Assembly (NCBI GenBank): GCA_965203095.1
Contig: OZ241877.1
Span: 416,001 to 480,000 of the forward strand
Source of the DNA: Bdellovibrionales bacterium
Lineage (GTDB): Bacteria > Bdellovibrionota > Bdellovibrionia > Bdellovibrionales > UBA1609
Direction of reading: 5' to 3'
DNA: 64,000 nucleotides
This document shows, one piece after another, positions 1 through 64,000 of the stretch. The notes under the pieces are model-generated. The model was not told where the DNA came from and searched no databases. It worked only from the letters and a program-made list of their open reading frames with translations. The translations under genes and the position numbers were made by a program. Each line of letters starts with the position of its first letter. The stretch's first letter is position 1.

Positions 1-90
1 TTTTAAAAGCTCTGACTTCAAAACCCCTTTCCGGTGGAGGTTTTGAACACAAAACTCCCAATCCTCAAGCAAAAGTCGGCTGTCAATCAT
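1..90 (-). CDS. 5' end of a gene running off the window, possibly seryl-tRNA synthetase
   Basis: Minus-strand ATG at 90 with AAGGAG RBS; translates MIDSRLLLEDWEFCVQNLHRKGVLKSELLK, resembling the SerS N-terminus; only 30 codons visible. Confidence 0.4.
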   Translation of the reverse strand, partial: MIDSRLLLEDWEFCVQNLHRKGVLKSELLK

Positions 91-225
91 TTACTGGACT
101 CCTTAAAAATTAAGGCTTTATTTTGATTTGTTTGAGCTTTTTTGTCAAACATTTGAAAAAAAGTAGACATCGCCTATTTTTTTCTCTATGCTGGGTTTTA
201 TTTAACGAAATACAAGGAGTTTAAA

Positions 226-1050
226 ATGACAAAAAAAACAAATTCATGGCTATTAGCCATTTTTACCTTTGGTCTACTTTCCACCTTTTCTTGTAGCCAT
301 TTTTATAAAAAAGCCTGTTGCGGGAAAAAAAGAAGTGCTGTGGGGGGGAAAGCCATCGTCACAGCCATTGATGGTAGCAGTATAAAAGGAACAGTCCTTT
401 TTGAACCCACAGGCCGACATAAATTTAAAGTGAGTGCCCAGTTTGAAGGTTTAAAGCCTAATCAAAAATGGGGCTTTCATGTGCATGAGTTTGGAATATG
501 CGAAAAGAAAGCTCTACTGGCTGGTGCCCATTTTAATCCTAATGGCCAAAAACACGGAGGCCCGCGGGGCAAAAAAAGGCATTTGGGTGATCTTGGCAAC
601 CTCAGCTCGAACAGTGAGGGTGTGGCCACTTACACTCTTTTGACAACTGGCAAACTGAAGAAATTTTTAGGGCGATCGGTAATTGTTCATGCCCAGCCGG
701 ACGATTTAAAAAGCCAGCCCACAGGACAATCCGGCCAGCGACTGGCTTGTGGAGTGATAAGGGCTGTCCCGCCTTTTTCCACAAAAACAAGTGCTCCGTA
801 TAAAAGAAGGTTTGAAGATTATACAAGGACTCGAAGACGCAATGTGATTCCTGCTACTATAGAACCTTCAAAAATTATAAAAGCCAGTGAGGTTGCGGTT
901 TCTCCTACTACTCCTACTAAAGAGGAAGAGAGTAAGAAAGAGGCCCCTTCACCAGAACTCAGCCCTACAGAGGCGGAAGGGGAGGCCCCTTCACCAGCTC
1001 CCAGCCCATCACAAGCTGAGGGCACCACTCCTCCGGCCACAACAAATTGA
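226..1050 (+). CDS. sodC: Cu/Zn superoxide dismutase, probable lipoprotein with Pro/Glu/Thr-rich tail
   Basis: GFHVHE, GAHFNP, KHG, RHLGDLGN, IVHAQPDD and RLACG motifs; signal peptide with Cys; AAGGAG RBS. Confidence 0.93.
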   Translation: MTKKTNSWLLAIFTFGLLSTFSCSHFYKKACCGKKRSAVGGKAIVTAIDGSSIKGTVLFEPTGRHKFKVSAQFEGLKPNQKWGFHVHEFGICEKKALLAGAHFNPNGQKHGGPRGKKRHLGDLGNLSSNSEGVATYTLLTTGKLKKFLGRSVIVHAQPDDLKSQPTGQSGQRLACGVIRAVPPFSTKTSAPYKRRFEDYTRTRRRNVIPATIEPSKIIKASEVAVSPTTPTKEEESKKEAPSPELSPTEAEGEAPSPAPSPSQAEGTTPPATTN

Positions 1051-1197
1051 TATAAAATTTTTTACGGGCGACTACTAAAATGGTCGCCCGGCAAGTTTTC
1101 GGCTTGCTCCCAGAAAACCTCAATCCTACAAAAGTAAGAATCCAAAAAAATCTATCCTTTCCACAAAACTTACTAAAAAGCATTATTCTTTAATTTC

Positions 1198-1265
1198 TTT
1201 GTCCAAAGCCCCGCCCCATTTCGGGACGGCAATACCTTGGACCCTCATGGGGCTGGGCTTTTGTC
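1198..1265. repeat. Palindromic repeat, core TTCGGGACGGCAATACCTTGGACCCTC with AAAGCCCCGCCCCAT/ATGGGGCTGGGCTTT arms
   Basis: Core identical to copies at ~21530 and ~56421. Confidence 0.85.
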
Positions 1266-1329
1266 TGTCTTTTCCGGCTTTTGGCCTTTTCAATAAAAAA
1301 TACAAAAGATATGCTTTTTATAGTAAAAA

Positions 1330-3840
1330 ATGGAAAAAAGCATGCAGAAAAAACACAGCCAGGGCCAGATAGCCATTTTTGTGGTTTTGATTTTTCAAGT
1401 TCTTTTTATCTTGTTTGGCATGACCATTAATGTGGCCATGACAGTTTATGATAAAATCAATTTTCAAAATGCCTTAGATTTAGCGGCTTATTATGGGGCC
1501 AAACAACAGGCGGAAGTTTTAAACGCTATGGCCCATATCAACTATCAGATGCGACAGAACTGGAAACTTCTTTCCTGGAGATACCGCATTTTAGGCACAT
1601 TGACTCAAGATAAAGGGCATCCTCACAACCAATCTCCAAAAGCTTATTGGTGCCCTCAAAATAAGCTTAGCAATGGAAATGGACAAAACATCCAATGTTC
1701 CCAGCAAAAGATTAGTTTTCATGGAACTCCAATTGAAAAACAAAAATGTTCACAAGCCAAGTCCTCCCATTATCGTGACAATAACATCTATCCCGGTTAC
1801 TGCGACAGTCGCTACTTTATTTGCACTTCCAACAATGCATGGATTAGAGGAATAGAGCCTAATGAGCAAAATTTATGCCAATTAGCCAATATAACAATTC
1901 CACCCATTCCAGAACCTGCTATTCCTGGAAACATTTTGCCTATAGCTAATGTAGCCAGCCATGCCATAGATAAACTCCGACAGGAAATTGGTCGAAGTTG
2001 CCCTAAAGAAGGGGCTTTAAATGCACTGTTAGCTCATTTATTTTTAATCCATTTTAGAGAGGATCAGCAGGACAGAAGGGGGATGATCCAGCATATTTTT
2101 AAAAAATCTTTAGAAGCCGGTAATGATTTGAATGGGGATCCTATCCTAAAAGGGGCCAGCAAGGTTTTTTGTAATAATTTAAGCCAAAATAATTTACGAA
2201 GTATTAATCCTACTGATTCTACTCCTGAAGGTTGTTTTAGTTCTGATGTTCTACAAGATTTCAACTCTGTTGAGGATAAGGATTTCGAAGTTTTTTTTGA
2301 GCCTATCCGGGTGACTCCCGTCCTACAAATTTTAGATTTAAAAGGAAATCAGAGTAGCGTTGAAAGCTGTCCCTCTATTATAAGACCGCATTATGATACT
2401 GATGGTTCCTCAGCAAGACCAACTCCAAATGGTTTTGATATAAAATACAAAATAACAACCCAAGGAATTATCAATAGACTATATGATAATCCCAATCCGC
2501 ACCCTTTATACGGGTTTCTAAACCAACCTGCTATAAAACAAGAATTAGAGATACAAATAGATGTATACAATATGAGTAATTATTTTAATCCTCAAAACAA
2601 ATTGTTGTTAGGTTTTTCTAAAAAAACAGACCAACAGATCTATTATGGCCTGCGAATAGAGCTTCCCTCTTATAAACCCAACATATTTGCCCTCCCCCTC
2701 CCCTCCTCACAAACAATTCTATTTAAGGCCAGCTCTATTGCTAAACCCTTTGGGGGTGTTTTTGGGCCAAAACCAAAATCTGATCCTTTTATCAAAACAA
2801 CTACGGACCCGAATAACATAAACCCTTATACTTTACAACCCAACTACTCTCGCTATCCGGGAGATCCTTGGGGGCTTATAGATTATAAAATTCATGATCC
2901 TGCACACCCATCCCGATTTTTAAACAAACTGAAAGTAATGAAGCACAACAGTAAAAGAGTTTGGACTATAGATGCCTTTTTCCGGTGGACTTTGTATGCA
3001 CCGGCAGATATAAGGGATCCTTTGGCCTGGCCCTTTCAAGTTGAAGAAGATGAAGTATCAAAATCTTTTATGAGATTAATGGAGCTTATAGCCATTCATC
3101 CTGATATTTATGATTTATCCCATTACTCCATTGCTGGGAATTATATGCAGACTTATTTCCCAAAAATTTGTAAATTGTTAACAGAAAATAAAGATAATTG
3201 TAATCAATTAAAATTAAATCCAGAGATAATAAAGAACATACAACAAATAACAGATGGAATAGCCTTTGACGATTTGTATAGAAAAACAAATGGGCTGAAA
3301 AAATATTATATTCGTGGAGATTTGGGCTGGCCTTATCCTGATCTTGTTGATGCAAATGGTAAAGCTCTATCCATCGCTCCTGTTTTTTTGGAGGGAAATT
3401 TAAATAATTCTGGTAAAATTATTCCTCTGGCTTACAACCACTTTTCTCCTACTTCCCCTCATCCTAATACCTCCCCCCTTAGGGTGATTGGCAAATCATT
3501 CCAACTTAATACAGGGCCTTATGCCTTGGCCGGTCCCATTCTAAATCAAGATCATTTTGGCTACCCTTGGTTGGCCCAATTGCCAGAAGAAATTTTAAGC
3601 TCCTGGGCACCACCCATCCCCGAAAATGGGAAAATGGATTATTCGGATTATACCCCACCACAACCAAAAGGAGGTAAATTATTTATGAAATGTGATACTG
3701 AAGTGACAACTGCCAATAAACCCAACACTTCCGGCTGTATTGTGGGAGGGCGAAGTGGTTATTCCGTCAAACTGATCTCCTGCTCTGCATTGGAGGACAA
3801 TTCTCCCCTGAAAAATGACACTGAGTGGTGTAGTCAATAG
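1330..3840 (+). CDS. Large TadG/Tad-domain pilus-associated protein
   Basis: N-terminal SQG|QIAIFVVLIF prepilin-like segment, then KINFQNALDLAAYYGA Tad motif; Cys-rich extracellular region. Confidence 0.75.
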   Translation: MEKSMQKKHSQGQIAIFVVLIFQVLFILFGMTINVAMTVYDKINFQNALDLAAYYGAKQQAEVLNAMAHINYQMRQNWKLLSWRYRILGTLTQDKGHPHNQSPKAYWCPQNKLSNGNGQNIQCSQQKISFHGTPIEKQKCSQAKSSHYRDNNIYPGYCDSRYFICTSNNAWIRGIEPNEQNLCQLANITIPPIPEPAIPGNILPIANVASHAIDKLRQEIGRSCPKEGALNALLAHLFLIHFREDQQDRRGMIQHIFKKSLEAGNDLNGDPILKGASKVFCNNLSQNNLRSINPTDSTPEGCFSSDVLQDFNSVEDKDFEVFFEPIRVTPVLQILDLKGNQSSVESCPSIIRPHYDTDGSSARPTPNGFDIKYKITTQGIINRLYDNPNPHPLYGFLNQPAIKQELEIQIDVYNMSNYFNPQNKLLLGFSKKTDQQIYYGLRIELPSYKPNIFALPLPSSQTILFKASSIAKPFGGVFGPKPKSDPFIKTTTDPNNINPYTLQPNYSRYPGDPWGLIDYKIHDPAHPSRFLNKLKVMKHNSKRVWTIDAFFRWTLYAPADIRDPLAWPFQVEEDEVSKSFMRLMELIAIHPDIYDLSHYSIAGNYMQTYFPKICKLLTENKDNCNQLKLNPEIIKNIQQITDGIAFDDLYRKTNGLKKYYIRGDLGWPYPDLVDANGKALSIAPVFLEGNLNNSGKIIPLAYNHFSPTSPHPNTSPLRVIGKSFQLNTGPYALAGPILNQDHFGYPWLAQLPEEILSSWAPPIPENGKMDYSDYTPPQPKGGKLFMKCDTEVTTANKPNTSGCIVGGRSGYSVKLISCSALEDNSPLKNDTEWCSQ

Positions 3841-3918
3841 CCCCACCTTCACAAGGACAAGCCACAAAAAGTCTACAGATTTTTTAACAAGATTTATAGG
3901 AAAGAAAAAGATACCTTG

Positions 3919-4243
3919 ATTCCCGCTCAAGGCGGGAATTGACTGTGTTCGCGATAGCCAAGCTGAACGGAAACGACCACTTAACTGCTTTTGCCCAAAG
4001 CCATTCCATGAGGGTCCAAGGTATTCCCGTCCCGAAATGGAATGGCCTTTGGGCAAAGAACCTAAAGAATAGGCTTTTTAACAAGCTTTGCGGAAAGACA
4101 AACTCTTCTGGATTCCCGCTTTCGCTGGATTTCGGCTTCCGGGGGCAAGCCGAAAAAAGTCCGGAGGATCTTTAGGCAAAGTTTATGTGTTTTTTCCAAA
4201 AAAACAGCGGTGAGGGTCCAAGGTGTTTTCCCGCAAAATGGCA
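3919..4243. repeat. Cluster of REP-like units (ATTCCCGC..GCGGGAAT) and core-hairpin repeat copies
   Basis: REP-like units at 3919-3939 and ~4108-4130; reverse core hairpin 3988-4058; degenerate core 4205-4243. Confidence 0.8.
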
Positions 4244-4424
4244 GAAAGTTTTTATGCTTTACCAACAAAATTAGGGGCAGTTCCAGCTTTAAAGTGTCCA
4301 AATTAGCCTTAATTTGGGCCCTAAGATGTCCAAATTCAGGCTAATTTGTTGCTTTTTTCCAAAAAAAGCTTTATTTTTCTAATAAAGGGTTAGGCTCAAA
4401 CAAATATAAAAAGGGATAGGAACC

Positions 4425-5609
4425 ATGTATATTCAAAGAGAGATCAAACAGGATATAAAGAGCAAACTTTTGCGAGAGAAGGCAAAAATCATTATTATCT
4501 ATGGAGCCAGACAAGTAGGTAAAACCAGCCTGACAGAACATATTTTAAAGGATCTTAATAAAAAAATTCTCAGGTTAAACGGGGATGAGGCCCAAACAGC
4601 CATTGCTTTTTCCAGTCGTAGTCGGGAAAAACTGCAAAATATATCCTCTGGTTATGATATTGTATTTATAGATGAGGCACAAAGGATTGAAAATATAGGT
4701 CTTAATCTAAAAATTTTGCATGACAGCCAGCCTCACTTAAAAATCATAGTCACTGGTTCTTCCTCCTTTGATCTGGCAAGCTCTATTCAGGAATCTTTAA
4801 CAGGACGAGCATGGGTTTATCATTTGTCCCCTCTGGCTATATGTGAATTAAAAAATCATTTCCCTCCTTATGAGTTGTCTCAAAATTTGGCAAAGCTGTT
4901 GATTTTTGGTTCTTATCCAGAGCTTTTTTCTCTCAAAAACATATCTGAAAAACAAGATTATTTGCACACTTTGGCTGAAAACTATTTGTATAAGGATATC
5001 TTGGCAATAGAGGGTATAAAAGGCAGTCAAAAAATTAGGAAACTCTTGCAACTTTTGGCATTTCAAGTAGGATCGGAAGTATCCCTCACAGAGCTAAGCC
5101 AGCAGATGGAAATCCACAAAAAAACAGTAGAACGATATATTCATCTTCTGGAAAAGTTTTTTGTTATTTTCCCTTTGACTGGTTTTAGACGAAATTTAAG
5201 AAAAGAACTAACACAAAAGCCAAAAATTTATTTTTGTGATATGGGTATCCGGAATGCTCTTATCAATAATTTTAATGATCTGGAAAATAGAAACGATGTA
5301 GGAATACTTTGGGAAAATTTTATTATAGCCGAGAGATTAAAATTCAACTCCTACCATAAGCGATTTGTATCTTCTTATTTTTGGAGGACTTACACAGGGG
5401 CGGAGTTAGATTATGTGGAGGAATATGGAGGTCAGTTGAATGGATATGAGATCAAATGGATGAAAAAAGCTTCTGCCCCAAGAACATGGAAAGAAAGCTA
5501 CAAAGCCAGTTTTAAATATATCAATCAAGATAATTTTTTAAGTTTTATCAGTGGGAAAAAGGGAAAAGGGAGAAAAAGCAAAAGCTCTGAGAAAAGTAAA
5601 AAAGTATGA
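4425..5609 (+). CDS. AAA_14 family ATPase with DUF4143 domain
   Basis: Walker A GARQVGKT, Walker B FIDEAQ, VTGSSS, PKIYFCDMGIRN, WENF, C-terminal ELDYV..YEIKW. Confidence 0.9.
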   Translation: MYIQREIKQDIKSKLLREKAKIIIIYGARQVGKTSLTEHILKDLNKKILRLNGDEAQTAIAFSSRSREKLQNISSGYDIVFIDEAQRIENIGLNLKILHDSQPHLKIIVTGSSSFDLASSIQESLTGRAWVYHLSPLAICELKNHFPPYELSQNLAKLLIFGSYPELFSLKNISEKQDYLHTLAENYLYKDILAIEGIKGSQKIRKLLQLLAFQVGSEVSLTELSQQMEIHKKTVERYIHLLEKFFVIFPLTGFRRNLRKELTQKPKIYFCDMGIRNALINNFNDLENRNDVGILWENFIIAERLKFNSYHKRFVSSYFWRTYTGAELDYVEEYGGQLNGYEIKWMKKASAPRTWKESYKASFKYINQDNFLSFISGKKGKGRKSKSSEKSKKV

Positions 5610-5686
5610 GCTGAGGGAAAAAGTGAACTCTTTTTAAAGTATGACTTAATACCCACTTTAAAAAGGATAAGGCCATAGTAAAGTTT

Positions 5687-6706
5687 TTAAAAAAAATCCT
5701 TCTCTAAAGGCTGAGGGGAGCAGGGCATGTTTAAACCGTCCCTTTTCCCCCTTAAAAAATATTTTAAACCAGTAAAGGCAATCATAGCACCGTTATCAGT
5801 GCAAAATATTTTTTTAGGAAAGGCCAAAGGGACAGAGTTTTTTTGAGACCATTCCCTCAACCGGTGCCTTAAAAGGCTATTGGCACTCACCCCTCCCCCT
5901 AACAGAGCCTGGCCCAAGGGATATTTTTTATAAGCTCTCACCCATTTTTCCATTAAATGCTCCACAAGCCTCTCTTGATAGCTGGCAGAGAGTTGAGCCT
6001 TATTCTTTTCCACCCAACTTTGGGATCGGCCCTGAATCAGCCTCCGCCCCTGGCTTTTTAAACCAGAAAAACTAAAAGACAGATCATCCGTTTTTATTTT
6101 TGAAAAAAAAGATTTTTCTTTAGAAACATTTTGAGACAAACTATCTAAAATCGCCCCACCGGGCCAAGGGAGACCCAACAAACGGGCAAACTTATCTAAA
6201 GCCTCCCCTGCAGAATCATCTCTGGTTTGAGCCACCAATACCGATCGCCCTATATCTTTTACATAAAAAAGTGAGCTGTGCCCCCCGCTAACAATTAGAG
6301 CCAAAGCGGGAAGGGATATTTTCTCCCCCTTCTCCCCACTCAAAAAAAGGGCTGGGCTAAAAATATGGGCCTCAATATGATTGACCCCTATTAAGGGTTT
6401 ACCCCAAAGCCAACTCAAAATTTTAGCTGTCATTGAGCCCACCAAAAGAGATCCCAAAAGTCCGGGGCGGTTGGTGACGGCAATCAGATCAATTTTCTTA
6501 ATAGGAACAGTTTTTAAAGCCTGTTCAATAAGAGGCAAAATTTGCTCTCCTTGGGCCCGGCTGGCCAACTCCGGCACAATCCCCCCAAACTTTTCGTGAA
6601 TGGAGTTCTGGCCACTTTGGCTTAAAAACAAAACCTCCCCGTCCTCTTTAACCAGGGATACAGAGCAATCATCGCAACTGGTCTCTATGCCCAGGGCAAT
6701 AGCCAT
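5687..6706 (-). CDS. tsaD: tRNA N6-adenosine threonylcarbamoyltransferase
   Basis: LGIETSCDD, GGIVPELASR, VNHIEAH, VSGGHS, DDSAGEALDK, CTDNGAMIA. Confidence 0.96.
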   Translation of the reverse strand: MAIALGIETSCDDCSVSLVKEDGEVLFLSQSGQNSIHEKFGGIVPELASRAQGEQILPLIEQALKTVPIKKIDLIAVTNRPGLLGSLLVGSMTAKILSWLWGKPLIGVNHIEAHIFSPALFLSGEKGEKISLPALALIVSGGHSSLFYVKDIGRSVLVAQTRDDSAGEALDKFARLLGLPWPGGAILDSLSQNVSKEKSFFSKIKTDDLSFSFSGLKSQGRRLIQGRSQSWVEKNKAQLSASYQERLVEHLMEKWVRAYKKYPLGQALLGGGVSANSLLRHRLREWSQKNSVPLAFPKKIFCTDNGAMIAFTGLKYFLRGKRDGLNMPCSPQPLEKDFF

Positions 6707-6707
6707 T

Positions 6708-7415
6708 TCAATCCTCTAAAAGTTTTTTGGCTTTTTGCCCCCATATAGATTCGGGATGGGAGTGAACAATCTCTTTAAAAAAAACTTGAGCTTCAATAGG
6801 CATTTTTAACCGCTGAAAAGACAGTCCAATATAAAAAGTAGCTGTGAGGTAAAAAGGGCCTTTGGGGTTTTCATCACGATATTTTTGAAAATGGGAAATG
6901 GCTTTTTCATATTCCTTTTCCTTAAACAATTTATGGGCTAAGGCCAATTCGCTCTCACTTATTTTTTTTAAAGCCTCTTTTTGGCTTTGATAAAGTGGAG
7001 TCTCTTCTAAAAAAGCCTCTTCGCCAGCTGGTTTTTCCGTAAAATGTTCTTTCTCTAAATTTTCCTCTGCTAAAGATCCCTCTTCTGTTCCCGCTAGTGT
7101 CTCCTCTTCGGGCTGTGGTTTTTCAAAAGCCTTTTTCTGGAGCAAACTTTCCAACTGATTCTCTATCAAGGCCAGCTGGTCCTTCATTTTACTGTAATTT
7201 TTGATTACCTCTTTCATTTTTTTTATAACAAACTGCCAGTTCCTGCCTTTAAATTCAGAAACAGTTTTTAAGTGGGCCACTTCTCTTGAGATTTTTTTTT
7301 GCGGGCGGGTTTTCTTTGTTTTTGTGGATGGGGAGACTGCGACTTTTTCAGTAGTAGAGCAGGATGTTAACACTATGAGGCAAAAAAAAAGAGGAAATAT
7401 TTTAAGAAAACTCAT
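6708..7415 (-). CDS. CpoB/YbgF-like TPR lipoprotein
   Basis: Lipobox LTSC, coiled coil, C-terminal TPR (YEKAISHF..ATFYIGLSF); in operon with pal. Confidence 0.75.
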   Translation of the reverse strand: MSFLKIFPLFFCLIVLTSCSTTEKVAVSPSTKTKKTRPQKKISREVAHLKTVSEFKGRNWQFVIKKMKEVIKNYSKMKDQLALIENQLESLLQKKAFEKPQPEEETLAGTEEGSLAEENLEKEHFTEKPAGEEAFLEETPLYQSQKEALKKISESELALAHKLFKEKEYEKAISHFQKYRDENPKGPFYLTATFYIGLSFQRLKMPIEAQVFFKEIVHSHPESIWGQKAKKLLED

Positions 7416-7705
7416 TCCGATTCCTTTAGAGTTTTTAAACGAGCATTAAATTCCGCCTTTTCTGACCACTTAAGGGATTCTTCAAAAGCCAGGCTGGCCT
7501 CATTATATTGTTGTTTTTTATATAAAGCCAACGCCTTTTTATAAAACGAAAGGGCTTTGGAATAGGACCTGTGGCTCCTCTTATTGGCCTTCGCCTTTTT
7601 GGCTGATAAAAGGGCTATTTGTGCCAAAGCATATTCCTTTTGGGAGTTTGTAGAAGCACAGGCCAGAAGGCCACAAAAAAACATTAACATTAAAAATAAT
7701 CGCAT
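7412..7705 (-). CDS. Small helical lipoprotein (DUF4398-like)
   Basis: Lipobox LLAC, Ala/Lys-rich helices ending AEFNAR; between pal and cpoB-like gene. Confidence 0.65.
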   Translation of the reverse strand: MRLFLMLMFFCGLLACASTNSQKEYALAQIALLSAKKAKANKRSHRSYSKALSFYKKALALYKKQQYNEASLAFEESLKWSEKAEFNARLKTLKESE

Positions 7706-7707
7706 TT

Positions 7708-8217
7708 TTAATACTGAGGGACAAAGTTCACCCTTCGGTTCAAGCTGTTTTCTGTTTCAGAAATCAGTTTTTCCTCTCCATAACTTATCAGGCTCATTTT
7801 TTCCGGAGCCAAACCAATGCTTTTCAGGTAGTTGAAAACACTTTGTGCCCTCCTCTCACCCAAACCCACATTGTAAGCCTCTGATCCTAAGGGGTCACAA
7901 TGCCCCTCTAAAAGAATCCTTTGGACTTCGGGATGACTGTCCATCCAGGCCTTGTTGGCATGGAGAGTCTCTTTGACAGCTGATGTCAAACGAGAAGAAT
8001 CCAGCTCAAAGTGAACTGTGCGAAGGCCCTCAATCCGGCCCGAATCACTTCCGGGGCTGTCCGAATCAATATCCATGTCGGCAATCTCTTCAATAGCTGA
8101 GCCTTCCATTTCTGGCCGACCCTGAAGGCGATCTTGGGCCTTTTGTAGGTAAGAACAAGAAATAAAAAAGGAGCATAAAAAAAGCAAAACCAAGATTTTT
8201 TTTATTGTCCAGTGCAT
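7708..8217 (-). CDS. pal: Peptidoglycan-associated lipoprotein (OmpA C-terminal domain)
   Basis: Lipobox FISC; VHFELDSS, LEGHCD, GSEAYNVGLGERRA, SYGEEK, NRRV. Confidence 0.9.
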   Translation of the reverse strand: MHWTIKKILVLLFLCSFFISCSYLQKAQDRLQGRPEMEGSAIEEIADMDIDSDSPGSDSGRIEGLRTVHFELDSSRLTSAVKETLHANKAWMDSHPEVQRILLEGHCDPLGSEAYNVGLGERRAQSVFNYLKSIGLAPEKMSLISYGEEKLISETENSLNRRVNFVPQY

Positions 8218-8293
8218 AAAACCTCCTTTATTTGACTAATATGAAATAAAATTATAAATAATTTTATAGTATTTTTAGAAAAAATCAAGTTTT

Positions 8294-8785
8294 ATGGAAT
8301 CAGAAAAAACCAAATCTTGGATCTACAAATGCCTGAAGGGGGATAAACCTAACATTCCCTTGGAAAACCTTGAAGAAGAGGACCTTGAGGATTGGACTTA
8401 TGAATTTTTACTTGATCTTCGCTCTATTTTTGAGAATTTCATCCAGGCCTTTGAAGAACTGAAAACCAAGGATGGCCCGCCAGATATGGCGGAAAAGCTT
8501 AAAAGTTCCCTATTTATTTATGACTTGGCCGATAAAAAGGGCTTTATGCTGTTCAGGAAGGAAGGCTATCGGCTAACTTTCTCTTATGTTCGCCCCGGTT
8601 GTATAAGGGTTCATTTTTTCAAGCAAAATCCTTTTTCTGAGCCCGAAAGCTTTGTGGACAGCCACATAAGAGCACTTACCAATGACACACTGTCTATCAA
8701 CTGGGTCCATGAGGGGCGAAAAGGCTTTGTGGATATTCAGGTTTTGGCCCGTTATTATATGAAACGTTTTCTCCAAGAAATTTAA
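8294..8785 (+). CDS. Hypothetical protein
   Basis: 163-aa ORF filling the gap between pal and rpsI; no recognised motif. Confidence 0.6.
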   Translation: MESEKTKSWIYKCLKGDKPNIPLENLEEEDLEDWTYEFLLDLRSIFENFIQAFEELKTKDGPPDMAEKLKSSLFIYDLADKKGFMLFRKEGYRLTFSYVRPGCIRVHFFKQNPFSEPESFVDSHIRALTNDTLSINWVHEGRKGFVDIQVLARYYMKRFLQEI

Positions 8786-8798
8786 AATACTGGTAAGT

Positions 8799-9224
8799 TT
8801 ATCGTTTTGAGTATTGAGGGCTTTTTCTGGCTTTGTGATGGCCATACTTTTTTCGCTCAACCATTCGAGAATCCCTTGTCAGAAAACCCTTTTGCTTAAG
8901 GGCCGGACGATGCTCTGCAGAATGCTCTATCAAAGCCCTGGACAAACCATGGCGGATAGCTTCAGCTTGACTTGAAAAGCCCCCTCCCTTCACCGTGACC
9001 ATTATATCAAAGGATTTTTGCAAACTTAAGGTTTCAAGAGGGGCCAAAACCGCCTGTATCTGTTGGGGCTGAGTAAAGTATTTTTTGAGATCAATAAAGC
9101 CCTTTTCTTTACCCTTATTTTTTTTAATACGAAAAAGCCCCTGCCCCGGTTTTACAAAAACCCGTGCCGAGCTGGTTTTCCTCCTGCCCGTTCCGTAAAA
9201 ATAAGTCTTTTTTCCTGCTAACAT
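8799..9224 (-). CDS. rpsI: 30S ribosomal protein S9
   Basis: GTGRRKTSSARV, VKGGG, LTRDSRMVERKKYG, QYSKR. Confidence 0.98.
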   Translation of the reverse strand: MLAGKKTYFYGTGRRKTSSARVFVKPGQGLFRIKKNKGKEKGFIDLKKYFTQPQQIQAVLAPLETLSLQKSFDIMVTVKGGGFSSQAEAIRHGLSRALIEHSAEHRPALKQKGFLTRDSRMVERKKYGHHKARKSPQYSKR

Positions 9225-9236
9225 AAGGATCTCTTT

Positions 9237-9662
9237 TTAATTAAAAAGCAATTCTTTTGGCTTTTTATCTTGGTATTTGTGATGGGAATCCTTAAAAATT
9301 TTTAACCGTTTAAGGGCTTTTGACCTGTGCTTGTTTTTAGGCAACATCCCCGAAACGGCCTTTTTGAGCAGTTCCTCAGAAGGCATATCCTTGGCCTTTT
9401 TCTCTTTAAGCGAACCGATAAAACGGGAATGCCTATAATAACTTTTTTGCAATAGCTTTTTCCCCGTCAATTTGATTTTATCTGAATTGATGACAATCAC
9501 AAAATCCCCTCCCATCACATGAGGAGTAAATTGAGCTTTGTCCTTCCCTATTAAAATTTTTGCCACCCGGCTGGCCAAACGGCCCAGGGGTTTTCCCTCC
9601 GCATCCAATATTCTCCATCCTCTTTTTACATCCTCATCTTTTTGAGACCATGTTTTTGACAT
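9237..9662 (-). CDS. rplM: 50S ribosomal protein L13
   Basis: WRILDAEGKPLGRLAS, FTPH, AVSGMLPKN; start moved to ATG 9662, which follows a GGAGGAG RBS. Confidence 0.97.
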   Translation of the reverse strand: MSKTWSQKDEDVKRGWRILDAEGKPLGRLASRVAKILIGKDKAQFTPHVMGGDFVIVINSDKIKLTGKKLLQKSYYRHSRFIGSLKEKKAKDMPSEELLKKAVSGMLPKNKHRSKALKRLKIFKDSHHKYQDKKPKELLFN

Positions 9663-9684
9663 TGCTCCTCCTGAAAAGAGTTTT

Positions 9685-10455
9685 TTACAATTTAGTGGAA
9701 GCTCTGTCAAGACTTAGAGGATAAAAGACTTTTTTTAAATAAAGCCCTTGTCCGGGAGCGGTTTTTCCTGCTGTTCTTCGATCTTCAGCCTTTAATATGC
9801 TTTTAAATTGTTTTTCAGGAGTCTTTTCCTTTAAAAGATCGATATAAGTCCCCACTAAATTTCTCACCATCTGTTTTAAAAATCCTGATCCAGTGATTTT
9901 GTAGCAATAAAAAGAAGGGGATATACGCACCCATTGGGATTGATATATCTTTCTCACAGTGTCCTTAACTGGAGAACCCGAACTTTGAAAGCTTTTAAAA
10001 TTTTTAAGCCCTAAGATAAGAACAGCTATTTTGTTGAGTTGTTTTAAGGGCAAATCGCCTTTTTTCCACCAGATCAGGTCTTGAAACAAGACGGGAGGGC
10101 TTTCCCCCGTCCAAATAAAATACCAATAGCTCTTTTTTTTCGCACTGAATCGAGCATGAAAATCCTCCGGCACTCGCCAGCAATCTAAAACCGCTATATC
10201 ATTAGGCAAGTAGTAATTGAGAGCCTGACTCAGAGGGATTTTTTTAAATAAGCTTGCCTCTATCTCAAAATGAGCGGTTTGCCCCAGGGCATGAACGCCG
10301 GTGTCCGTTCGGCCAGAACCAATAATAGGGATTTTTTTTTTAAATAGTTGAAACAAAGCCTTTTCCATTTCCCCCTGGACTGTCCTTTTGCCCACCTGTT
10401 TTTGCCAGCCAAAAAAAAGGCTACCTTTATAGGATAAGAGGAGTCTTACTTTCAT
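9685..10455 (-). CDS. truA: tRNA pseudouridine(38-40) synthase
   Basis: YKGSLFFGWQ, GSGRTDTGVHALGQ, FHARF, GFLKQMVR, GLYL; start placed at MKVRLL. Confidence 0.95.
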   Translation of the reverse strand: MKVRLLLSYKGSLFFGWQKQVGKRTVQGEMEKALFQLFKKKIPIIGSGRTDTGVHALGQTAHFEIEASLFKKIPLSQALNYYLPNDIAVLDCWRVPEDFHARFSAKKKSYWYFIWTGESPPVLFQDLIWWKKGDLPLKQLNKIAVLILGLKNFKSFQSSGSPVKDTVRKIYQSQWVRISPSFYCYKITGSGFLKQMVRNLVGTYIDLLKEKTPEKQFKSILKAEDRRTAGKTAPGQGLYLKKVFYPLSLDRASTKL

Positions 10456-10459
10456 CAAA

Positions 10460-11122
10460 TCAAAAGGATATTTGAAGGCCCAAATCACAAAGGGGGTATT
10501 TGAAGGCTCTGCTCTTCTTCATAAGGTCATAATGCAAGCACTCTGCCCGGAGGCCCATGTCATTGATCCCATAATCTTGATCCAAGGAATAGACACCGGA
10601 CCGATCCAACAATTTAAAACTCAGGAAAAAACCATAAGACAAATAATGGTTCAGATCCCTTTTGTCATTAGATACGCGAGGCTCAGCTTGAGATCGACAT
10701 ATTGACCTCGCAAGCCCTCCCCCTACAAAAGCTTGAATGTCCTCTAAGTAAGCCATTTTTGCAGTCAAACCCAAATGATAAGCTATGGGATAAGCTGTCC
10801 GACAGAGATTATAGTTTTCTCCCTCAGACCCCTTTAACCATTTAAAAAAATGAGAACCGATTTGAAGTCCAGGGACAAAAACTTTTTCATAACCTGATGG
10901 CAAAACAGATTCTATTTCTGGAAAATACAAGTTGTATTTGATAAAAAAAGCCGGAAAGTTGCTAAAAAAATCCTTTTTCCACTCAAAGCTACCGGTGAAG
11001 ATGGAAAAACCAGTCATCAGCTCATGCCTTTCCGTTGAGGGCTGGGGCTTGTATTGGATTTGCCCTTGTAAAGACATAGGCAAAATAAAACAGAGGCTAA
11101 AAAGAATTTTTTTGATCCTCAT
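10460..11122 (-). CDS. Exported hypothetical protein, possibly outer-membrane beta-barrel
   Basis: Signal peptide MRIKKILFSLCF after AAGGAGG RBS; C-terminal DLGLQISF resembles a beta-signal. Confidence 0.6.
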   Translation of the reverse strand: MRIKKILFSLCFILPMSLQGQIQYKPQPSTERHELMTGFSIFTGSFEWKKDFFSNFPAFFIKYNLYFPEIESVLPSGYEKVFVPGLQIGSHFFKWLKGSEGENYNLCRTAYPIAYHLGLTAKMAYLEDIQAFVGGGLARSICRSQAEPRVSNDKRDLNHYLSYGFFLSFKLLDRSGVYSLDQDYGINDMGLRAECLHYDLMKKSRAFKYPLCDLGLQISF

Positions 11123-11214
11123 AAAAACCCTCCTTAGGGAGCGGTTTTGTTGAAGTGAGCTTATGCCCTTTTTTTGCCTAAAAATAGAATTTTTCCTATA
11201 GTTATTACTGCAAC

Positions 11215-12186
11215 TCATTTAAGCTCCCATAGCTTTTCAGCAATTTGCAAGCCATTGAGGCTGGCCCCTTTTAAAAGATTATCAGCCACTAAGCACATTA
11301 GCCAAGAGTTTTCTCCAAAACTGTCTTTATGGATGCGACCGGCAAAAACCCCTTTTTTGCCAGAGGACTGGCGGGCATGGGGGGGAGGATCCAAAACAAA
11401 GACATGGGGGGAAAGGGCAGAGGCTATCTCCTCTTTTGAGGAAGGGCTTTTTTTGAGAGAAAAGCGGATCACTTCAGAATGCCCATTAAGGCAGGGCACA
11501 CGAACAGTCCATGCAGAGATGGGAAGTTTTGGCAGATTTAAAATTTTCCGGCTCTCGGACATAATTTTCATTTCTTCCTGACAAAAACCTTCAGAGTTTA
11601 TAGGGCCTATAAAGGGAACACAGTTGAAGGCATAGCTTATTTCTTCCTTTTCATAAGGCTCTTTTCCATCTAAAATATTTTGGCTTTCCTGCTTTAAGCT
11701 TTCAAGAGCAGGCCCCCCAGCCCCACTGATGGACTGCAAACTCAGCACATGAACCGACTCCAAACCAAAAGCCTTGTGAAGAGCCTGAAGAGCCACAACC
11801 AACTGAATAGTTGAACAGTTAGGGTTGGATATGATTTGAGGCTTATAGCTTAAAAGATGGGCATTGATTTCCGGAACAATTAAGAGCTTTTGAGGATCTG
11901 AGCGAAAGGCGGAGGAGTTATCAATCACAATCACCCCCTTTTTGAGGGCCAGAGGGCACCATGTCCGGCTAACTTCCTCCCCGGCGGAAAAAAAGCAAAT
12001 ATCCAAAGCCTCAAAACCTTCCTCACTCAGGCTTTGGCTCCTTTGTTTTTTTCCAGAAAAAAAGCAAGTTTTAGCTGTCCGAGAAAAAAGCCGGAGTTCA
12101 TGAATGGGGAATGAAGGCTTTTGTTCTAAAAGCTTTAAAAAATTTTGGCCCACTAAACCAGTGGCACCTACAACTCCTATTTTCAT
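11215..12186 (-). CDS. asd: Aspartate-semialdehyde dehydrogenase
   Basis: VVGATGLVG, IDNSSAFR, VPEIN, NPNCSTIQ, SISGAG, DNLLKGA; near truA. Confidence 0.95.
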   Translation of the reverse strand: MKIGVVGATGLVGQNFLKLLEQKPSFPIHELRLFSRTAKTCFFSGKKQRSQSLSEEGFEALDICFFSAGEEVSRTWCPLALKKGVIVIDNSSAFRSDPQKLLIVPEINAHLLSYKPQIISNPNCSTIQLVVALQALHKAFGLESVHVLSLQSISGAGGPALESLKQESQNILDGKEPYEKEEISYAFNCVPFIGPINSEGFCQEEMKIMSESRKILNLPKLPISAWTVRVPCLNGHSEVIRFSLKKSPSSKEEIASALSPHVFVLDPPPHARQSSGKKGVFAGRIHKDSFGENSWLMCLVADNLLKGASLNGLQIAEKLWELK

Positions 12187-12301
12187 AAAAAAATATTTTT
12201 CCTCCTCATTCCTATTAGTCTATTTTTTTCTAAAATATGTCAAGAGTTGAAAGGGCTTGTTAAAAAAGCCAAACAGCTATACTTTAAAAAAACCAGCTTT
12301 T

Positions 12302-12378
12302 CGGACCGTAGCGCAGCCCGGTAGCGTGCCACCATGGGGCGGTGGAGGTCGCAGGTTCAAATCCTGTCGGTCCGACCA
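12302..12378 (+). tRNA. tRNA-Pro (GGG)
   Basis: CGGACCG/CGGTCCG acceptor stem, D-arm GCGCAGCCCGGTAGCGT, CCACC/GGTGG anticodon stem with GGG, GGTTCAAATCC T-loop, encoded CCA. Confidence 0.97.
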
Positions 12379-12547
12379 TTTTTTATAAAAATAAGATTCC
12401 TAAGATTCCCGTTTTCACAGAAATAACAAAGTTTCGCGGAAATAAAATAAAAAAAGTTGTATTTTTATTGCCTGGCCCACTGTCTTATAGTATTCGTCAA
12501 ACAAAACTGAGGGAGTTGAAAATTTATTTAATAAGGAGGAAGGCTTT

Positions 12548-12718
12548 ATGGCTGTGCCTAAGAAAAGAACCAGCAGATCCCGCCGAGGCATGAGGAGATC
12601 TCACAGGGCATTGGCCTTTCATGGTTTAAGTAGCTGTTCCCACTGCCGGGCACCAGTGAGGCCACATCATCTCTGCCTATCCTGTGGCCATTACAAAAAT
12701 AGGCCGATTTTAGCTTAA
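12548..12718 (+). CDS. rpmF: 50S ribosomal protein L32 (Zn-binding type), not in ORF track
   Basis: Hand translation MAVPKKRTSRSRRGMRRSH..CSHC..PHHLCLSCGHY (56 aa); AAGGAGG RBS. Confidence 0.95.
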   Translation: MAVPKKRTSRSRRGMRRSHRALAFHGLSSCSHCRAPVRPHHLCLSCGHYKNRPILA

Positions 12719-12736
12719 TTTTTAAGAGAGAAGGCA

Positions 12737-12970
12737 ATGGACATTCAAAAAGAAGTGATGAGTTTAATTGCCAAACAACTGAATCTACAGTTAAAAGATA
12801 TAAAAATGAGCAATGCATTCATTACCGATCTGAAAGCAGACAGCCTGGATGTGGTGGAGTTGGTCATGTCCCTGGAGGAAAAGTTTGGCATTTCCATCCC
12901 TGATGAAGAGGCAGAAAAGCTGGAAACCATCCAAAAAATGGTGGATTATATTAAAAAGCAAAAATCTTAA
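12737..12970 (+). CDS. acpP: Acyl carrier protein
   Basis: DLKADSLDVVELVMSLEEKFGISIPDEEAEK. Confidence 0.97.
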   Translation: MDIQKEVMSLIAKQLNLQLKDIKMSNAFITDLKADSLDVVELVMSLEEKFGISIPDEEAEKLETIQKMVDYIKKQKS

Positions 12971-12986
12971 AATTTTTTAAAAAAGC

Positions 12987-13430
12987 ATGCTCCCCTACTC
13001 TCTTCCCCTTTTAATAGCTTCTGATCATGCCGGTTGGCCTTTAAAGCAAGAACTAAAAAAATATCGAAGGGGCCTCCAATGGAAAGACCTGGGTTGCCAC
13101 AGCAAAAAACGAACCGATTATCCTGACTATGCCCAACGGCTTTGCCAGGCCTTACAAAAAAATATGATAGGGGTTTTAATTTGTGGTTCCGGGCAGGGAA
13201 TGTGCATACAGGCCAACCGCTACCCACATATCCGTGCGGCACTCTGCTGGGATGAAAACACCGCCAAACTCTCTAAAGCTCATAACAAAGCCAATGTCCT
13301 TTGCCTTCCGGGGCGAATATTGCCCCCCTCTACAGCCCTTAAAATTTTAGATTGTTTTTTAAAAACAGATTTTGACTCCCAAGAGGACTATAAAAGAAGG
13401 GTAAAAAAACTTTCGCCCCAAGCTTTTTAA
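12987..13430 (+). CDS. rpiB: Ribose-5-phosphate isomerase B
   Basis: ASDHAG, DYPDYA, GVLICGSGQGM, ANRYPHIRAA, HNKANVL. Confidence 0.95.
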   Translation: MLPYSLPLLIASDHAGWPLKQELKKYRRGLQWKDLGCHSKKRTDYPDYAQRLCQALQKNMIGVLICGSGQGMCIQANRYPHIRAALCWDENTAKLSKAHNKANVLCLPGRILPPSTALKILDCFLKTDFDSQEDYKRRVKKLSPQAF

Positions 13431-13436
13431 AAATAT

Positions 13437-13871
13437 TTAGAGCGAAAGTTTTCTTAAAATCTCCTCCTCAAAACCTTTGTAAAAAAGAAAATTTCTTAAA
13501 CGGAGAGCCTTTTCCTTATCGGATAACTGGCCCAAGGTGAGGCTTTTTTTTGATAGTAAATTTTTAGCCTTCTCCAATTCTCTATCTTCATCGTAAGGAG
13601 GGATAGGAAGACCTTTTTGAAAAAGAAAATTTTTCATATATCTCCAACTTTTATTTTTTTTGTGCAGGCTCTCAACTACTTTTTCACAAAGATCCTTTTC
13701 CGACTCTATCCATTTTTTTTGCTGAGCCTCTTTTAAAGCTTGCTCTATTACTAAGGAAGAAAACTTTTTAGAAAGCTTAAAAACTATCTCTTTTTTTGAA
13801 TGAGAGCGACGGCTCAAAAGATCAGCAATTTTTTTTAAAGCTTTTTTTTGATCTGTTGATTTTTCTGGCAT
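13437..13871 (-). CDS. recX: Regulatory protein RecX
   Basis: LLSRRSHSKKEI, C-terminal LRNFLFYKGFE; start at MPEKST after GGAGG; the longer ORF extension runs into repeat sequence. Confidence 0.8.
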   Translation of the reverse strand: MPEKSTDQKKALKKIADLLSRRSHSKKEIVFKLSKKFSSLVIEQALKEAQQKKWIESEKDLCEKVVESLHKKNKSWRYMKNFLFQKGLPIPPYDEDRELEKAKNLLSKKSLTLGQLSDKEKALRLRNFLFYKGFEEEILRKLSL

Positions 13872-13964
13872 ACCTCCGCTCTCCTTTAGTTCAGGGTATT
13901 GTAAAGGGCCTTGGGGCAAACTAAAGAATAGGCTTTTTAGCAAGCTTTTTCAAGATCGCCCCAT

Positions 13965-15335
13965 TTAAGAACCTCTTTTCTGAATAAAAAAACTCCCCTT
14001 TTGATAAAATTCAAAACCCTCCCTCTTTAAATCCTCCGTAGGGAAAAGCCCTCTCCCATCCACAAGCAAAGGCCGAGCGAGCTTTTTTTTGATAACTCCC
14101 AAGGGGATTTTAAATTCATCCCAATCCGAGGCAACGATTAAGGCTTGCCGGGCAGGGAGTGCGTCCAAAGCCTTTTTATGAAAAAACAGCTTTCCAGCAA
14201 AAATTTTCTTCCTTAAAAACTTTATAGAATCTTCTTGAAATGAGTTCCGGTTTTTATCTAAAAACATAAAAACTCTCTCTTTAACAAAAAGAGGATCATA
14301 TACATGACACTCTGCCCCTGCCCTCAAAAGCCGGCAGAGCAAGGCCAAAGCTGGAGAGTTTTTTAAATCATCTGTCCCCTTTTTAAAACTGATCCCATAA
14401 AAGGCCAGAGTGCTTTTTCTTAATTGAAGAATTTTTTTTATCACTTTAAAAAAATCAAGATAAAGAGAGGAGTTGATTTTTTGAGCACTTTTAAGCAATC
14501 TCATTTTGTGGCCATAAGCTTTCCCCTCGTAAAGGCTTAAAGCCACATCCTTAGGAAGACAAGTCCCCCCATAACCCAAACCGGGGGTTAAAAAGCCCTT
14601 CCCCATACGAGGATCCGATTCCAAAATCAGCTTTAATTTTTGAGGATTGCCTTGCAAGCTTTCACAAAGTTGACTCCATTCATTGGCAAAACTGATTTTG
14701 ACAGCTAAAAAAGAGTTGCTGGCCAATTTTGAAAGCTCAGCGGTTTCGGGATCAGTTTGAATAATTTTTTTGGGATGGGAAAACTTTTTATAAAGCTCCT
14801 CCAACTTTTGCCCAGTGGCCCGGGTCCTGGCTCCAATCACCAATCTTTCCGGGTTTTTAAGATCACTTAGAGCCTGACCCTGCCGTAAAAACTCTGGGCA
14901 GGTGATAATATTCAGAGTTTTCTTGTCTTTGAGCTTATCTTGAAGTTTCCGATTTGTCCCCAAAGGCAAAGTGCTTTTAATAATTAAAAACTGTTCCTTT
15001 TGTCTTTTCGAGAGAGTGGCCTGTTGAACAGCCATTTTAACCCAACAAAAAACCTCATGGAGATCCAATTCTCCTGATTTTTTAACAGGAGTATTCAAAC
15101 AGAAAAAAATAAAATCATTGGATAAAATATCCCTTTTAGATTCAGTCCAAAACATATTGGCTTGATTTTGTTTTATCAGATCTTTCAATTCAGCTGAATA
15201 AGTGAGATCCTGCCCCTTCACAGCCTGTTTTCTCTTGGGGTTTTTATCTGTAATAAAAACTTTACAGCCCGATTCTGCCAAAAGCCCGCCCAAAGGCAGG
15301 CCCACACGGCCTGCACCTATGATTGAAATTTTCAT
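13965..15335 (-). CDS. ugd: UDP-glucose/GDP-mannose dehydrogenase family protein
   Basis: IGAGRVGL, KSTLPLG, PEFLRQG, AELSKLASNSFLA, GYGGTCLPKD, SFKKGTDD. Confidence 0.9.
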   Translation of the reverse strand: MKISIIGAGRVGLPLGGLLAESGCKVFITDKNPKRKQAVKGQDLTYSAELKDLIKQNQANMFWTESKRDILSNDFIFFCLNTPVKKSGELDLHEVFCWVKMAVQQATLSKRQKEQFLIIKSTLPLGTNRKLQDKLKDKKTLNIITCPEFLRQGQALSDLKNPERLVIGARTRATGQKLEELYKKFSHPKKIIQTDPETAELSKLASNSFLAVKISFANEWSQLCESLQGNPQKLKLILESDPRMGKGFLTPGLGYGGTCLPKDVALSLYEGKAYGHKMRLLKSAQKINSSLYLDFFKVIKKILQLRKSTLAFYGISFKKGTDDLKNSPALALLCRLLRAGAECHVYDPLFVKERVFMFLDKNRNSFQEDSIKFLRKKIFAGKLFFHKKALDALPARQALIVASDWDEFKIPLGVIKKKLARPLLVDGRGLFPTEDLKREGFEFYQKGSFFIQKRGS

Positions 15336-15380
15336 AACTTTAAGAGATAATCACAGTTCAGTAAAAAAGTTAAGGCCAAA

Positions 15381-15962
15381 ATGTTTTTAAGGGATCGAGT
15401 TATTGTTTTAAAAAATCATGCTTTTTCTGAGTCGGATCTGATCATTCGAGGGATCAACTCTAAAGGTTGTCAGCTCTCTTTTATAGCTAAGGGGGCTTTA
15501 AAAAGCAAAAGGCGATTTTCCGGAGCTGTATTAGAGCCTACCGCCTATATCGAGCTGGAATATCGCCCATCTAAAAGAGCCTTGCACAATCTCCGTGAGG
15601 CCTGGCTGTTAGAGGATTTTTCCGCCTTGAGAGAGGATTACCTCCGGCTCCAAACCGCACTTTACTTTGTCCAAGTGACAAGTCGGCTAAGCCATGGGGA
15701 AACAGAAGATTCCAAGGAGCTATTCCACATCCTGGGAAATGCCCTAACCGTCGCACAAACAAGCCCTTGTTTGGATATTCTCAAGATTTGCTTTCAAGAA
15801 AAGGTTTTATTTCTCCAAGGAGTTTTACCCAAAGAGCTTATTATCCCAGAAATTTTAAAAAGCCCTTTAAGCCAGCACAGCCAGATAAAAATAGCGAAAG
15901 AGAGCAAAAACAACCTGCTCCAAAAACTGGATCAAAGCTTTAAGCTTTACTTGGATGGATAA
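15381..15962 (+). CDS. recO: DNA repair protein RecO
   Basis: IVLKNHAFSESDLI, AKGALKSKRRF, LEP. Confidence 0.88.
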   Translation: MFLRDRVIVLKNHAFSESDLIIRGINSKGCQLSFIAKGALKSKRRFSGAVLEPTAYIELEYRPSKRALHNLREAWLLEDFSALREDYLRLQTALYFVQVTSRLSHGETEDSKELFHILGNALTVAQTSPCLDILKICFQEKVLFLQGVLPKELIIPEILKSPLSQHSQIKIAKESKNNLLQKLDQSFKLYLDG

Positions 15963-15981
15963 GGGTAAGGATTTTTTTAGA

Positions 15982-16425
15982 TCAAAATAAAAAGCTTTCT
16001 AACCAAATTTGAAGTTTTTTAATGTAATTTTCAGCAAAAATCAACAAACCTGAGAGAATCATCAAAGACCCATAAATCATTCTCAAATAAAAATTAAGGA
16101 TAAATTTAGAGAACTTCTTAGTGAGAGAGGCCACAAATTGAGGATAAAAAAGCCATAAACTGGCTTTTAATGTGAGGACCCAACCGATAAATGTCACCAC
16201 CACCGTCCAACTCCAATACCAGTCATTGTGAACCCATATAGTGATAAGCCCTAAAAGAAGAAACATGCTCGCCGCTAAATAATTCAAGGTTTCATGTTTT
16301 TCCACCTGAGTGAATGTGTTGTAAAAAGACTGGATGATCCGACCATTGATCATAAGGGCCAAACCCCACAAAATGAGGGCACTGGCTGTGACGCTTTCCA
16401 CTAAAGAATACATGTCAATAAGCAT
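15982..16425 (-). CDS. Small membrane protein (about four TM segments)
   Basis: Hydrophobic segments with HNDW..W motif; GAGG RBS. Confidence 0.7.
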   Translation of the reverse strand: MLIDMYSLVESVTASALILWGLALMINGRIIQSFYNTFTQVEKHETLNYLAASMFLLLGLITIWVHNDWYWSWTVVVTFIGWVLTLKASLWLFYPQFVASLTKKFSKFILNFYLRMIYGSLMILSGLLIFAENYIKKLQIWLESFLF

Positions 16426-16527
16426 TTTGAAACCTCTTTTTTATTAAAGGGCCTGCCACTGCCATTTTAGACATAAAAAGCCACAATTTGAGCAAAGCAA
16501 GACTTTTTGTGAATGTCAAACTTTTTT

Positions 16528-17439
16528 TTAATTTTTTATATGCTTTTTAATGTTTTTAGCTAAGCCTTCCAACTGCTTGAGTTGGTCATGTTTTCTCAAT
16601 TTGAGATCTTCAGGATTTTCCCCTTTCAGTAAAGCTTTAATATACCTTTCAAAAGCATAAACGGGGCCATAAATTTTATTTGAGAGGTAAATGAAAAAAA
16701 TACCAATAAAAACACAAATCAAAAATAAAAAGAAAAAGGAATATTTTAAAAAACTAAAGCTGATTTGCCGGATATTGGCAAAATTAGTGATCTGAATAAA
16801 ACCTATAAATTGGTAATTTATTAAAAGGAAAAAAGTAGACAAAATAAAAAAAGCCAAAGCAGAATAACCAATAAATTGAAGCTGATAAGATCTCATGATA
16901 ATCAACTGCTTTCTTCTATCCTCAGGAAAAGTCTTTTTGAGGAAAAAAAACTGAGCAATAATAAGCCCCCAAGCTAAAGTTTGAAAAATATCGGCTAAAT
17001 TAAAGTAAAGATCAAAATCCTTAGAAGGGGACCATTTTATAAAATCCAAAACATAACCATTAAATATTTTATTGACAATGTTGCTTAAAAATCCAGCAAA
17101 TAAAATACTAATCCCCGTTTGTAGGTAAAAGAAAGCTTTAGGGATAAAAATCAAAGAGATCACATAGTAAAAAAGAAATAAGCAGAGAATGGCCGTAAAG
17201 TAAGTGGGGGGCAAAAACGAATCACTACCCAATTTCAAATTCAGGACAAGATCAAAGTTTTTAACAGGTGGAATAAAAGAGAAAGTCAAAAAATCACTCC
17301 CTGGTTCCTTAAAGGAGTGAAAGGCGAATTGCTTGCTTATCTGATCGACAACAACAAGAAATATAAAAATGGAGAGATGAATAATGATATATCGGCTTTT
17401 TAACCATTGGCTTTTGAGTTTCTTAAAAAATAAAGACAT
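16528..17439 (-). CDS. lspA: Lipoprotein signal peptidase II domain fused to a C-terminal TM-TM-HAMP-like module
   Basis: VVDQISK, GYVLDFI and FNLADIF motifs; extra two TM segments plus SNKIYGPV..LRKHDQLKQL HAMP-like tail. Confidence 0.7.
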   Translation of the reverse strand: MSLFFKKLKSQWLKSRYIIIHLSIFIFLVVVDQISKQFAFHSFKEPGSDFLTFSFIPPVKNFDLVLNLKLGSDSFLPPTYFTAILCLFLFYYVISLIFIPKAFFYLQTGISILFAGFLSNIVNKIFNGYVLDFIKWSPSKDFDLYFNLADIFQTLAWGLIIAQFFFLKKTFPEDRRKQLIIMRSYQLQFIGYSALAFFILSTFFLLINYQFIGFIQITNFANIRQISFSFLKYSFFFLFLICVFIGIFFIYLSNKIYGPVYAFERYIKALLKGENPEDLKLRKHDQLKQLEGLAKNIKKHIKN

Positions 17440-17512
17440 CGAAAGACCCTCCTTTTAAACAAAACTTTTATAGAAAAAAACCAAAGTCAAGGAGTTTTAA
17501 TAAACTATAATA

Positions 17513-17665
17513 GTCGTCCGTGAAAAAGCTGGACAAAAAACCTCGTCCTCTTTTTCCTGCTTTTGTCCAAAGGCCATTCGGTGCTGGTCCAAGGTATTGT
17601 AATACCGAAATGGAATGGTCCTTTGGACAAAAAAAGTTAAAAAACAAAGGTTTTTCACGGGCGAT
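17513..17665. mobile_element. ~153-bp MITE/REPIN-like element, copy 1
   Basis: Ends GTCGTCCGTGAAAAA / TTTTTCACGGGCGAT; TATAATA on both flanks; near-identical to 27874-28025 and inverted relative to 21475-21627. Confidence 0.85.
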
Positions 17666-17704
17666 TATAATAAACTAAAAAAATAATGCAAGGCAAAAAA
17701 AACC

Positions 17705-18703
17705 TCAAATCCTTTTTTTAATAAAACGCCCATAAAAAGCTCCCGCTGAGTAAAAAAAATGCTGACTGGTCCAAAATACAGGGACCCACCCACTGAGGGC
17801 TTTTTTACTCCTTATGAAAAGCTCCAAAGCGGCCCCAAACAAAATCCCCAAATAAATGAGCAATCCCAAAAAAAATACTTTTTCAAAAATTCCTAAAATA
17901 AAAAAGCTTATCATAAAGGGAGAGAAACAAAGGCGAATGTAATATAGCACTTTACTTCCATCCGAACCATAATTTAAATGGATAGGGGCCCGCACAGCTC
18001 CAAAAGCAAACAGCCTTTTGAGCACGGCCAGGTAAGAGCAGGCATAATTGTTGATAACTAAGGGATAAGGGAACAGGATCATATCTCCTTTTTGTGTTAG
18101 CCTCAAGCCCAAATCTAAATCTTCCCCAAGGCTTTTATATTTTGCAGAAAAATTTCCGCAATTTAAGACAGCTTGTTTTAAAAATAAGCCATTTGTTGTA
18201 GGGATGTGAAATACTTTTTTTGCTCCTCTCACTTGTTCAGCCTGTGGGCTATAACCATGGCCGAAAGGATGACTTAAGCTCAAATTGAGGACTTTTTGCC
18301 ATAATCTTTTTGAAGGGAGGCGGTTAGGCCCTCCCACAGCCACAACTGAAGAACTGGCCTTCTCATAGTTTAAAATAAGAGTTTCCAACCAATTTTTTGG
18401 GAGACGGCAGTCACTATCAGTAAAGGCAAGTAAATCGGACTGAGCACGATCAACTAAAACAGAACGGGCAGAACCCAAGTTATTTATAGAAGAAGAAAAA
18501 ATTTTTAAAGGGAGTTGATTTAAAAAGCTTTCTGCCACTTTTGTTGTTTGAGAACAGGCTGAGTTTAAAAAAATAAGAACTTCCTTTATCCTATCCAAGG
18601 CATTTTGATTTTTTATGTCTTTTAAGGTGAGGGCTAAAGCCTCCTTTTCCCGATGGCTAACTATCGCTACTGTGATTTTTTTAAGGAAATCTAACTTTAA
18701 CAT
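17705..18703 (-). CDS. Glycosyltransferase family 2 with C-terminal TM segments
   Basis: LAFTDSDC DxD motif, AVGGP, GEDLDL. Confidence 0.88.
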   Translation of the reverse strand: MLKLDFLKKITVAIVSHREKEALALTLKDIKNQNALDRIKEVLIFLNSACSQTTKVAESFLNQLPLKIFSSSINNLGSARSVLVDRAQSDLLAFTDSDCRLPKNWLETLILNYEKASSSVVAVGGPNRLPSKRLWQKVLNLSLSHPFGHGYSPQAEQVRGAKKVFHIPTTNGLFLKQAVLNCGNFSAKYKSLGEDLDLGLRLTQKGDMILFPYPLVINNYACSYLAVLKRLFAFGAVRAPIHLNYGSDGSKVLYYIRLCFSPFMISFFILGIFEKVFFLGLLIYLGILFGAALELFIRSKKALSGWVPVFWTSQHFFYSAGAFYGRFIKKRI

Positions 18704-18770
18704 ATTATTGGCCTTTTTAATATAGCCTAAAATTTGACAAAATTTAATTTTGAGTTAAGATGGCTATGTT

Positions 18771-19235
18771 ATGCAATGGTTTTTTGTATTTTTTGTTTTG
18801 TTTTTTCCTTTTTCCGGAAAAACCATTTACAATTTAAAAACCAGCCAGGAGAATCTCCCGGACACAAAGGCCAAACATTGGCTTTTGTTGTCTCAATCTT
18901 GCCACTCCTGTGCTGAGCTGATAGTCCGTTTGGAGACATTTTGCACTGGGAAAAAACCCTCTCCCTCTCAAATTGGTTTTTGGGCTATAGGTTCCAGCCC
19001 TTCAGCTCTTTTAAAAAAATTAAGGAGTTTTAAATCGGATTATGAGATTTTTTCTGGTTCTCTCAATGAGTTTTATGAAACTTACAAAGTGATGGGGACA
19101 CCCAGCTTAAAAATTAAGGGCAAGGCTCAATCTATTAGAGGGAAAGGGCCTATTTTAAAATACTTAACAAAAGCCTCTGGTTTTTGCTTGGCTACTGACC
19201 ATTCTCAAAACCTGTCCTTCCTGAAAGTGGCATGA
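18771..19235 (+). CDS. Exported thioredoxin-fold protein
   Basis: Signal peptide, CHSC (CxxC), GTP cis-Pro loop. Confidence 0.6.
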   Translation: MQWFFVFFVLFFPFSGKTIYNLKTSQENLPDTKAKHWLLLSQSCHSCAELIVRLETFCTGKKPSPSQIGFWAIGSSPSALLKKLRSFKSDYEIFSGSLNEFYETYKVMGTPSLKIKGKAQSIRGKGPILKYLTKASGFCLATDHSQNLSFLKVA

Positions 19236-19278
19236 GGGAAAAATTGAACTATACTAAGGACTGTTCCCCGGCCAGTAT

Positions 19279-20406
19279 TTATAATGTGTTTTTGCGTAAT
19301 AATATGTTTTGTTCTAATGTTTGTCTCTCTTGGCTTTTCTTAAAAGCTCTATGACATACACTGGCAATGGGAACCACCGTCATAGATAATAGAGCTTGTG
19401 CCACCAGCTCTAAACCTACAGAGGCTTGAGACACATGGGCTGGTGGAAAAAAGTTTTCTGTAACAGTGAGCGGTTGGCCTACACTCCAACCAATTACATG
19501 TGCAAATAATAAAGGAAAGAGAGGATACCACCAACCTTTTGGAATGGGAGTACGCTTTTTATAGCCTTTTCCTATATGGTTTTCAAGTGCTATGTAGGCC
19601 GACTGATTCCCCTCTGAGGCGGCCAGTTCAGTCAATTTGTCACCGGTGAGAAAAAACCTCCTAACATCTTTATTTTCCCTCAAACCCATAAAAGGATTTT
19701 TGTATAATAGTGGCTCGTTGCTTAGGGAAAACAGGTCTTTAATATATCCTCCCGCAGTCCTTCCATCTTTGGATTCAGCGTAAGAAACACGAATAATATC
19801 AGAAACAGGGCCTTCCAATATGAGCTTATGAAGGAGTTGCCTTACCTTTTCCTTGTTTTTTGATAAAATGGCCTGGCCAATGGCTGTCTCTTCTAAAGGA
19901 GGGATGAGTATTGTCTCGTTCCCCAATGCGATGAGTCTGTGATTTTTAAGAGGATGTTGTTCAGTTTTTGAATCCAAACCGAAACCAAACCTTTGCCCAA
20001 GAGTGAGTTGAAATAGAGGCTCGCCAGACATTAAAAACAGTAAAGTCCTCATTTCTGAAGAAAATTCTTCTCGGTGTTTTTTGGCTTTAATCATGAGATG
20101 AATAATGCTGTTGCCTTTTTCATCCCAATAAGAGATGGCCTCAGCAAACTCATCTAAAGGGGCTGATAACAGGCGACTCATCTCATAGTAATAAGCCTCT
20201 ATGTCTGACTTCTGGACTGTTTTATAAAGGGGAGAAGGGCTTGTTGCTCGAGGAATTTCTAACAATTGCCTCATTTTATTCTCATAAGAGCCCTGATTGG
20301 GGTCCAACATTCTTGACAACTGTTCAAAGGCTTTATAGCCCGTTCCATGGGAGTGAACATGGTATTGTAGGAAAAAAATAAGTAAGGACAACTTCAAAAG
20401 TTTCAT
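19279..20406 (-). CDS. Exported hypothetical protein with degenerate ankyrin-like segments
   Basis: Signal peptide MKLLKLSLLIFF; DEKGNSIIHLM, ETAIGQAI, KDGRTA and LTELAASEGN segments; C-terminal hydrophobic pair. Confidence 0.55.
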   Translation of the reverse strand: MKLLKLSLLIFFLQYHVHSHGTGYKAFEQLSRMLDPNQGSYENKMRQLLEIPRATSPSPLYKTVQKSDIEAYYYEMSRLLSAPLDEFAEAISYWDEKGNSIIHLMIKAKKHREEFSSEMRTLLFLMSGEPLFQLTLGQRFGFGLDSKTEQHPLKNHRLIALGNETILIPPLEETAIGQAILSKNKEKVRQLLHKLILEGPVSDIIRVSYAESKDGRTAGGYIKDLFSLSNEPLLYKNPFMGLRENKDVRRFFLTGDKLTELAASEGNQSAYIALENHIGKGYKKRTPIPKGWWYPLFPLLFAHVIGWSVGQPLTVTENFFPPAHVSQASVGLELVAQALLSMTVVPIASVCHRAFKKSQERQTLEQNILLRKNTL

Positions 20407-20651
20407 AGTGGGCTGTTTTATAGATAATTTACTTGATATTGTCAAATATTTTTTTTGGACAGGAATTTTTTACACTCATACTGGAATTGTTGAGCAAAAT
20501 TTGTGGGAAAGATTGACTTAAATAGTCTAACACAGTATTAAGATTCTGAGCTTTATACCAATTTTGTTTGAAAATTCCTGTTTTCTCTACTTTGTTTTGA
20601 CTGGAAATTTCAACTGTGATCAGTATAAGAAAAAATTGTTAGCTGGATATT

Positions 20652-21464
20652 ATGGCAAAAAATCAGTTTGAAATCCCTAAAATGGGTTTTGGAACTTATG
20701 GCTTAAAAGGGGAGGAGACTTTTCAAGCCGTCTCTACCGCTTTAGAGGCTGGATTAAGGCATATTGACACGGCCCCCATTTATGGCAATGAGGCGGAAGT
20801 GGGGAGAGCCATAAAAAGATCCCCTATAGTTAGGGATGAGCTTTTTCTAACCACAAAAGTATGGAGGACCTCTTTAACTTATGAAAAAGTAAAACAGAGT
20901 CTTTATAAAAGCCTAAACCATCTAAAAACAGAATATGTGGATCTTCTACTCATCCATTGGCCCAATAGGGAAGTCTCCTTAGAGGAGAGCTTACAGGCTT
21001 TTAAAGATCTAAAAAAAGCAAATAAAATTCTTCATATTGGGGTCAGTAATTTCCCCCTCTCTCTTTTAAAAAAAGCCAAAGCCTTTTGTCCGGACTTATT
21101 AACTAATCAAGTGGAGTATCATCCCCTTTTGTCTCAAAAAACATTATTGGATTACATGGGGCCGGAAAACCTGTTTTTAACAGCCTATTGCCCCTTGATA
21201 CGAGGCCATGTTTTTCGCCTCCAGCAAATAGTCCTTATGGCTAAAAAATATAGAAAAACCCCGGCTCAGATCACTTTAAAATGGCTTATAGAGCAAAAAA
21301 ATGTTTCCGCCATTTTTAGATCTAAAAATAAAAAGCATATTGAGGAAAATTGCAATATTTTTGATTTTGATTTAGAAGAGAAGGATAGGGAACAGCTTTT
21401 CCGCTTGAGCCGGAACCAAAGGAGAATCCTCAACCCTCCCTTTGCCCCTGAATGGGATGACTGA
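20652..21464 (+). CDS. Aldo/keto reductase (DkgB-like)
   Basis: GFGTYG, HIDTAPIYGNE, TTKVW, DLLLIHWP, IGVSNF, NQVEYHP. Confidence 0.95.
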   Translation: MAKNQFEIPKMGFGTYGLKGEETFQAVSTALEAGLRHIDTAPIYGNEAEVGRAIKRSPIVRDELFLTTKVWRTSLTYEKVKQSLYKSLNHLKTEYVDLLLIHWPNREVSLEESLQAFKDLKKANKILHIGVSNFPLSLLKKAKAFCPDLLTNQVEYHPLLSQKTLLDYMGPENLFLTAYCPLIRGHVFRLQQIVLMAKKYRKTPAQITLKWLIEQKNVSAIFRSKNKKHIEENCNIFDFDLEEKDREQLFRLSRNQRRILNPPFAPEWDD

Positions 21465-21474
21465 TGGCTAAATA

Positions 21475-21627
21475 GTTGTCCGTGAAAAATCTTTGTTTTT
21501 TAACTTTTTTTGTCCAAAGGACCATTCCATTTCGGGACGGCAATACCTTGGACCCTCATGGAATGGCCTTTGGACAAAAGCAGGAAAAAGAGGACGAGGC
21601 TTTTTGTCCAGCTTTTTCACGGAGGAC
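21475..21627. mobile_element. ~153-bp MITE/REPIN-like element, copy 2
   Basis: Ends GTTGTCCGTGAAAAA / TTTTTCACGGAGGAC; TAAATA duplicated on both flanks; central long hairpin. Confidence 0.88.
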
Positions 21628-21681
21628 TAAATAGAATTTTAATGATAGACATGGAGTGATATTTTAGAGCATAATCCACTT

Positions 21682-22233
21682 GTGCAACTTTTGCAGAAAG
21701 ATAAAACACAAAAATCCAAAGGCTTTAGCCTTATAGAGGTTTTGGCCAGTCTGCTTATCTTAGCCGGACTGCTTTCCATTATATCCCAGCTGTTTTATGG
21801 GAATAACCGGCGGATAAGAAAAGCCCGGCAGTTGGAAAAAATAGCCAGTCTTTTAGAGCTTAAAATGATCCAATTAGAGGAGGAATTTTCCGGCCCGAAA
21901 ATTGTCCAGTTGCCAAATCAGGATAAAGGAGAGTTTAAAAATGAGGAAAACTATTTTTGGAGTTACCAAACTCAAGCTATACTTTTGCCTTCCCCCAGGA
22001 TTTTGTTATCTCTATCCCGTCTTCCAGAATCAGAACTTTATCTCAAAATGGCTCAAATATTGACAGATATTTTGTCTGATAGCCTTGTGGAGCTTGAGCT
22101 TACAGTTCATTATAGGGGGAAGGGGAGGGAAGTGAGCTATTCCCTCAGCTCATATTTTGTCAATTATGAAACCGCTCCGGATTTTATTCTTAAATCTATA
22201 AGCCAGTTTTTGCCGGAAAGGGGAGCTTTGTAA
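21682..22233 (+). CDS. gspI: Type II secretion minor pseudopilin (GspI-like)
   Basis: KG|FSLIEVLASL prepilin motif; first gene of the I-J-K-L-M-N run. Confidence 0.75.
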   Translation: MQLLQKDKTQKSKGFSLIEVLASLLILAGLLSIISQLFYGNNRRIRKARQLEKIASLLELKMIQLEEEFSGPKIVQLPNQDKGEFKNEENYFWSYQTQAILLPSPRILLSLSRLPESELYLKMAQILTDILSDSLVELELTVHYRGKGREVSYSLSSYFVNYETAPDFILKSISQFLPERGAL

Positions 22234-23102
22234 TGCATTGTCCAACTCACTGTTTTTTTAAAAAATCAGCCCGATCCATTTATGGGATGACTCTTTTAGA
22301 AATGCTTTTGGCTCTTGGCCTTTTTGCTTTTATGTCTGTTTTTATTTCCCAAACTTTGAGACAAAGCTATCGCCATGCTCGCAAAGTGGGGCAGGATATT
22401 CAGTTTAAAAACTCCCTTTCCCATGTTTTGTCTTTGATCCGAAAGGATCTCCTCAGCACGGCTTATTTGTTAGATATCAATGCCAATTTTAACATTCACT
22501 TTCCCATTGAGGAAATGGCTGAAGAAGAGGAGAAAGAAGAACCTGCTAAAAAGGAAACTGCGGGCAAAGTGGAGCAACGATTCCCTGTTTTTTTAAATCC
22601 GCTTTTTATTTTTGAAGGGAGTAGCTCTGAGATGAGTTTTGTTTCCCATAGTTATTCTCAAAAAGCTTTAGATCCCTCTTCTCCTCAATGGGTGCGGATC
22701 CGCTATTCTGTTCAAAATTGTGATCTTGTGGAAGAAGGCTTGCTTGGCAAATGTTTGATTCGCTCAGTCTATCATTATTGGCAATCTATTGAAGAAAGGG
22801 AACCGGAAGAACAGGTCGTTTTGTTTAGAGCTTGGGATTCTTTGGAATTTTCCTATTCTGGAAAAAAAGAGCTTTTAGAATCAGAATGGAAAAGTGAATG
22901 GGAGGAGGAAGAAAGCCCGTCCCGTTCAGAAATTTTGCCTGTTCTTATAAAAATGGAAATGACAAAAAAGGATCGAGACAATAGCCTTTTATTTCCCGTA
23001 TCCCAGGATCTGTTGAGGAATTGGAATCCCAAAAGCAAGGCTTACCTCGGATTCCCTAAGAGAAAACCCCCTCAGCCCAAAAAAACGGAGCCTTCAAAGT
23101 GA
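22233..23102 (+). CDS. gspJ: Type II secretion minor pseudopilin (GspJ-like)
   Basis: YG|MTLLEMLLAL motif; LIRKDL; W..EW..LPV C-terminus. Confidence 0.75.
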   Translation: MHCPTHCFFKKSARSIYGMTLLEMLLALGLFAFMSVFISQTLRQSYRHARKVGQDIQFKNSLSHVLSLIRKDLLSTAYLLDINANFNIHFPIEEMAEEEEKEEPAKKETAGKVEQRFPVFLNPLFIFEGSSSEMSFVSHSYSQKALDPSSPQWVRIRYSVQNCDLVEEGLLGKCLIRSVYHYWQSIEEREPEEQVVLFRAWDSLEFSYSGKKELLESEWKSEWEEEESPSRSEILPVLIKMEMTKKDRDNSLLFPVSQDLLRNWNPKSKAYLGFPKRKPPQPKKTEPSK

Positions 23103-24316
23103 AACAGTCCCCTCTAAAAAAACAGTCCGGAGCGGCCCTGCTCATTATTTTAGCTGTGGTCAGCTTGATCCTACCCTTAGTCCAAGGGCTGTGGTTGGAT
23201 TCTCAAATTGAGTATCGCTTTAAGCAAAATCGCATGAGTGAATTGCAGGCCCAATATCAAGCCAAATCCGGCCTTTCTCTCAGTTTACTAAGAGTTTATA
23301 TTTTTAAAGGAATGGAAAAGTCTCTCCAAGGCCAATTCCAATCCATAGCTCTCCCCATTTTAGACAGAGTGTGGGCCTTTCCCTTTATGTGGCCCTTGCC
23401 CAAAGCCAAAGATCTTTTGGAAAGTGAAAAACAGGAACTGGAAAGCTTAAGCCAGCAGTCTTTTTTAAAAGGTTCTTATAAGGTTTTTATCACTCCAGAA
23501 GATGGCCTTTTAGATGTAAATGACTTGGCCAGCCCTCTTCCCTCTTTAAAGGAATGGACTTATGGGATATTTATGTCCCTTTTTACAGAGCTTTTAGAGG
23601 AAAAGCTCCAAGGAAAATACAGTCCCGAAGATATGAAAAAAACGCTCAATAATATTTCCGATTGGGTAGATCATGATAATAACAGCCAAAATGGAGGTTT
23701 AGAAGAGTTTGTAGAAGAGGGAAAAAAGCCTCTCAACCGCTCTTTTGTTGATGTGGAAGAGATTAAAAAAGTCCCTGGAATGAGTTTGGAGCTGTTTTCT
23801 GCCTTAACACCTTATATCACAGCTCATGGGGCTAAAGGCTTGAATATCAATTATGCCCCAAAGGGGCTTTTGCAAGCTCTCTTTTCAGAAGAGCTGGTGG
23901 AAGCTATTTTGTCTCGAACTCAAATGCATTCCGAATATTATGAGCCTTTTGCCAATAGGGAAAGTTTTTGTGATTTTGTTAGTGAATGGGCTGGTTCTTC
24001 TTTTTGTGAGGGGGAGGCTCAAGATCTCCTAACTTTTCTCCGTTTTGAGCGACCAGTGGCTTTTCGCATAAGCTCCCAAGGGAAATACAAGAAAAAATCT
24101 GTGCTTTTATCAGCCCTTTTGTTGGATCTGTCCTCATTGGCCTTGATCTATCAGGAGAGCTTATCTCGTGAAAAACAAAAACAAGAGGAGTTAGAGGAAA
24201 AGCCTACTGGTGAGTCCTCAACTGAAAAGCCCTCTCAGCAAAAGTCTGAACCATTGAAATTTGATTATTCCCATTTTAAATCTTTAGTTATAATGTATCT
24301 AAAAGGCCCTTTTTGA
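23099..24316 (+). CDS. gspK: Type II secretion protein GspK
   Basis: SG|AALLIIL without Glu5; LDVNDL, ISDWVDHD, EIKKVPGM, LNINYAP. Confidence 0.9.
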   Translation: MKQSPLKKQSGAALLIILAVVSLILPLVQGLWLDSQIEYRFKQNRMSELQAQYQAKSGLSLSLLRVYIFKGMEKSLQGQFQSIALPILDRVWAFPFMWPLPKAKDLLESEKQELESLSQQSFLKGSYKVFITPEDGLLDVNDLASPLPSLKEWTYGIFMSLFTELLEEKLQGKYSPEDMKKTLNNISDWVDHDNNSQNGGLEEFVEEGKKPLNRSFVDVEEIKKVPGMSLELFSALTPYITAHGAKGLNINYAPKGLLQALFSEELVEAILSRTQMHSEYYEPFANRESFCDFVSEWAGSSFCEGEAQDLLTFLRFERPVAFRISSQGKYKKKSVLLSALLLDLSSLALIYQESLSREKQKQEELEEKPTGESSTEKPSQQKSEPLKFDYSHFKSLVIMYLKGPF

Positions 24317-24422
24317 TAGAGTGAGGATGGAAGTGAGCTAAATTTTTAAATGAAAAGGGAGTATTTAATGGGTATTGAGGGCCATAATGGCTTTTGTCAG
24401 TTTTTAAGAAGAGGATAATCTT

Positions 24423-26093
24423 ATGGTGAGTGTTGGTATTTGTATTGGGCAAGGTCGCCTTTGTATAGCTGAATTGGACTTAAAAGGGGGCCGGCCCCGC
24501 AAACTCTCTTTTGAAGAGCTGTTTCCTGAAAACTCAGACTCTCAAAAAGAGTTGTGGGCTTTACTCTCCCAGCAGTTGGCTAAAATTAAAAAACGACGAA
24601 TGGGGCAAAATCTTCGTTTTTGTTATGGCATTCCCCAAAGCTTCGTCACTAGTTTTTTGGTGGAATTTCCTTTTAAAGAGAAATTTAAAATTTTAAAAAC
24701 CTTGCCCTATGAAATTGAGGACAAATCCCCCTTCCGTTCAAACAAAGTTTTTTTTGATGCCAGAATATGCCAGATAAAGGACAAAAACAAAAGCTCCGCC
24801 TTATGCTTTGTGACTCCGGAAGAGCATGTCCAGTCCTTTATTGAAAAGAGTCAATCTTTGGAAAAGTCAGCTTATCTCCTCAGTTGTGAAGGTTCTGCTT
24901 TGGCTAACCTTTTGGAATTTTGGGGCCGGCCTTTGTCTCAACCTCAAAACACAGGCTCCCTTTACATTTATCTTGGGGTGCATAACAGCCAGTGGTTTTT
25001 TTATAAAAATGGGCACTTACAAAATGTTTCTGTTTTGGATTGGTCTGCAAAGCCTATCATAAAAGAGATGGAAAAACTGTATAAGCTTTCAGAAAAAAAG
25101 GCTTGGGAAGAGTTTTTTAAAAAGTCCTTTATTTTGACTTCTAACAAAAACTGGACTAAAGAGCAGGTGTTTTTTTCTAACTTAATTAAAAAGCATATCC
25201 AATTATTGATTCCCCAATTGGATTTGCTTAAGCTTTCTCTTGGGGCTGAGCAGGGGCTTTCCATTTCATCAGCTGTTCTTTTTGGCCCCGGTTCCGCTAT
25301 AAAAAATTTAACTGCTTTTTTAACTGCACAAGTGCCCGTTCGTTTTTCTCGTCTTCAAAATCTCCCGGACTTTCCGGATTTTAATTTAGAAAGCCATCCC
25401 TCCTCTTGTATAGCTTTAGGCTTGGCTTTAGAGGGTTTAAAAAGATCTCCCTATTCGGGACTTAACTTTTTGCGATCGGTTAAAAGGGAGAGCTTTTCCT
25501 TTTATCCCAAGAAATGGAAAAAACTGGCTTTAGTTTTTGGGCTTTGTTTTTTTGTTTGGACCCTTTACTCTTTTGTAAGGATGCGGGAAAGCTCTAAAAT
25601 TTTAGATAAAGTGAAAGTAGCTTTTGTAGCTTATGGGAAAAAGATCGCTCGTTTACCGGAAAGCCAAGTTCATGAAGAATCTGTTAAATCTTTTTTAAAA
25701 AAGAGAATGACTGAAACAGAAAGTGAAAGAGCTGTTCGACAGAGGCTTAAACAGCCCCAGCCCATGGATTATCTTCAGAAAATCACTCAAAAATTAGGTT
25801 CGGCAGAGCCATGGGGTTTGAGCATTCACTACCTCAAAATTGATGGTCCTTCTGCAGAGATTCGGGGGCAAGTGAATCGATCCTCTTTGGAAAAATTTAA
25901 GTCGCATATTCAAAATTTAGCCAAAGGCCCTGTTAAAGAAGGGGAAAAAGGAGGGCTAAACCTTCCTAAAAAAAACAAAATTCAACCACTGGTAGAGGGG
26001 GATCCGCTTCAACAGGCAGAGGCTTTAGGGGATGGCCATGCTCCACAAAAGGTCTTTTTTTCTTACTCTTTTCAATTTAAAAAAGAGCTTTAA
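24423..26093 (+). CDS. gspL: GspL/PilM-like actin-fold platform protein with TM and periplasmic domain
   Basis: SVGICIG N-terminus, EFPFK..LPYEIED, FGPGS, ALGLALEG, one TM; position after gspK. Confidence 0.7.
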   Translation: MVSVGICIGQGRLCIAELDLKGGRPRKLSFEELFPENSDSQKELWALLSQQLAKIKKRRMGQNLRFCYGIPQSFVTSFLVEFPFKEKFKILKTLPYEIEDKSPFRSNKVFFDARICQIKDKNKSSALCFVTPEEHVQSFIEKSQSLEKSAYLLSCEGSALANLLEFWGRPLSQPQNTGSLYIYLGVHNSQWFFYKNGHLQNVSVLDWSAKPIIKEMEKLYKLSEKKAWEEFFKKSFILTSNKNWTKEQVFFSNLIKKHIQLLIPQLDLLKLSLGAEQGLSISSAVLFGPGSAIKNLTAFLTAQVPVRFSRLQNLPDFPDFNLESHPSSCIALGLALEGLKRSPYSGLNFLRSVKRESFSFYPKKWKKLALVFGLCFFVWTLYSFVRMRESSKILDKVKVAFVAYGKKIARLPESQVHEESVKSFLKKRMTETESERAVRQRLKQPQPMDYLQKITQKLGSAEPWGLSIHYLKIDGPSAEIRGQVNRSSLEKFKSHIQNLAKGPVKEGEKGGLNLPKKNKIQPLVEGDPLQQAEALGDGHAPQKVFFSYSFQFKKEL

Positions 26094-26125
26094 AAAAGCC
26101 GTTTTTTTATGAGAGGAAATACGAA

Positions 26126-26848
26126 ATGAAGGAAAAAGCAAAAAATATAAAAAAACAGATTTTCGAACTTTGGAAAGGTTTTGAAAGTCGGCTTTTAGAA
26201 AGCGACAGCTTTAATATTTTAAGGGAAAAATATCAGTCTTTAGATGTCCTTCACCAAAAACTGTTACAACGTGTGTTAGCACTCTTTTTGCTTTTTGCCC
26301 TATTGGCTTGGCCACTTTATTGGTTTTTCTCTTCTGTTTTTTATTGGGGGGAATTTAAGAGCACACAAGATCTCAACTCACAGATGTTAAAAATGAGGAA
26401 AACTCCATCTATTTTTCGTTATTCCAAATCGAATCTCAAAAACAAAATAGAGAGAATTGTCAAAAAATACACTTCATCTGAATTTCAAATTAAAGATAAA
26501 AAATCTTTATTCTTAAAAAACAGCTCTATTTACCAAGTGGATTTTAATATTCGTTTAAATCATCTCAATATTAAACAAGTGGCTCGCTTAGGGGCAGAGT
26601 TAAACAGGCTCTCTCAATCCCGCTTGAGTGCTATCACTATGGAGGAAAACAAAAAATACCCTCAACATTATGATGTGGCTTATAGGCTTTCTGCTTTTAT
26701 TTCAGAAACTAAAAGAGGGACTTTTCGCCCAAAAACCCCCCGGACCATCCCCTTAAAGGGCAAAAGTTTAAAGGGGGAAAAATCAGCTCTTCCTAAAAGA
26801 AAAAAACGGAAGAAGAGAACAAAACCTAAAGGGCCACAGGTTGAGTAA
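26126..26848 (+). CDS. gspM: GspM-like protein
   Basis: Single TM followed by a periplasmic domain; position between L and N. Confidence 0.55.
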   Translation: MKEKAKNIKKQIFELWKGFESRLLESDSFNILREKYQSLDVLHQKLLQRVLALFLLFALLAWPLYWFFSSVFYWGEFKSTQDLNSQMLKMRKTPSIFRYSKSNLKNKIERIVKKYTSSEFQIKDKKSLFLKNSSIYQVDFNIRLNHLNIKQVARLGAELNRLSQSRLSAITMEENKKYPQHYDVAYRLSAFISETKRGTFRPKTPRTIPLKGKSLKGEKSALPKRKKRKKRTKPKGPQVE

Positions 26849-26873
26849 AGTAATAGAATAAAAGGACTAAAAT

Positions 26874-27830
26874 ATGTTTTATGTTTTAAAAAAACTCATT
26901 GCTTTTGTTTGGAGACAAAAAGCAAAACTAATTCTTGTTTTTGTGTTTGCAGTTTTGTTTTTTTTCATCCGTTTTCCTTGGAATGATCTGTTGGAAAAGA
27001 AGGCTAAAGATTTTCAAAAAAAAATCCCTTCTACCCTGCAAACAGATTTTGAAAATATCCACCTTAAACTTATTCCCCCCGGCTTAGAGTTTGAAGATTT
27101 ATTTATTCATTATAAGGGGAAAAGCCTGACATTTCCCTCTATAGGCATTTTTCCTGCTTTTAAAGAGTGGTTGACATTAAAACCGGCATGGCGGGTTAAG
27201 GCACATCATAAAAATTCTTCTCTTTCCTTTGTTGTTTGGAAAAAGAAAAAGCCTTTAAAAGAAGGGCCTCCTGATTCTTCAATAGATATTTATTTTATTA
27301 AAGGCAATGCTCCTTTTTGGGAGTTAGAGGTTTTAAACAACTTATTTAAGGTGAAAATGTCAGGATTGGCCAGAGCTTTTTTTGATTATAAAGGTTCGCT
27401 TAAAAAGTTTGAGGAGGTTATAGCTTTTTTGAATTTGAAAGGGACAAATGTTCAGCTGTCGGGAACAGAGTTTAAAACTGCATTAGGCCCTTTAAATTTT
27501 CCTCCTATGAAATGGAAGGAAATAGAAATAGCCTCCCATTTAAAAGAGGGGGAATTGGTTTTTAAAACTTTTCGTTTAGGAGCTGTGGGAGATGATTTCA
27601 TTGTTCGGCTGAAGGGGAGCGGGGCTTTGTTATTCTCTTATGGAAAAGTTCGCTTAAACTCTTATGACATTCAACTGCAAATGGATGTGGATAAGGCCCT
27701 TTCAATAGGCATATTGGATTTGATGTTTGCCAATTTTAAAGAGGACAAAGGCTCTTTTTATAGATACAGCCTCCGTTTGAGGGGGCAAGGGCATCGGGTC
27801 CCTAATATGGAAAAACTACCAGAATTTTAA
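26874..27830 (+). CDS. gspN: Type II secretion protein GspN (deltaproteobacterial type)
   Basis: TM ending IRFPWNDL, beta-rich body, C-terminal LRGQGHRVP. Confidence 0.7.
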   Translation: MFYVLKKLIAFVWRQKAKLILVFVFAVLFFFIRFPWNDLLEKKAKDFQKKIPSTLQTDFENIHLKLIPPGLEFEDLFIHYKGKSLTFPSIGIFPAFKEWLTLKPAWRVKAHHKNSSLSFVVWKKKKPLKEGPPDSSIDIYFIKGNAPFWELEVLNNLFKVKMSGLARAFFDYKGSLKKFEEVIAFLNLKGTNVQLSGTEFKTALGPLNFPPMKWKEIEIASHLKEGELVFKTFRLGAVGDDFIVRLKGSGALLFSYGKVRLNSYDIQLQMDVDKALSIGILDLMFANFKEDKGSFYRYSLRLRGQGHRVPNMEKLPEF

Positions 27831-27873
27831 TTTTGAGGTTTTTGGGCAAGTTTTTTCACAAGCAACTATTATA

Positions 27874-28025
27874 GTCCCCCGTGAAAAAGCTGGACAAAAA
27901 ACCTCGTCCTCTTTTTCCTGCTTTTGTCCAAAGGCCATTCGGTGATGGTCCAAGGTATTGCCGTCCCGAAATGGAATGGTCCTTTGGACAAAAAAGTTAA
28001 AAAACAAAGCTTTTTCACGAGTCAT
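27874..28025. mobile_element. ~152-bp MITE/REPIN-like element, copy 3
   Basis: Near-identical to 17513-17665; ends GTCCCCCGTGAAAAA / TTTTTCACGAGTCAT. Confidence 0.85.
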
Positions 28026-28133
28026 TGATTATAGTATTTAAGAAAAATTAAAACTTAAGCCTTGTTTTGTGATTTTCTGTTTAAATATGGATCTTATATG
28101 CCGATAATATGTATACTGATGAGTTATTTTAAT

Positions 28134-29471
28134 ATGAAAACCCTTTTCTTCTGTCTGCTTTTCTTTTTATTGAGTTGTATGCAGGGTTCTTCCCCAACTA
28201 CTCCTACTGGTCTCACAGATGCTCCTCCACCCATTGAGAGGAAGTTCCCTAAACGACCAGACCCCATAAAACAAGCAGAATGCAATAAAAAAAGCCGTAG
28301 CAATGTATGTGAGGATAAGAAGGATTGTAAAGATATTTGCGATGATGTGTTTCGCTCTCGTGCGGACAAGAAGGACTGCTACAGGCTTCCGGAAAGCATA
28401 GTTGCTGAATTTGAAAAATTATTGGAGTTTGTAGAGGATGGGGATGTCCAGGATATAGACCCAGAGATTTTAGATTGTATGTTGGACATTGATGAGAGGG
28501 AGTTTGCCCGTTCGGTTAAAAAGATGAATCGGAGTGAGGCTAAGAGGTTTTTGGTAGCGGTTGCAGACGATGAGTCTTTAGCTGATGTGTTGGAGGGGGA
28601 AGATGATGAGTTTATGATTCTCAAGCAGGTTTTGAATAAGGGGACAGGGAGTAATGATTTGATTGTTCATTTGACTAAGGAGATTGATGATGACAAGAGT
28701 TTTTTTTGGCTATCGGCCGCTGGCAGTGAGAAGGCTTGGGAGTATTTTGATAATTATGTTGGGGATGAATGTGATAGTTCTCCGCCCGATATATGTTCTT
28801 CGGGGGATAATATTCAGGCTTATTGCAATGCCCTTGACGATGACCATATAAACAAGAGGGATTTAGAGGATTTTTTAACTGAGGCGGATCTTTTTGCTGA
28901 GGAATATGAGGAGGATGTGGAGGATGAGGATTATTTGTATGAGGTGGATGGTACTTCTGGCGACAATGATTTCCGGGATTGGTGTGAGAATACAGTTTTA
29001 TCTCCTAACCGCCCCACCCCTTGCCCTTCTGCTGGAACCGATCTTCCGGCAAATGAAAAATTAGCGACAATAACTTTTGCGGGAGCTACAGACCAATACT
29101 ATGTTATTGCTGGAGGTTTTTGTGGAAGAGGAAGTTCTCTAGACACTTTCGACCCGGGAATGGGTAGTGTGACTCCGGATCAAGATGTCATTCTCAAACT
29201 TAGTGATTACAGCACTGGGGAGTTGTATGTAGATAAAAGTAAAATAGGTTATAGCACTTCTAAAAAATACTATCTTTATATTGGAAATACCCCCCGACAT
29301 GACCTCAACGACAGTCCCGAAGATAGAACAGAAACTTGCCCAGAGATTACTAACCCCAGACCAGTTATCAGCTGGACCGGCTTTTTTGGCACTAATAGTT
29401 TCGATAGTCCTAAAGATGTTTGGTTAGCCAGTGATGACGGCAATGGCGGGAATTGCACATATTACAAATAA
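28134..29471 (+). CDS. Cys-rich, highly acidic lipoprotein of unknown function
   Basis: MKTLFFCLLFFLLSC lipobox; C-x5-C-x3-C cluster; Asp/Glu-rich N-terminal two-thirds. Confidence 0.75.
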   Translation: MKTLFFCLLFFLLSCMQGSSPTTPTGLTDAPPPIERKFPKRPDPIKQAECNKKSRSNVCEDKKDCKDICDDVFRSRADKKDCYRLPESIVAEFEKLLEFVEDGDVQDIDPEILDCMLDIDEREFARSVKKMNRSEAKRFLVAVADDESLADVLEGEDDEFMILKQVLNKGTGSNDLIVHLTKEIDDDKSFFWLSAAGSEKAWEYFDNYVGDECDSSPPDICSSGDNIQAYCNALDDDHINKRDLEDFLTEADLFAEEYEEDVEDEDYLYEVDGTSGDNDFRDWCENTVLSPNRPTPCPSAGTDLPANEKLATITFAGATDQYYVIAGGFCGRGSSLDTFDPGMGSVTPDQDVILKLSDYSTGELYVDKSKIGYSTSKKYYLYIGNTPRHDLNDSPEDRTETCPEITNPRPVISWTGFFGTNSFDSPKDVWLASDDGNGGNCTYYK

Positions 29472-29719
29472 TCCATTAAACTTTTTTATCTTAAAGGCCA
29501 TTCCATTTCAATCTCAAGCATTCCAACCTTGTTCGTCGTTCCCGTTTTGAGCGGGAATCCATGAGTCTTTGTCCTTTTCACAAAGTTTGTTAAAAAGCCC
29601 CTACCCTTTAGCTTTTTTTAGCAAAAACGGCTCTTGTTCGGGACGAAATATATCGAATCCAAACAAATTTATGGACTTTTTGCCTCAGTCAGCTATAATA
29701 ACAGCTCCAGGAGGGCAAA

Positions 29720-30403
29720 ATGGATTCATCTGATAGACAAAAAATAGACGAGATTTGGAGCATACTCAGAGAAACTGCTCGACGTCAAAAAGAGCGTCAG
29801 GAAGAACTGGCTCAACAAGAGAAACTGCGTGCTCAACAAAAGAAACTGCGTGCTCAACAAAAGAAACTGCGTGCTCAACAAGAGAAAAAGCAAAGGGAAG
29901 AGATGGCTCAACAAGAGAAAAAACGAAGGGAAGAGTTTGATCGGCACAGAAGAGAAACTGACCGGCGGATAAGGAAGTTAGATGAGCTTTTCACTTCTCA
30001 ATGGGGTCGCCTTATGGAAAGCCTTGTGGAAGGGGATTTGATTAAGGTTTTAGGAGAAAGAGGCGTTAAGATAGAAAATACCTATACCAATCTCAAAAAA
30101 GAATATGGGGAAGACCGATACGAATATGACATTATCGCGGCCAATGGGGAGGAAGTGGTGGTGGTTGAGGTTAAAACCACTTTGAGGGTCAAATATGTCA
30201 AGGCTTTTTTAGAGGATGTGCGAAAATTCACTACTCGGCGAAAGGTTTATAAGGGCCTTACAATTTATGGTGCGGTGGCTTTTTTGAGGACAGAGGAGGC
30301 GGCCAGCCGGTATGCTGAGTCTCAAGGTCTTTTTGTAATAAGGGCGACGGGGTCCAGTGCCAGCATAATCAACAAAGCCACTTTTAAACCCAAGCTTTTT
30401 TAA
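29720..30403 (+). CDS. Coiled-coil protein with C-terminal PD-(D/E)XK-like domain (DUF3782-like)
   Basis: QWGRLMESLV, EYDIIAANGEEVVVVEVKT, YGAVAF, GLFVIRATG; GGAGG RBS. Confidence 0.8.
   Translation: MDSSDRQKIDEIWSILRETARRQKERQEELAQQEKLRAQQKKLRAQQKKLRAQQEKKQREEMAQQEKKRREEFDRHRRETDRRIRKLDELFTSQWGRLMESLVEGDLIKVLGERGVKIENTYTNLKKEYGEDRYEYDIIAANGEEVVVVEVKTTLRVKYVKAFLEDVRKFTTRRKVYKGLTIYGAVAFLRTEEAASRYAESQGLFVIRATGSSASIINKATFKPKLF
29810..29936 (+). repeat. In-frame 21-bp tandem repeat (GCTCAACAARAGAAACTGCGT)
   Basis: Encodes AQQ(E/K)KLR heptads. Confidence 0.9.
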
Positions 30404-30446
30404 TTAAAACAGGAATTTTTTTTCACAATTCATTATCTAAAAGTGA

Positions 30447-31220
30447 TTGCTTTATAGCTATTATTGGAATAAATGGGACGGGATGAATATTCTCATTGTT
30501 TTTTGTTTTGCATTGGTTCTTTTCTTGTCCTGTTTGTTGGTGGCTCACTTTGGGAAAGGGTGGAATTTAAAACCTTTTGTGGCCTTTGGGGCCGGGGCTT
30601 TACTGTCGGTTTGTTTTTTGGATTTTCTCCCCCAGGCTTTTGATAAAAACCATGTTTTTGAAAAAACCCCTTTTTTTATCTTATTGGGGGTTATGGCTCA
30701 AAGTCTGGCCGATATTTACCTCCTCAACCGATTGAGCTTTTTAGACAAATGGCTCAAAACAGGTTCTTCCTCTCTCCCTCATGAGCACTCTCATACACTT
30801 AATCCGGGCACAGTGTGCTCTGTGACAGGTTGTTTGACTATATGCTCTTTTTTTGACGGTATTCGTTTATTTTCTGCTCTATTTATTGATGAGTTAGTGG
30901 CTTTCACGACAGCTGTGGGATTGTTTTTCCATCTCTTGTCTGAAGGGGTTTTGCTGGCTATTTTGGCCCTGTCTTCTGGCATTAAACTGCGGGTTCTTTT
31001 AATATTGGCACTGTGTATGGCTGGGGCTTTGATCTTAGGGGCTTTGTTGGCCCAGTCTTTTTCTGTTAGCTTTTCCTCCAGCTTGCTGATTGCTTTTTCT
31101 TCAGGAATTTTGATTTATGTTTGTTTTGTTCATCTTTTGCCACTTTGCCTGAAACAAAATAAAAAACTGTGGTTTTTTTCCGGTTTGGTTTTATTTTCTG
31201 CCTTTCATTTCCTTATTTGA
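30447..31220 (+). CDS. ZIP family metal transporter
   Basis: AFGAGALL..FLPQA, His-rich loop HEHSH, FFHLLSEG, GILIYV; real start may be ATG 30483. Confidence 0.85.
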   Translation: MLYSYYWNKWDGMNILIVFCFALVLFLSCLLVAHFGKGWNLKPFVAFGAGALLSVCFLDFLPQAFDKNHVFEKTPFFILLGVMAQSLADIYLLNRLSFLDKWLKTGSSSLPHEHSHTLNPGTVCSVTGCLTICSFFDGIRLFSALFIDELVAFTTAVGLFFHLLSEGVLLAILALSSGIKLRVLLILALCMAGALILGALLAQSFSVSFSSSLLIAFSSGILIYVCFVHLLPLCLKQNKKLWFFSGLVLFSAFHFLI

Positions 31221-31325
31221 AAACGAGCTTTTTTTGAAATGAGAATGTTTGCTAAAAGCCCTCCAACTTTTTGGTCCCGCGAAAATAGAAATTCAGAAAA
31301 GCGAGCCTAAAACCCCGGGCTTTTG

Positions 31326-31898
31326 TTAAGAAAAAACTTCCAAAAAATTTTCCGGTAAATTTAAAATCAGTTTTTTTTGAGAAAAAAATATCTCATGAAC
31401 ATACTCTTTCACAAAGGGGATCAAAAGGGCAGGTTCTTGTTCCTGCTGAACCAGCAAAAAATCTTGAAATGAATGAGAATAAAAAGCCTGAACCTCTCCT
31501 ATAAGCCCTCGGCCTAAGGCATGAACAGAAAAAGATCTCAACTCAGTGAGATAAATGAACTCTCCTTTTCGACTTTGGAATAGCGACTTGGGCAAAAAAA
31601 CAGCTTGATCTCTTAGGCTTTCAGCAGAAGACTTGTCCCTCACCTGATCCAAATAAAAAATAAGCCCTCCTTTGTGAACAGAATACTTTTTAACAGAAAA
31701 ATGGCTTTTCCCAATAAATAACTGTTTGATGGGCTGAGGCCATTTTAATGGATCATTTAAGCAGTAAACAAAAATTCCACCTTTTACCCCCTGAGGTTTA
31801 AGCACAGTGCCCACTTTTAAACATGAAGATGGATCGGGATAGAATGACTGCCGGATGGAGTTGGTTTTTTTAAAAACGAGGGGCAGGGCCTTTTTCAT
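31326..31898 (-). CDS. rimM: Ribosome maturation factor RimM
   Basis: VGTVLKPQGVKG, EFIYLTEL, LLIPFVKEYV; follows rpsP-khpA. Confidence 0.9.
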   Translation of the reverse strand: MKKALPLVFKKTNSIRQSFYPDPSSCLKVGTVLKPQGVKGGIFVYCLNDPLKWPQPIKQLFIGKSHFSVKKYSVHKGGLIFYLDQVRDKSSAESLRDQAVFLPKSLFQSRKGEFIYLTELRSFSVHALGRGLIGEVQAFYSHSFQDFLLVQQEQEPALLIPFVKEYVHEIFFSQKKLILNLPENFLEVFS

Positions 31899-32136
31899 CT
31901 TCCTCAACAAGGTAAAAAACACAACGTTTGTTTTGTTTTACGCCAAATGCCCCCACGATAGTCCTCAGGGCCTCAATGTTTTTACCATTCCTTCCAATAA
32001 TTTTACCCATATCCTTTTTTGCGACACGGACTGAAAACACAATAGCCCTCTCCTTTTGGCTTTCTATCACTTCCACCTGATCCGGCTCACTCACAAGCCT
32101 TTTTACAAGAGCGGTCACAGTTTTTTGCAGTTCCAT
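31870..32136 (-). CDS. khpA: KH-domain RNA-binding protein
   Basis: LVSEPDQVEV, DMGKIIGRNGKNIEALRTIV; between rpsP and rimM. Confidence 0.92.
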   Translation of the reverse strand: MELQKTVTALVKRLVSEPDQVEVIESQKERAIVFSVRVAKKDMGKIIGRNGKNIEALRTIVGAFGVKQNKRCVFYLVEEDEKGPAPRF

Positions 32137-32142
32137 AATATT

Positions 32143-32376
32143 CTAACTCATCTTGGCAAAAAGGCTTTTAACTCTCCGACTGGGCTGAGCACCCTTTTTC
32201 AACCAAAATTCATATTTCTCCTTGTCTATTACAGCTTTGTTCTCTTTTGAAAGAGGATCAAAATATCCTATTTGCTCAATAAACCGACCTTGAGGGGCTT
32301 TTCGAGAATCGGCCACTGCCAGCCGGTATTTGGCTCTGTTTTTAGCACCAACTCTCACTAATCGAATAACCACCAT
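32143..32376 (-). CDS. rpsP: 30S ribosomal protein S16
   Basis: VIRLVRVGAK, VADSR, GRFIEQIGYFDP, GAQPS. Confidence 0.98.
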   Translation of the reverse strand: MVVIRLVRVGAKNRAKYRLAVADSRKAPQGRFIEQIGYFDPLSKENKAVIDKEKYEFWLKKGAQPSRRVKSLFAKMS

Positions 32377-32451
32377 AATTCCCTCTCCTCTTTTTTTAAA
32401 AGTTTATAATATTAAATAATAGGGCCTTGTCAATAAAAAAACATTATTCTT

Positions 32452-33585
32452 CTAAAGGGCTAAAGTCTCTTCAATTTGCAGGCCATAGCCTTTTAGGCCA
32501 ATTTTTTTCCCCGATCTGTTGGTGATGAGCCGGATACGGCGGATTCCTAAAGCTCTTAAAATTTGTGCCCCAATGCCATAGTCCCTCTCATCAGACTTCA
32601 ATGGCCAAGGGCGACTTTCAGGTTCTGTTTTGTTTTTATGACATTGAGCAAACTTAGACAGGCTATTTTGCATCCGCAGATAAATCAGCAGGCCCTTGCC
32701 CTCTTTGTTGATCAAATCAACAGCCTTTTTGAGATACTGACCTGTGGGAAAAAGCTGATCTTGAAACAGATCCCCTGTTAAACAAGAGGTTTGAACACGA
32801 ACCAGAACTGGTTCCTTAGGCTGAATATCCCCTTTAACACAGGCCAAATGCTCTCTTTCGTTTACAGAATCATAAAAAACAGACAGATTCCAGCCTTCCC
32901 CCATACTTGTTTGAAAGGGGGCTTTTACTCGCTCTTCAACTAAAGAATCATGGGCCAAACGATATTTTATAAGGGATTCAATAGAACCGATTTTTAAGCC
33001 ATGTTTTTTGGCAAAAGCCCAAAGCTCAGGGATGCGGGCCATTGTGCCATCAGGATTGACAATCTCACAAATCACAGCAGAAGGATTCAATCCGGCCAGT
33101 TTGCAAAAATCCACACTGGCTTCCGTATGTCCTGCTCTTTTTAAAACCCCTCCTTTTTGAGCACGAATAGGAAAAATATGCCCCGGACGAATCACATCCT
33201 CTGGCCGGGCTCTCGGATTACAAAGTGTTTTTACAGTTTGGGCCCGATCGGCTGAGGAAATGCCTGTAGAAACCCCTTTCGCGGCCTCCACACTGACGGT
33301 AAAGGCCGTTCGATGAGGGGAGAAGTTATCCTCTTCCCTCACCATTAAACCTAAGGATAGCCTTTTGGCTTGCTCTGAGTTAATGGAAACACAAATAAGC
33401 CCTCTGGCCTCAACAGCCATAAAATTTATAGCGGAAGGGCTGATAAAATCAGAGGCGATCATCAGATCCCCTTCGTTTTCCCGATTCTCATCATCTACCA
33501 GTATGACAAAACGGCCCTTTTTCAGATCTTCTAAAATCTCTTCAACGGAATGAAATGGCATTACCCTAAAAACCTTTGCTCTCAC
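32452..33585 (-). CDS. ribB: DHBP synthase fused to a degenerate GTP cyclohydrolase II domain (RibBX type)
   Basis: DDENRENEGD, TAFTVSV, GISSADRA, RPGHIFP, RAGHTEA; RibA-like half lacks the RCDC zinc cysteines. Confidence 0.9.
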   Translation of the reverse strand: MRAKVFRVMPFHSVEEILEDLKKGRFVILVDDENRENEGDLMIASDFISPSAINFMAVEARGLICVSINSEQAKRLSLGLMVREEDNFSPHRTAFTVSVEAAKGVSTGISSADRAQTVKTLCNPRARPEDVIRPGHIFPIRAQKGGVLKRAGHTEASVDFCKLAGLNPSAVICEIVNPDGTMARIPELWAFAKKHGLKIGSIESLIKYRLAHDSLVEERVKAPFQTSMGEGWNLSVFYDSVNEREHLACVKGDIQPKEPVLVRVQTSCLTGDLFQDQLFPTGQYLKKAVDLINKEGKGLLIYLRMQNSLSKFAQCHKNKTEPESRPWPLKSDERDYGIGAQILRALGIRRIRLITNRSGKKIGLKGYGLQIEETLAL

Positions 33586-34007
33586 TCAGCATTTTTTTTG
33601 ATCTGCTGTATCTCCTCATCATCCTCAATTAAAATATCACTTTTAGAGCGAGACTCTTTTGGATTTTCTTTTCGTACCATTTTTAAAAAATGATGGGATA
33701 CGCGGTCCTGATGGGCCTTCACCTCCTGTTCAGAAAGATCAATCACCACATCACCAAAACAGTAAAGTTGGCAAGCCAAGCGTCTTTGATCGATATAATG
33801 CCCTTGCCCTATAAGCTTAAGCTCCTTAGCTGAAGGCAATATCAAATTGCTTTCCCCCTCTTTAATAAAAACCCGACAGTCCCCACAACTGCACATCCCA
33901 TTGCATGAGGATTGAATGTTCAAGCCTAACTCCCGGCTGATATCTAAAACTGTTTTTTCAGGATAAATATCTGCTGAAATATTTTGAGGCATAAATTTAA
34001 GTTTCAT
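33582..34007 (-). CDS. 2Fe-2S ferredoxin-domain protein
   Basis: SSCNGMCSCGDC and RLACQ. Confidence 0.9.
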   Translation of the reverse strand: MKLKFMPQNISADIYPEKTVLDISRELGLNIQSSCNGMCSCGDCRVFIKEGESNLILPSAKELKLIGQGHYIDQRRLACQLYCFGDVVIDLSEQEVKAHQDRVSHHFLKMVRKENPKESRSKSDILIEDDEEIQQIKKNAE

Positions 34008-34196
34008 TATAAAGCCTTGTTTAAGTCAAATTATGTAAAAAATTTAAACCCCTAAGCTTTTTGTCAAAAAAAGAACAAGTCTTTCTTAAGCAAACAATTT
34101 AAAAAAGCCAAAAGCTCAAACAAAGGCAATATAAAGGATCCTGCCCAAGGATTCAAGTCCCTCATGAGCTTTTTTCCACTTTCTTTTCAAATAAAC

Positions 34197-34229
34197 CCTG
34201 AGATTCCCGCTTTTGCAGGAGTCTCAGGC
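34197..34229. terminator. REP-derived hairpin just downstream of mfd, candidate terminator
   Basis: CCTGAGATTCC..GGAGTCTCAGG stem. Confidence 0.45.
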
Positions 34230-34239
34230 CCCATCTATG

Positions 34240-37200
34240 TTAGCTGAGTTGGCACAATATTTTTTCCACATCTTCCATAAAGCCATTGCCACTTAAAGGG
34301 ATTTTGCAGTTTTGAGGGCTAAGCATTTGCCCTTTATAATCTTCTATTAGTTTTAAAATCTTTTCAGGAGATACTGAGGTTTTTTCATGCCAACTCAAAT
34401 AAAGATTTTCCCCAGCAATTTTAAAATCCCTTATAAGGAGTTTTTTGCAAAAATCCCTAATCTTTAAAAGGAAAAACAGATGGTTCAGCTCAATGGGAAT
34501 GGGGCCAAAGTCTTCCAGTAGATCCCTTTCAATATTTTGACGAGCGGGCTCCTCAGCTTCTGAGAGGCTCTTGTAATAAAGCAATCTTAAACGAGGGTCA
34601 GGAATATAATTTGAGGGGATATGGCTATCAAAGGGAAGAGAGATTTCCGGTTCTATAACAATCTTTTTTTGATCTCTTAACTGCTCATTTAAAATTTCAA
34701 AATAAAGCTCTTCCCCCAGGTTTTGCAGATGGCCACTCTGCTCAGATCCAAAAAGAGATCCGGCCCCGCGATTTTCTAAATCCTTTAGTGCTAACTGGAA
34801 AGAAAGCCCCAATCCGGCATATTTTTCCAAAAGGCTCAGTCGCTCTTTAGCCAAAACCGAAAGGCGATCTTTTGCCGGGAAAAGCAAGTAGCAGTAAGCC
34901 TCCTCCTGGCCTCGCCCCACACGGCCCTTAAGCTGATAGATCTGACTGAGGCCCATTTCATGAGCTCTGTCAATAAATAAAGTGTTGGCTTGGGGAAGAT
35001 CCATTCCTGATTCAATAATGTTTGTGGATACCAACATATCATATTTTTTCTCAAAAAAATCCAGCATGATTTTATCTAAACCCGGTGATTGCCCTTGAGC
35101 TGTCACTATCCGAAAATGAGGGAGCCGGCTTTGCAACTGCTCTAACCTCTGAAATAAAGTTTTTATCCGATTATGGACAAAAAGGATCTGGCCCCCACGA
35201 GCTTTTTCTTTTTTGCAAGCCCTGATTATATCATCCATAGAAGTCCAAGTCTTTAAAATGATCTGAACTGGTTTTCTTTTAGGAGGAGGCTCGGATATCA
35301 CACTGATATCTTTAATCCCTGTTAAAGCCATATTTAAAGTCCTCGGAATAGGAGTTGCAGAAAGGGATAAAACATCTAAATTTTTCCAAGATCGTAAAAG
35401 TCTCTCCTTTTGCCGGACTCCAAAGCGATGCTCTTCATCCACAACTAAAAGTCTTAAGTTTTTAAAAAACAATTTTGAGCTAAAAACAGAGTGAGTGGCT
35501 ATAAGAAGATCAACTCTCCCCGTTTTCACTTCCTGAAAAAGCTTTTCCCTTTGCTTTAAAGAGCTAAAGCGACTGAGCAAAGCCAACTCAAAAGGATAAT
35601 CTTTAAATCTCTGTTGGAAATTTTTAAAATGCTGTAATGCCAAAACCGTTGTAGGGGCTAAAAGGCAGACCTGAAAACCATTTTCCAAAGCTCTAAAAAT
35701 GGCTCTTAAAGCCACCTCTGTTTTTCCAAAACCAGTGTCTCCTGCAAGCAATCGATCCATAGGCTGGGGGCTATCCATATCCGCCATGATTTCCTGAATG
35801 GCACGGCTTTGATCCTTTGTCTCTTTCCAAAGGAATTTTTTGGCAAAACAGGCCAGAGCCTCTTGAACTTTGGCAAAAGGCGGGCGGGTTTTTTGTTTTC
35901 GCATTTTGTAAATTTCCATCAGTTCAATAGCTAAACTTTGAATATGTTTTTTGGCCTTACTCTTTTTTCTCTCCCAGGATTGTGGCCGGCCCAACTGATC
36001 GAGCAAAGTTTTAGAAATAGCTGATCCTCTTTTTCGTGCATAACATTTTACCTGAGAGGCCCTGTAGGCGGGAACAAATAGTTGATCCCCAGCTTTGTAT
36101 TTGAGAACAATAAAATCCTCAAATTGGCCTTGCAGGGGAAGACTTTTTAAACCCACAAACTCCCCTACCCCATACTGAATATGGACTAAAAGATCCCCTT
36201 CCTCTAACTGAGAAAACTCTATAGCTCTCGCTTTTTGCCGGAAAAAGTCAAAATGGCGGGATGAGTGATCTTTTTTTGGTAAAAGGCTTAAGGCTTGCAA
36301 ATAAGCTGTCTCTCCTGGACAAAAAAAGCTTTCTCTCAAATGGCCTTTAAGGAAAATCAAATTTTTCCCACAAAAAAAATCTTCATCTTCTGGATTTAAA
36401 ATCTGCTCTTTTAACAATAGTTTTTTCAATTCATCCTGAGACTCTCCCACAAACACAATATGACGAGCGGGAAGATTTAAAAGATCTTCCCTCAAACATT
36501 CGGTCTTTTTAAACAGAGAAGAGGAAAAGCTTTTCAAAAAAGAGGGCTTTTGCCTTTCAGATGAATCTTTTTTTAGGGAAAAAGCCCTTAAATTTATCAC
36601 CTGATTTTGTTGGGCGGAAAAGCGACTATCCTTTTGATACTGGACTATTTTTTTCTCAAAATAGTTAAAGTCCAAAAAAATATTTTCTGTATGGATAGGA
36701 GATTGTTCCTTCTCCCAAAGGATCCGCTCTTCCATAAACTGAGCTTTAGCCTTTTCTGGCTCAAAAAACCATAATTGAGGCGGATCTAAAAAACAGTCCA
36801 AGGAGCAGGTTTTATCCCAATAGTTGAGAAAAACCTCAAAGCCTTCGGGCCTATTCCCTCTGGCTACAGATTTAAAAAAACCATAAGGTAAAGCCGGCTC
36901 TAATCCTTTAAAATGCTGGCAAAGCTTTTTTCTGTCCTCAACTGTCCAGCTCCATTCATAAAGAGGGGGGATGAGGGCCTTTTCCATCTCTATTTGTCTT
37001 TTTTTAAAAAGCTTATCCAACAGATGGATGGACTGCACTTTTGAGCCAACAAGCTCTATCCTTAAAGGCGTTTTATAAGCGGGAGAGTATATGTCCATCA
37101 AAAAGCCTCTGATAGAAAAATCACCGGGCCTCTCCACAAAGGCCCTTTCCCTATAAGTAATTAGAGCTGACATATCAAAACTCTGATCTTTTTTGATGAC

Positions 37201-37593
37201 ATAAGTTTTCAAAAAGCTGTTTGTTTTTTTGAGAAGAGCGGGAACTGTAGATAAAAACAAAGCAGGCTCAGAGCTTTTGGCCTGAGTTTGCCATTTTCTC
37301 CTCTCCCATAAGATCTTATCTGTGCCAGGTGAGCGGGGCTGAGGGAATGGAGGCAGGACATACCAAGGAAGAGGAGGGTTTTTAAACTGCAAAAAAGATT
37401 GGAGTTTTTTGAGATCGGAACTTTCTGCCACAATAAGATGTTTTAAGTGAGAAAGACTTTTCTTCTCAAAAATAAGGGCCAGACTGGATATGGCCTCTAC
37501 ACCGGACATTTCTAAAGAAGAATGGGAAGAGGAGCTTTTCATCCTTTTTGCTCTTAACACAGAGCTTGTGGCTTTAAAAGCCTCTTCTGTCAA
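34240..37593 (-). CDS. mfd: Transcription-repair coupling factor
   Basis: CarD-like VHIQYGVG, DRLLAGDTGFGKTEVA, VVDEEHRFGV, SATPIPRTL, QLKGRVGR, DLENRGAG, TRCF domain; start uncertain. Confidence 0.95.
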   Translation of the reverse strand: MTEEAFKATSSVLRAKRMKSSSSHSSLEMSGVEAISSLALIFEKKSLSHLKHLIVAESSDLKKLQSFLQFKNPPLPWYVLPPFPQPRSPGTDKILWERRKWQTQAKSSEPALFLSTVPALLKKTNSFLKTYVIKKDQSFDMSALITYRERAFVERPGDFSIRGFLMDIYSPAYKTPLRIELVGSKVQSIHLLDKLFKKRQIEMEKALIPPLYEWSWTVEDRKKLCQHFKGLEPALPYGFFKSVARGNRPEGFEVFLNYWDKTCSLDCFLDPPQLWFFEPEKAKAQFMEERILWEKEQSPIHTENIFLDFNYFEKKIVQYQKDSRFSAQQNQVINLRAFSLKKDSSERQKPSFLKSFSSSLFKKTECLREDLLNLPARHIVFVGESQDELKKLLLKEQILNPEDEDFFCGKNLIFLKGHLRESFFCPGETAYLQALSLLPKKDHSSRHFDFFRQKARAIEFSQLEEGDLLVHIQYGVGEFVGLKSLPLQGQFEDFIVLKYKAGDQLFVPAYRASQVKCYARKRGSAISKTLLDQLGRPQSWERKKSKAKKHIQSLAIELMEIYKMRKQKTRPPFAKVQEALACFAKKFLWKETKDQSRAIQEIMADMDSPQPMDRLLAGDTGFGKTEVALRAIFRALENGFQVCLLAPTTVLALQHFKNFQQRFKDYPFELALLSRFSSLKQREKLFQEVKTGRVDLLIATHSVFSSKLFFKNLRLLVVDEEHRFGVRQKERLLRSWKNLDVLSLSATPIPRTLNMALTGIKDISVISEPPPKRKPVQIILKTWTSMDDIIRACKKEKARGGQILFVHNRIKTLFQRLEQLQSRLPHFRIVTAQGQSPGLDKIMLDFFEKKYDMLVSTNIIESGMDLPQANTLFIDRAHEMGLSQIYQLKGRVGRGQEEAYCYLLFPAKDRLSVLAKERLSLLEKYAGLGLSFQLALKDLENRGAGSLFGSEQSGHLQNLGEELYFEILNEQLRDQKKIVIEPEISLPFDSHIPSNYIPDPRLRLLYYKSLSEAEEPARQNIERDLLEDFGPIPIELNHLFFLLKIRDFCKKLLIRDFKIAGENLYLSWHEKTSVSPEKILKLIEDYKGQMLSPQNCKIPLSGNGFMEDVEKILCQLS

Positions 37594-37667
37594 AACAACT
37601 GTATTCTGTCAAAAAAATAGATATTAATAGTTTTCAGATCTGTCCATTTCGGTTAAATAAAATCATA

Positions 37668-39128
37668 ATGGATCGGTTGCTCTCTAAGTCACAAAGCCAA
37701 AAATTAGATGAAAAGGCCTCTTTTTACGGTCTTTCTCCAGGAAAACTTATGGAAAAGGCCGGGTTTAAGGTTGCTGAGTGGCTTTTAAAAGAGTTCCCAC
37801 CCCCTCATTCTTTTGCCCTTTTTTGTGGCCCAGGCCATAACGGGGGAGATGCTTTTGTGACGGCTGTTTATCTTAAAAAGGCCGGGCGGGAGGTGGAGCT
37901 TTTTTCTTCTGAAGTGAGCAGTCCCCTTTCAAAGCAAAAAAAGAAAAAAGCCCAATCCCTTGGCATAAAAATAAAAAGCCTTAATGCCTGGGAAAAGCAA
38001 AAAGGGCAAGTCTTGATTGACGCTCTTTTTGGAGTGGGGCTATCCCGCCCTTTAGAGGGGCTTTTTAAAGATTTGGTTTTAAAAATCAGTCAGAGTCATC
38101 TCCCGGTTGTATCCTTGGATATTCCTTCCGGGCTTTGCACTGATACTGGTAAAATTTTAGGGCTGGCCATAAAAGCTAAGGCCACTTTAACTTTTGCCTT
38201 AGCCAAACCGGGCCTTTATCTAAATGAGGGGCCAGAACATGCAGGGCAAATTGTTATTTTGCCCATTGGTTTTCCTGAAGAGCTTTTAAACCGGGTAGCC
38301 CATTCCCTCTTTTTAGTTCAAAAACAGGATGTTCGCCCCTTTATCCCCTCTTACAAAAACACAGCCAATAAAAGCCACAGGGGTTGGTCCCTGATTATTG
38401 CTGGAAGTAAGGGAATGTGGGGTGCCGGGCTATTGGCCTGCCGTTCAGCTTATGTTGTGGGGAGTGGTTATGTGACATGGGCAGGAGAACATTATCCCTA
38501 TGAAAAAAGCTTAAAAATACCAGAAGCTTTGCTCAGCCGTTTGGACTCCACTAAACTTTTTTATAAAAAGACAGCTGTAGGTGCCGGGCCAGGGTTAGGC
38601 TTTTCTCAAGCTGTAGTGAATTTTTTAAAACAGTTGACAAAGCAAAATCTTCCCACAGTTTTAGATGCCGATGTTTTAAGCCTTTTAGCTCAAAAAAAAC
38701 TTCCACCACTAAATAAAAATTTTTTACTCACACCTCATGCGGGTGAGCTTTCCCGCCTTTTAGATATCCCCTCTCATAAATTGGAGAGGGATCGCCTGCT
38801 TTATGCAAGGCAAGGGGCTAAAAAATACAACTCTTGGCTTTTGTTTAAAGGTTTTCACCCTGTCCTCTCCAATGGGGAAAAATGCTGGATCCTCCACACC
38901 GGAAACTCCGCCTTAGGCAAGGCGGGAACTGGGGATGTTTTGACGGGGATCCTCACCAGCCTTATGGCCCAGGGTCTATCTCTCTTTAAGGCCAGTCTCT
39001 TGGGGACTTTTCTTCAAGGGGAAAGTGCCCGGCTTTGGATAAAAGAGGGGAAAGATATCAACTCCCTTTCTGCAAGCGATATAGTTAAGGCATTGCCCTT
39101 TGTGATAAAACAGCTCCGGCCCCCTTGA
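37668..39128 (+). CDS. nnr: Bifunctional NAD(P)HX epimerase/dehydratase
   Basis: LMEKAG, CGPGHNGGDA, DALFGVG, DIPSG, GPGLG, LDAD, TPHAGE, GTGDVL. Confidence 0.95.
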   Translation: MDRLLSKSQSQKLDEKASFYGLSPGKLMEKAGFKVAEWLLKEFPPPHSFALFCGPGHNGGDAFVTAVYLKKAGREVELFSSEVSSPLSKQKKKKAQSLGIKIKSLNAWEKQKGQVLIDALFGVGLSRPLEGLFKDLVLKISQSHLPVVSLDIPSGLCTDTGKILGLAIKAKATLTFALAKPGLYLNEGPEHAGQIVILPIGFPEELLNRVAHSLFLVQKQDVRPFIPSYKNTANKSHRGWSLIIAGSKGMWGAGLLACRSAYVVGSGYVTWAGEHYPYEKSLKIPEALLSRLDSTKLFYKKTAVGAGPGLGFSQAVVNFLKQLTKQNLPTVLDADVLSLLAQKKLPPLNKNFLLTPHAGELSRLLDIPSHKLERDRLLYARQGAKKYNSWLLFKGFHPVLSNGEKCWILHTGNSALGKAGTGDVLTGILTSLMAQGLSLFKASLLGTFLQGESARLWIKEGKDINSLSASDIVKALPFVIKQLRPP

Positions 39129-39159
39129 CAAATCTTATAAAATCTGTTAAAAATAAGGA

Positions 39160-39798
39160 ATGAAAAATATCCCTTTTTGTGTGATTTTGTTTTTAACTGG
39201 TTTTACCCCATTAGCCAATAGCAACCAAAAATCTGAGAAGGAGAAAGCCTCTTCTTCCAAAAAAAATCAAATAAAAGAATACCTTTGGAAAGGGGGTTCT
39301 AATAAAAAACCTATCGAGATCCTTTTCACTTGCAAAACCACAGGCCCACTAAAAGTGATTTTAACTGACCCAGAACAAACGGGAAATAAGCCAGGTGAAA
39401 CAGCTCTTATCCGGATGAGAACAGGCAATGTCCCCCCTTCTGGAAATGGGTATGTAGAATTTATTCACACAGGCCAGTTTTTAAAAAAAGGAGAAACAAC
39501 CAGTATAAGTTTGAGCACTGTTCCCCGCTTTATAAGAGAGTTGGAAGTATTACAAACTCAAACTATTAAAAATAAGGAAGTATCTATAAAGGAGTATATG
39601 GAAAAAATCACTTATTGTGAACAATTACCGAAGATAAAACGGTATAGATGCCATATATCCTCCAGTCGTTATCAAGTGGCTGAACCGAATATACTATTAT
39701 GGACCACTTCTGAAAGATGGGAAAAAGCCAGATCATACTCTATATTTAATCCCCATGAAATAGGAAACCTCACAAAGCTTTCTTGCTATTCTCATTAG
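39160..39798 (+). CDS. Exported hypothetical protein
   Basis: Signal peptide; upstream TTGACA -35 overlapping the nnr stop; no recognised domain. Confidence 0.65.
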   Translation: MKNIPFCVILFLTGFTPLANSNQKSEKEKASSSKKNQIKEYLWKGGSNKKPIEILFTCKTTGPLKVILTDPEQTGNKPGETALIRMRTGNVPPSGNGYVEFIHTGQFLKKGETTSISLSTVPRFIRELEVLQTQTIKNKEVSIKEYMEKITYCEQLPKIKRYRCHISSSRYQVAEPNILLWTTSERWEKARSYSIFNPHEIGNLTKLSCYSH

Positions 39799-39808
39799 TT
39801 GTATCGGG

Positions 39809-39835
39809 AAAAACAGGAAAATTTTTCCTGTTTTT
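39809..39835. terminator. Palindrome, candidate terminator
   Basis: AAAAACAGGAAAA/TTTTCCTGTTTTT followed by a T-run. Confidence 0.55.
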
Positions 39836-39935
39836 TGTTTTTTTAGTCAATCCCCCATGTTCTGTTTGATTTTTTTATGGAGTTTGTGCTATACATTGCT
39901 TTGTTGGTTATTTTTTATTTCTGAAGGAGGGATTT

Positions 39936-40277
39936 ATGCCTAAGTTTTTCTTTATTTTTCTTTTTTTGATTTTTACAGGAGCTGTTTATGCCCACTATGA
40001 TCCCTATCATGCCCCTGTGCCAAATGTTTGCCCTTACAATTATGGTGCCACCTGTTTGACTACAACTGGCAAAACCTGCTCTCAGTTTGCCATAGATTAT
40101 AATCCTACTTGGTTTTCATCCTGTCAAATTTACGGTTCTTTCTTTTTTTGTATTAATGTGCCCACACTGCCTCAACCTGTAGTTCAAAATGTTTGCTATC
40201 CTCAAGGTTCTATTTGTGCCTGCTCTTTTGGCCATTGGGGTGGCTTTTATCGGTATGAAACAGGATTTATTTATTAA
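39936..40277 (+). CDS. Small secreted cysteine-rich protein
   Basis: AAGGAGG RBS; signal peptide ending AVYA; 8 Cys in the ~94-aa mature part. Confidence 0.75.
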   Translation: MPKFFFIFLFLIFTGAVYAHYDPYHAPVPNVCPYNYGATCLTTTGKTCSQFAIDYNPTWFSSCQIYGSFFFCINVPTLPQPVVQNVCYPQGSICACSFGHWGGFYRYETGFIY

Positions 40278-40334
40278 AGATGAAAGTTTTTTAAATTCTA
40301 TCTGTTGCCATATCACTCATTGAAATCTTGATTT

Positions 40335-41027
40335 TTACCCTGCTCTTTTCAGCCGGCGGATACGGGGGAGAAGTAATTTAAAAGTCGCTCCCTTAGCCCT
40401 TGGATTAGAAAAAGCAGTGAGCTTTCCACCATGGGCTATAGTTATAGCCCTGGCAATGCTTAAACCCAAACCAGTGTTTTTTATGCCTTTTTTTTCCTCC
40501 ACTGCGGTTTTGTAAAAATAGTCAAAAAGCCTTTTTTTGTCTGCAATTCCCTGCCCCTCATCCCTAACAGAGCAAACAAAAACCTGCCCCCTCAAGCCGT
40601 ATTCTATAAAAACAGTTCCTTTGGATGGTGAAAACTGAATGGCATTGGACAAAAGGTTAACCAACAAACGGACCATCCATGAAGAATCCATAAAAAGTTC
40701 TACAGGTTCTGCTGTTTTTTTAATATGAAAGCTTATATTTTCCTTTTGAGCTATCAGCTGAAGTGACCTACAAGCCTGATTGAGAGAAGGTTCAAAAGTA
40801 GACCATTTCCATTGGAACAGATCCTTTTTTTTCTGTATACTTCGTAAATCCAAATTGTCTGTAATAAAATCAGTCATCTTTTCCACCTCCTCTTTCATCA
40901 AATAGAGTAGGTGCTTATACTTTTCAAAATCTTTTTCTAAAAGGGATAGTCCTATTTTTAAAGAGCTGAGTGGGGTCTTCAACTCATGGCTAAATAAACT
41001 GATGTCGTCCATTTTCCAATTTTTCAT
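40335..41027 (-). CDS. Histidine kinase core (HisKA + HATPase) without sensor domain
   Basis: SHELKTPL, NLLSNAIQFS, VRDEGQGI, NTGLGLSI, AHGGKL. Confidence 0.9.
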   Translation of the reverse strand: MKNWKMDDISLFSHELKTPLSSLKIGLSLLEKDFEKYKHLLYLMKEEVEKMTDFITDNLDLRSIQKKKDLFQWKWSTFEPSLNQACRSLQLIAQKENISFHIKKTAEPVELFMDSSWMVRLLVNLLSNAIQFSPSKGTVFIEYGLRGQVFVCSVRDEGQGIADKKRLFDYFYKTAVEEKKGIKNTGLGLSIARAITIAHGGKLTAFSNPRAKGATFKLLLPRIRRLKRAG

Positions 41028-41093
41028 TTTCTTCCTCTGAGTTTGTCTTTTAAAAGACCTATCGGAAAAATATAACCAAAAATAAAATTTATT

Positions 41094-42563
41094 TTAGCCT
41101 CCCTGTGAAAAACCTCTATAATTGGGGAAGAAATAAGAAAAGTCTTTTCCCTGGCTCATATAGCCTCTTAAAATTTCATATATTTCTGGGTCTAAATGCT
41201 TGTAAAAAAAGATTTTTGCGGTTTTAGAAAGCTCATTTTGCCGGATAAAACTCCTTCTTTTAGATGAAGAGGGCTGATGATAAACTTTAATCTCGCTGAG
41301 ATGGATTTTTTTACCTTGTTTAAAAAGCCTATAACCTAAATCTATATCCTCAAAGCCGTAAAATATAAAATTCCCGCCAAAAGCTCCAGCAAGTAAAAAA
41401 TCCTTTTTTCTTAAGGTCAGGCTATAAGAGCAGACATATTTCCAAGGATTTTGAATTTTAAAACCTTTGTCATAAAAGTTTTTCCAATATCTTTTTTCCT
41501 CAATATAAATCCATTTTTTTAATTTTTCATGATCTAAATCTCCCTCTCCAATAGGGGCATTGTTTTTTAAATGGTATCTTTTGGTTTGAACAAGATCCCA
41601 CAGCTCCAGCTCTTCCTTTAACTTTGACAAATATTTTTTTTGAACCAAAATATCTGAATCCAAAAAGGCTAAAAAAGATCCGGAGCTATGTTTTGCCCCC
41701 AGGTTTCTGGCAATGCCTGCCCGGAAAGGGCCACCAACCTTATTTCTCTCCATTACCATAGGAAAATGAATGGCCTTAAAGTTAAGATCCGTTTTACTGG
41801 CAAAAGCTCTCAACATGGCCCTCGTCCTGTCCTGACTGGCATCATCTACAACAATCACTTCATAGTTTTTTTTCGGAAAATCTTGAACAGATAACTTTTT
41901 CAAACAGTTTAAAACTTGGATTTCATTGTTATAAGAGGGGATTATTACAGAAAAAACAATGTCTTCAGAATGGTTTTTGTTTATAAAAGGAGATGTGAGA
42001 GGTCGCAGATCCATATCAGGGCTTATCCGGCAGTCGTAAGGGTAGTTATAGATGGGGCGAACAGGGCCTTGTTTTTTAAGGAATGAGTAGATCTCTTTTG
42101 GTGTTAAAAAGGGGTCAAAAAAATTTTCTTTCAAGGGGAAATAAACTTCAGTTTTAGCTAAAAACTCTTGCCGAATAAGATTTTTGAAAGGAAGATTTTT
42201 ATTTCTTCTGGTGACAACATAAGTAAAAAAGCTTTTTTGTGAGACATTTAAACCCTCTAACTCTGATGGATTTTCAAAAACAATGTTAAAAAAAAGGGTT
42301 TTAAATTTTTTATTTAATTTTAAAGCTTGCTCTTTAAAATTTTTAGCTCTGATATAGATCCCCACTTGTAAGCCATTTTTTAAGCTTTCATAAAGGGCTG
42401 TATCACTTAAAAAACTCTCATCAAAAAGAAGACCTTGATATTTATAGGAAATGGCTTTTTTTAAACTCCTTTTAAAATCTAAAGGGCTTTTTTTGTTTGG
42501 CTTTATACCTTTAAAAAGGCTGAAATAAAACTGAGGATTTAAGCTGTAAAATTTAGACAGCAT
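41094..42563 (-). CDS. Glycosyltransferase family 2 with N-terminal extension
   Basis: SVIIPSYN, EVIVVDDASQD, ARNLG, LAFLDSD, YGFEDIDLGYRL. Confidence 0.9.
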   Translation of the reverse strand: MLSKFYSLNPQFYFSLFKGIKPNKKSPLDFKRSLKKAISYKYQGLLFDESFLSDTALYESLKNGLQVGIYIRAKNFKEQALKLNKKFKTLFFNIVFENPSELEGLNVSQKSFFTYVVTRRNKNLPFKNLIRQEFLAKTEVYFPLKENFFDPFLTPKEIYSFLKKQGPVRPIYNYPYDCRISPDMDLRPLTSPFINKNHSEDIVFSVIIPSYNNEIQVLNCLKKLSVQDFPKKNYEVIVVDDASQDRTRAMLRAFASKTDLNFKAIHFPMVMERNKVGGPFRAGIARNLGAKHSSGSFLAFLDSDILVQKKYLSKLKEELELWDLVQTKRYHLKNNAPIGEGDLDHEKLKKWIYIEEKRYWKNFYDKGFKIQNPWKYVCSYSLTLRKKDFLLAGAFGGNFIFYGFEDIDLGYRLFKQGKKIHLSEIKVYHQPSSSKRRSFIRQNELSKTAKIFFYKHLDPEIYEILRGYMSQGKDFSYFFPNYRGFSQGG

Positions 42564-42581
42564 GGCAGGATTGTTTGTTTT

Positions 42582-44009
42582 TTACTCTTCAGTAAAACTT
42601 GAGGGAATTTGTTTTTCATTTCTGACTTTAAGATTTCTTAGTTTTTCTACACTTCGGATAAGATTTCCTCTGCCACTATTCAGTTTGCCTTTAGCGGAAT
42701 CGTAAGATTCTCTCGCTTTTTTTAAGCCCAGATCAACCTTTCCCATGTCCTCTAAAAAACCAACAAATTTGTCATAAAGCCTTCCTCCTTGTCGGGCTAT
42801 CTCCTCCGCGTTTTTATTATAAGCCTCTACCTTCCATATTGAAGCGACAGTTTTTAAGACAGCATATAAGGTGGTGGGGCTGACTAAAACAATGGAATGC
42901 CTCCATGCCTTTTCAAAAAAATCATGTTCTTGTGTGACAAAGGCAAAGGCCCCCTCATTGGGGATAAACATAAGGGTAAAATCCGGAGAGCGAAGGCCCT
43001 CTGATAAATGGTATTTTTTATTCGCCAAATCTTCAATATGCTTGCTCACAGAGCGGAATATTTTTTGTTTGTTCTCCTCCCTTTCTTTTTCCGTTTCAGA
43101 AGAAAAATAACCTTGGAAATGAGTCACAGATACTTTGGAATCTATAATAATATGTTTCTTGTCAGGAAGTTTCACCACCACATCGGGGCGGGCAGAGGCC
43201 CCCTTTTCATCTTTTAAGCTTAAGCCTTGCCCCTGGACAAAAAACTCCTCCCCTTCCCTTAATCCTGACTTTTCTAAAATGTTTTTTAAAACAAACTCTC
43301 CCCATTGGCCTTGGGCTTTTACATCCCCCTTAAGAGTTTGAGAGAGTTTTTTGGCCTCATCCCTCATTTTTAAGTTAATGTCTTTAAAGTTAGAGATGGT
43401 CTCATCTAAAAACTTCCCTTTGCTTTCAAAACCTTGGACTGATTTTTTAAAACCCTCAATGTCCTCCTTAAAAGGCTTTAAAATTTGAGAGAGGTCTTTT
43501 GAAGATTCCTCTCTGTAGGATTTCGTGTTTTCTAAAAAAATTTTTTTGGCGGTGTTTTCAAACTCTGCTTTTGTTTTTTCCGCCAACTGTTGAAAATGTT
43601 TTTCTTTTTCTGCAAAGTGCTTTTGATCCCTTTCCTTTTGTTCTTGAAAGCTCTTTTCTTGATCTGTTAGTTTTTCCTCATAATGCTTTGTTTTGAGGTC
43701 TATCTCGTTTTTAAAATGCATTTCTTTTTCTGTTAGCTTTTCCTTATAGAGCTGTTTTTGATTTTCCAGCTCCTTCAGCCGGGCCTCATTTTGGCTTTTA
43801 AGGCTCGCACAATCCTCACTTAATGGAATGATCTGTTGTTTATAGGATAGATTTTCCTCTTTTAGAGCCTTTTGCTCTTTTTCCATCTGGTCCCTCTCTA
43901 TTTTTATTTTTAGAGATGAGTTTCGTTTTGAGGACATATATAAAAAGACAATAAAAGCCCCTACCACAAAGCCCACTAAGCCACATAAAAAATAAATAAA
44001 AAAAAGCAT
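42582..44009 (-). CDS. rmuC: DNA recombination protein RmuC
   Basis: N-terminal TM, coiled coil, QGQWGE..LEKSGL, RPDVVVKLP, IDSKV, PDFTLMFIPNE, SPTTL. Confidence 0.95.
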   Translation of the reverse strand: MLFFIYFLCGLVGFVVGAFIVFLYMSSKRNSSLKIKIERDQMEKEQKALKEENLSYKQQIIPLSEDCASLKSQNEARLKELENQKQLYKEKLTEKEMHFKNEIDLKTKHYEEKLTDQEKSFQEQKERDQKHFAEKEKHFQQLAEKTKAEFENTAKKIFLENTKSYREESSKDLSQILKPFKEDIEGFKKSVQGFESKGKFLDETISNFKDINLKMRDEAKKLSQTLKGDVKAQGQWGEFVLKNILEKSGLREGEEFFVQGQGLSLKDEKGASARPDVVVKLPDKKHIIIDSKVSVTHFQGYFSSETEKEREENKQKIFRSVSKHIEDLANKKYHLSEGLRSPDFTLMFIPNEGAFAFVTQEHDFFEKAWRHSIVLVSPTTLYAVLKTVASIWKVEAYNKNAEEIARQGGRLYDKFVGFLEDMGKVDLGLKKARESYDSAKGKLNSGRGNLIRSVEKLRNLKVRNEKQIPSSFTEE

Positions 44010-44186
44010 ACGGCAGGATATACCTTATCTTAATCAGCAAAACAAGGCTTTATATTGATAAAGCTCATTTTTCCCTCATCTTACTAAAAAATAAGGCTTG
44101 GGAAAAAAAATAAGAAAAAAACTGGACATGCCCTTTTTTTTTGTTATTATCTTCCTGTTCATTTTTAAACCATAAGGAGGATAACT

Positions 44187-44711
44187 ATGTTAGCCGTTGG
44201 AGATCAGTTTCCTGAATTTAATCTTAAGGCCCTTTTTCCCGGTTCTCAAGATTTTAAAGAGATAAATAATGAGGCATACAAAGGGAAATGGTGGGTCATC
44301 TTTTTTTACCCCAAGGATTTTACTTTTGTTTGTCCAACAGAAATTAAAGCTTTTAGTGATATGAACCAAAGCTTTAAAGACCGATCAGCTGAGGTCTTAA
44401 CAGCCTCTGTAGACTCTGAGTTCGTCCACCTGGCCTGGAGGAATCATGAGCCGGATCTCAAAAATATACAAATTCCCATGCTGTCAGACATAAAAAGGGA
44501 GCTTTCCGCCTCTTTGGGCATTTTAGATATGGAGGAAGGGGTTTCCCAAAGGGCCACCTTTATTATAGATCCCAAGGGAATCATCCGCTTTGTTTATGTG
44601 ACGGACTTGAATGTGGGCCGAAGCCCTAAAGAGGTCTTAAGAGTTTTAGATGCCCTTCAAACAGATAAACTTTGCCCTTGCAACTGGGAAAAGGGCCAAA
44701 AAACCTTATAG
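44187..44711 (+). CDS. ahpC: 2-Cys peroxiredoxin
   Basis: FFYPKDFTFVCPTE, SVDSEFVH, RATFIIDP, LCPCNW. Confidence 0.95.
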   Translation: MLAVGDQFPEFNLKALFPGSQDFKEINNEAYKGKWWVIFFYPKDFTFVCPTEIKAFSDMNQSFKDRSAEVLTASVDSEFVHLAWRNHEPDLKNIQIPMLSDIKRELSASLGILDMEEGVSQRATFIIDPKGIIRFVYVTDLNVGRSPKEVLRVLDALQTDKLCPCNWEKGQKTL

Positions 44712-44752
44712 TTTTTTGCCGGTTGTCTGGGATTAACAGTCCAGGGTAGATA

Positions 44753-45568
44753 ATGAAAAATAACTGGCACTGTAGATTGAAGAAAGCCCCAAAAAAAATC
44801 ACTGTGGGGGATAAATTTCTTCTCATCTGCGATGGAGAAAGCCCGTCCGGCCTTAAACCCCCGGTCCATATTGAGTTTTTCAATGAAAAGGACAATTATT
44901 CCCTTCATGTCCTGAAAAGCTTAGATATAAAAGATTATTATTTGGCTATGGAGGTCGTCTCCTACCGTGTGGGTCATTTTCAAAGTCCCTTTATTATTAC
45001 TGATGGCCATCGCCGTTTAGTTATAGACAATTTATCCTTCACTGTTCATTCTGTTTTGACTAATAAGAAGGGTCCCATCAAGCCCCATGGCCGTATAGGC
45101 CCTGTGAAATCTTGGCCCTCTAACAATATTTTTAAAATTATAAACATTGTTTTGTTCTTTGGCTTTACTATTTATATGCTGAACTATTTGTATCGTTTTT
45201 TTAAGAGGAAAAGCTTTATCCAAAAAGTCATAAAAAGGGAGTCGCACCAAAACCCCTCAAAGTTTTTTGTGCTCCGGTTAAGGAGACAAAAAAACAATCC
45301 CCCTCATCAAATTAAAGAATTACAACAGAGTTTTAAAATTTTTTTAGAAGATCTTTTTTTAATTCCCACAACGGAACGGAATACTTATCAGATTATGCAA
45401 AGCCTAAAGGCTTTTCATCCTTTAGTTTATAAAAAAGAGGGATCTGCTCTTCGGCAAATTTTAGATGAGTTGTCTGATGGGCCAGAGGAGGAAAAACCGG
45501 AAACATTTTTAAAACTAAAAACAGCCTGTCAGGACATGGTTTTTCGCTTGAGCCTTAAGGAGAAGTAA
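44753..45568 (+). CDS. Bat-operon associated membrane-anchored protein
   Basis: One TM; ends 1 nt before batA. Confidence 0.6.
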   Translation: MKNNWHCRLKKAPKKITVGDKFLLICDGESPSGLKPPVHIEFFNEKDNYSLHVLKSLDIKDYYLAMEVVSYRVGHFQSPFIITDGHRRLVIDNLSFTVHSVLTNKKGPIKPHGRIGPVKSWPSNNIFKIINIVLFFGFTIYMLNYLYRFFKRKSFIQKVIKRESHQNPSKFFVLRLRRQKNNPPHQIKELQQSFKIFLEDLFLIPTTERNTYQIMQSLKAFHPLVYKKEGSALRQILDELSDGPEEEKPETFLKLKTACQDMVFRLSLKEK

Positions 45569-45569
45569 A

Positions 45570-46568
45570 ATGACTTGGCACAGCCCGAACAGCTTTTTCT
45601 TGCTCATTCCCCTTTTATTGGTTTTTTTGTTTTTTGCAAAAAGGCCTGGTGGAGCTTTTTTTTACAGCAGTTTGAATCTTTTTTATAAAAAAAATTTTTC
45701 TTTAAGGGCCTCTTTGGCTTTTCTTCCTCAACTGGGGAAGGCTTTGGCTTTGGTTTTAATTGTTTTGGCTTTGGCCCGGCCGCGGTCAGCTCATATCACC
45801 GCGGATCAAACACAAGAGGGTATAGACATAATGATAGTAATGGATATATCCTTAAGCATGCTGGTAGAGGATATGGAGGGGTTTACTCGTTTGCAGGCGG
45901 CTAAGCAGGTTGTGGGAGAGTTTATTGATGGTCGCCCTTATGATCGCATGGGTTTGATTGTGTTTTCCGGAGAATCTTTTACAAAAGTCCCTTTGACATT
46001 TGACCATCAGGTTTTAAAAAAAAGCTTGTTGCAAACTCAAACACTATCCAAAATTAAAGAGGGAACAGCTATTGGTGTGGCTTTAGCTAATGCCACAGCC
46101 AGGCTCAAAAGTTCGCCATTGTCCAGCCGAGTTATTATTTTTTTAACCGATGGGGAAAACAACACCGGCTTTATTGATCCAGGAACCGCCATAGAGCTAT
46201 CCCGGAAAAACAAAATCAAAGTCTACAGTATTGGAATGGGTAGCGAAAGCGGGACTTTCCCCGTAAAATACAAATTCCAGACTCCGGACGGAAGATCGGT
46301 TTATCGAAGAGTCTATATTGAAAGTCATATCAACAAAAAACTAATGAATCAAATAGCCTCTCAAACAGGAGGAGAATTTTTTATGGCCAAAAACCTGAAT
46401 TTGTTGAAAAGAATTTTTAAAAAAATTGATGAGTTAGAGACCTACGAAATTCAAATCAACAAATGGACTTCATACAAAGAGCATTTTAAAAACCCTTTGC
46501 TGGCAGGGCTCTTGTTTTATTTTTTATCTGTTGGGCTTTCCCTCACCGTGTTTTTTAGGGGGATATGA
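45570..46568 (+). CDS. batA: VWA domain protein BatA
   Basis: ALARP, MIDAS DISLSM, DRMGLIVF, PLTFD, GTAIG, LTDGENN. Confidence 0.88.
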   Translation: MTWHSPNSFFLLIPLLLVFLFFAKRPGGAFFYSSLNLFYKKNFSLRASLAFLPQLGKALALVLIVLALARPRSAHITADQTQEGIDIMIVMDISLSMLVEDMEGFTRLQAAKQVVGEFIDGRPYDRMGLIVFSGESFTKVPLTFDHQVLKKSLLQTQTLSKIKEGTAIGVALANATARLKSSPLSSRVIIFLTDGENNTGFIDPGTAIELSRKNKIKVYSIGMGSESGTFPVKYKFQTPDGRSVYRRVYIESHINKKLMNQIASQTGGEFFMAKNLNLLKRIFKKIDELETYEIQINKWTSYKEHFKNPLLAGLLFYFLSVGLSLTVFFRGI

Positions 46569-47632
46569 TGTCTTTTGCTCATCCAGAATATTTACAGTGG
46601 CTGTTGTTGTTGCCATTTCTGATGGTTCTTTATATAGTCCGGAGCCGTATAAGGGAGAGGAAAGCTCAAAAATATTTGGGCCGGTCCAATCATTTTTTAA
46701 GGGCTTCTATCAGCCAGAAAAAACGGCATTTAAAAATAAGCCTTCAGTTGCTAACTATAGCTGGCCTCATTATAGCTTTGGCTCGCCTTCAAAGCTTAAG
46801 TGAAATACCCACTAAACAAAAAAAAGGAGGCTATATTCTCTTATTAGTGGATAACTCGCTAAGCATGTTGGCAGAAGATGTCCGGCCCAATCGCCTTACT
46901 TTTATGAAAAAGGAGCTTTCTCGTTTAATGGACAAGTCTTCTGGTGATTATATGGCTCTTGGGATTTTTGCCCAATCCGCCTTTTTGGCCTCTCCTTTTA
47001 CAAAAGATCTTTCGGCTGTCCAATCCTATCTCAACGATCTCTCTACAGATCACCTCAGCCATCAGGGCACAAATTTTAAAAGAGCTTTTCAGTTTAGCGA
47101 AAGGATTTTTGAAACTATTAAAAAAAACAAAAATTCTGACAAAGCCCTTATAATTGCTTCTGACGGAGAGGATCATTCCTCAATCAACCAAAAGGAAGTT
47201 GAAAAACTGGTTAAGGAAAAACAGGTTCGTATTTTCTCCCTGGCTTTTGGTTCGGAAAAGGGAGGGCCACTGCCTATTAGAGATTATAAAAATCAAATTA
47301 AAGAGTATAAAAAAGATATCAATGGACAATTAGTGATCAGCAAATTAGAGTCTGAATCGCTAAAAAAATTTGCAAAATGGGGAAAAGGCTCATACTATCA
47401 TGTGGCTTACGGTGGGCAGGCCATCGATCGATTGAGAAAAGATCTGGATCGTATGAAAAAGGCTAAAATGGAAAAGTCAGTTAGAACCAAAAAAACAGAA
47501 CATTACCAGTGGCCCTTGTTTTTGGCCTTTCTTATTGCTTTAATAGAATGGGGTTTAAGCGATCGGAAACCTATGCCTAAGGGAGGCTATTATAAATCAG
47601 GAGTTTTAGGAGTATGGGGAAATACACAATAA
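46565..47632 (+). CDS. batB: VWA domain protein BatB
   Basis: DNSLSMLAEDVRPNRL, PFTKD, QGTN, SDGEDH. Confidence 0.85.
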   Translation: MMSFAHPEYLQWLLLLPFLMVLYIVRSRIRERKAQKYLGRSNHFLRASISQKKRHLKISLQLLTIAGLIIALARLQSLSEIPTKQKKGGYILLLVDNSLSMLAEDVRPNRLTFMKKELSRLMDKSSGDYMALGIFAQSAFLASPFTKDLSAVQSYLNDLSTDHLSHQGTNFKRAFQFSERIFETIKKNKNSDKALIIASDGEDHSSINQKEVEKLVKEKQVRIFSLAFGSEKGGPLPIRDYKNQIKEYKKDINGQLVISKLESESLKKFAKWGKGSYYHVAYGGQAIDRLRKDLDRMKKAKMEKSVRTKKTEHYQWPLFLAFLIALIEWGLSDRKPMPKGGYYKSGVLGVWGNTQ

Positions 47633-48384
47633 TTTCTGATAGAGATTTTTTTATTTTTTGTTTTATCTTTCTCTTTTCTGTGATTTTCATTTTATTTCAC
47701 ATGAAAGGGATAGGGAGGGATGCTGTTTTGAAAGGTCGGTTGGCTTTTTACAAAAAAAATTACACTTTGGCTCAAAAATATTTTGAGCAAGCTTTATCTA
47801 AAAATCCATTAGACCCTGTGCCTTATATCAACTTGGCTATAATTGAAGATGTATTGGGCCGGCCGGATAAAGCCTTACAGATTTATGATATTGTTGTCTC
47901 CCGTTTATCTGCTCCAGAATTAGAACCTATGTCTTATTTTGCTTATTACAATATGGGAGAGCTTAATGGCCGGTTGGGCCGGCGGGATCAGGCATTAAAA
48001 AATTATCAACAAGCTTTAGATTCATTCTTGAAGATGGATTTAATCAAACAGAATATTGAATTGTTGTTTCGGGAACCTGAGCAAAACCAAACAAACAAAA
48101 AAAACCAAGAACCTAAGGGAGACAAAAACAAAAAAACACAAAGCCAAGGTCAAAATGAGGACTTAGGCCAAAATAAAAAAAAACCTGTTCCAAAAAAATC
48201 CAAAGGGAAAAATTTAGAAAAACCGGATCCGCTCTCAAAGGAAGAGAAATCTCAAATCAGCCCTATAGGAGACACAGAGGAAAAAGCCATATTGGAGGAA
48301 GTCGAAAAGCAGGAAAACAAAGTTCGCTGGAAATTTTATAAAAGAGGAAAGCCTTTTGGGGACAAAGTGAAAAAGGATTGGTGA
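47614..48384 (+). CDS. batC: TPR protein BatC
   Basis: TPR motifs, NIELL, Gln/Lys-rich linker, C-terminal KDW. Confidence 0.8.
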   Translation: MGKYTIISDRDFFIFCFIFLFSVIFILFHMKGIGRDAVLKGRLAFYKKNYTLAQKYFEQALSKNPLDPVPYINLAIIEDVLGRPDKALQIYDIVVSRLSAPELEPMSYFAYYNMGELNGRLGRRDQALKNYQQALDSFLKMDLIKQNIELLFREPEQNQTNKKNQEPKGDKNKKTQSQGQNEDLGQNKKKPVPKKSKGKNLEKPDPLSKEEKSQISPIGDTEEKAILEEVEKQENKVRWKFYKRGKPFGDKVKKDW

Positions 48385-48400
48385 GGGGAATACAAAGCCA

Positions 48401-50194
48401 ATGAAGTTTTTTTTATTGACTTTGATTTTGGTTTTGAGCCAGCCCTCTCAGGCTTTAGACATTCAAGCTTTTGTGGATAAAAATGAATTGTCTTTAAATG
48501 AAAGCTTTGTTTTTACAATCAAACTACAATCTCAAAAAAGTCTTCCTAAAGGTCTGGACATGCCTGATCTGTCTCATCAGGATAATTTTTATCTTTTGAA
48601 TCAGTGGTCTGGCAGGGAAAGCTCTATTAACTGGATCAATGGCCAGATGGAAAAGACAGCTTCTATATCAAAAAACTATCGTCTTCAACCTAAAAAGACA
48701 GGGGTTTTAAAAATCCCAACATTTCGTATTCAAGCCAATGGAAAAGTTTTTAGCACTTCAGTTATTTCTATAACTGTTCACAAGGAGGCCAGCCCATCCT
48801 CACCAAAAAAAAGGCATAGCCCCTCTTGGCCTCCTTCTTCTATTATCCCTCCCTCTTATTTTGATTTGTTTGAAGATCCTTTTTCAAAAAAAGAACTTTC
48901 ATCAAATCCTGTCCATTTATTAACCCGTTTAAATAAAAAATCGGTTTATAAATCAGAGGGGATCCGTGTGGATTGGATCATTTTACAAAGCTCCAGCAGT
49001 GGGAATTACAGTGTTTATCAAAAACCTTCTCTTAAGGGTTTTTGGAAGGAGGAGTTAAAAAATAAGCACTCAAGATCATTAGGAACTGAACTCCGTGAGC
49101 AAGTTCTTTACAGGAAAACTCTTTTAGAAAGCCAGTGGCTGTTCCCTCTTAGAACTGGGGAATTAGTAATCGATCCTTATGCCATAAAGGCAGAAAAGAT
49201 TTTTGGCTTTCGGTTTCAAGAGCAAGTAATTAGCTCTTCAGCTCAAAATGTTCTGGTTAAGAATCTCCCCACTGAGGGCCGGGATCACTCTTTTACAGGG
49301 GCAGTGGGAGATTGGGCGATAAAAGCCCTTTTATCTGATTCCACAGTGAAAGTTGGGCAACCCCTGTCCTATAAAATTATTTTTGAGGGTTCAGGCCACC
49401 CTCGTTTTATCAGTTTGCCTGAGCTGGAACTTCCCTCCTCTGTGCAAACATATCCTCCAGTGGCAAAGTCCTTTTTCTTTGACTCTGGAAAAGGGCGAAA
49501 AGAGTTTGAGGTCCTTATCATCCCTCAAAAAGAGGGAACTTTAGTTATCCCTTCACAATCACTCAGTGTTTTTGACAGCTCCACTGGCAAATACATTTTG
49601 CAAAAAACAGATTCCTTTTCTTTATCTGTGCAAAAAGGGAAGATAAAGAACCAAGACCAACTCACTTTTTTTGAAGAGGAAAAAGGAGGAATCCCCCCTT
49701 TGCTGGATCCCATCTCAACAAATATTTGGCCCCGTTTTATAAACCATAAAAACCTTATGATTTTTTGGCTGTCGTTTTTGGTTTTTGCTCTATTAATTAA
49801 TTTGATTTTATTGGTTATTTTATTAAGAAATAAATTTCGCCTGCAAAAAAAATCCAGCTTAAAAGAAAAAGTAGAAAGGGAGTTTAAAAGCATAAGAGCT
49901 TATTTAGACAAAAAAAACTGGCGGAAGGCAGGGGCGGGTATGATCCAAGTCAATTATCTTTTGCTTTCTTCTTCTCCCACTCCAACATCTTCCCTGGGCT
50001 GGAGACAGGCTTTAGAAAAACTCCCCCTCAGCCAAAATAAAAAATATTTTACTGAGTTTGAAAATTTATTTAAGGATTTAGAAACCTTGAGCTTTGCCCC
50101 ACAGTCTCCTTCAGAGGAGACTGCTTTAAAACAAGCACAGAGCTTGTTAAAGAGGTCAGAAACTCTGGCCCAAGCTTTTTTATCTAAGAAATAG
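48401..50194 (+). CDS. batD: BatD family protein
   Basis: Signal peptide, VDKNELSLNE, INWINGQ, FTGAVG, GSG, C-terminal TM. Confidence 0.85.
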   Translation: MKFFLLTLILVLSQPSQALDIQAFVDKNELSLNESFVFTIKLQSQKSLPKGLDMPDLSHQDNFYLLNQWSGRESSINWINGQMEKTASISKNYRLQPKKTGVLKIPTFRIQANGKVFSTSVISITVHKEASPSSPKKRHSPSWPPSSIIPPSYFDLFEDPFSKKELSSNPVHLLTRLNKKSVYKSEGIRVDWIILQSSSSGNYSVYQKPSLKGFWKEELKNKHSRSLGTELREQVLYRKTLLESQWLFPLRTGELVIDPYAIKAEKIFGFRFQEQVISSSAQNVLVKNLPTEGRDHSFTGAVGDWAIKALLSDSTVKVGQPLSYKIIFEGSGHPRFISLPELELPSSVQTYPPVAKSFFFDSGKGRKEFEVLIIPQKEGTLVIPSQSLSVFDSSTGKYILQKTDSFSLSVQKGKIKNQDQLTFFEEEKGGIPPLLDPISTNIWPRFINHKNLMIFWLSFLVFALLINLILLVILLRNKFRLQKKSSLKEKVEREFKSIRAYLDKKNWRKAGAGMIQVNYLLLSSSPTPTSSLGWRQALEKLPLSQNKKYFTEFENLFKDLETLSFAPQSPSEETALKQAQSLLKRSETLAQAFLSKK

Positions 50195-50204
50195 CTTGTG
50201 AAAA

Positions 50205-50250
50205 GTCATTCCCGCCGAGCCAGTCATTCCCGCCTTGAGCGGGAATCCAG
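50205..50250. repeat. REP-like units GTCATTCCCGCC..GCGGGAATCCAG (one partial, one complete)
   Basis: Matches copies near 3919, 29535, 52808, 56310 and 56623. Confidence 0.8.
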
Positions 50251-50402
50251 AAAAATCTGTTTTTAAGTTTACTTGCCCAAAGGCAAAAGAAGTTTAAAGG
50301 ATGCTTTTTCAGGAATGGCGGAGTTTTTTTACAGTCGATTATTATAGAGAAAAGTGGGTTCAGGGCTTGATTTTTAAATCTCGATCAGGCAAAATCCAAA
50401 AC

Positions 50403-51506
50403 ATGAAAACAAGAAAAAAAGTTTTAGTGGCCATGAGCGGTGGGGTGGATAGCTCTGTATCCGCCGCCCTTTTAAAAGACCAGGGCTATGATGTGATAGG
50501 AGCTACCCTTCAGGTTTGGGATTATTCTAAAAATAAAAATCCAGAAGGCTTTGGGACCTGTTGCTCTCATGTGGATGTTCAAGATGCTCGCACAGTTTGT
50601 GATATTTTGAACATTCCTTTTTATGTTTTAAACAGTGAAAACCTTTTTGAGGAAAAGGTCATTCAACCTTTTGTTCGTGATTATTTGAACGCGAGGACAC
50701 CTATCCCTTGTTCCCACTGCAACACTTTTTTAAAGTTTCACTATCTGATAGAAAAAATGAATGAGCTGGACTGCGATTTTTTAGCTACAGGGCATTATGC
50801 TAAAATTTGCCAGCTGAAAGGGGGGAAACAGGGCTTATTCATGAGTGAAGACCTCAGCAAAGATCAAACCTATTTTTTGTTTCATCTGGATCCGGGCATT
50901 CTCTCCCGATTGCTTTTTCCCTTAGGCTCTATGAAAAAACAAAAAGTCCGTGAGATAGCCCTTAAAAAAGCTCTTCCTGTTTTTGGAAAAAAAGACTCCA
51001 CAGGCATTTGTTTTATTGGCAAAGGGGATTACAGATCTTTTGTGGAAAACTATGCTCGAAAAAACAGATGGGGTGGGCAAAAATCTGGCCTGTTCAAACA
51101 GTATCCTACTGGCACAGTTTTAGGAGAGCACAAAGGCATTCACAACTTCACTATAGGCCAAAGAAAAGGCTTGGGCATCCCCTCTAACAAGGCTCTGTTT
51201 GTTATTCAAATTGACCCTGCCCAAGGGGAAGTTTGGTTAGGAGAGGAAAAAGATCTTTACTGCCAAACGGCAGAGGTGAGGGATGTTCATTGGTTAGATA
51301 AAGCCCTCCCTGGGGAACAAATTGATGTTAAGATCCGTTTTCAAGATCAAGCCTCCCCTGCTCATTTTCATGAAAACAAAGGTTCTTATTTTGTAAAATT
51401 TATTCAACCAAAAAAAGCTCTCACTCCTGGGCAAAGTGCTGTATTTTATAGAGGCTCTCAAGTTTTAGGAGGTGGCTTTATTTATTCGGGAAGCTCTTTA
51501 AAATGA
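50403..51506 (+). CDS. mnmA: tRNA 2-thiouridine(34) synthase
   Basis: AMSGGVDSS, TPIPCSHCN, ATGHYA, KDQTYFL, DSTGICF, TIGQRKG, TPGQ; start at MKTRKK. Confidence 0.97.
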   Translation: MKTRKKVLVAMSGGVDSSVSAALLKDQGYDVIGATLQVWDYSKNKNPEGFGTCCSHVDVQDARTVCDILNIPFYVLNSENLFEEKVIQPFVRDYLNARTPIPCSHCNTFLKFHYLIEKMNELDCDFLATGHYAKICQLKGGKQGLFMSEDLSKDQTYFLFHLDPGILSRLLFPLGSMKKQKVREIALKKALPVFGKKDSTGICFIGKGDYRSFVENYARKNRWGGQKSGLFKQYPTGTVLGEHKGIHNFTIGQRKGLGIPSNKALFVIQIDPAQGEVWLGEEKDLYCQTAEVRDVHWLDKALPGEQIDVKIRFQDQASPAHFHENKGSYFVKFIQPKKALTPGQSAVFYRGSQVLGGGFIYSGSSLK

Positions 51507-52786
51507 AAACCTCTATTCAAGTTAAAACTTTTGGATGTAAGCTCAACCATTATGATAGCCTTTTGATTGAGCAGGAGCTTAAAGGCTTGAACTTACAAAA
51601 AAAATTGTTTGTTTTAAACAGTTGTGCCGTCACCGCTCAAGCGGGAAAGAAAATCCGGAAAATAGCCGATAAAATTAAAATCTCCCATCCGGATAGTCTT
51701 ATTGCTTTGACAGGTTGTGGTGCTCAGGTGGAGTCCGATCTTTATGAAAAGACAAAATCTATTGATCTCATTGTGGGCAACTCCGATAAAAAAAACCTGA
51801 GCTTGATTTTAAAAAAAATTTCCGACAATCAAAATCCTCCTGTTAAAAATAAAGTTTTTAAATCCAACATTTTTAAGTCTTCTGGAATTTTTAGCGATTT
51901 TGTGCCTCCCGATCCGGACAGGACCAGAGCTTTTTTAAAAATTCAAGATGGTTGCGACAGCTTTTGCTCTTTTTGCATAATTCCCTTTGCCAGAGGGAAA
52001 AGCAAAAGTTTGCCAATGGAGTTTTTAGCCCAATCCATTCAAAAACTGGAAGAACGAGATGTCAAGGAAGCCGTTTTAACGGGTGTTCACATTGGAGATT
52101 ATAAAGATGGGGATAAAGGCTTAGAAGATCTTTTAATTTATCTTTTGAAAAAAACCCAGATCCCTCGCCTTCGCCTGACCAGTTTAGAGCCGGTGGAAAT
52201 TACTGACAAACTCTTAGAACTATTTAACGATGAAAGGCTTTGCCCTCATTTTCACATCAGTTTACAAAGTGCCAGCACTTCTGTTTTGCAGTCCATGAAA
52301 AGGAAATACAGTCAAAAAGAAGTTCTAATGGCTTTTAAAAAAATCAGCCAAAAAGTTCCTAAAGCTTTTGTGGGTTTAGACATGATTGCTGGATTCCCCT
52401 CAGAGTCTCAAAAAGATTTTGAGGAAAGTTATAATGTTTTAAGAGATCAAAATTGGACATGCATTCATGTCTTCCCTTACAGCAGTAGAAAGGGGACTTA
52501 TGCAAATTTCAAATACAAAAATCTTCCGGATAAAGAGCGATACCGAAGGGCTGAGCTTTTAAGACGACTCAGTGAGAGCCGGCTCAAAAGCCAGATGGAG
52601 AAACAAAAAAACGAAAGGAAAAAGATACTCCTTTTCAAAAAAAACAATCAAGAAGGTTTGAGCCGGGACTATTGGAAGGTGACTTTACCCCCTTCAAATG
52701 CAAAGGGGGAGAAAACAGCTCTTATTAAAGGGCCGGACATAACAAAACCGGGATGGTTAAAAGGGGCTTGGCCTCCGTGCCATTAA
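51503..52786 (+). CDS. mtaB: Threonylcarbamoyladenosine tRNA methylthiotransferase
   Basis: TFGCKLN, NSCAVT, RTRAFLKIQDGCDSFCSFC radical-SAM motif, HVFPYS. Confidence 0.92.
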   Translation: MKTSIQVKTFGCKLNHYDSLLIEQELKGLNLQKKLFVLNSCAVTAQAGKKIRKIADKIKISHPDSLIALTGCGAQVESDLYEKTKSIDLIVGNSDKKNLSLILKKISDNQNPPVKNKVFKSNIFKSSGIFSDFVPPDPDRTRAFLKIQDGCDSFCSFCIIPFARGKSKSLPMEFLAQSIQKLEERDVKEAVLTGVHIGDYKDGDKGLEDLLIYLLKKTQIPRLRLTSLEPVEITDKLLELFNDERLCPHFHISLQSASTSVLQSMKRKYSQKEVLMAFKKISQKVPKAFVGLDMIAGFPSESQKDFEESYNVLRDQNWTCIHVFPYSSRKGTYANFKYKNLPDKERYRRAELLRRLSESRLKSQMEKQKNERKKILLFKKNNQEGLSRDYWKVTLPPSNAKGEKTALIKGPDITKPGWLKGAWPPCH

Positions 52787-52869
52787 GCTTTCAGAGCTGA
52801 TATTTTAGTCGCTCGTGAAAACGAGAATCCAGAAAAACTTGCCCCCTTAAATACCCATGAACCTTTTAT

Positions 52870-54759
52870 TTATCTTTGGTAAATTTTTTCAAATTGTTTT
52901 TGGATATGACAGATTGTTAAAGGCCGGCCATCATATTGCAAAAGGGATTTCATCTTTGGGGCGGATTTTGGAAATTCAGCACTTAACAACTGCTTCAACT
53001 GCCCACCTCTGTTTTGCTCCACAACAAAAATTTCTGACTGCTCTTTTAAAAAACTCTCTACCCTTTTAGGGAAAGGGAAAGAGCGGATACGAATAAAATT
53101 GCTTTTTAAGCCTTTATCTTTTAAAAGATGTCTCAATTCTTGAACGACGGCCTCATTGGGGCCAAAGGTGACAAAGGCTAAACTTTGTTTTGAAGAGGAT
53201 TCAATAATAGGTTCCGGCATAAGCTTTTTAGCATTTTCCCATTTCCTTTTGAGTTTATTTAATTTCCAAGAATAATCTTCTGGCCTTTCAGAATACTCTG
53301 CTTTTTTGTTATGGCCGGAGCCACGGTCTAAGTGAGCCTCCTTAGGGTAGTGAATGCCGGGCAAAAAACGAGGGGATATGCCATCTCCTTTGGGATCTTC
53401 ATATAAGAACTTTGTTTTTGCTAAGTCCGTCCCTTTTAATAATTTCCCTCTTTTTAATGGCCGGGGGTTATTTTGAAAAGTCTGGCTCAGTCTCAAATTC
53501 ATCCCTAAATCCAAATCGCTTAAAACAATCACTAAAGTTTGCAATTCCTCTGCTAAGTCAAAAGCCTGAGCTGTTAAATAAAAAGCCTCTTCTGGTGTTC
53601 CTGGCAAGAGGACAATGTGCCGGCAGTCTCCGTGAGATAAAAAAGCGGAAGAGAGGAGATCTCCTTGATGAGTTCTTGTAGGGAGACCTGTTGAAGGCCC
53701 AGCCCTTTGAACATTGCATAAAACCAGAGGGATCTCTGCAAAATAGCTTAAGCCTGCCCCCTCACTCATCAGGGAAAGGCCTGGCCCTGAGGTGGCTGTC
53801 ATAGCCCGAAGGCCCGCCCAACCCGCTCCAATGGCTTGAGCGATGCTTGCCAATTCGTCCTCTGATTGCAAAACCACAAACTTTTTTTGCCCTTTCTCAT
53901 CTCTTTGATAAGTGTTGGCCAACTTTTCAAAATTTTCTGCAAGGGAGGTGGCCGGGGTGATAGGATACCAAGACAAAAACTGACAGCCGGCACTTAAAGC
54001 ACCTAAGGCCATACAGGTATTCCCATCTATCAAAATTTTATCTGAGCTGGCTTGGTTTTGTTTGTCTGTTGCTGTTTTATTTTCCTCTTTGAATTTAAAA
54101 TTTGGTTTTTTTTGAAAGTTCCCACCTGCTAATGTTTTTTTAGGAATAGGGAAGGGAATTTTATAAGCTGAGGCCAAATCCCGCCCTATATTGAGAGCCT
54201 GTTGGTTGTTTTTAAAAGCACTACTCTGTTTTTCTATAGAGAAAAAGTCTTTTAAACTCTGTTCAATAAGGCTTTTTTCCAACTGGAACCATTCACAAAA
54301 AAGCCCCACATAGATCATATTTTTAAGTAAGGGGCGGATTTTGGGGCTGATGTTTTTTAAAGAGGAGCTGAAAGGGATCGGCCAGATTTGAACATGGCTT
54401 TGAGTAGTGGTTTTATTGCTAACTAAAGGCTTTTTTATTGTTTTTTCTAATTTGTCTTTTTCATCCCCAATCAAAAGCCCTCCGGGCTTCAGATCATTTA
54501 GATCATCTTGCAGGCTTTTGGGATTGAGGCTGATCAGAATATTTGCTGGGATAGAAAATCCCGTCCAGCCTTTCTCGCTTATCCTCAAGCTGTAAAGGCA
54601 GGGCAGACCGGCAATATTAGAAGGGAAAAAGCTATAAGCCCCCAGCCTCCAGCCGGCACGAAAAAGCATTTTTGTTAACAGTTGATTGGCGGAAAGACTC
54701 CCCGTGCCATTCACTGTGGCAATGTTAATTATGAGATTTTTCATTATGCCTTTACCCAC
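52870..54759 (-). CDS. 2-oxoacid:acceptor oxidoreductase alpha subunit (gamma-alpha fusion)
   Basis: ATVNGTGS, SNIAGLP, WYPITPAT, EDELAS, TATSGPGLSLM, QRAGPSTGLPT, VEQN. Confidence 0.92.
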   Translation of the reverse strand: MGKGIMKNLIINIATVNGTGSLSANQLLTKMLFRAGWRLGAYSFFPSNIAGLPCLYSLRISEKGWTGFSIPANILISLNPKSLQDDLNDLKPGGLLIGDEKDKLEKTIKKPLVSNKTTTQSHVQIWPIPFSSSLKNISPKIRPLLKNMIYVGLFCEWFQLEKSLIEQSLKDFFSIEKQSSAFKNNQQALNIGRDLASAYKIPFPIPKKTLAGGNFQKKPNFKFKEENKTATDKQNQASSDKILIDGNTCMALGALSAGCQFLSWYPITPATSLAENFEKLANTYQRDEKGQKKFVVLQSEDELASIAQAIGAGWAGLRAMTATSGPGLSLMSEGAGLSYFAEIPLVLCNVQRAGPSTGLPTRTHQGDLLSSAFLSHGDCRHIVLLPGTPEEAFYLTAQAFDLAEELQTLVIVLSDLDLGMNLRLSQTFQNNPRPLKRGKLLKGTDLAKTKFLYEDPKGDGISPRFLPGIHYPKEAHLDRGSGHNKKAEYSERPEDYSWKLNKLKRKWENAKKLMPEPIIESSSKQSLAFVTFGPNEAVVQELRHLLKDKGLKSNFIRIRSFPFPKRVESFLKEQSEIFVVEQNRGGQLKQLLSAEFPKSAPKMKSLLQYDGRPLTICHIQKQFEKIYQR

Positions 54760-54826
54760 TATTTTTTTGGCAAGGGTGGGTTTTTGCCTTTAAAATAAGC
54801 CCTCAAGTTTGCTTGTGGAAACCTCT

Positions 54827-56215
54827 TTATGGCTTGGGGCTGATCATGTCTTTTGGGGAAATCCACTTGTCAAACTCTTCTTCAGTCACAAAGCCTGACT
54901 GAACCGCTGTCTCTTTTAAGGTTTTTCCACTTTTAAAAGCGGATTGGGCAATTTTTGTGGCTTTGTCATAGCCAATATGTGGGTTGAGTGCCGTGATCAG
55001 CATGAGGCTACTATCTAAATTCTGTTTTATTTTCTTTTTATTGGCTTTTAAACCTTTAAGACATTTTTCTCGAAAATTGTTTAAGCCATCATTTAAGAGG
55101 CGAGCAGAGCGGAGGCTGTTAAAAAAAATAAGAGGCTTATAAGTGTTCAGTTGAAATTGCCCGCCGGCTCCTCCTAAGCTCACAGCTAAATCTTGCCCCA
55201 TCACCTGAGCACAAAGCATACTTAAGGCTTCGCATTGGCTGGGGTTGACTTTACCGGGCATAATGGAACTTCCCGGTTCATTGACTGGCAAAGTAAGCTC
55301 CCCTAAGCCAGCACGAGGCCCACTGGCTAAAAGGCGAATGTCATTGGCTACTTTAGTCAAGCTGACAGCTAAGGTTTTAAATGATCCGCTCAGCTGAACA
55401 AAGCTATCGTGGCTGGCTTGGGCTGAAAAATTATTTTTTGCGGGTTGGAAGGGATAACCGGTTTTTTCTTTCAAAAAAGCACAAACCTTTTCGCTAAAAT
55501 GAGACCAGCTATTGAGGCCCGTTCCTACGGCTGTTCCTCCAATAGGGAGACTCAATAGTTCGGCAAGGCTTTTTTCTATCCGGCTTTTATTGAGCTGGAT
55601 TTGTTGGTGAAAGGCGGAAAATTCCTGCCCCAACGACATAGGGACAGCATCCATTAAATGGGTTCGCCCTATTTTTATAATGTCTTTAAACTCTTCTGTT
55701 TTGGCTTTTATTGCCTCAGAGAAGAGGCTCAGTGCGGGAATGAGATTTTTTTGAGTAAAAATATAGAGGGCTATCCTCATAGCCGAGGGGACTGTGTCGT
55801 TAGAGGATTGGCCTTTATTCACATCATCATTGGGATGGATACTTTTATCACCGACTTTTCCTTTAGAAAGTTGAATGGCCCGATTGGCAATCACCTCGTT
55901 GACATTCATATTGCTTTGTGTCCCGCTTCCTGTTTGCCATACACTTAAGGGGAAGTGATCGTTTAGAAGACCCTGCTGGATCTCTACGGCGGATTTTATA
56001 ATCCATTGGGCTTTTTTTTTGTCCAACAGACCTTTTTCTAAATGAGCTTTAGCTGAGCATTCTTTGATAAGGGCTAAGGCTTTAATCAGCTCTATGGGCA
56101 TGAGGTCTTGGCCGATTTTAAAATTTTTTAACGACCTTTGGCTTTGCGCTCCCCAGAGTTTGTCTGCGGGGATACTCACTTCGCCCAAGCTGTCTTTTTC
56201 TGTCCGGGTCTTCAA
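54827..56215 (-). CDS. fumC: Class II fumarate hydratase
   Basis: WGAQSQRS, QTGSGT, GRTHLMDA, GSSIMPGKVNP; TTG start with AAGGAGG. Confidence 0.97.
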   Translation of the reverse strand: MKTRTEKDSLGEVSIPADKLWGAQSQRSLKNFKIGQDLMPIELIKALALIKECSAKAHLEKGLLDKKKAQWIIKSAVEIQQGLLNDHFPLSVWQTGSGTQSNMNVNEVIANRAIQLSKGKVGDKSIHPNDDVNKGQSSNDTVPSAMRIALYIFTQKNLIPALSLFSEAIKAKTEEFKDIIKIGRTHLMDAVPMSLGQEFSAFHQQIQLNKSRIEKSLAELLSLPIGGTAVGTGLNSWSHFSEKVCAFLKEKTGYPFQPAKNNFSAQASHDSFVQLSGSFKTLAVSLTKVANDIRLLASGPRAGLGELTLPVNEPGSSIMPGKVNPSQCEALSMLCAQVMGQDLAVSLGGAGGQFQLNTYKPLIFFNSLRSARLLNDGLNNFREKCLKGLKANKKKIKQNLDSSLMLITALNPHIGYDKATKIAQSAFKSGKTLKETAVQSGFVTEEEFDKWISPKDMISPKP

Positions 56216-56309
56216 CAGTGCCTCCTTATTTTATTAAGATGGGTTCATGAGTATTTTCCTCATATTTTTGATAATAGCAAGGTTCATGAATCATAATTTG
56301 TGAGAGATT

Positions 56310-56725
56310 GTTGTTCCTGCCTTGAGTGGGAATCCAGAAAAGCCTGTTCTCGTAAAAACAGGGGTTTTTCTCGCAAAAAATCTACATTTAATGGATCGCA
56401 CAAGCAAAAAGTCCAGCTTGTTCGGGACGGCAATACCTTGGACCCTCACCGCTGGCTTTTGCTTGTGCGATAAAGAACAGAGATTTTTTATAGGCAATTT
56501 TTTAGTTTTTTTGCCTGATCTGGCTTTTTTTCTAAAGTTTTTTAAACAAAAAACCGATAGGTCTTTATAATGAAGAAAAATAGACCCTTGGAAAGTTTGC
56601 CAAAAAGCTCCCTAAGCTTTTTAGCTCCCGTGAAAACGGGAATCCAGAAATCTTTTCCGCAAAAACTTATTGAAAAGTCTTATTCCTTAGCTTTTTGCCC
56701 AAAGGCCATTTCATTTCGGGACGGT
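56310..56725. repeat. Repeat cluster: REP-like units, full core hairpin (56395-56471) and a truncated composite copy (56623-56725)
   Basis: Core identical to the 1220 and 21531 copies; 56650-56725 is the approximate reverse complement of 4025-4100. Confidence 0.8.
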
Positions 56726-56732
56726 AAATTTA

Positions 56733-56750
56733 CCCCCCCCCCCCCCCCCC
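56733..56750. repeat. C18 homopolymer, candidate slipped-strand phase-variation tract
   Basis: 18 consecutive C in an AT-rich genome, lying between ATG 56570 and the prepilin motif of the fibre gene. Confidence 0.8.
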
Positions 56751-56840
56751 GAAAAACGCTGTAAATTCAATAGTTTAAAGCATTTTAAACACAAAAAAAC
56801 TTTTCTTTTAAATAATAAAGGCTTTTCTATTACCGGTGTT

Positions 56841-59288
56841 ATGGTGGCCTCCACTATTGGGGTTATAGCCATGACGGGCATGGCTAAACATGCGGCTTTG
56901 ATAGCCCAACAGCAAAAACAACTTAATCAGGAAAGGGAGCTGAATGCTTTTTGGGAAAGGTTTGGGACTGAAACTGATTGTAAGGAAACAATAAAAGGCT
57001 GGCTCAATCAGAATACAGCTCCTAACTATCCAGCCCCTACAAGTGCTCAAAAAGCTAAGTTAGCAGAGGGGACTGAAGGCAATGAGATAGAAATCAAAAT
57101 CATAAAGAAGTCAGCCAGCTCTAATCTTTTAGATGTTCATGACACTACAAACATTTTTAGGCGATATGGTTTTACTCCCCGCTTTTTTGTTTTGAGATGT
57201 AATCCAGCAGACAATGGGGGGAGTTGTGATTGTCGGACTTCTGCTCATACCTATTCAGGCGGGGCTTGTAAAAAAACTTGGATGCTTATCCCTGGTGTTC
57301 AAAGGGGAATGACTTTTATTAGAGGAAGGGTTTTGAATTTAGATATTGAGTGGTCGTCTGCTCCTGATAGCACTTATACTAATTTTGATTGCACTAAAAT
57401 AGGAACAACAGGGGGCAAAAACCGCTGTTATAAAGCGGAGGCAACTGGGAGCAGAAGAACCCTTGCTGGATGTGGTAGCACACAATCACTTGGTGGCACA
57501 GGCACAACCGCTTTTGGTAATGATGCGGGCCTGTCGGCTACTATCACGGGGTCTGAAAATAATTTTTTTGGTAAAGGAGTTGGTGGAAGTGCCACAGTGG
57601 CTGGGCACTACAATACTTTTTTAGGATTTGCTGGATATAGGGCCAAAGTGGACGGGACATATAATAATTTTTATGGGAACCAGGCTGGCAGAGAGTCCAC
57701 AGTGGCAGGCGGGCACAATCTTTTTATTGGGTATTATGCAGGGAATAAGGCTACAGTTAGCGGGGATGGCAATCATTTTGTTGGCAGACAAGCTGGCTAT
57801 CAAGCCACTTTGGCCGGGAGTGCCAGTCATTTTTTTGGTAATCAAGCGGGATATAAAACAACGGTGACTTCAGGTTCAAGCAACACTTTTGTTGGCACTA
57901 ATGCTGGCAGAGAAGCCACAATCTCAGCCGGTGGTAATCATTTTTTTGGGGACAATGCTGGGAAAAAAGCCACAGTGAGCGGAGGACAAAATCATTTTAT
58001 TGGTGATCATGCCGGCCAATCCGCTACAGTGGCCGGGGCGAGAAATACCTTCTTAGGGGACAGTGCGGGATGGAATGCGGATATAAGAAGCGGGGCCGAT
58101 GGCAATGTTTTTATTGGGCAGAGTGCGGGAAAAAAAGATCATGGCACAGGCACAGGCGGTTATATATCAGGGGATTTGAATGTCTTTTTAGGGCATGCCG
58201 CCGGCCGGACTGCTAAAGTTTCAGGTGGGTATAATACCTTTTTGGGAGCTGGGGCTGGGGACAAAGCGACTGTCTCAACAAATGCCAACGGCAATACTTT
58301 TTTAGGGCAATATGCGGGGAGCAATCAGTCCTTTTCAAGGAGTGGTGGAACTTATATCCGGGGCAATCAGATCAATCTCAGATCTCCCCGCTCTCAAACA
58401 CATGACGGGATTTTTCTCAATGCAGATAAAAAGATAGAAATCAAAGCTCCCGATGTAAAAATAAAAGCTCAAGGATGGTTATGTCCTGCTGGACAAGTCC
58501 TTAGAGGATTTGACACTTCTGGGAATAAAAATTGTGTGGCCACTGGAGGCACAGGCTGGAAACAAACTTGTTCAGGGGGGCAATACCTAAGAGGTTTTAA
58601 CAGCTCAGGGAATAAGGTTTGTTTTGGAGGGTGTCCAGTCCATCAGAGTTGGAATGGGAGTCAATGTGCGAATCGTTGCCCCACGGGGCAAGCTTGGTCT
58701 GCCACTTGTGGAAATGTATGTATCCCGGTATGTGGGACAGGTCGAATCCGGAACAGGGAATGTGGTAGTTGTAGGGATCTCCGTTGTGGAGATCCAGGAT
58801 ATAACGGACCCTGTGGCCCATCATCCAAAGTTTATAAAAAGAATATTCGTCCCTTTAATGATATGGAAAAGGCTTTGAAGGACATTTTAGAGACTCCCCT
58901 ATTCACTTATTATTTTAAGGATAAAAACAATTTTCCTAAAAAGAAAAGAATGGGAGTGATAGCGGAGGACTTGCCAAAAAACTTACAGCTTAAAGGAAAG
59001 CCTATTGCCCCGGACTGGCCCTCTATCTATGGGACATTGTGGGCCGGGATAAAAGCCCTTCATTCTAAGATAGAAACAAAATTCAAAACTCTCAATTCCA
59101 CAATAGAGGCAAAGTTTAAAGCCCTCAGCAAAACCAACAATGAGTTTAAAAAAGAGTTGGCCAATACTAAACAGGAACTAAAATCAGCCAATGAAAAAAT
59201 AGACAGCCTCTCAAAAGAATTAAAAGAACTAAAGTCCAGCTTTGAGAAAAAAGGACTAAACAAAATAGACAATCAGCCGATAAGATAA
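56841..59288 (+). CDS. Trimeric fibre/adhesin with beta-roll repeats and C-terminal peptidase S74 intramolecular chaperone; true start probably 56570 via the poly-C tract
   Basis: ~15 N-x-F-x-G-x-x-A-G repeats, two C..GQ.LRGF.SSG-type shaft motifs, Cys-rich segment, SSKVYKKNI..MGVIAED..WAGIKAL S74 signature, coiled coil; in-frame upstream NNKG|FSITGVMVA. Confidence 0.85.
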   Translation: MVASTIGVIAMTGMAKHAALIAQQQKQLNQERELNAFWERFGTETDCKETIKGWLNQNTAPNYPAPTSAQKAKLAEGTEGNEIEIKIIKKSASSNLLDVHDTTNIFRRYGFTPRFFVLRCNPADNGGSCDCRTSAHTYSGGACKKTWMLIPGVQRGMTFIRGRVLNLDIEWSSAPDSTYTNFDCTKIGTTGGKNRCYKAEATGSRRTLAGCGSTQSLGGTGTTAFGNDAGLSATITGSENNFFGKGVGGSATVAGHYNTFLGFAGYRAKVDGTYNNFYGNQAGRESTVAGGHNLFIGYYAGNKATVSGDGNHFVGRQAGYQATLAGSASHFFGNQAGYKTTVTSGSSNTFVGTNAGREATISAGGNHFFGDNAGKKATVSGGQNHFIGDHAGQSATVAGARNTFLGDSAGWNADIRSGADGNVFIGQSAGKKDHGTGTGGYISGDLNVFLGHAAGRTAKVSGGYNTFLGAGAGDKATVSTNANGNTFLGQYAGSNQSFSRSGGTYIRGNQINLRSPRSQTHDGIFLNADKKIEIKAPDVKIKAQGWLCPAGQVLRGFDTSGNKNCVATGGTGWKQTCSGGQYLRGFNSSGNKVCFGGCPVHQSWNGSQCANRCPTGQAWSATCGNVCIPVCGTGRIRNRECGSCRDLRCGDPGYNGPCGPSSKVYKKNIRPFNDMEKALKDILETPLFTYYFKDKNNFPKKKRMGVIAEDLPKNLQLKGKPIAPDWPSIYGTLWAGIKALHSKIETKFKTLNSTIEAKFKALSKTNNEFKKELANTKQELKSANEKIDSLSKELKELKSSFEKKGLNKIDNQPIR

Positions 59289-59313
59289 ACAGGAAACCTA
59301 AAACGGAGGGACT

Positions 59314-59868
59314 ATGAAACAAATTATTTTAATCCTTTTATGGATTGCAATCCCAGCTCAGAGCATTGCAATCCCCTTTGATAAAAAAAATTTAAAATAT
59401 AAAAAATCTTTAAAAAAAAGTGATCTCCACTATAAGAAATTAAGAGGTTCACTTCATGATAAGAAACAAACAAAAAAACCAGTTGATCCAACAAAACAAG
59501 CAGAGCTTATTAAGCAAATAAGGAAAGGCAAAAAAGATTTGGCGGGAGCAGACTTGAGAGGGGCAAACTTAGTGAGAACGAACTTACAGAATACAACCTT
59601 GAATTGGGCGGACTTTGAGGGGGCGATCTTAATAAGGGCGAACTTGAGAAGAGCATACATGGAACATGCAAACTTGAGAGGGGCAAAACTGCATGGGGCG
59701 GACTTTGAGGGGGCGATCTTGACAGGGGCGGACTTTAAGGGGGCGATCTTGACAGGGGCAAAATTTAAAGGAACAAACCTAATTTTTGCTTATATAGACT
59801 CAAAATATCGTGACATGATTATGGCCAGCGGAGCATTGAACACAGACAGGATTAACTGGTGGGATTAA
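59314..59868 (+). CDS. Secreted pentapeptide-repeat protein, array copy A
   Basis: Signal peptide, A(D/N)(L/F)xx repeats, shared caps KQAELI and YRDMIM.SGALNTD.INW; GGAGG RBS. Confidence 0.9.
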   Translation: MKQIILILLWIAIPAQSIAIPFDKKNLKYKKSLKKSDLHYKKLRGSLHDKKQTKKPVDPTKQAELIKQIRKGKKDLAGADLRGANLVRTNLQNTTLNWADFEGAILIRANLRRAYMEHANLRGAKLHGADFEGAILTGADFKGAILTGAKFKGTNLIFAYIDSKYRDMIMASGALNTDRINWWD

Positions 59869-59977
59869 GCCTCTAAACCCTCTATTTTTCTCTCTAATCT
59901 TTATCTATATCAAAAGCCTCAGCTATAAAACAAGCTCAGCCCCTTGTGTGAAAAAATTACAATAGACCCTCTAATTC

Positions 59978-60006
59978 TTTACTTTCCCGGACAATCCTGC
60001 TATAAC
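59978..60006 (+). promoter_or_regulatory. Sigma70-type promoter repeated before array copies B-F (leaderless)
   Basis: TTTACT-17 nt-TATAAC with extended -10 TG; 7-8 nt to the ATG; no Shine-Dalgarno; near-identical upstream of 60694, 61298, 61847 and 62442. Confidence 0.7.
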
Positions 60007-60014
60007 CAAACACA

Positions 60015-60548
60015 ATGAAAATACTATTTAGCCTTATCCTTTTAATGAGCTTGCCGGCTTTTTCTGAAAACACGGAGCCAGTTGATCACACAAAACAAGC
60101 AGAATTGATTAACCAAATCAGACAAGGGGAAAAAGACTTGAGATGGGCAGACTTGAGAGGGGCGAACTTGAAAGGGGCGGACTTATCAAAGACAGACTTG
60201 AGATGGGCAGACTTGAGAGGGGCGAACTTGAAAGGGGCGGACTTATCAAAGACAGACTTGAGATGGGCAGACTTGAGATGGGCAGACTTGAGAGGGGCGA
60301 ACTTGAAAGGGGCGGACTTATCAAAGACAGACTTGAGATGGGCAGACTTAAGAAAGGCAGAACTGGAGGGAGCAAGCTTGTCTAGGGCAGACTTAACAAA
60401 TGCAGACTTGAGATGGGCAGGCTTGGAGGGGGCAACCCTGTATAGGGCAGATTTGACAGAGGCTTTTATGAGCTTAACCTATAAATATCGTGACATGATT
60501 ATGCACAGCGGAGCATTGAACACAGACAAGATTAACTGGATGGATTAA
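60015..60548 (+). CDS. Secreted pentapeptide-repeat protein, copy B
   Basis: Signal peptide, LRWADLRGANLKGADLSKTD repeats, shared caps. Confidence 0.92.
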   Translation: MKILFSLILLMSLPAFSENTEPVDHTKQAELINQIRQGEKDLRWADLRGANLKGADLSKTDLRWADLRGANLKGADLSKTDLRWADLRWADLRGANLKGADLSKTDLRWADLRKAELEGASLSRADLTNADLRWAGLEGATLYRADLTEAFMSLTYKYRDMIMHSGALNTDKINWMD

Positions 60549-60693
60549 GCCTCAGACCCCTCTGTTTTTCTCTCTAATCTTTATCTATATCAAAAGCCTC
60601 AGCTATAAAACAAGCTCAGCCCCTTGTGTGAAAAAATTACAATAGACCCTCTAATTCTTTACTTTCCCGGACAATCCTGCTATAACAAACACA

Positions 60694-61152
60694 ATGAAAA
60701 TACTATTTAGCCTTATCCTTTTAATGAGCTTGCCGGCTTTTTCTGAAAACACGGAGCCAGTTGATCACACAAAACAAGCAGAATTGATTAACCAAATCAG
60801 ACAAGGGGAAAAAGACTTGAGATGGGCAGACTTGAGAGGGGCGAACTTGAAAGGGGCGGACTTATCAAAGACAGACTTGAGATGGGCAGACTTGAGAGGG
60901 GCGAACTTGAAAGGGGCGGACTTATCAAAGACAGACTTGAGATGGGCAGACTTAAGAAAGGCAGAACTGGAGGGAGCAAGCTTGTCTAGGGCAGACTTAA
61001 CAAATGCAGACTTGAGATGGGCAGGCTTGGAGGGGGCAACCCTGTATAGGGCAGATTTGACAGAGGCTTTTATGAGCTTAACCTATAAATATCGTGACAT
61101 GATTATGCACAGCGGAGCATTGAACACAGACAAGATTAACTGGATGGATTAA
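60694..61152 (+). CDS. Secreted pentapeptide-repeat protein, copy C
   Basis: Same protein as copy B minus 25 aa of repeat. Confidence 0.92.
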   Translation: MKILFSLILLMSLPAFSENTEPVDHTKQAELINQIRQGEKDLRWADLRGANLKGADLSKTDLRWADLRGANLKGADLSKTDLRWADLRKAELEGASLSRADLTNADLRWAGLEGATLYRADLTEAFMSLTYKYRDMIMHSGALNTDKINWMD

Positions 61153-61297
61153 GCCTCAGACCCCTCTATTTTTCTCTCTAATCTCTATCAATATCAAAGC
61201 CCTCAGCTATAAAACAAGCTCTACCCTTTGTGTGAAAAAATTACAATAGACCCTCTAATTCTTTACTTTCCCGGACAATCCTGCTATAAGACAACCA

Positions 61298-61765
61298 ATG
61301 AAAATACTATTAAGCATTATCCTTTTAATGAACCAGACGGCTTTTTCTGAAAACCCGGAGACAGTTGATCCCACAAAACAAGCAGAATTGATTGAACAAA
61401 TCAGGCAAGGGAAAAAAGACTTAACAGAGGCAAACTTGCAAAAAGCAAACTTGTATAAGGCAGACCTGACATTTGCAAACTTGACAAGGGCAGACTTAAC
61501 AGAGGGATTTTTGATAGGGGGATTTTTGATAGGGGCAAATTTGATAGAGACAAACCTGCAAATGGCTAACCTTGCGGGGGCAAAGTTGATGGGGGCAGAC
61601 TTGACAAAGGCAAACTTGACAAGAGCAATCTTGTATAAAGCAACCTTGACAGGGGCAGACTTTAAAGAGGCTAACTTATTGTATGCTTATATAGACTCAA
61701 AATATCGTGACATGATTATGGACAGCGGAGCATTGAACACAGACAAGATTAACTGGATGGATTAA
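61298..61765 (+). CDS. Secreted pentapeptide-repeat protein, copy D
   Basis: Same caps, divergent repeat core. Confidence 0.92.
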   Translation: MKILLSIILLMNQTAFSENPETVDPTKQAELIEQIRQGKKDLTEANLQKANLYKADLTFANLTRADLTEGFLIGGFLIGANLIETNLQMANLAGAKLMGADLTKANLTRAILYKATLTGADFKEANLLYAYIDSKYRDMIMDSGALNTDKINWMD

Positions 61766-61846
61766 GCTTTTGCCCTTTTTGTGAAAAATTTACAAAAGAC
61801 TCTCTAATTCTTTACTTTCCCGGACAATCCTGCTATAAGACAACCA

Positions 61847-62305
61847 ATGAAAATACTATTAAGCATTATCCTTTTAATGAGCTTGCCGGCTTTTTCTGAA
61901 AACACGGAGCCAGTTGATCACACAAAACAAGCAGAATTGATTAACCAAATCAGACAAGGGGAAAAAGACTTGAGATGGGCAGACTTGAGAGGGGCGAACT
62001 TGAAAGGGGCGGACTTATCAAAGACAGACTTGAGATGGGCAGACTTGAGAGGGGCGAACTTGAAAGGGGCGGACTTATCAAAGACAGACTTGAGATGGGC
62101 AGACTTAAGAAAGGCAGAACTGGAGGGAGCAAGCTTGTCTAGGGCAGACTTACAAACGGCGGACTTGAGATGGGCAGGCTTGGAGGGGGCAACCCTGTAT
62201 AGGGCAGATTTGACAGAGGCTTTTATGAGCTTAACCTATAAATATCGTGACATGATTATGCACAGCGGAGCATTGAACACAGACAAGATTAACTGGAGGG
62301 ATTAA
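61847..62305 (+). CDS. Secreted pentapeptide-repeat protein, copy E
   Basis: D-like 5' end, C-like body. Confidence 0.92.
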   Translation: MKILLSIILLMSLPAFSENTEPVDHTKQAELINQIRQGEKDLRWADLRGANLKGADLSKTDLRWADLRGANLKGADLSKTDLRWADLRKAELEGASLSRADLQTADLRWAGLEGATLYRADLTEAFMSLTYKYRDMIMHSGALNTDKINWRD

Positions 62306-62441
62306 GCCTCTAAACCCTCTATTTTTCTCTCTAATCTTTATCTATATCAAAAGCCTCAGCTATAAAACAAGCTCTGCCCTTTGTGTGAAAAATTTACAAT
62401 AGACTTTACTTTCCCGGACAATTCTGCTATACCCCTACACA

Positions 62442-63215
62442 ATGAACCTACTATTAAGCCTTATTCTTTTAATGAGCTTGCCGGCTTTTGCTAACTGCCG
62501 GAATGTTTTTGAGCCTGATTTAGAACCCGATAAAAAACAGGTAGAGCTGATTAAAAAAATCAGACAAGGGAAAAAAAACTTGGCAAGGGCGAACTTGAGA
62601 GAGGCGAAATTGGCGGGAGCGGACTTGATATTGGCAAAATTGACAGGGGCAGACTTGAGAAAGGCAGACTTGTCAGAGGCGAAATTGTCAGGGGCGAAAT
62701 TGGAGAGGGCGATCTTGCAAGGGGCGAACTTAGAAAGGGCGAACTTGACAAGGGCAGACTTGGGAAGGGCAGACTTGTATAGGGCAGACTTGTATAGGGC
62801 AGACTTGAGAGGGGCATTCTTGATAGGGGCAGACTTGAGAAGAGCAATCCTGACAGAGGCAAACTTGAGAGGAGCAGACTTGAGAAGAGCAATCCTGACA
62901 GAGGCAAACTTGAGAGGAGCAGACTTGATAGGGGCAGACTTGAGAAGAGCAATCCTGACAGAGGCAAACTTGATAGGAGCAGACTTGAGAAGAGCAATCC
63001 TGACAGAGGCAAACTTGATAGGAGCAGACTTGAGAAGAGCAATCCTGACAGAGGCAAACTTGAGAGGAGCAGACTTGAGAGGAGCTATCATAGACGAACA
63101 TTATCGTGACATGATTATGAACAGCGGAGCATTGAACATAGGCTTGATTAACTGGGTGGATAAGAAAAAGAAAGACTTGGAAGGGGCAGACATGAGAATA
63201 CCAATTAGGCCCTAA
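62442..63215 (+). CDS. Secreted pentapeptide-repeat protein, copy F (longest)
   Basis: Signal peptide, five LRRAILTEAN units, YRDMIMNSGALN cap. Confidence 0.92.
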   Translation: MNLLLSLILLMSLPAFANCRNVFEPDLEPDKKQVELIKKIRQGKKNLARANLREAKLAGADLILAKLTGADLRKADLSEAKLSGAKLERAILQGANLERANLTRADLGRADLYRADLYRADLRGAFLIGADLRRAILTEANLRGADLRRAILTEANLRGADLIGADLRRAILTEANLIGADLRRAILTEANLIGADLRRAILTEANLRGADLRGAIIDEHYRDMIMNSGALNIGLINWVDKKKKDLEGADMRIPIRP

Positions 63216-63277
63216 ACCCCTCTATATTTTCTCTCTAATCTCTATCAATATCCAAAGCCCTCAGCTATCAAATAACC

Positions 63278-63376
63278 CTCTATTCTGGCTGATATTGAGC
63301 AGTTTCAAAAAAAACTTATGAAAATCTAAAGCTTGCATCACTCTATTCTGGCTGATATTGAGCAGTTTCAAAAAAA
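63278..63376. repeat. 36-bp direct repeat pair CTCTATTCTGGCTGATATTGAGCAGTTTCAAAAAAA
   Basis: Copies at 63278-63313 and 63341-63376, 27 nt apart. Confidence 0.85.
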
Positions 63377-63553
63377 GCTTGACTTTCCCTGTTAATGTCC
63401 ATATAGTGGATGAGGGTATAAACTAAACCTTAAGGATTATAAATATGTCTGAAACATTGAACCCGGCCACACCGGCACAAATAGAAAGGGATGATAGTAA
63501 GGCTAAAGGGATAAGTAAGGGATTGAGGCTTAAAATTATGATTGGGGCTTGTC

Positions 63554-64000
63554 ATGCGTTGTTATCTTTCCCTGTTGGAATCTATTTTAAAAGAAGGGGC
63601 TGATCGCCCGGACCGCACAGGCACTGGCACACGAAGCCTCTTTGGCCAGCAGATGAAGTTTGATTTGAGTAAAGGCTTCCCCTTAGTGACAACCAAAAAA
63701 GTTCATTTAAAATCGGTAATTTATGAGCTTTTGTGGTTTTTAAAAGGGGATACCAATGTCAAATACCTACAAAAAAATAAAGTGAGAATTTGGAATGAGT
63801 GGGCCGACAAAAACGGCAGTTTAGGCCGAATTTACGGGGCACAATGGAGGAGCTGGAAGTCTCATAGCGGGAAAACTGTAGATCAAATATCCCAACTGGT
63901 GAAAAATATCAAATCAGATCCCTTTTCCCGAAGGCATTTGGTGGTGGCTTACAACCCCGGTGAACTGGAGGAGATGGCCCTTCCCCCCTGCCATGCTTTC
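63554..64000 (+). CDS. thyA: Thymidylate synthase, 3' truncated by window end; not in ORF track
   Basis: Hand translation [66 protein letters not shown]. Confidence 0.97.

Follow-up and report, generated by a model that had tools for sequence, protein, structure and literature searches.

A run of 18 cytosines lies in the leader of a gene for a fibre-like protein of a Bdellovibrionales bacterium and is, with a probability that we put at roughly 0.84 from the sequence, a translational phase-variation switch operated by slippage. As assembled, the tract sets the upstream start codon out of frame with a prepilin-like cleavage site and the fibre behind it, and paralogues in the same genome as well as loci in congeneric genomes are found in both frame states. 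The analysis covered a window of 64,000 nucleotides (G000:C1:416001-480000) from a genome, here G000, of 1.80 Mb in two contigs, and all tract lengths given were read from assembled contigs. Coordinates without a contig name are those of the window, and the features of the locus are as follows.

56328-56516, no strand: dispersed intergenic repeat elements, of the palindromic GGGAATCCAG type and of a second family, upstream of the promoter and with many BLASTN matches genome-wide
56533-56560, + strand: predicted FliA (sigma28)-type promoter motif TAAAG-N16-CCGATA(G), its spacing enriched genome-wide and a fliA gene present
56570-56732, + strand: likely start codon ATG 56570 and the first 54 leader codons, largely repeat-element sequence; ATG position common to five loci, frame conserved through insertions
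56733-56750, + strand: C18 tract, putative switch, out of frame as assembled and in frame at 3n+2 (14, 17, 20)
56762-56764, + strand: TAA closing the 64-aa OFF product of the C18 allele (ORF analysis)
56751-56822, + strand: last 24 codons of the leader, basic, with Gly at the end; prepilin peptidase predicted to cut between 56822 and 56823
56823-57422, + strand: pilin-like N-terminal part (FSITGVMV.., long helix, alpha/beta head), from sequence, a low-confidence AlphaFold model and Atlas neighbours
57450-58307, + strand: Gly-rich repeat shaft (N-x-F-x-G-x-x-A-G), a beta-solenoid as predicted by AlphaFold
58470-58814, + strand: Cys-rich variable tip directly ahead of the S74 cut site, 36-56% identical to four paralogous bodies versus 78-94% for the pilin and S74 parts
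58821-59288, + strand: Peptidase_S74 chaperone (S-S-K-V-Y-K) and C-terminal coiled coil (PF13884, E 6e-7, 30.1 bits, cut-off 22)
59314-63215, + strand: array of signal-peptide pentapeptide-repeat genes, three of them profile-scanned

The tract is the only run of C or G longer than 7 in the window. In the frame of the fibre, the TAG at 56688-56690 is followed by no ATG, GTG or TTG until ATG 56841, from which the database gene call P0001 (815 aa) begins, and from the tract to the G|F site the rarer table 11 starts CTG, ATT, ATC and ATA are missing too. The frame opened by ATG 56570 runs for 64 codons to the TAA at 56762-56764. The position of the tract, the upstream TAG, the missing start before 56841 and the 64-codon OFF frame had all been described in the original prediction and were recovered base for base. 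When the frame was recomputed for tract lengths 6 to 23, the full protein was obtained at 8, 11, 14, 17, 20 and 23 only, with a product of 905 aa at C17 and 906 aa at C20, and the in-frame alleles translate across KHKKTFLLNNKG|FSITGV. The claim that C17 and C20 would read into the prepilin motif and the full fibre was thus upheld.

C18 is beyond a chance run. On contig C1 the number of C/G runs drops about fourfold per base up to a length of 9, and a separate tail of nine runs of 11-22 follows. By geometric extrapolation from the runs of 5-8 on C1, 0.45 runs of at least 11 and 0.006 runs of at least 14 are expected, against nine and eight found. A prepilin motif lies in frame no more than 100 codons downstream of four of the nine long runs, as compared with 12 of 30,000 random positions. 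The locus holds a long simple repeat, far beyond chance, in a 5' coding region, with both frame states among homologous loci.

The family to which the gene belongs had been overlooked in the original prediction. This genome holds the fibre body in four copies that are intact and three that are broken, the tips differing among them, and in all four intact copies a C tract lies 23 codons upstream of the G|F site. Two of the four are in frame with the upstream ATG, namely a C14 copy (C1:981082) with a 943-aa product and a C17 copy (C1:1223165) with an 887-aa product, while the C18 copy described here and a C22 copy (C1:191449) are out of frame. Among the broken copies, that at C1:113725 has no leader ATG and carries a second frameshift, that at C1:17908 ends after the tract, and that at C1:1229472 has a frameshift and is missing its 5' half. 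A pattern search of the genome, which misses some pilin-like genes such as a GspK-like one at window position 23099, gave 18 prepilin-motif ORFs; in 16 of them an in-frame ATG, GTG or TTG precedes the motif, and the two exceptions are the C18 and C22 loci. These OFF copies were truncated by the gene callers (P0001 and P0002 both start inside the helix), so that the proteins were missed as pilins. Among the paralogues, the pilin part is 78-87% identical, the shaft 67-85%, the Cys-rich tip 36-56% and the S74 part 82-94%. As the tips diverge most, switching would change the tip on display.

The sequence between promoter and tract points to ATG 56570 as the likely true start, as originally proposed, with a promoter motif directly upstream, a leader whose frame is conserved, and no start codon between the tract and the cleavage site. 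In five loci the ATG and the tract are 139, 163, 190, 271 and 334 nt apart, each distance leaving 1 when divided by 3, and the differences in leader length stem from inserted dispersed palindromic repeats; motifs of the two repeat families match C1 112 and 81 times. In the three well-aligned pairs, all ten leader gaps relative to this locus are multiples of 3 (two of them are probably one insertion split by the aligner), compared with two of six gaps in the upstream flanks. A fourth leader pair aligned poorly, with three of seven gaps in multiples of 3, and here too the net gap is a multiple of 3. Shuffled leaders were stop-free in 0.2-4% of cases each, values that are to be read one by one since the paralogues are not independent.

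The promoter motif TAAAG-N16-CCGATAG ends 9 nt ahead of ATG 56570 and 172 nt ahead of the tract. TAAA-N17-CCGATA occurs 31 times in the genome, against 7-18 times at eight other spacings, and the form with TAAAG 18 times against 0-6. An ATG lies 6-13 nt behind the motif in 16 of the 31 occurrences; five of these belong to leaders of the fibre type, the remaining 11 to other genes. A fliA gene scoring above the profile cut-off was found, so that the marks of a FliA regulon, -35 and -10 motifs at N16 and the sigma factor gene, are both present in the sequence and the activity of the promoter is predicted from them. A sigma70 scan was uninformative (three sites, 1.3 expected). The short distance from motif to ATG suggests an mRNA that is leaderless or nearly so, given the position at which we take sigma28 transcripts to start. 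No flagellin was found in this genome, which is 90% complete, and because of this FliA appears to serve non-flagellar genes only. The motif resembles the attack-phase FliA consensus of B. bacteriovorus, TTAAG-N16-CCGATA, as given in PMC3627812, and there too T[TA]AAG-N16-CCGATA is described ahead of surface-protein genes; the difference lies in the lack of a detected flagellin in the present genome.

Comparison with related genomes disclosed the same design. Fibre matches were found in 12 of the 61 genomes searched, eight of the 12 belonging to the genus, and C tracts in prepilin leaders in five of the ten genomes of the genus (G000, G005, G007, G008 and G009). Seven of 18 loci in these five genomes are in frame (two of four in G000, four of six in G007, one of two in G008, none of one in G005 and none of five in G009), near the third that PMC5472700 quotes as the random expectation for such tracts. 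In the four other genomes, tracts of 9-26 C hold the corresponding functional position although the leader sequences around them are unrelated, a recurrence that points to selection for the tract; since the leaders differ among genomes, the tract was probably gained more than once, as judged without a tree. The closest parallel is G008 with four pilin-S74 genes, of which one has C9 in frame, one C12 out of frame, and two have no long tract. In homologues lacking a tract an ordinary start codon stands near the motif, in G008 an ATG. The tract-bearing genes of G007 and G009 gave no S74 match; in G007 a TTG lies between tract and motif at three loci, and three of the five loci of G009 have an ATG four codons ahead of G|F, a possible bypass of the tract. 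The strict FliA motif precedes four of 14 congeneric tract-prepilin loci and none of seven tract-less ones. At the protein level, a run of prolines is seen in the long prepilin leader of P0007, a database homologue. For G053, from another family of the order, 13 of the 29 tracts were analysed: G11-G13 runs occur in five paralogous prepilin-like ORFs, one in frame and four out, and G runs also separate -35 from -10 boxes. The survey of tracts was made apart from one tract in G001, 15 of the 29 in G053 and the tracts of 19 further matching genomes. The paralogues in both frame states, together with this design in congeneric genomes, support the slipped-strand switch that was originally postulated.

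The protein behind the tract has a leader of 84 residues (C17 allele) and a mature part of 821 aa, and the body in this copy is open over 845 codons. The leader is hydrophilic and ends in Gly; a hydrophobic stretch of about 22 residues follows, with Lys at +23, and Glu at +5 is missing, Gly standing in its place. PMC10191384 describes class III signals as hydrophilic leaders that differ in length, have Gly or Ala as their last residue, precede a stretch of 20-25 residues, most of them hydrophobic, and are cleaved on the cytoplasmic side; Glu5 is given there as frequent but not universal in type 4 pilins and as missing in tip-capping subunits. The prepilin leader and cleavage site of the original prediction accordingly stand by sequence, while profile and fold searches gave no such identification: the Pfam N_methyl match is weak (E 0.28, below cut-off), and neither Foldseek nor VIA-align, run with the full and the N-terminal models, returned a significant match or a pilin (best Z 3.6), a result that is no evidence against a pilin fold. 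AlphaFold placed an N-terminal helix at residues 3-47 ahead of a beta-sheet head with a mean pLDDT of 63, that is, with low confidence. Atlas neighbours of the N-terminal part were PilV-like Bdellovibrionota clusters (score 0.92) with PF07963 on 42% of their members. Over most of mature residues 270-430, the solenoid, pLDDT was about 90, and the tip was poorly predicted. The shaft showed only a weak likeness to tailspikes and beta-helices in Foldseek (E 0.015 or worse), no NCBIfam family matched the fibre at 1e-5, and the PDB sequence search gave a single coiled-coil match at chance level. In the S74 part, S-S-K-V-Y-K keeps the Ser and Lys of SDxxxK, with Ser for Asp at position 2; by analogy with the family, the fibre would trimerise and the S74 domain would cleave itself. 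The genome encodes a PilD prepilin peptidase, seven T2SSE-family ATPases and four secretins, unlike the reduced sponge Bdellovibrionota that PMC9944714 describes as being without type IV pili.

Slipped-strand phase variation is a textbook mechanism, and at this locus it may work in the following way. FliA would transcribe the fibre gene from 56533-56560 and translation would begin at ATG 56570. At 3n+2 cytosines the ribosome would cross the 84-residue leader into the fibre, and at other lengths it would stop within 4-9 codons. Judging from the motif, prepilin peptidase would remove the whole leader at G|F, so that neither tract length nor inserted repeats would ever reach the mature protein. 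The latter would be a modular minor pilin without Glu5, probably placed at the tip of a type IV filament. Its shaft would be a beta-solenoid and its own tip Cys-rich and variable, and the S74 chaperone, as in its family, may trimerise the fibre and then cut itself off. Replication slippage could flip each intact paralogue on its own, so that the four would allow up to 16 tip combinations, and the tips may serve contact with prey, host or phage. Both mutS and mutL are encoded, and slippage is thus not aided by their loss. We infer that tract length varies between cells of one population; that C18, and with it the OFF state, is the real majority allele at this locus seems rather likely.

Other explanations were weighed against this switch. 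Residual errors in long-read assemblies fall most often in long homopolymers, and C18 is one base away from C17, so the gene might be constitutive with a true tract fixed in frame at 17 or 20 and C18 a consensus error. This is improbable. The paralogous tracts of 14, 17, 18 and 22 differ by up to 8 bases within near-identical flanks, a spread for which real slippage is needed at some time; the five assemblies, of which one has 340 contigs, together hold 11 out-of-frame loci among the 18; and A/T runs of 9-10 in genes of the window leave long ORFs uninterrupted. Even an error at this one locus would leave the switch reading standing for the family. In the contigs from four of the six runs listed, the pieces listed stop short of bridging the tract and the contigs break there, and the 12 of 18 indel rows displayed include none at the tract. 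Run X5, a marine metagenome, gave partial, divergent pieces only, and X6, a sponge metagenome, had a small share. The pattern of the tract junction had no match in the JGI metagenomes, and the S74 region matched three distant loci in them.

Translation might also begin downstream of the tract, at ATG 56841 or at a non-canonical codon, and the tract be untranslated and either neutral or tuning transcription. The database gene call starts at 56841, the three G009 loci with an ATG just ahead of the motif would fit, and so would the G runs between -35 and -10 boxes in G053. A start at 56841, however, would leave out the cleavage site together with six residues at the front of the hydrophobic stretch, no table 11 start exists between tract and G|F, the promoter motif ends just ahead of ATG 56570 and 172 nt short of the tract, and an untranslated leader would not conserve its frame, all of which makes this reading very unlikely. 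Least likely of all is that the out-of-frame copies are decaying duplicates, with the tract a mutation hot spot through which surplus genes are irreversibly silenced: the three broken copies fit such decay, but the present copy retains its promoter motif, leader frame, open body and S74 motif, and the recurrence of tracts of 9-26 C in the unrelated leaders of four other genomes, noted above, points to selection for the tract.

The slippage switch so favoured is a known mechanism in a variant setting, which comprises a disposable leader of class III, four pilin-S74 fibres with variable tips and a FliA-type promoter. Its nearest likeness is to Neisseria pilC1/pilC2, where a poly-G tract in the region coding for the signal peptide causes frameshift phase variation (PMC13017665), a homopolymer at the corresponding place in paralogous genes for type IV pilus tip adhesins. 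Here the tract is of C, the leader is long and of class III, the intact paralogues are four with divergent tips, and the protein, from an uncultured Bdellovibrionota-like cell, is of pilin type, unlike PilC, which is a non-pilin (PMC10191384). In modular minor pilins, such as PilB and PilC of S. sanguinis, an adhesive module is carried on a pilin whose leader, of variable length, is removed in the cytoplasm (PMC10191384); the module grafted here differs in being a phage-tail-like solenoid with an S74 chaperone. The fibres of B. bacteriovorus known as MAT (mosaic adhesive trimer) are described as paralogous with variable tips, 13 of 21 ending in S74 with SDxxxK (PMC10769870), and they share with the present protein the S74 domain, the variable tips and the phylum. 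CofB is reportedly a trimeric minor pilin.

Membership in the MAT group was considered and rejected, as the fibre has a prepilin motif and a 45-residue helix (in the low-confidence model) and fails the N-terminal definition of MATs. The MAT capping-loop motif V-G-G/N-x-x-x-P-x-x-x-L has no match in the 821-aa mature protein, and solved MAT chains gave none at E 1 or below. The word pilin is missing from the main text of the MAT paper, and the portion of it available holds no passage on phase variation (PMC10769870). The terms S74, pilin and phase variation do not appear in PMC11656739, and PMC11868660 and PMC9944714 provide context and no support. Among the matches listed for the open-access literature, main texts, no report was found of phase variation or simple repeats in Bdellovibrionota, nor of pilin-S74 fusions.

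Phase variation has been studied mostly in animal pathogens. In Bdellovibrio-type predators prey recognition depends on fibre repertoires, the MATs, and the same type of switch would here gate fibres with variable tips. If so, a single population would mix cells that bear different tips, the range of prey or hosts would be inherited yet stochastic, and tract lengths counted in metagenomic reads would show directly which tips are selected in each sample. A wider reading, to which we give an even chance, is that a flagellum-less, genome-reduced lineage of Bdellovibrionota uses pilin-S74 chimeras, phage-tail-like trimers set in the tip of a type IV filament, for prey or host recognition, with paralogous tips picked by independent poly-C switches inside the cleaved leader under a FliA programme that has lost its flagellar role. 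Were it true, the recognition apparatus of a predatory phylum would be subject to phase variation, of which the literature matches above hold no report; it would also suggest an anchoring route for MAT-like fibres and a hedging of target range by a predator or symbiont.

The nearest named relatives of the genome's TsaD, at 68% and 64% identity, carry labels that we read as Oligoflexia and Bdellovibrionales, while a fumarase scan of genome contigs gave distant relatives only and no placement. Last, a CpoB-like gene of the genome matches the Bd0635 model below its cut-off, and most fibre-gene copies have signal-peptide pentapeptide-repeat genes behind them.

A C21 tract on contig C1 of the source genome (G000) was found in an arrangement that makes it, from its sequence, a second candidate switch in this genome. 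It is listed here with the other features considered.

Features of G000
C1:1606315-1606335, + strand, C21 tract starting 25 nt past an ATG
C1:1414917-1414934, - strand, leader and C18 cassette, the same as that of the fibre gene, preceding an 815-aa gene
C1:1229472-1230972, 3' half of a fibre gene without a promoter, the C17 copy lying 4 kb upstream of it
Window 59314-63215, secreted pentapeptide-repeat genes, almost identical to one another, arranged as a tandem array
Window 21682-27830, pseudopilin cluster resembling a type II secretion locus and including GspK- and GspN-like genes (matches below cut-off)
C1:1064072-1064085, G14 run, in frame within an intact 325-aa ORF
C1:1561419-1561429, G11 run, in frame within an intact 199-aa ORF

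At C21 the frame of the ATG is mismatched to a 301-codon ORF with a signal peptide, the two being joined at tract lengths of 17, 20 and 23, and a TTG lies in frame downstream of the tract. C-tract genes of similar appearance occur in two genomes of the same genus, G007 (L149) and G009 (L168).

The 815-aa gene behind the C18 cassette has what we take to be a TadG-like start. With C18 the leader frame ends in a TAG 18 nt 5' of the ATG of this gene, and leader and ATG share one frame, a layout possibly reflecting translational coupling or a former fusion.

Pentapeptide-repeat genes similar to those of the window array are found downstream of five fibre loci and of a truncated fibre locus. The promoterless remnant carries a frameshift near imperfect C repeats, and could act as a donor of tip sequence. 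Dispersed palindromic repeats, reminiscent of Rickettsia palindromic elements, are read in frame at gene 5' ends, at C1:1560063-1561142 and in the fibre leaders.

In G053, from another family of the order, the G tracts analysed (L211-L221) fall into two classes, those within ORFs, namely five paralogous prepilin-like ones, and eight intergenic tracts (G11-G23), seven of which lie between a 5' TTGACA and a 3' TAGCAT-like box; judged from this arrangement, the intergenic tracts are a predicted switch of the promoter-spacer type.

The 17-kb contig C2 of G000 consists of 1.1-kb units repeated in tandem, none with a long ORF and each with one run of 9-13 G; it appears to be satellite DNA of a different organism that ended up in this bin. 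No flagellin was found in the G000 genome, despite the retention of fliA and, by motif search, of about 20-30 FliA-type promoters genome-wide, most of which are followed by an ATG after 6-13 nt.
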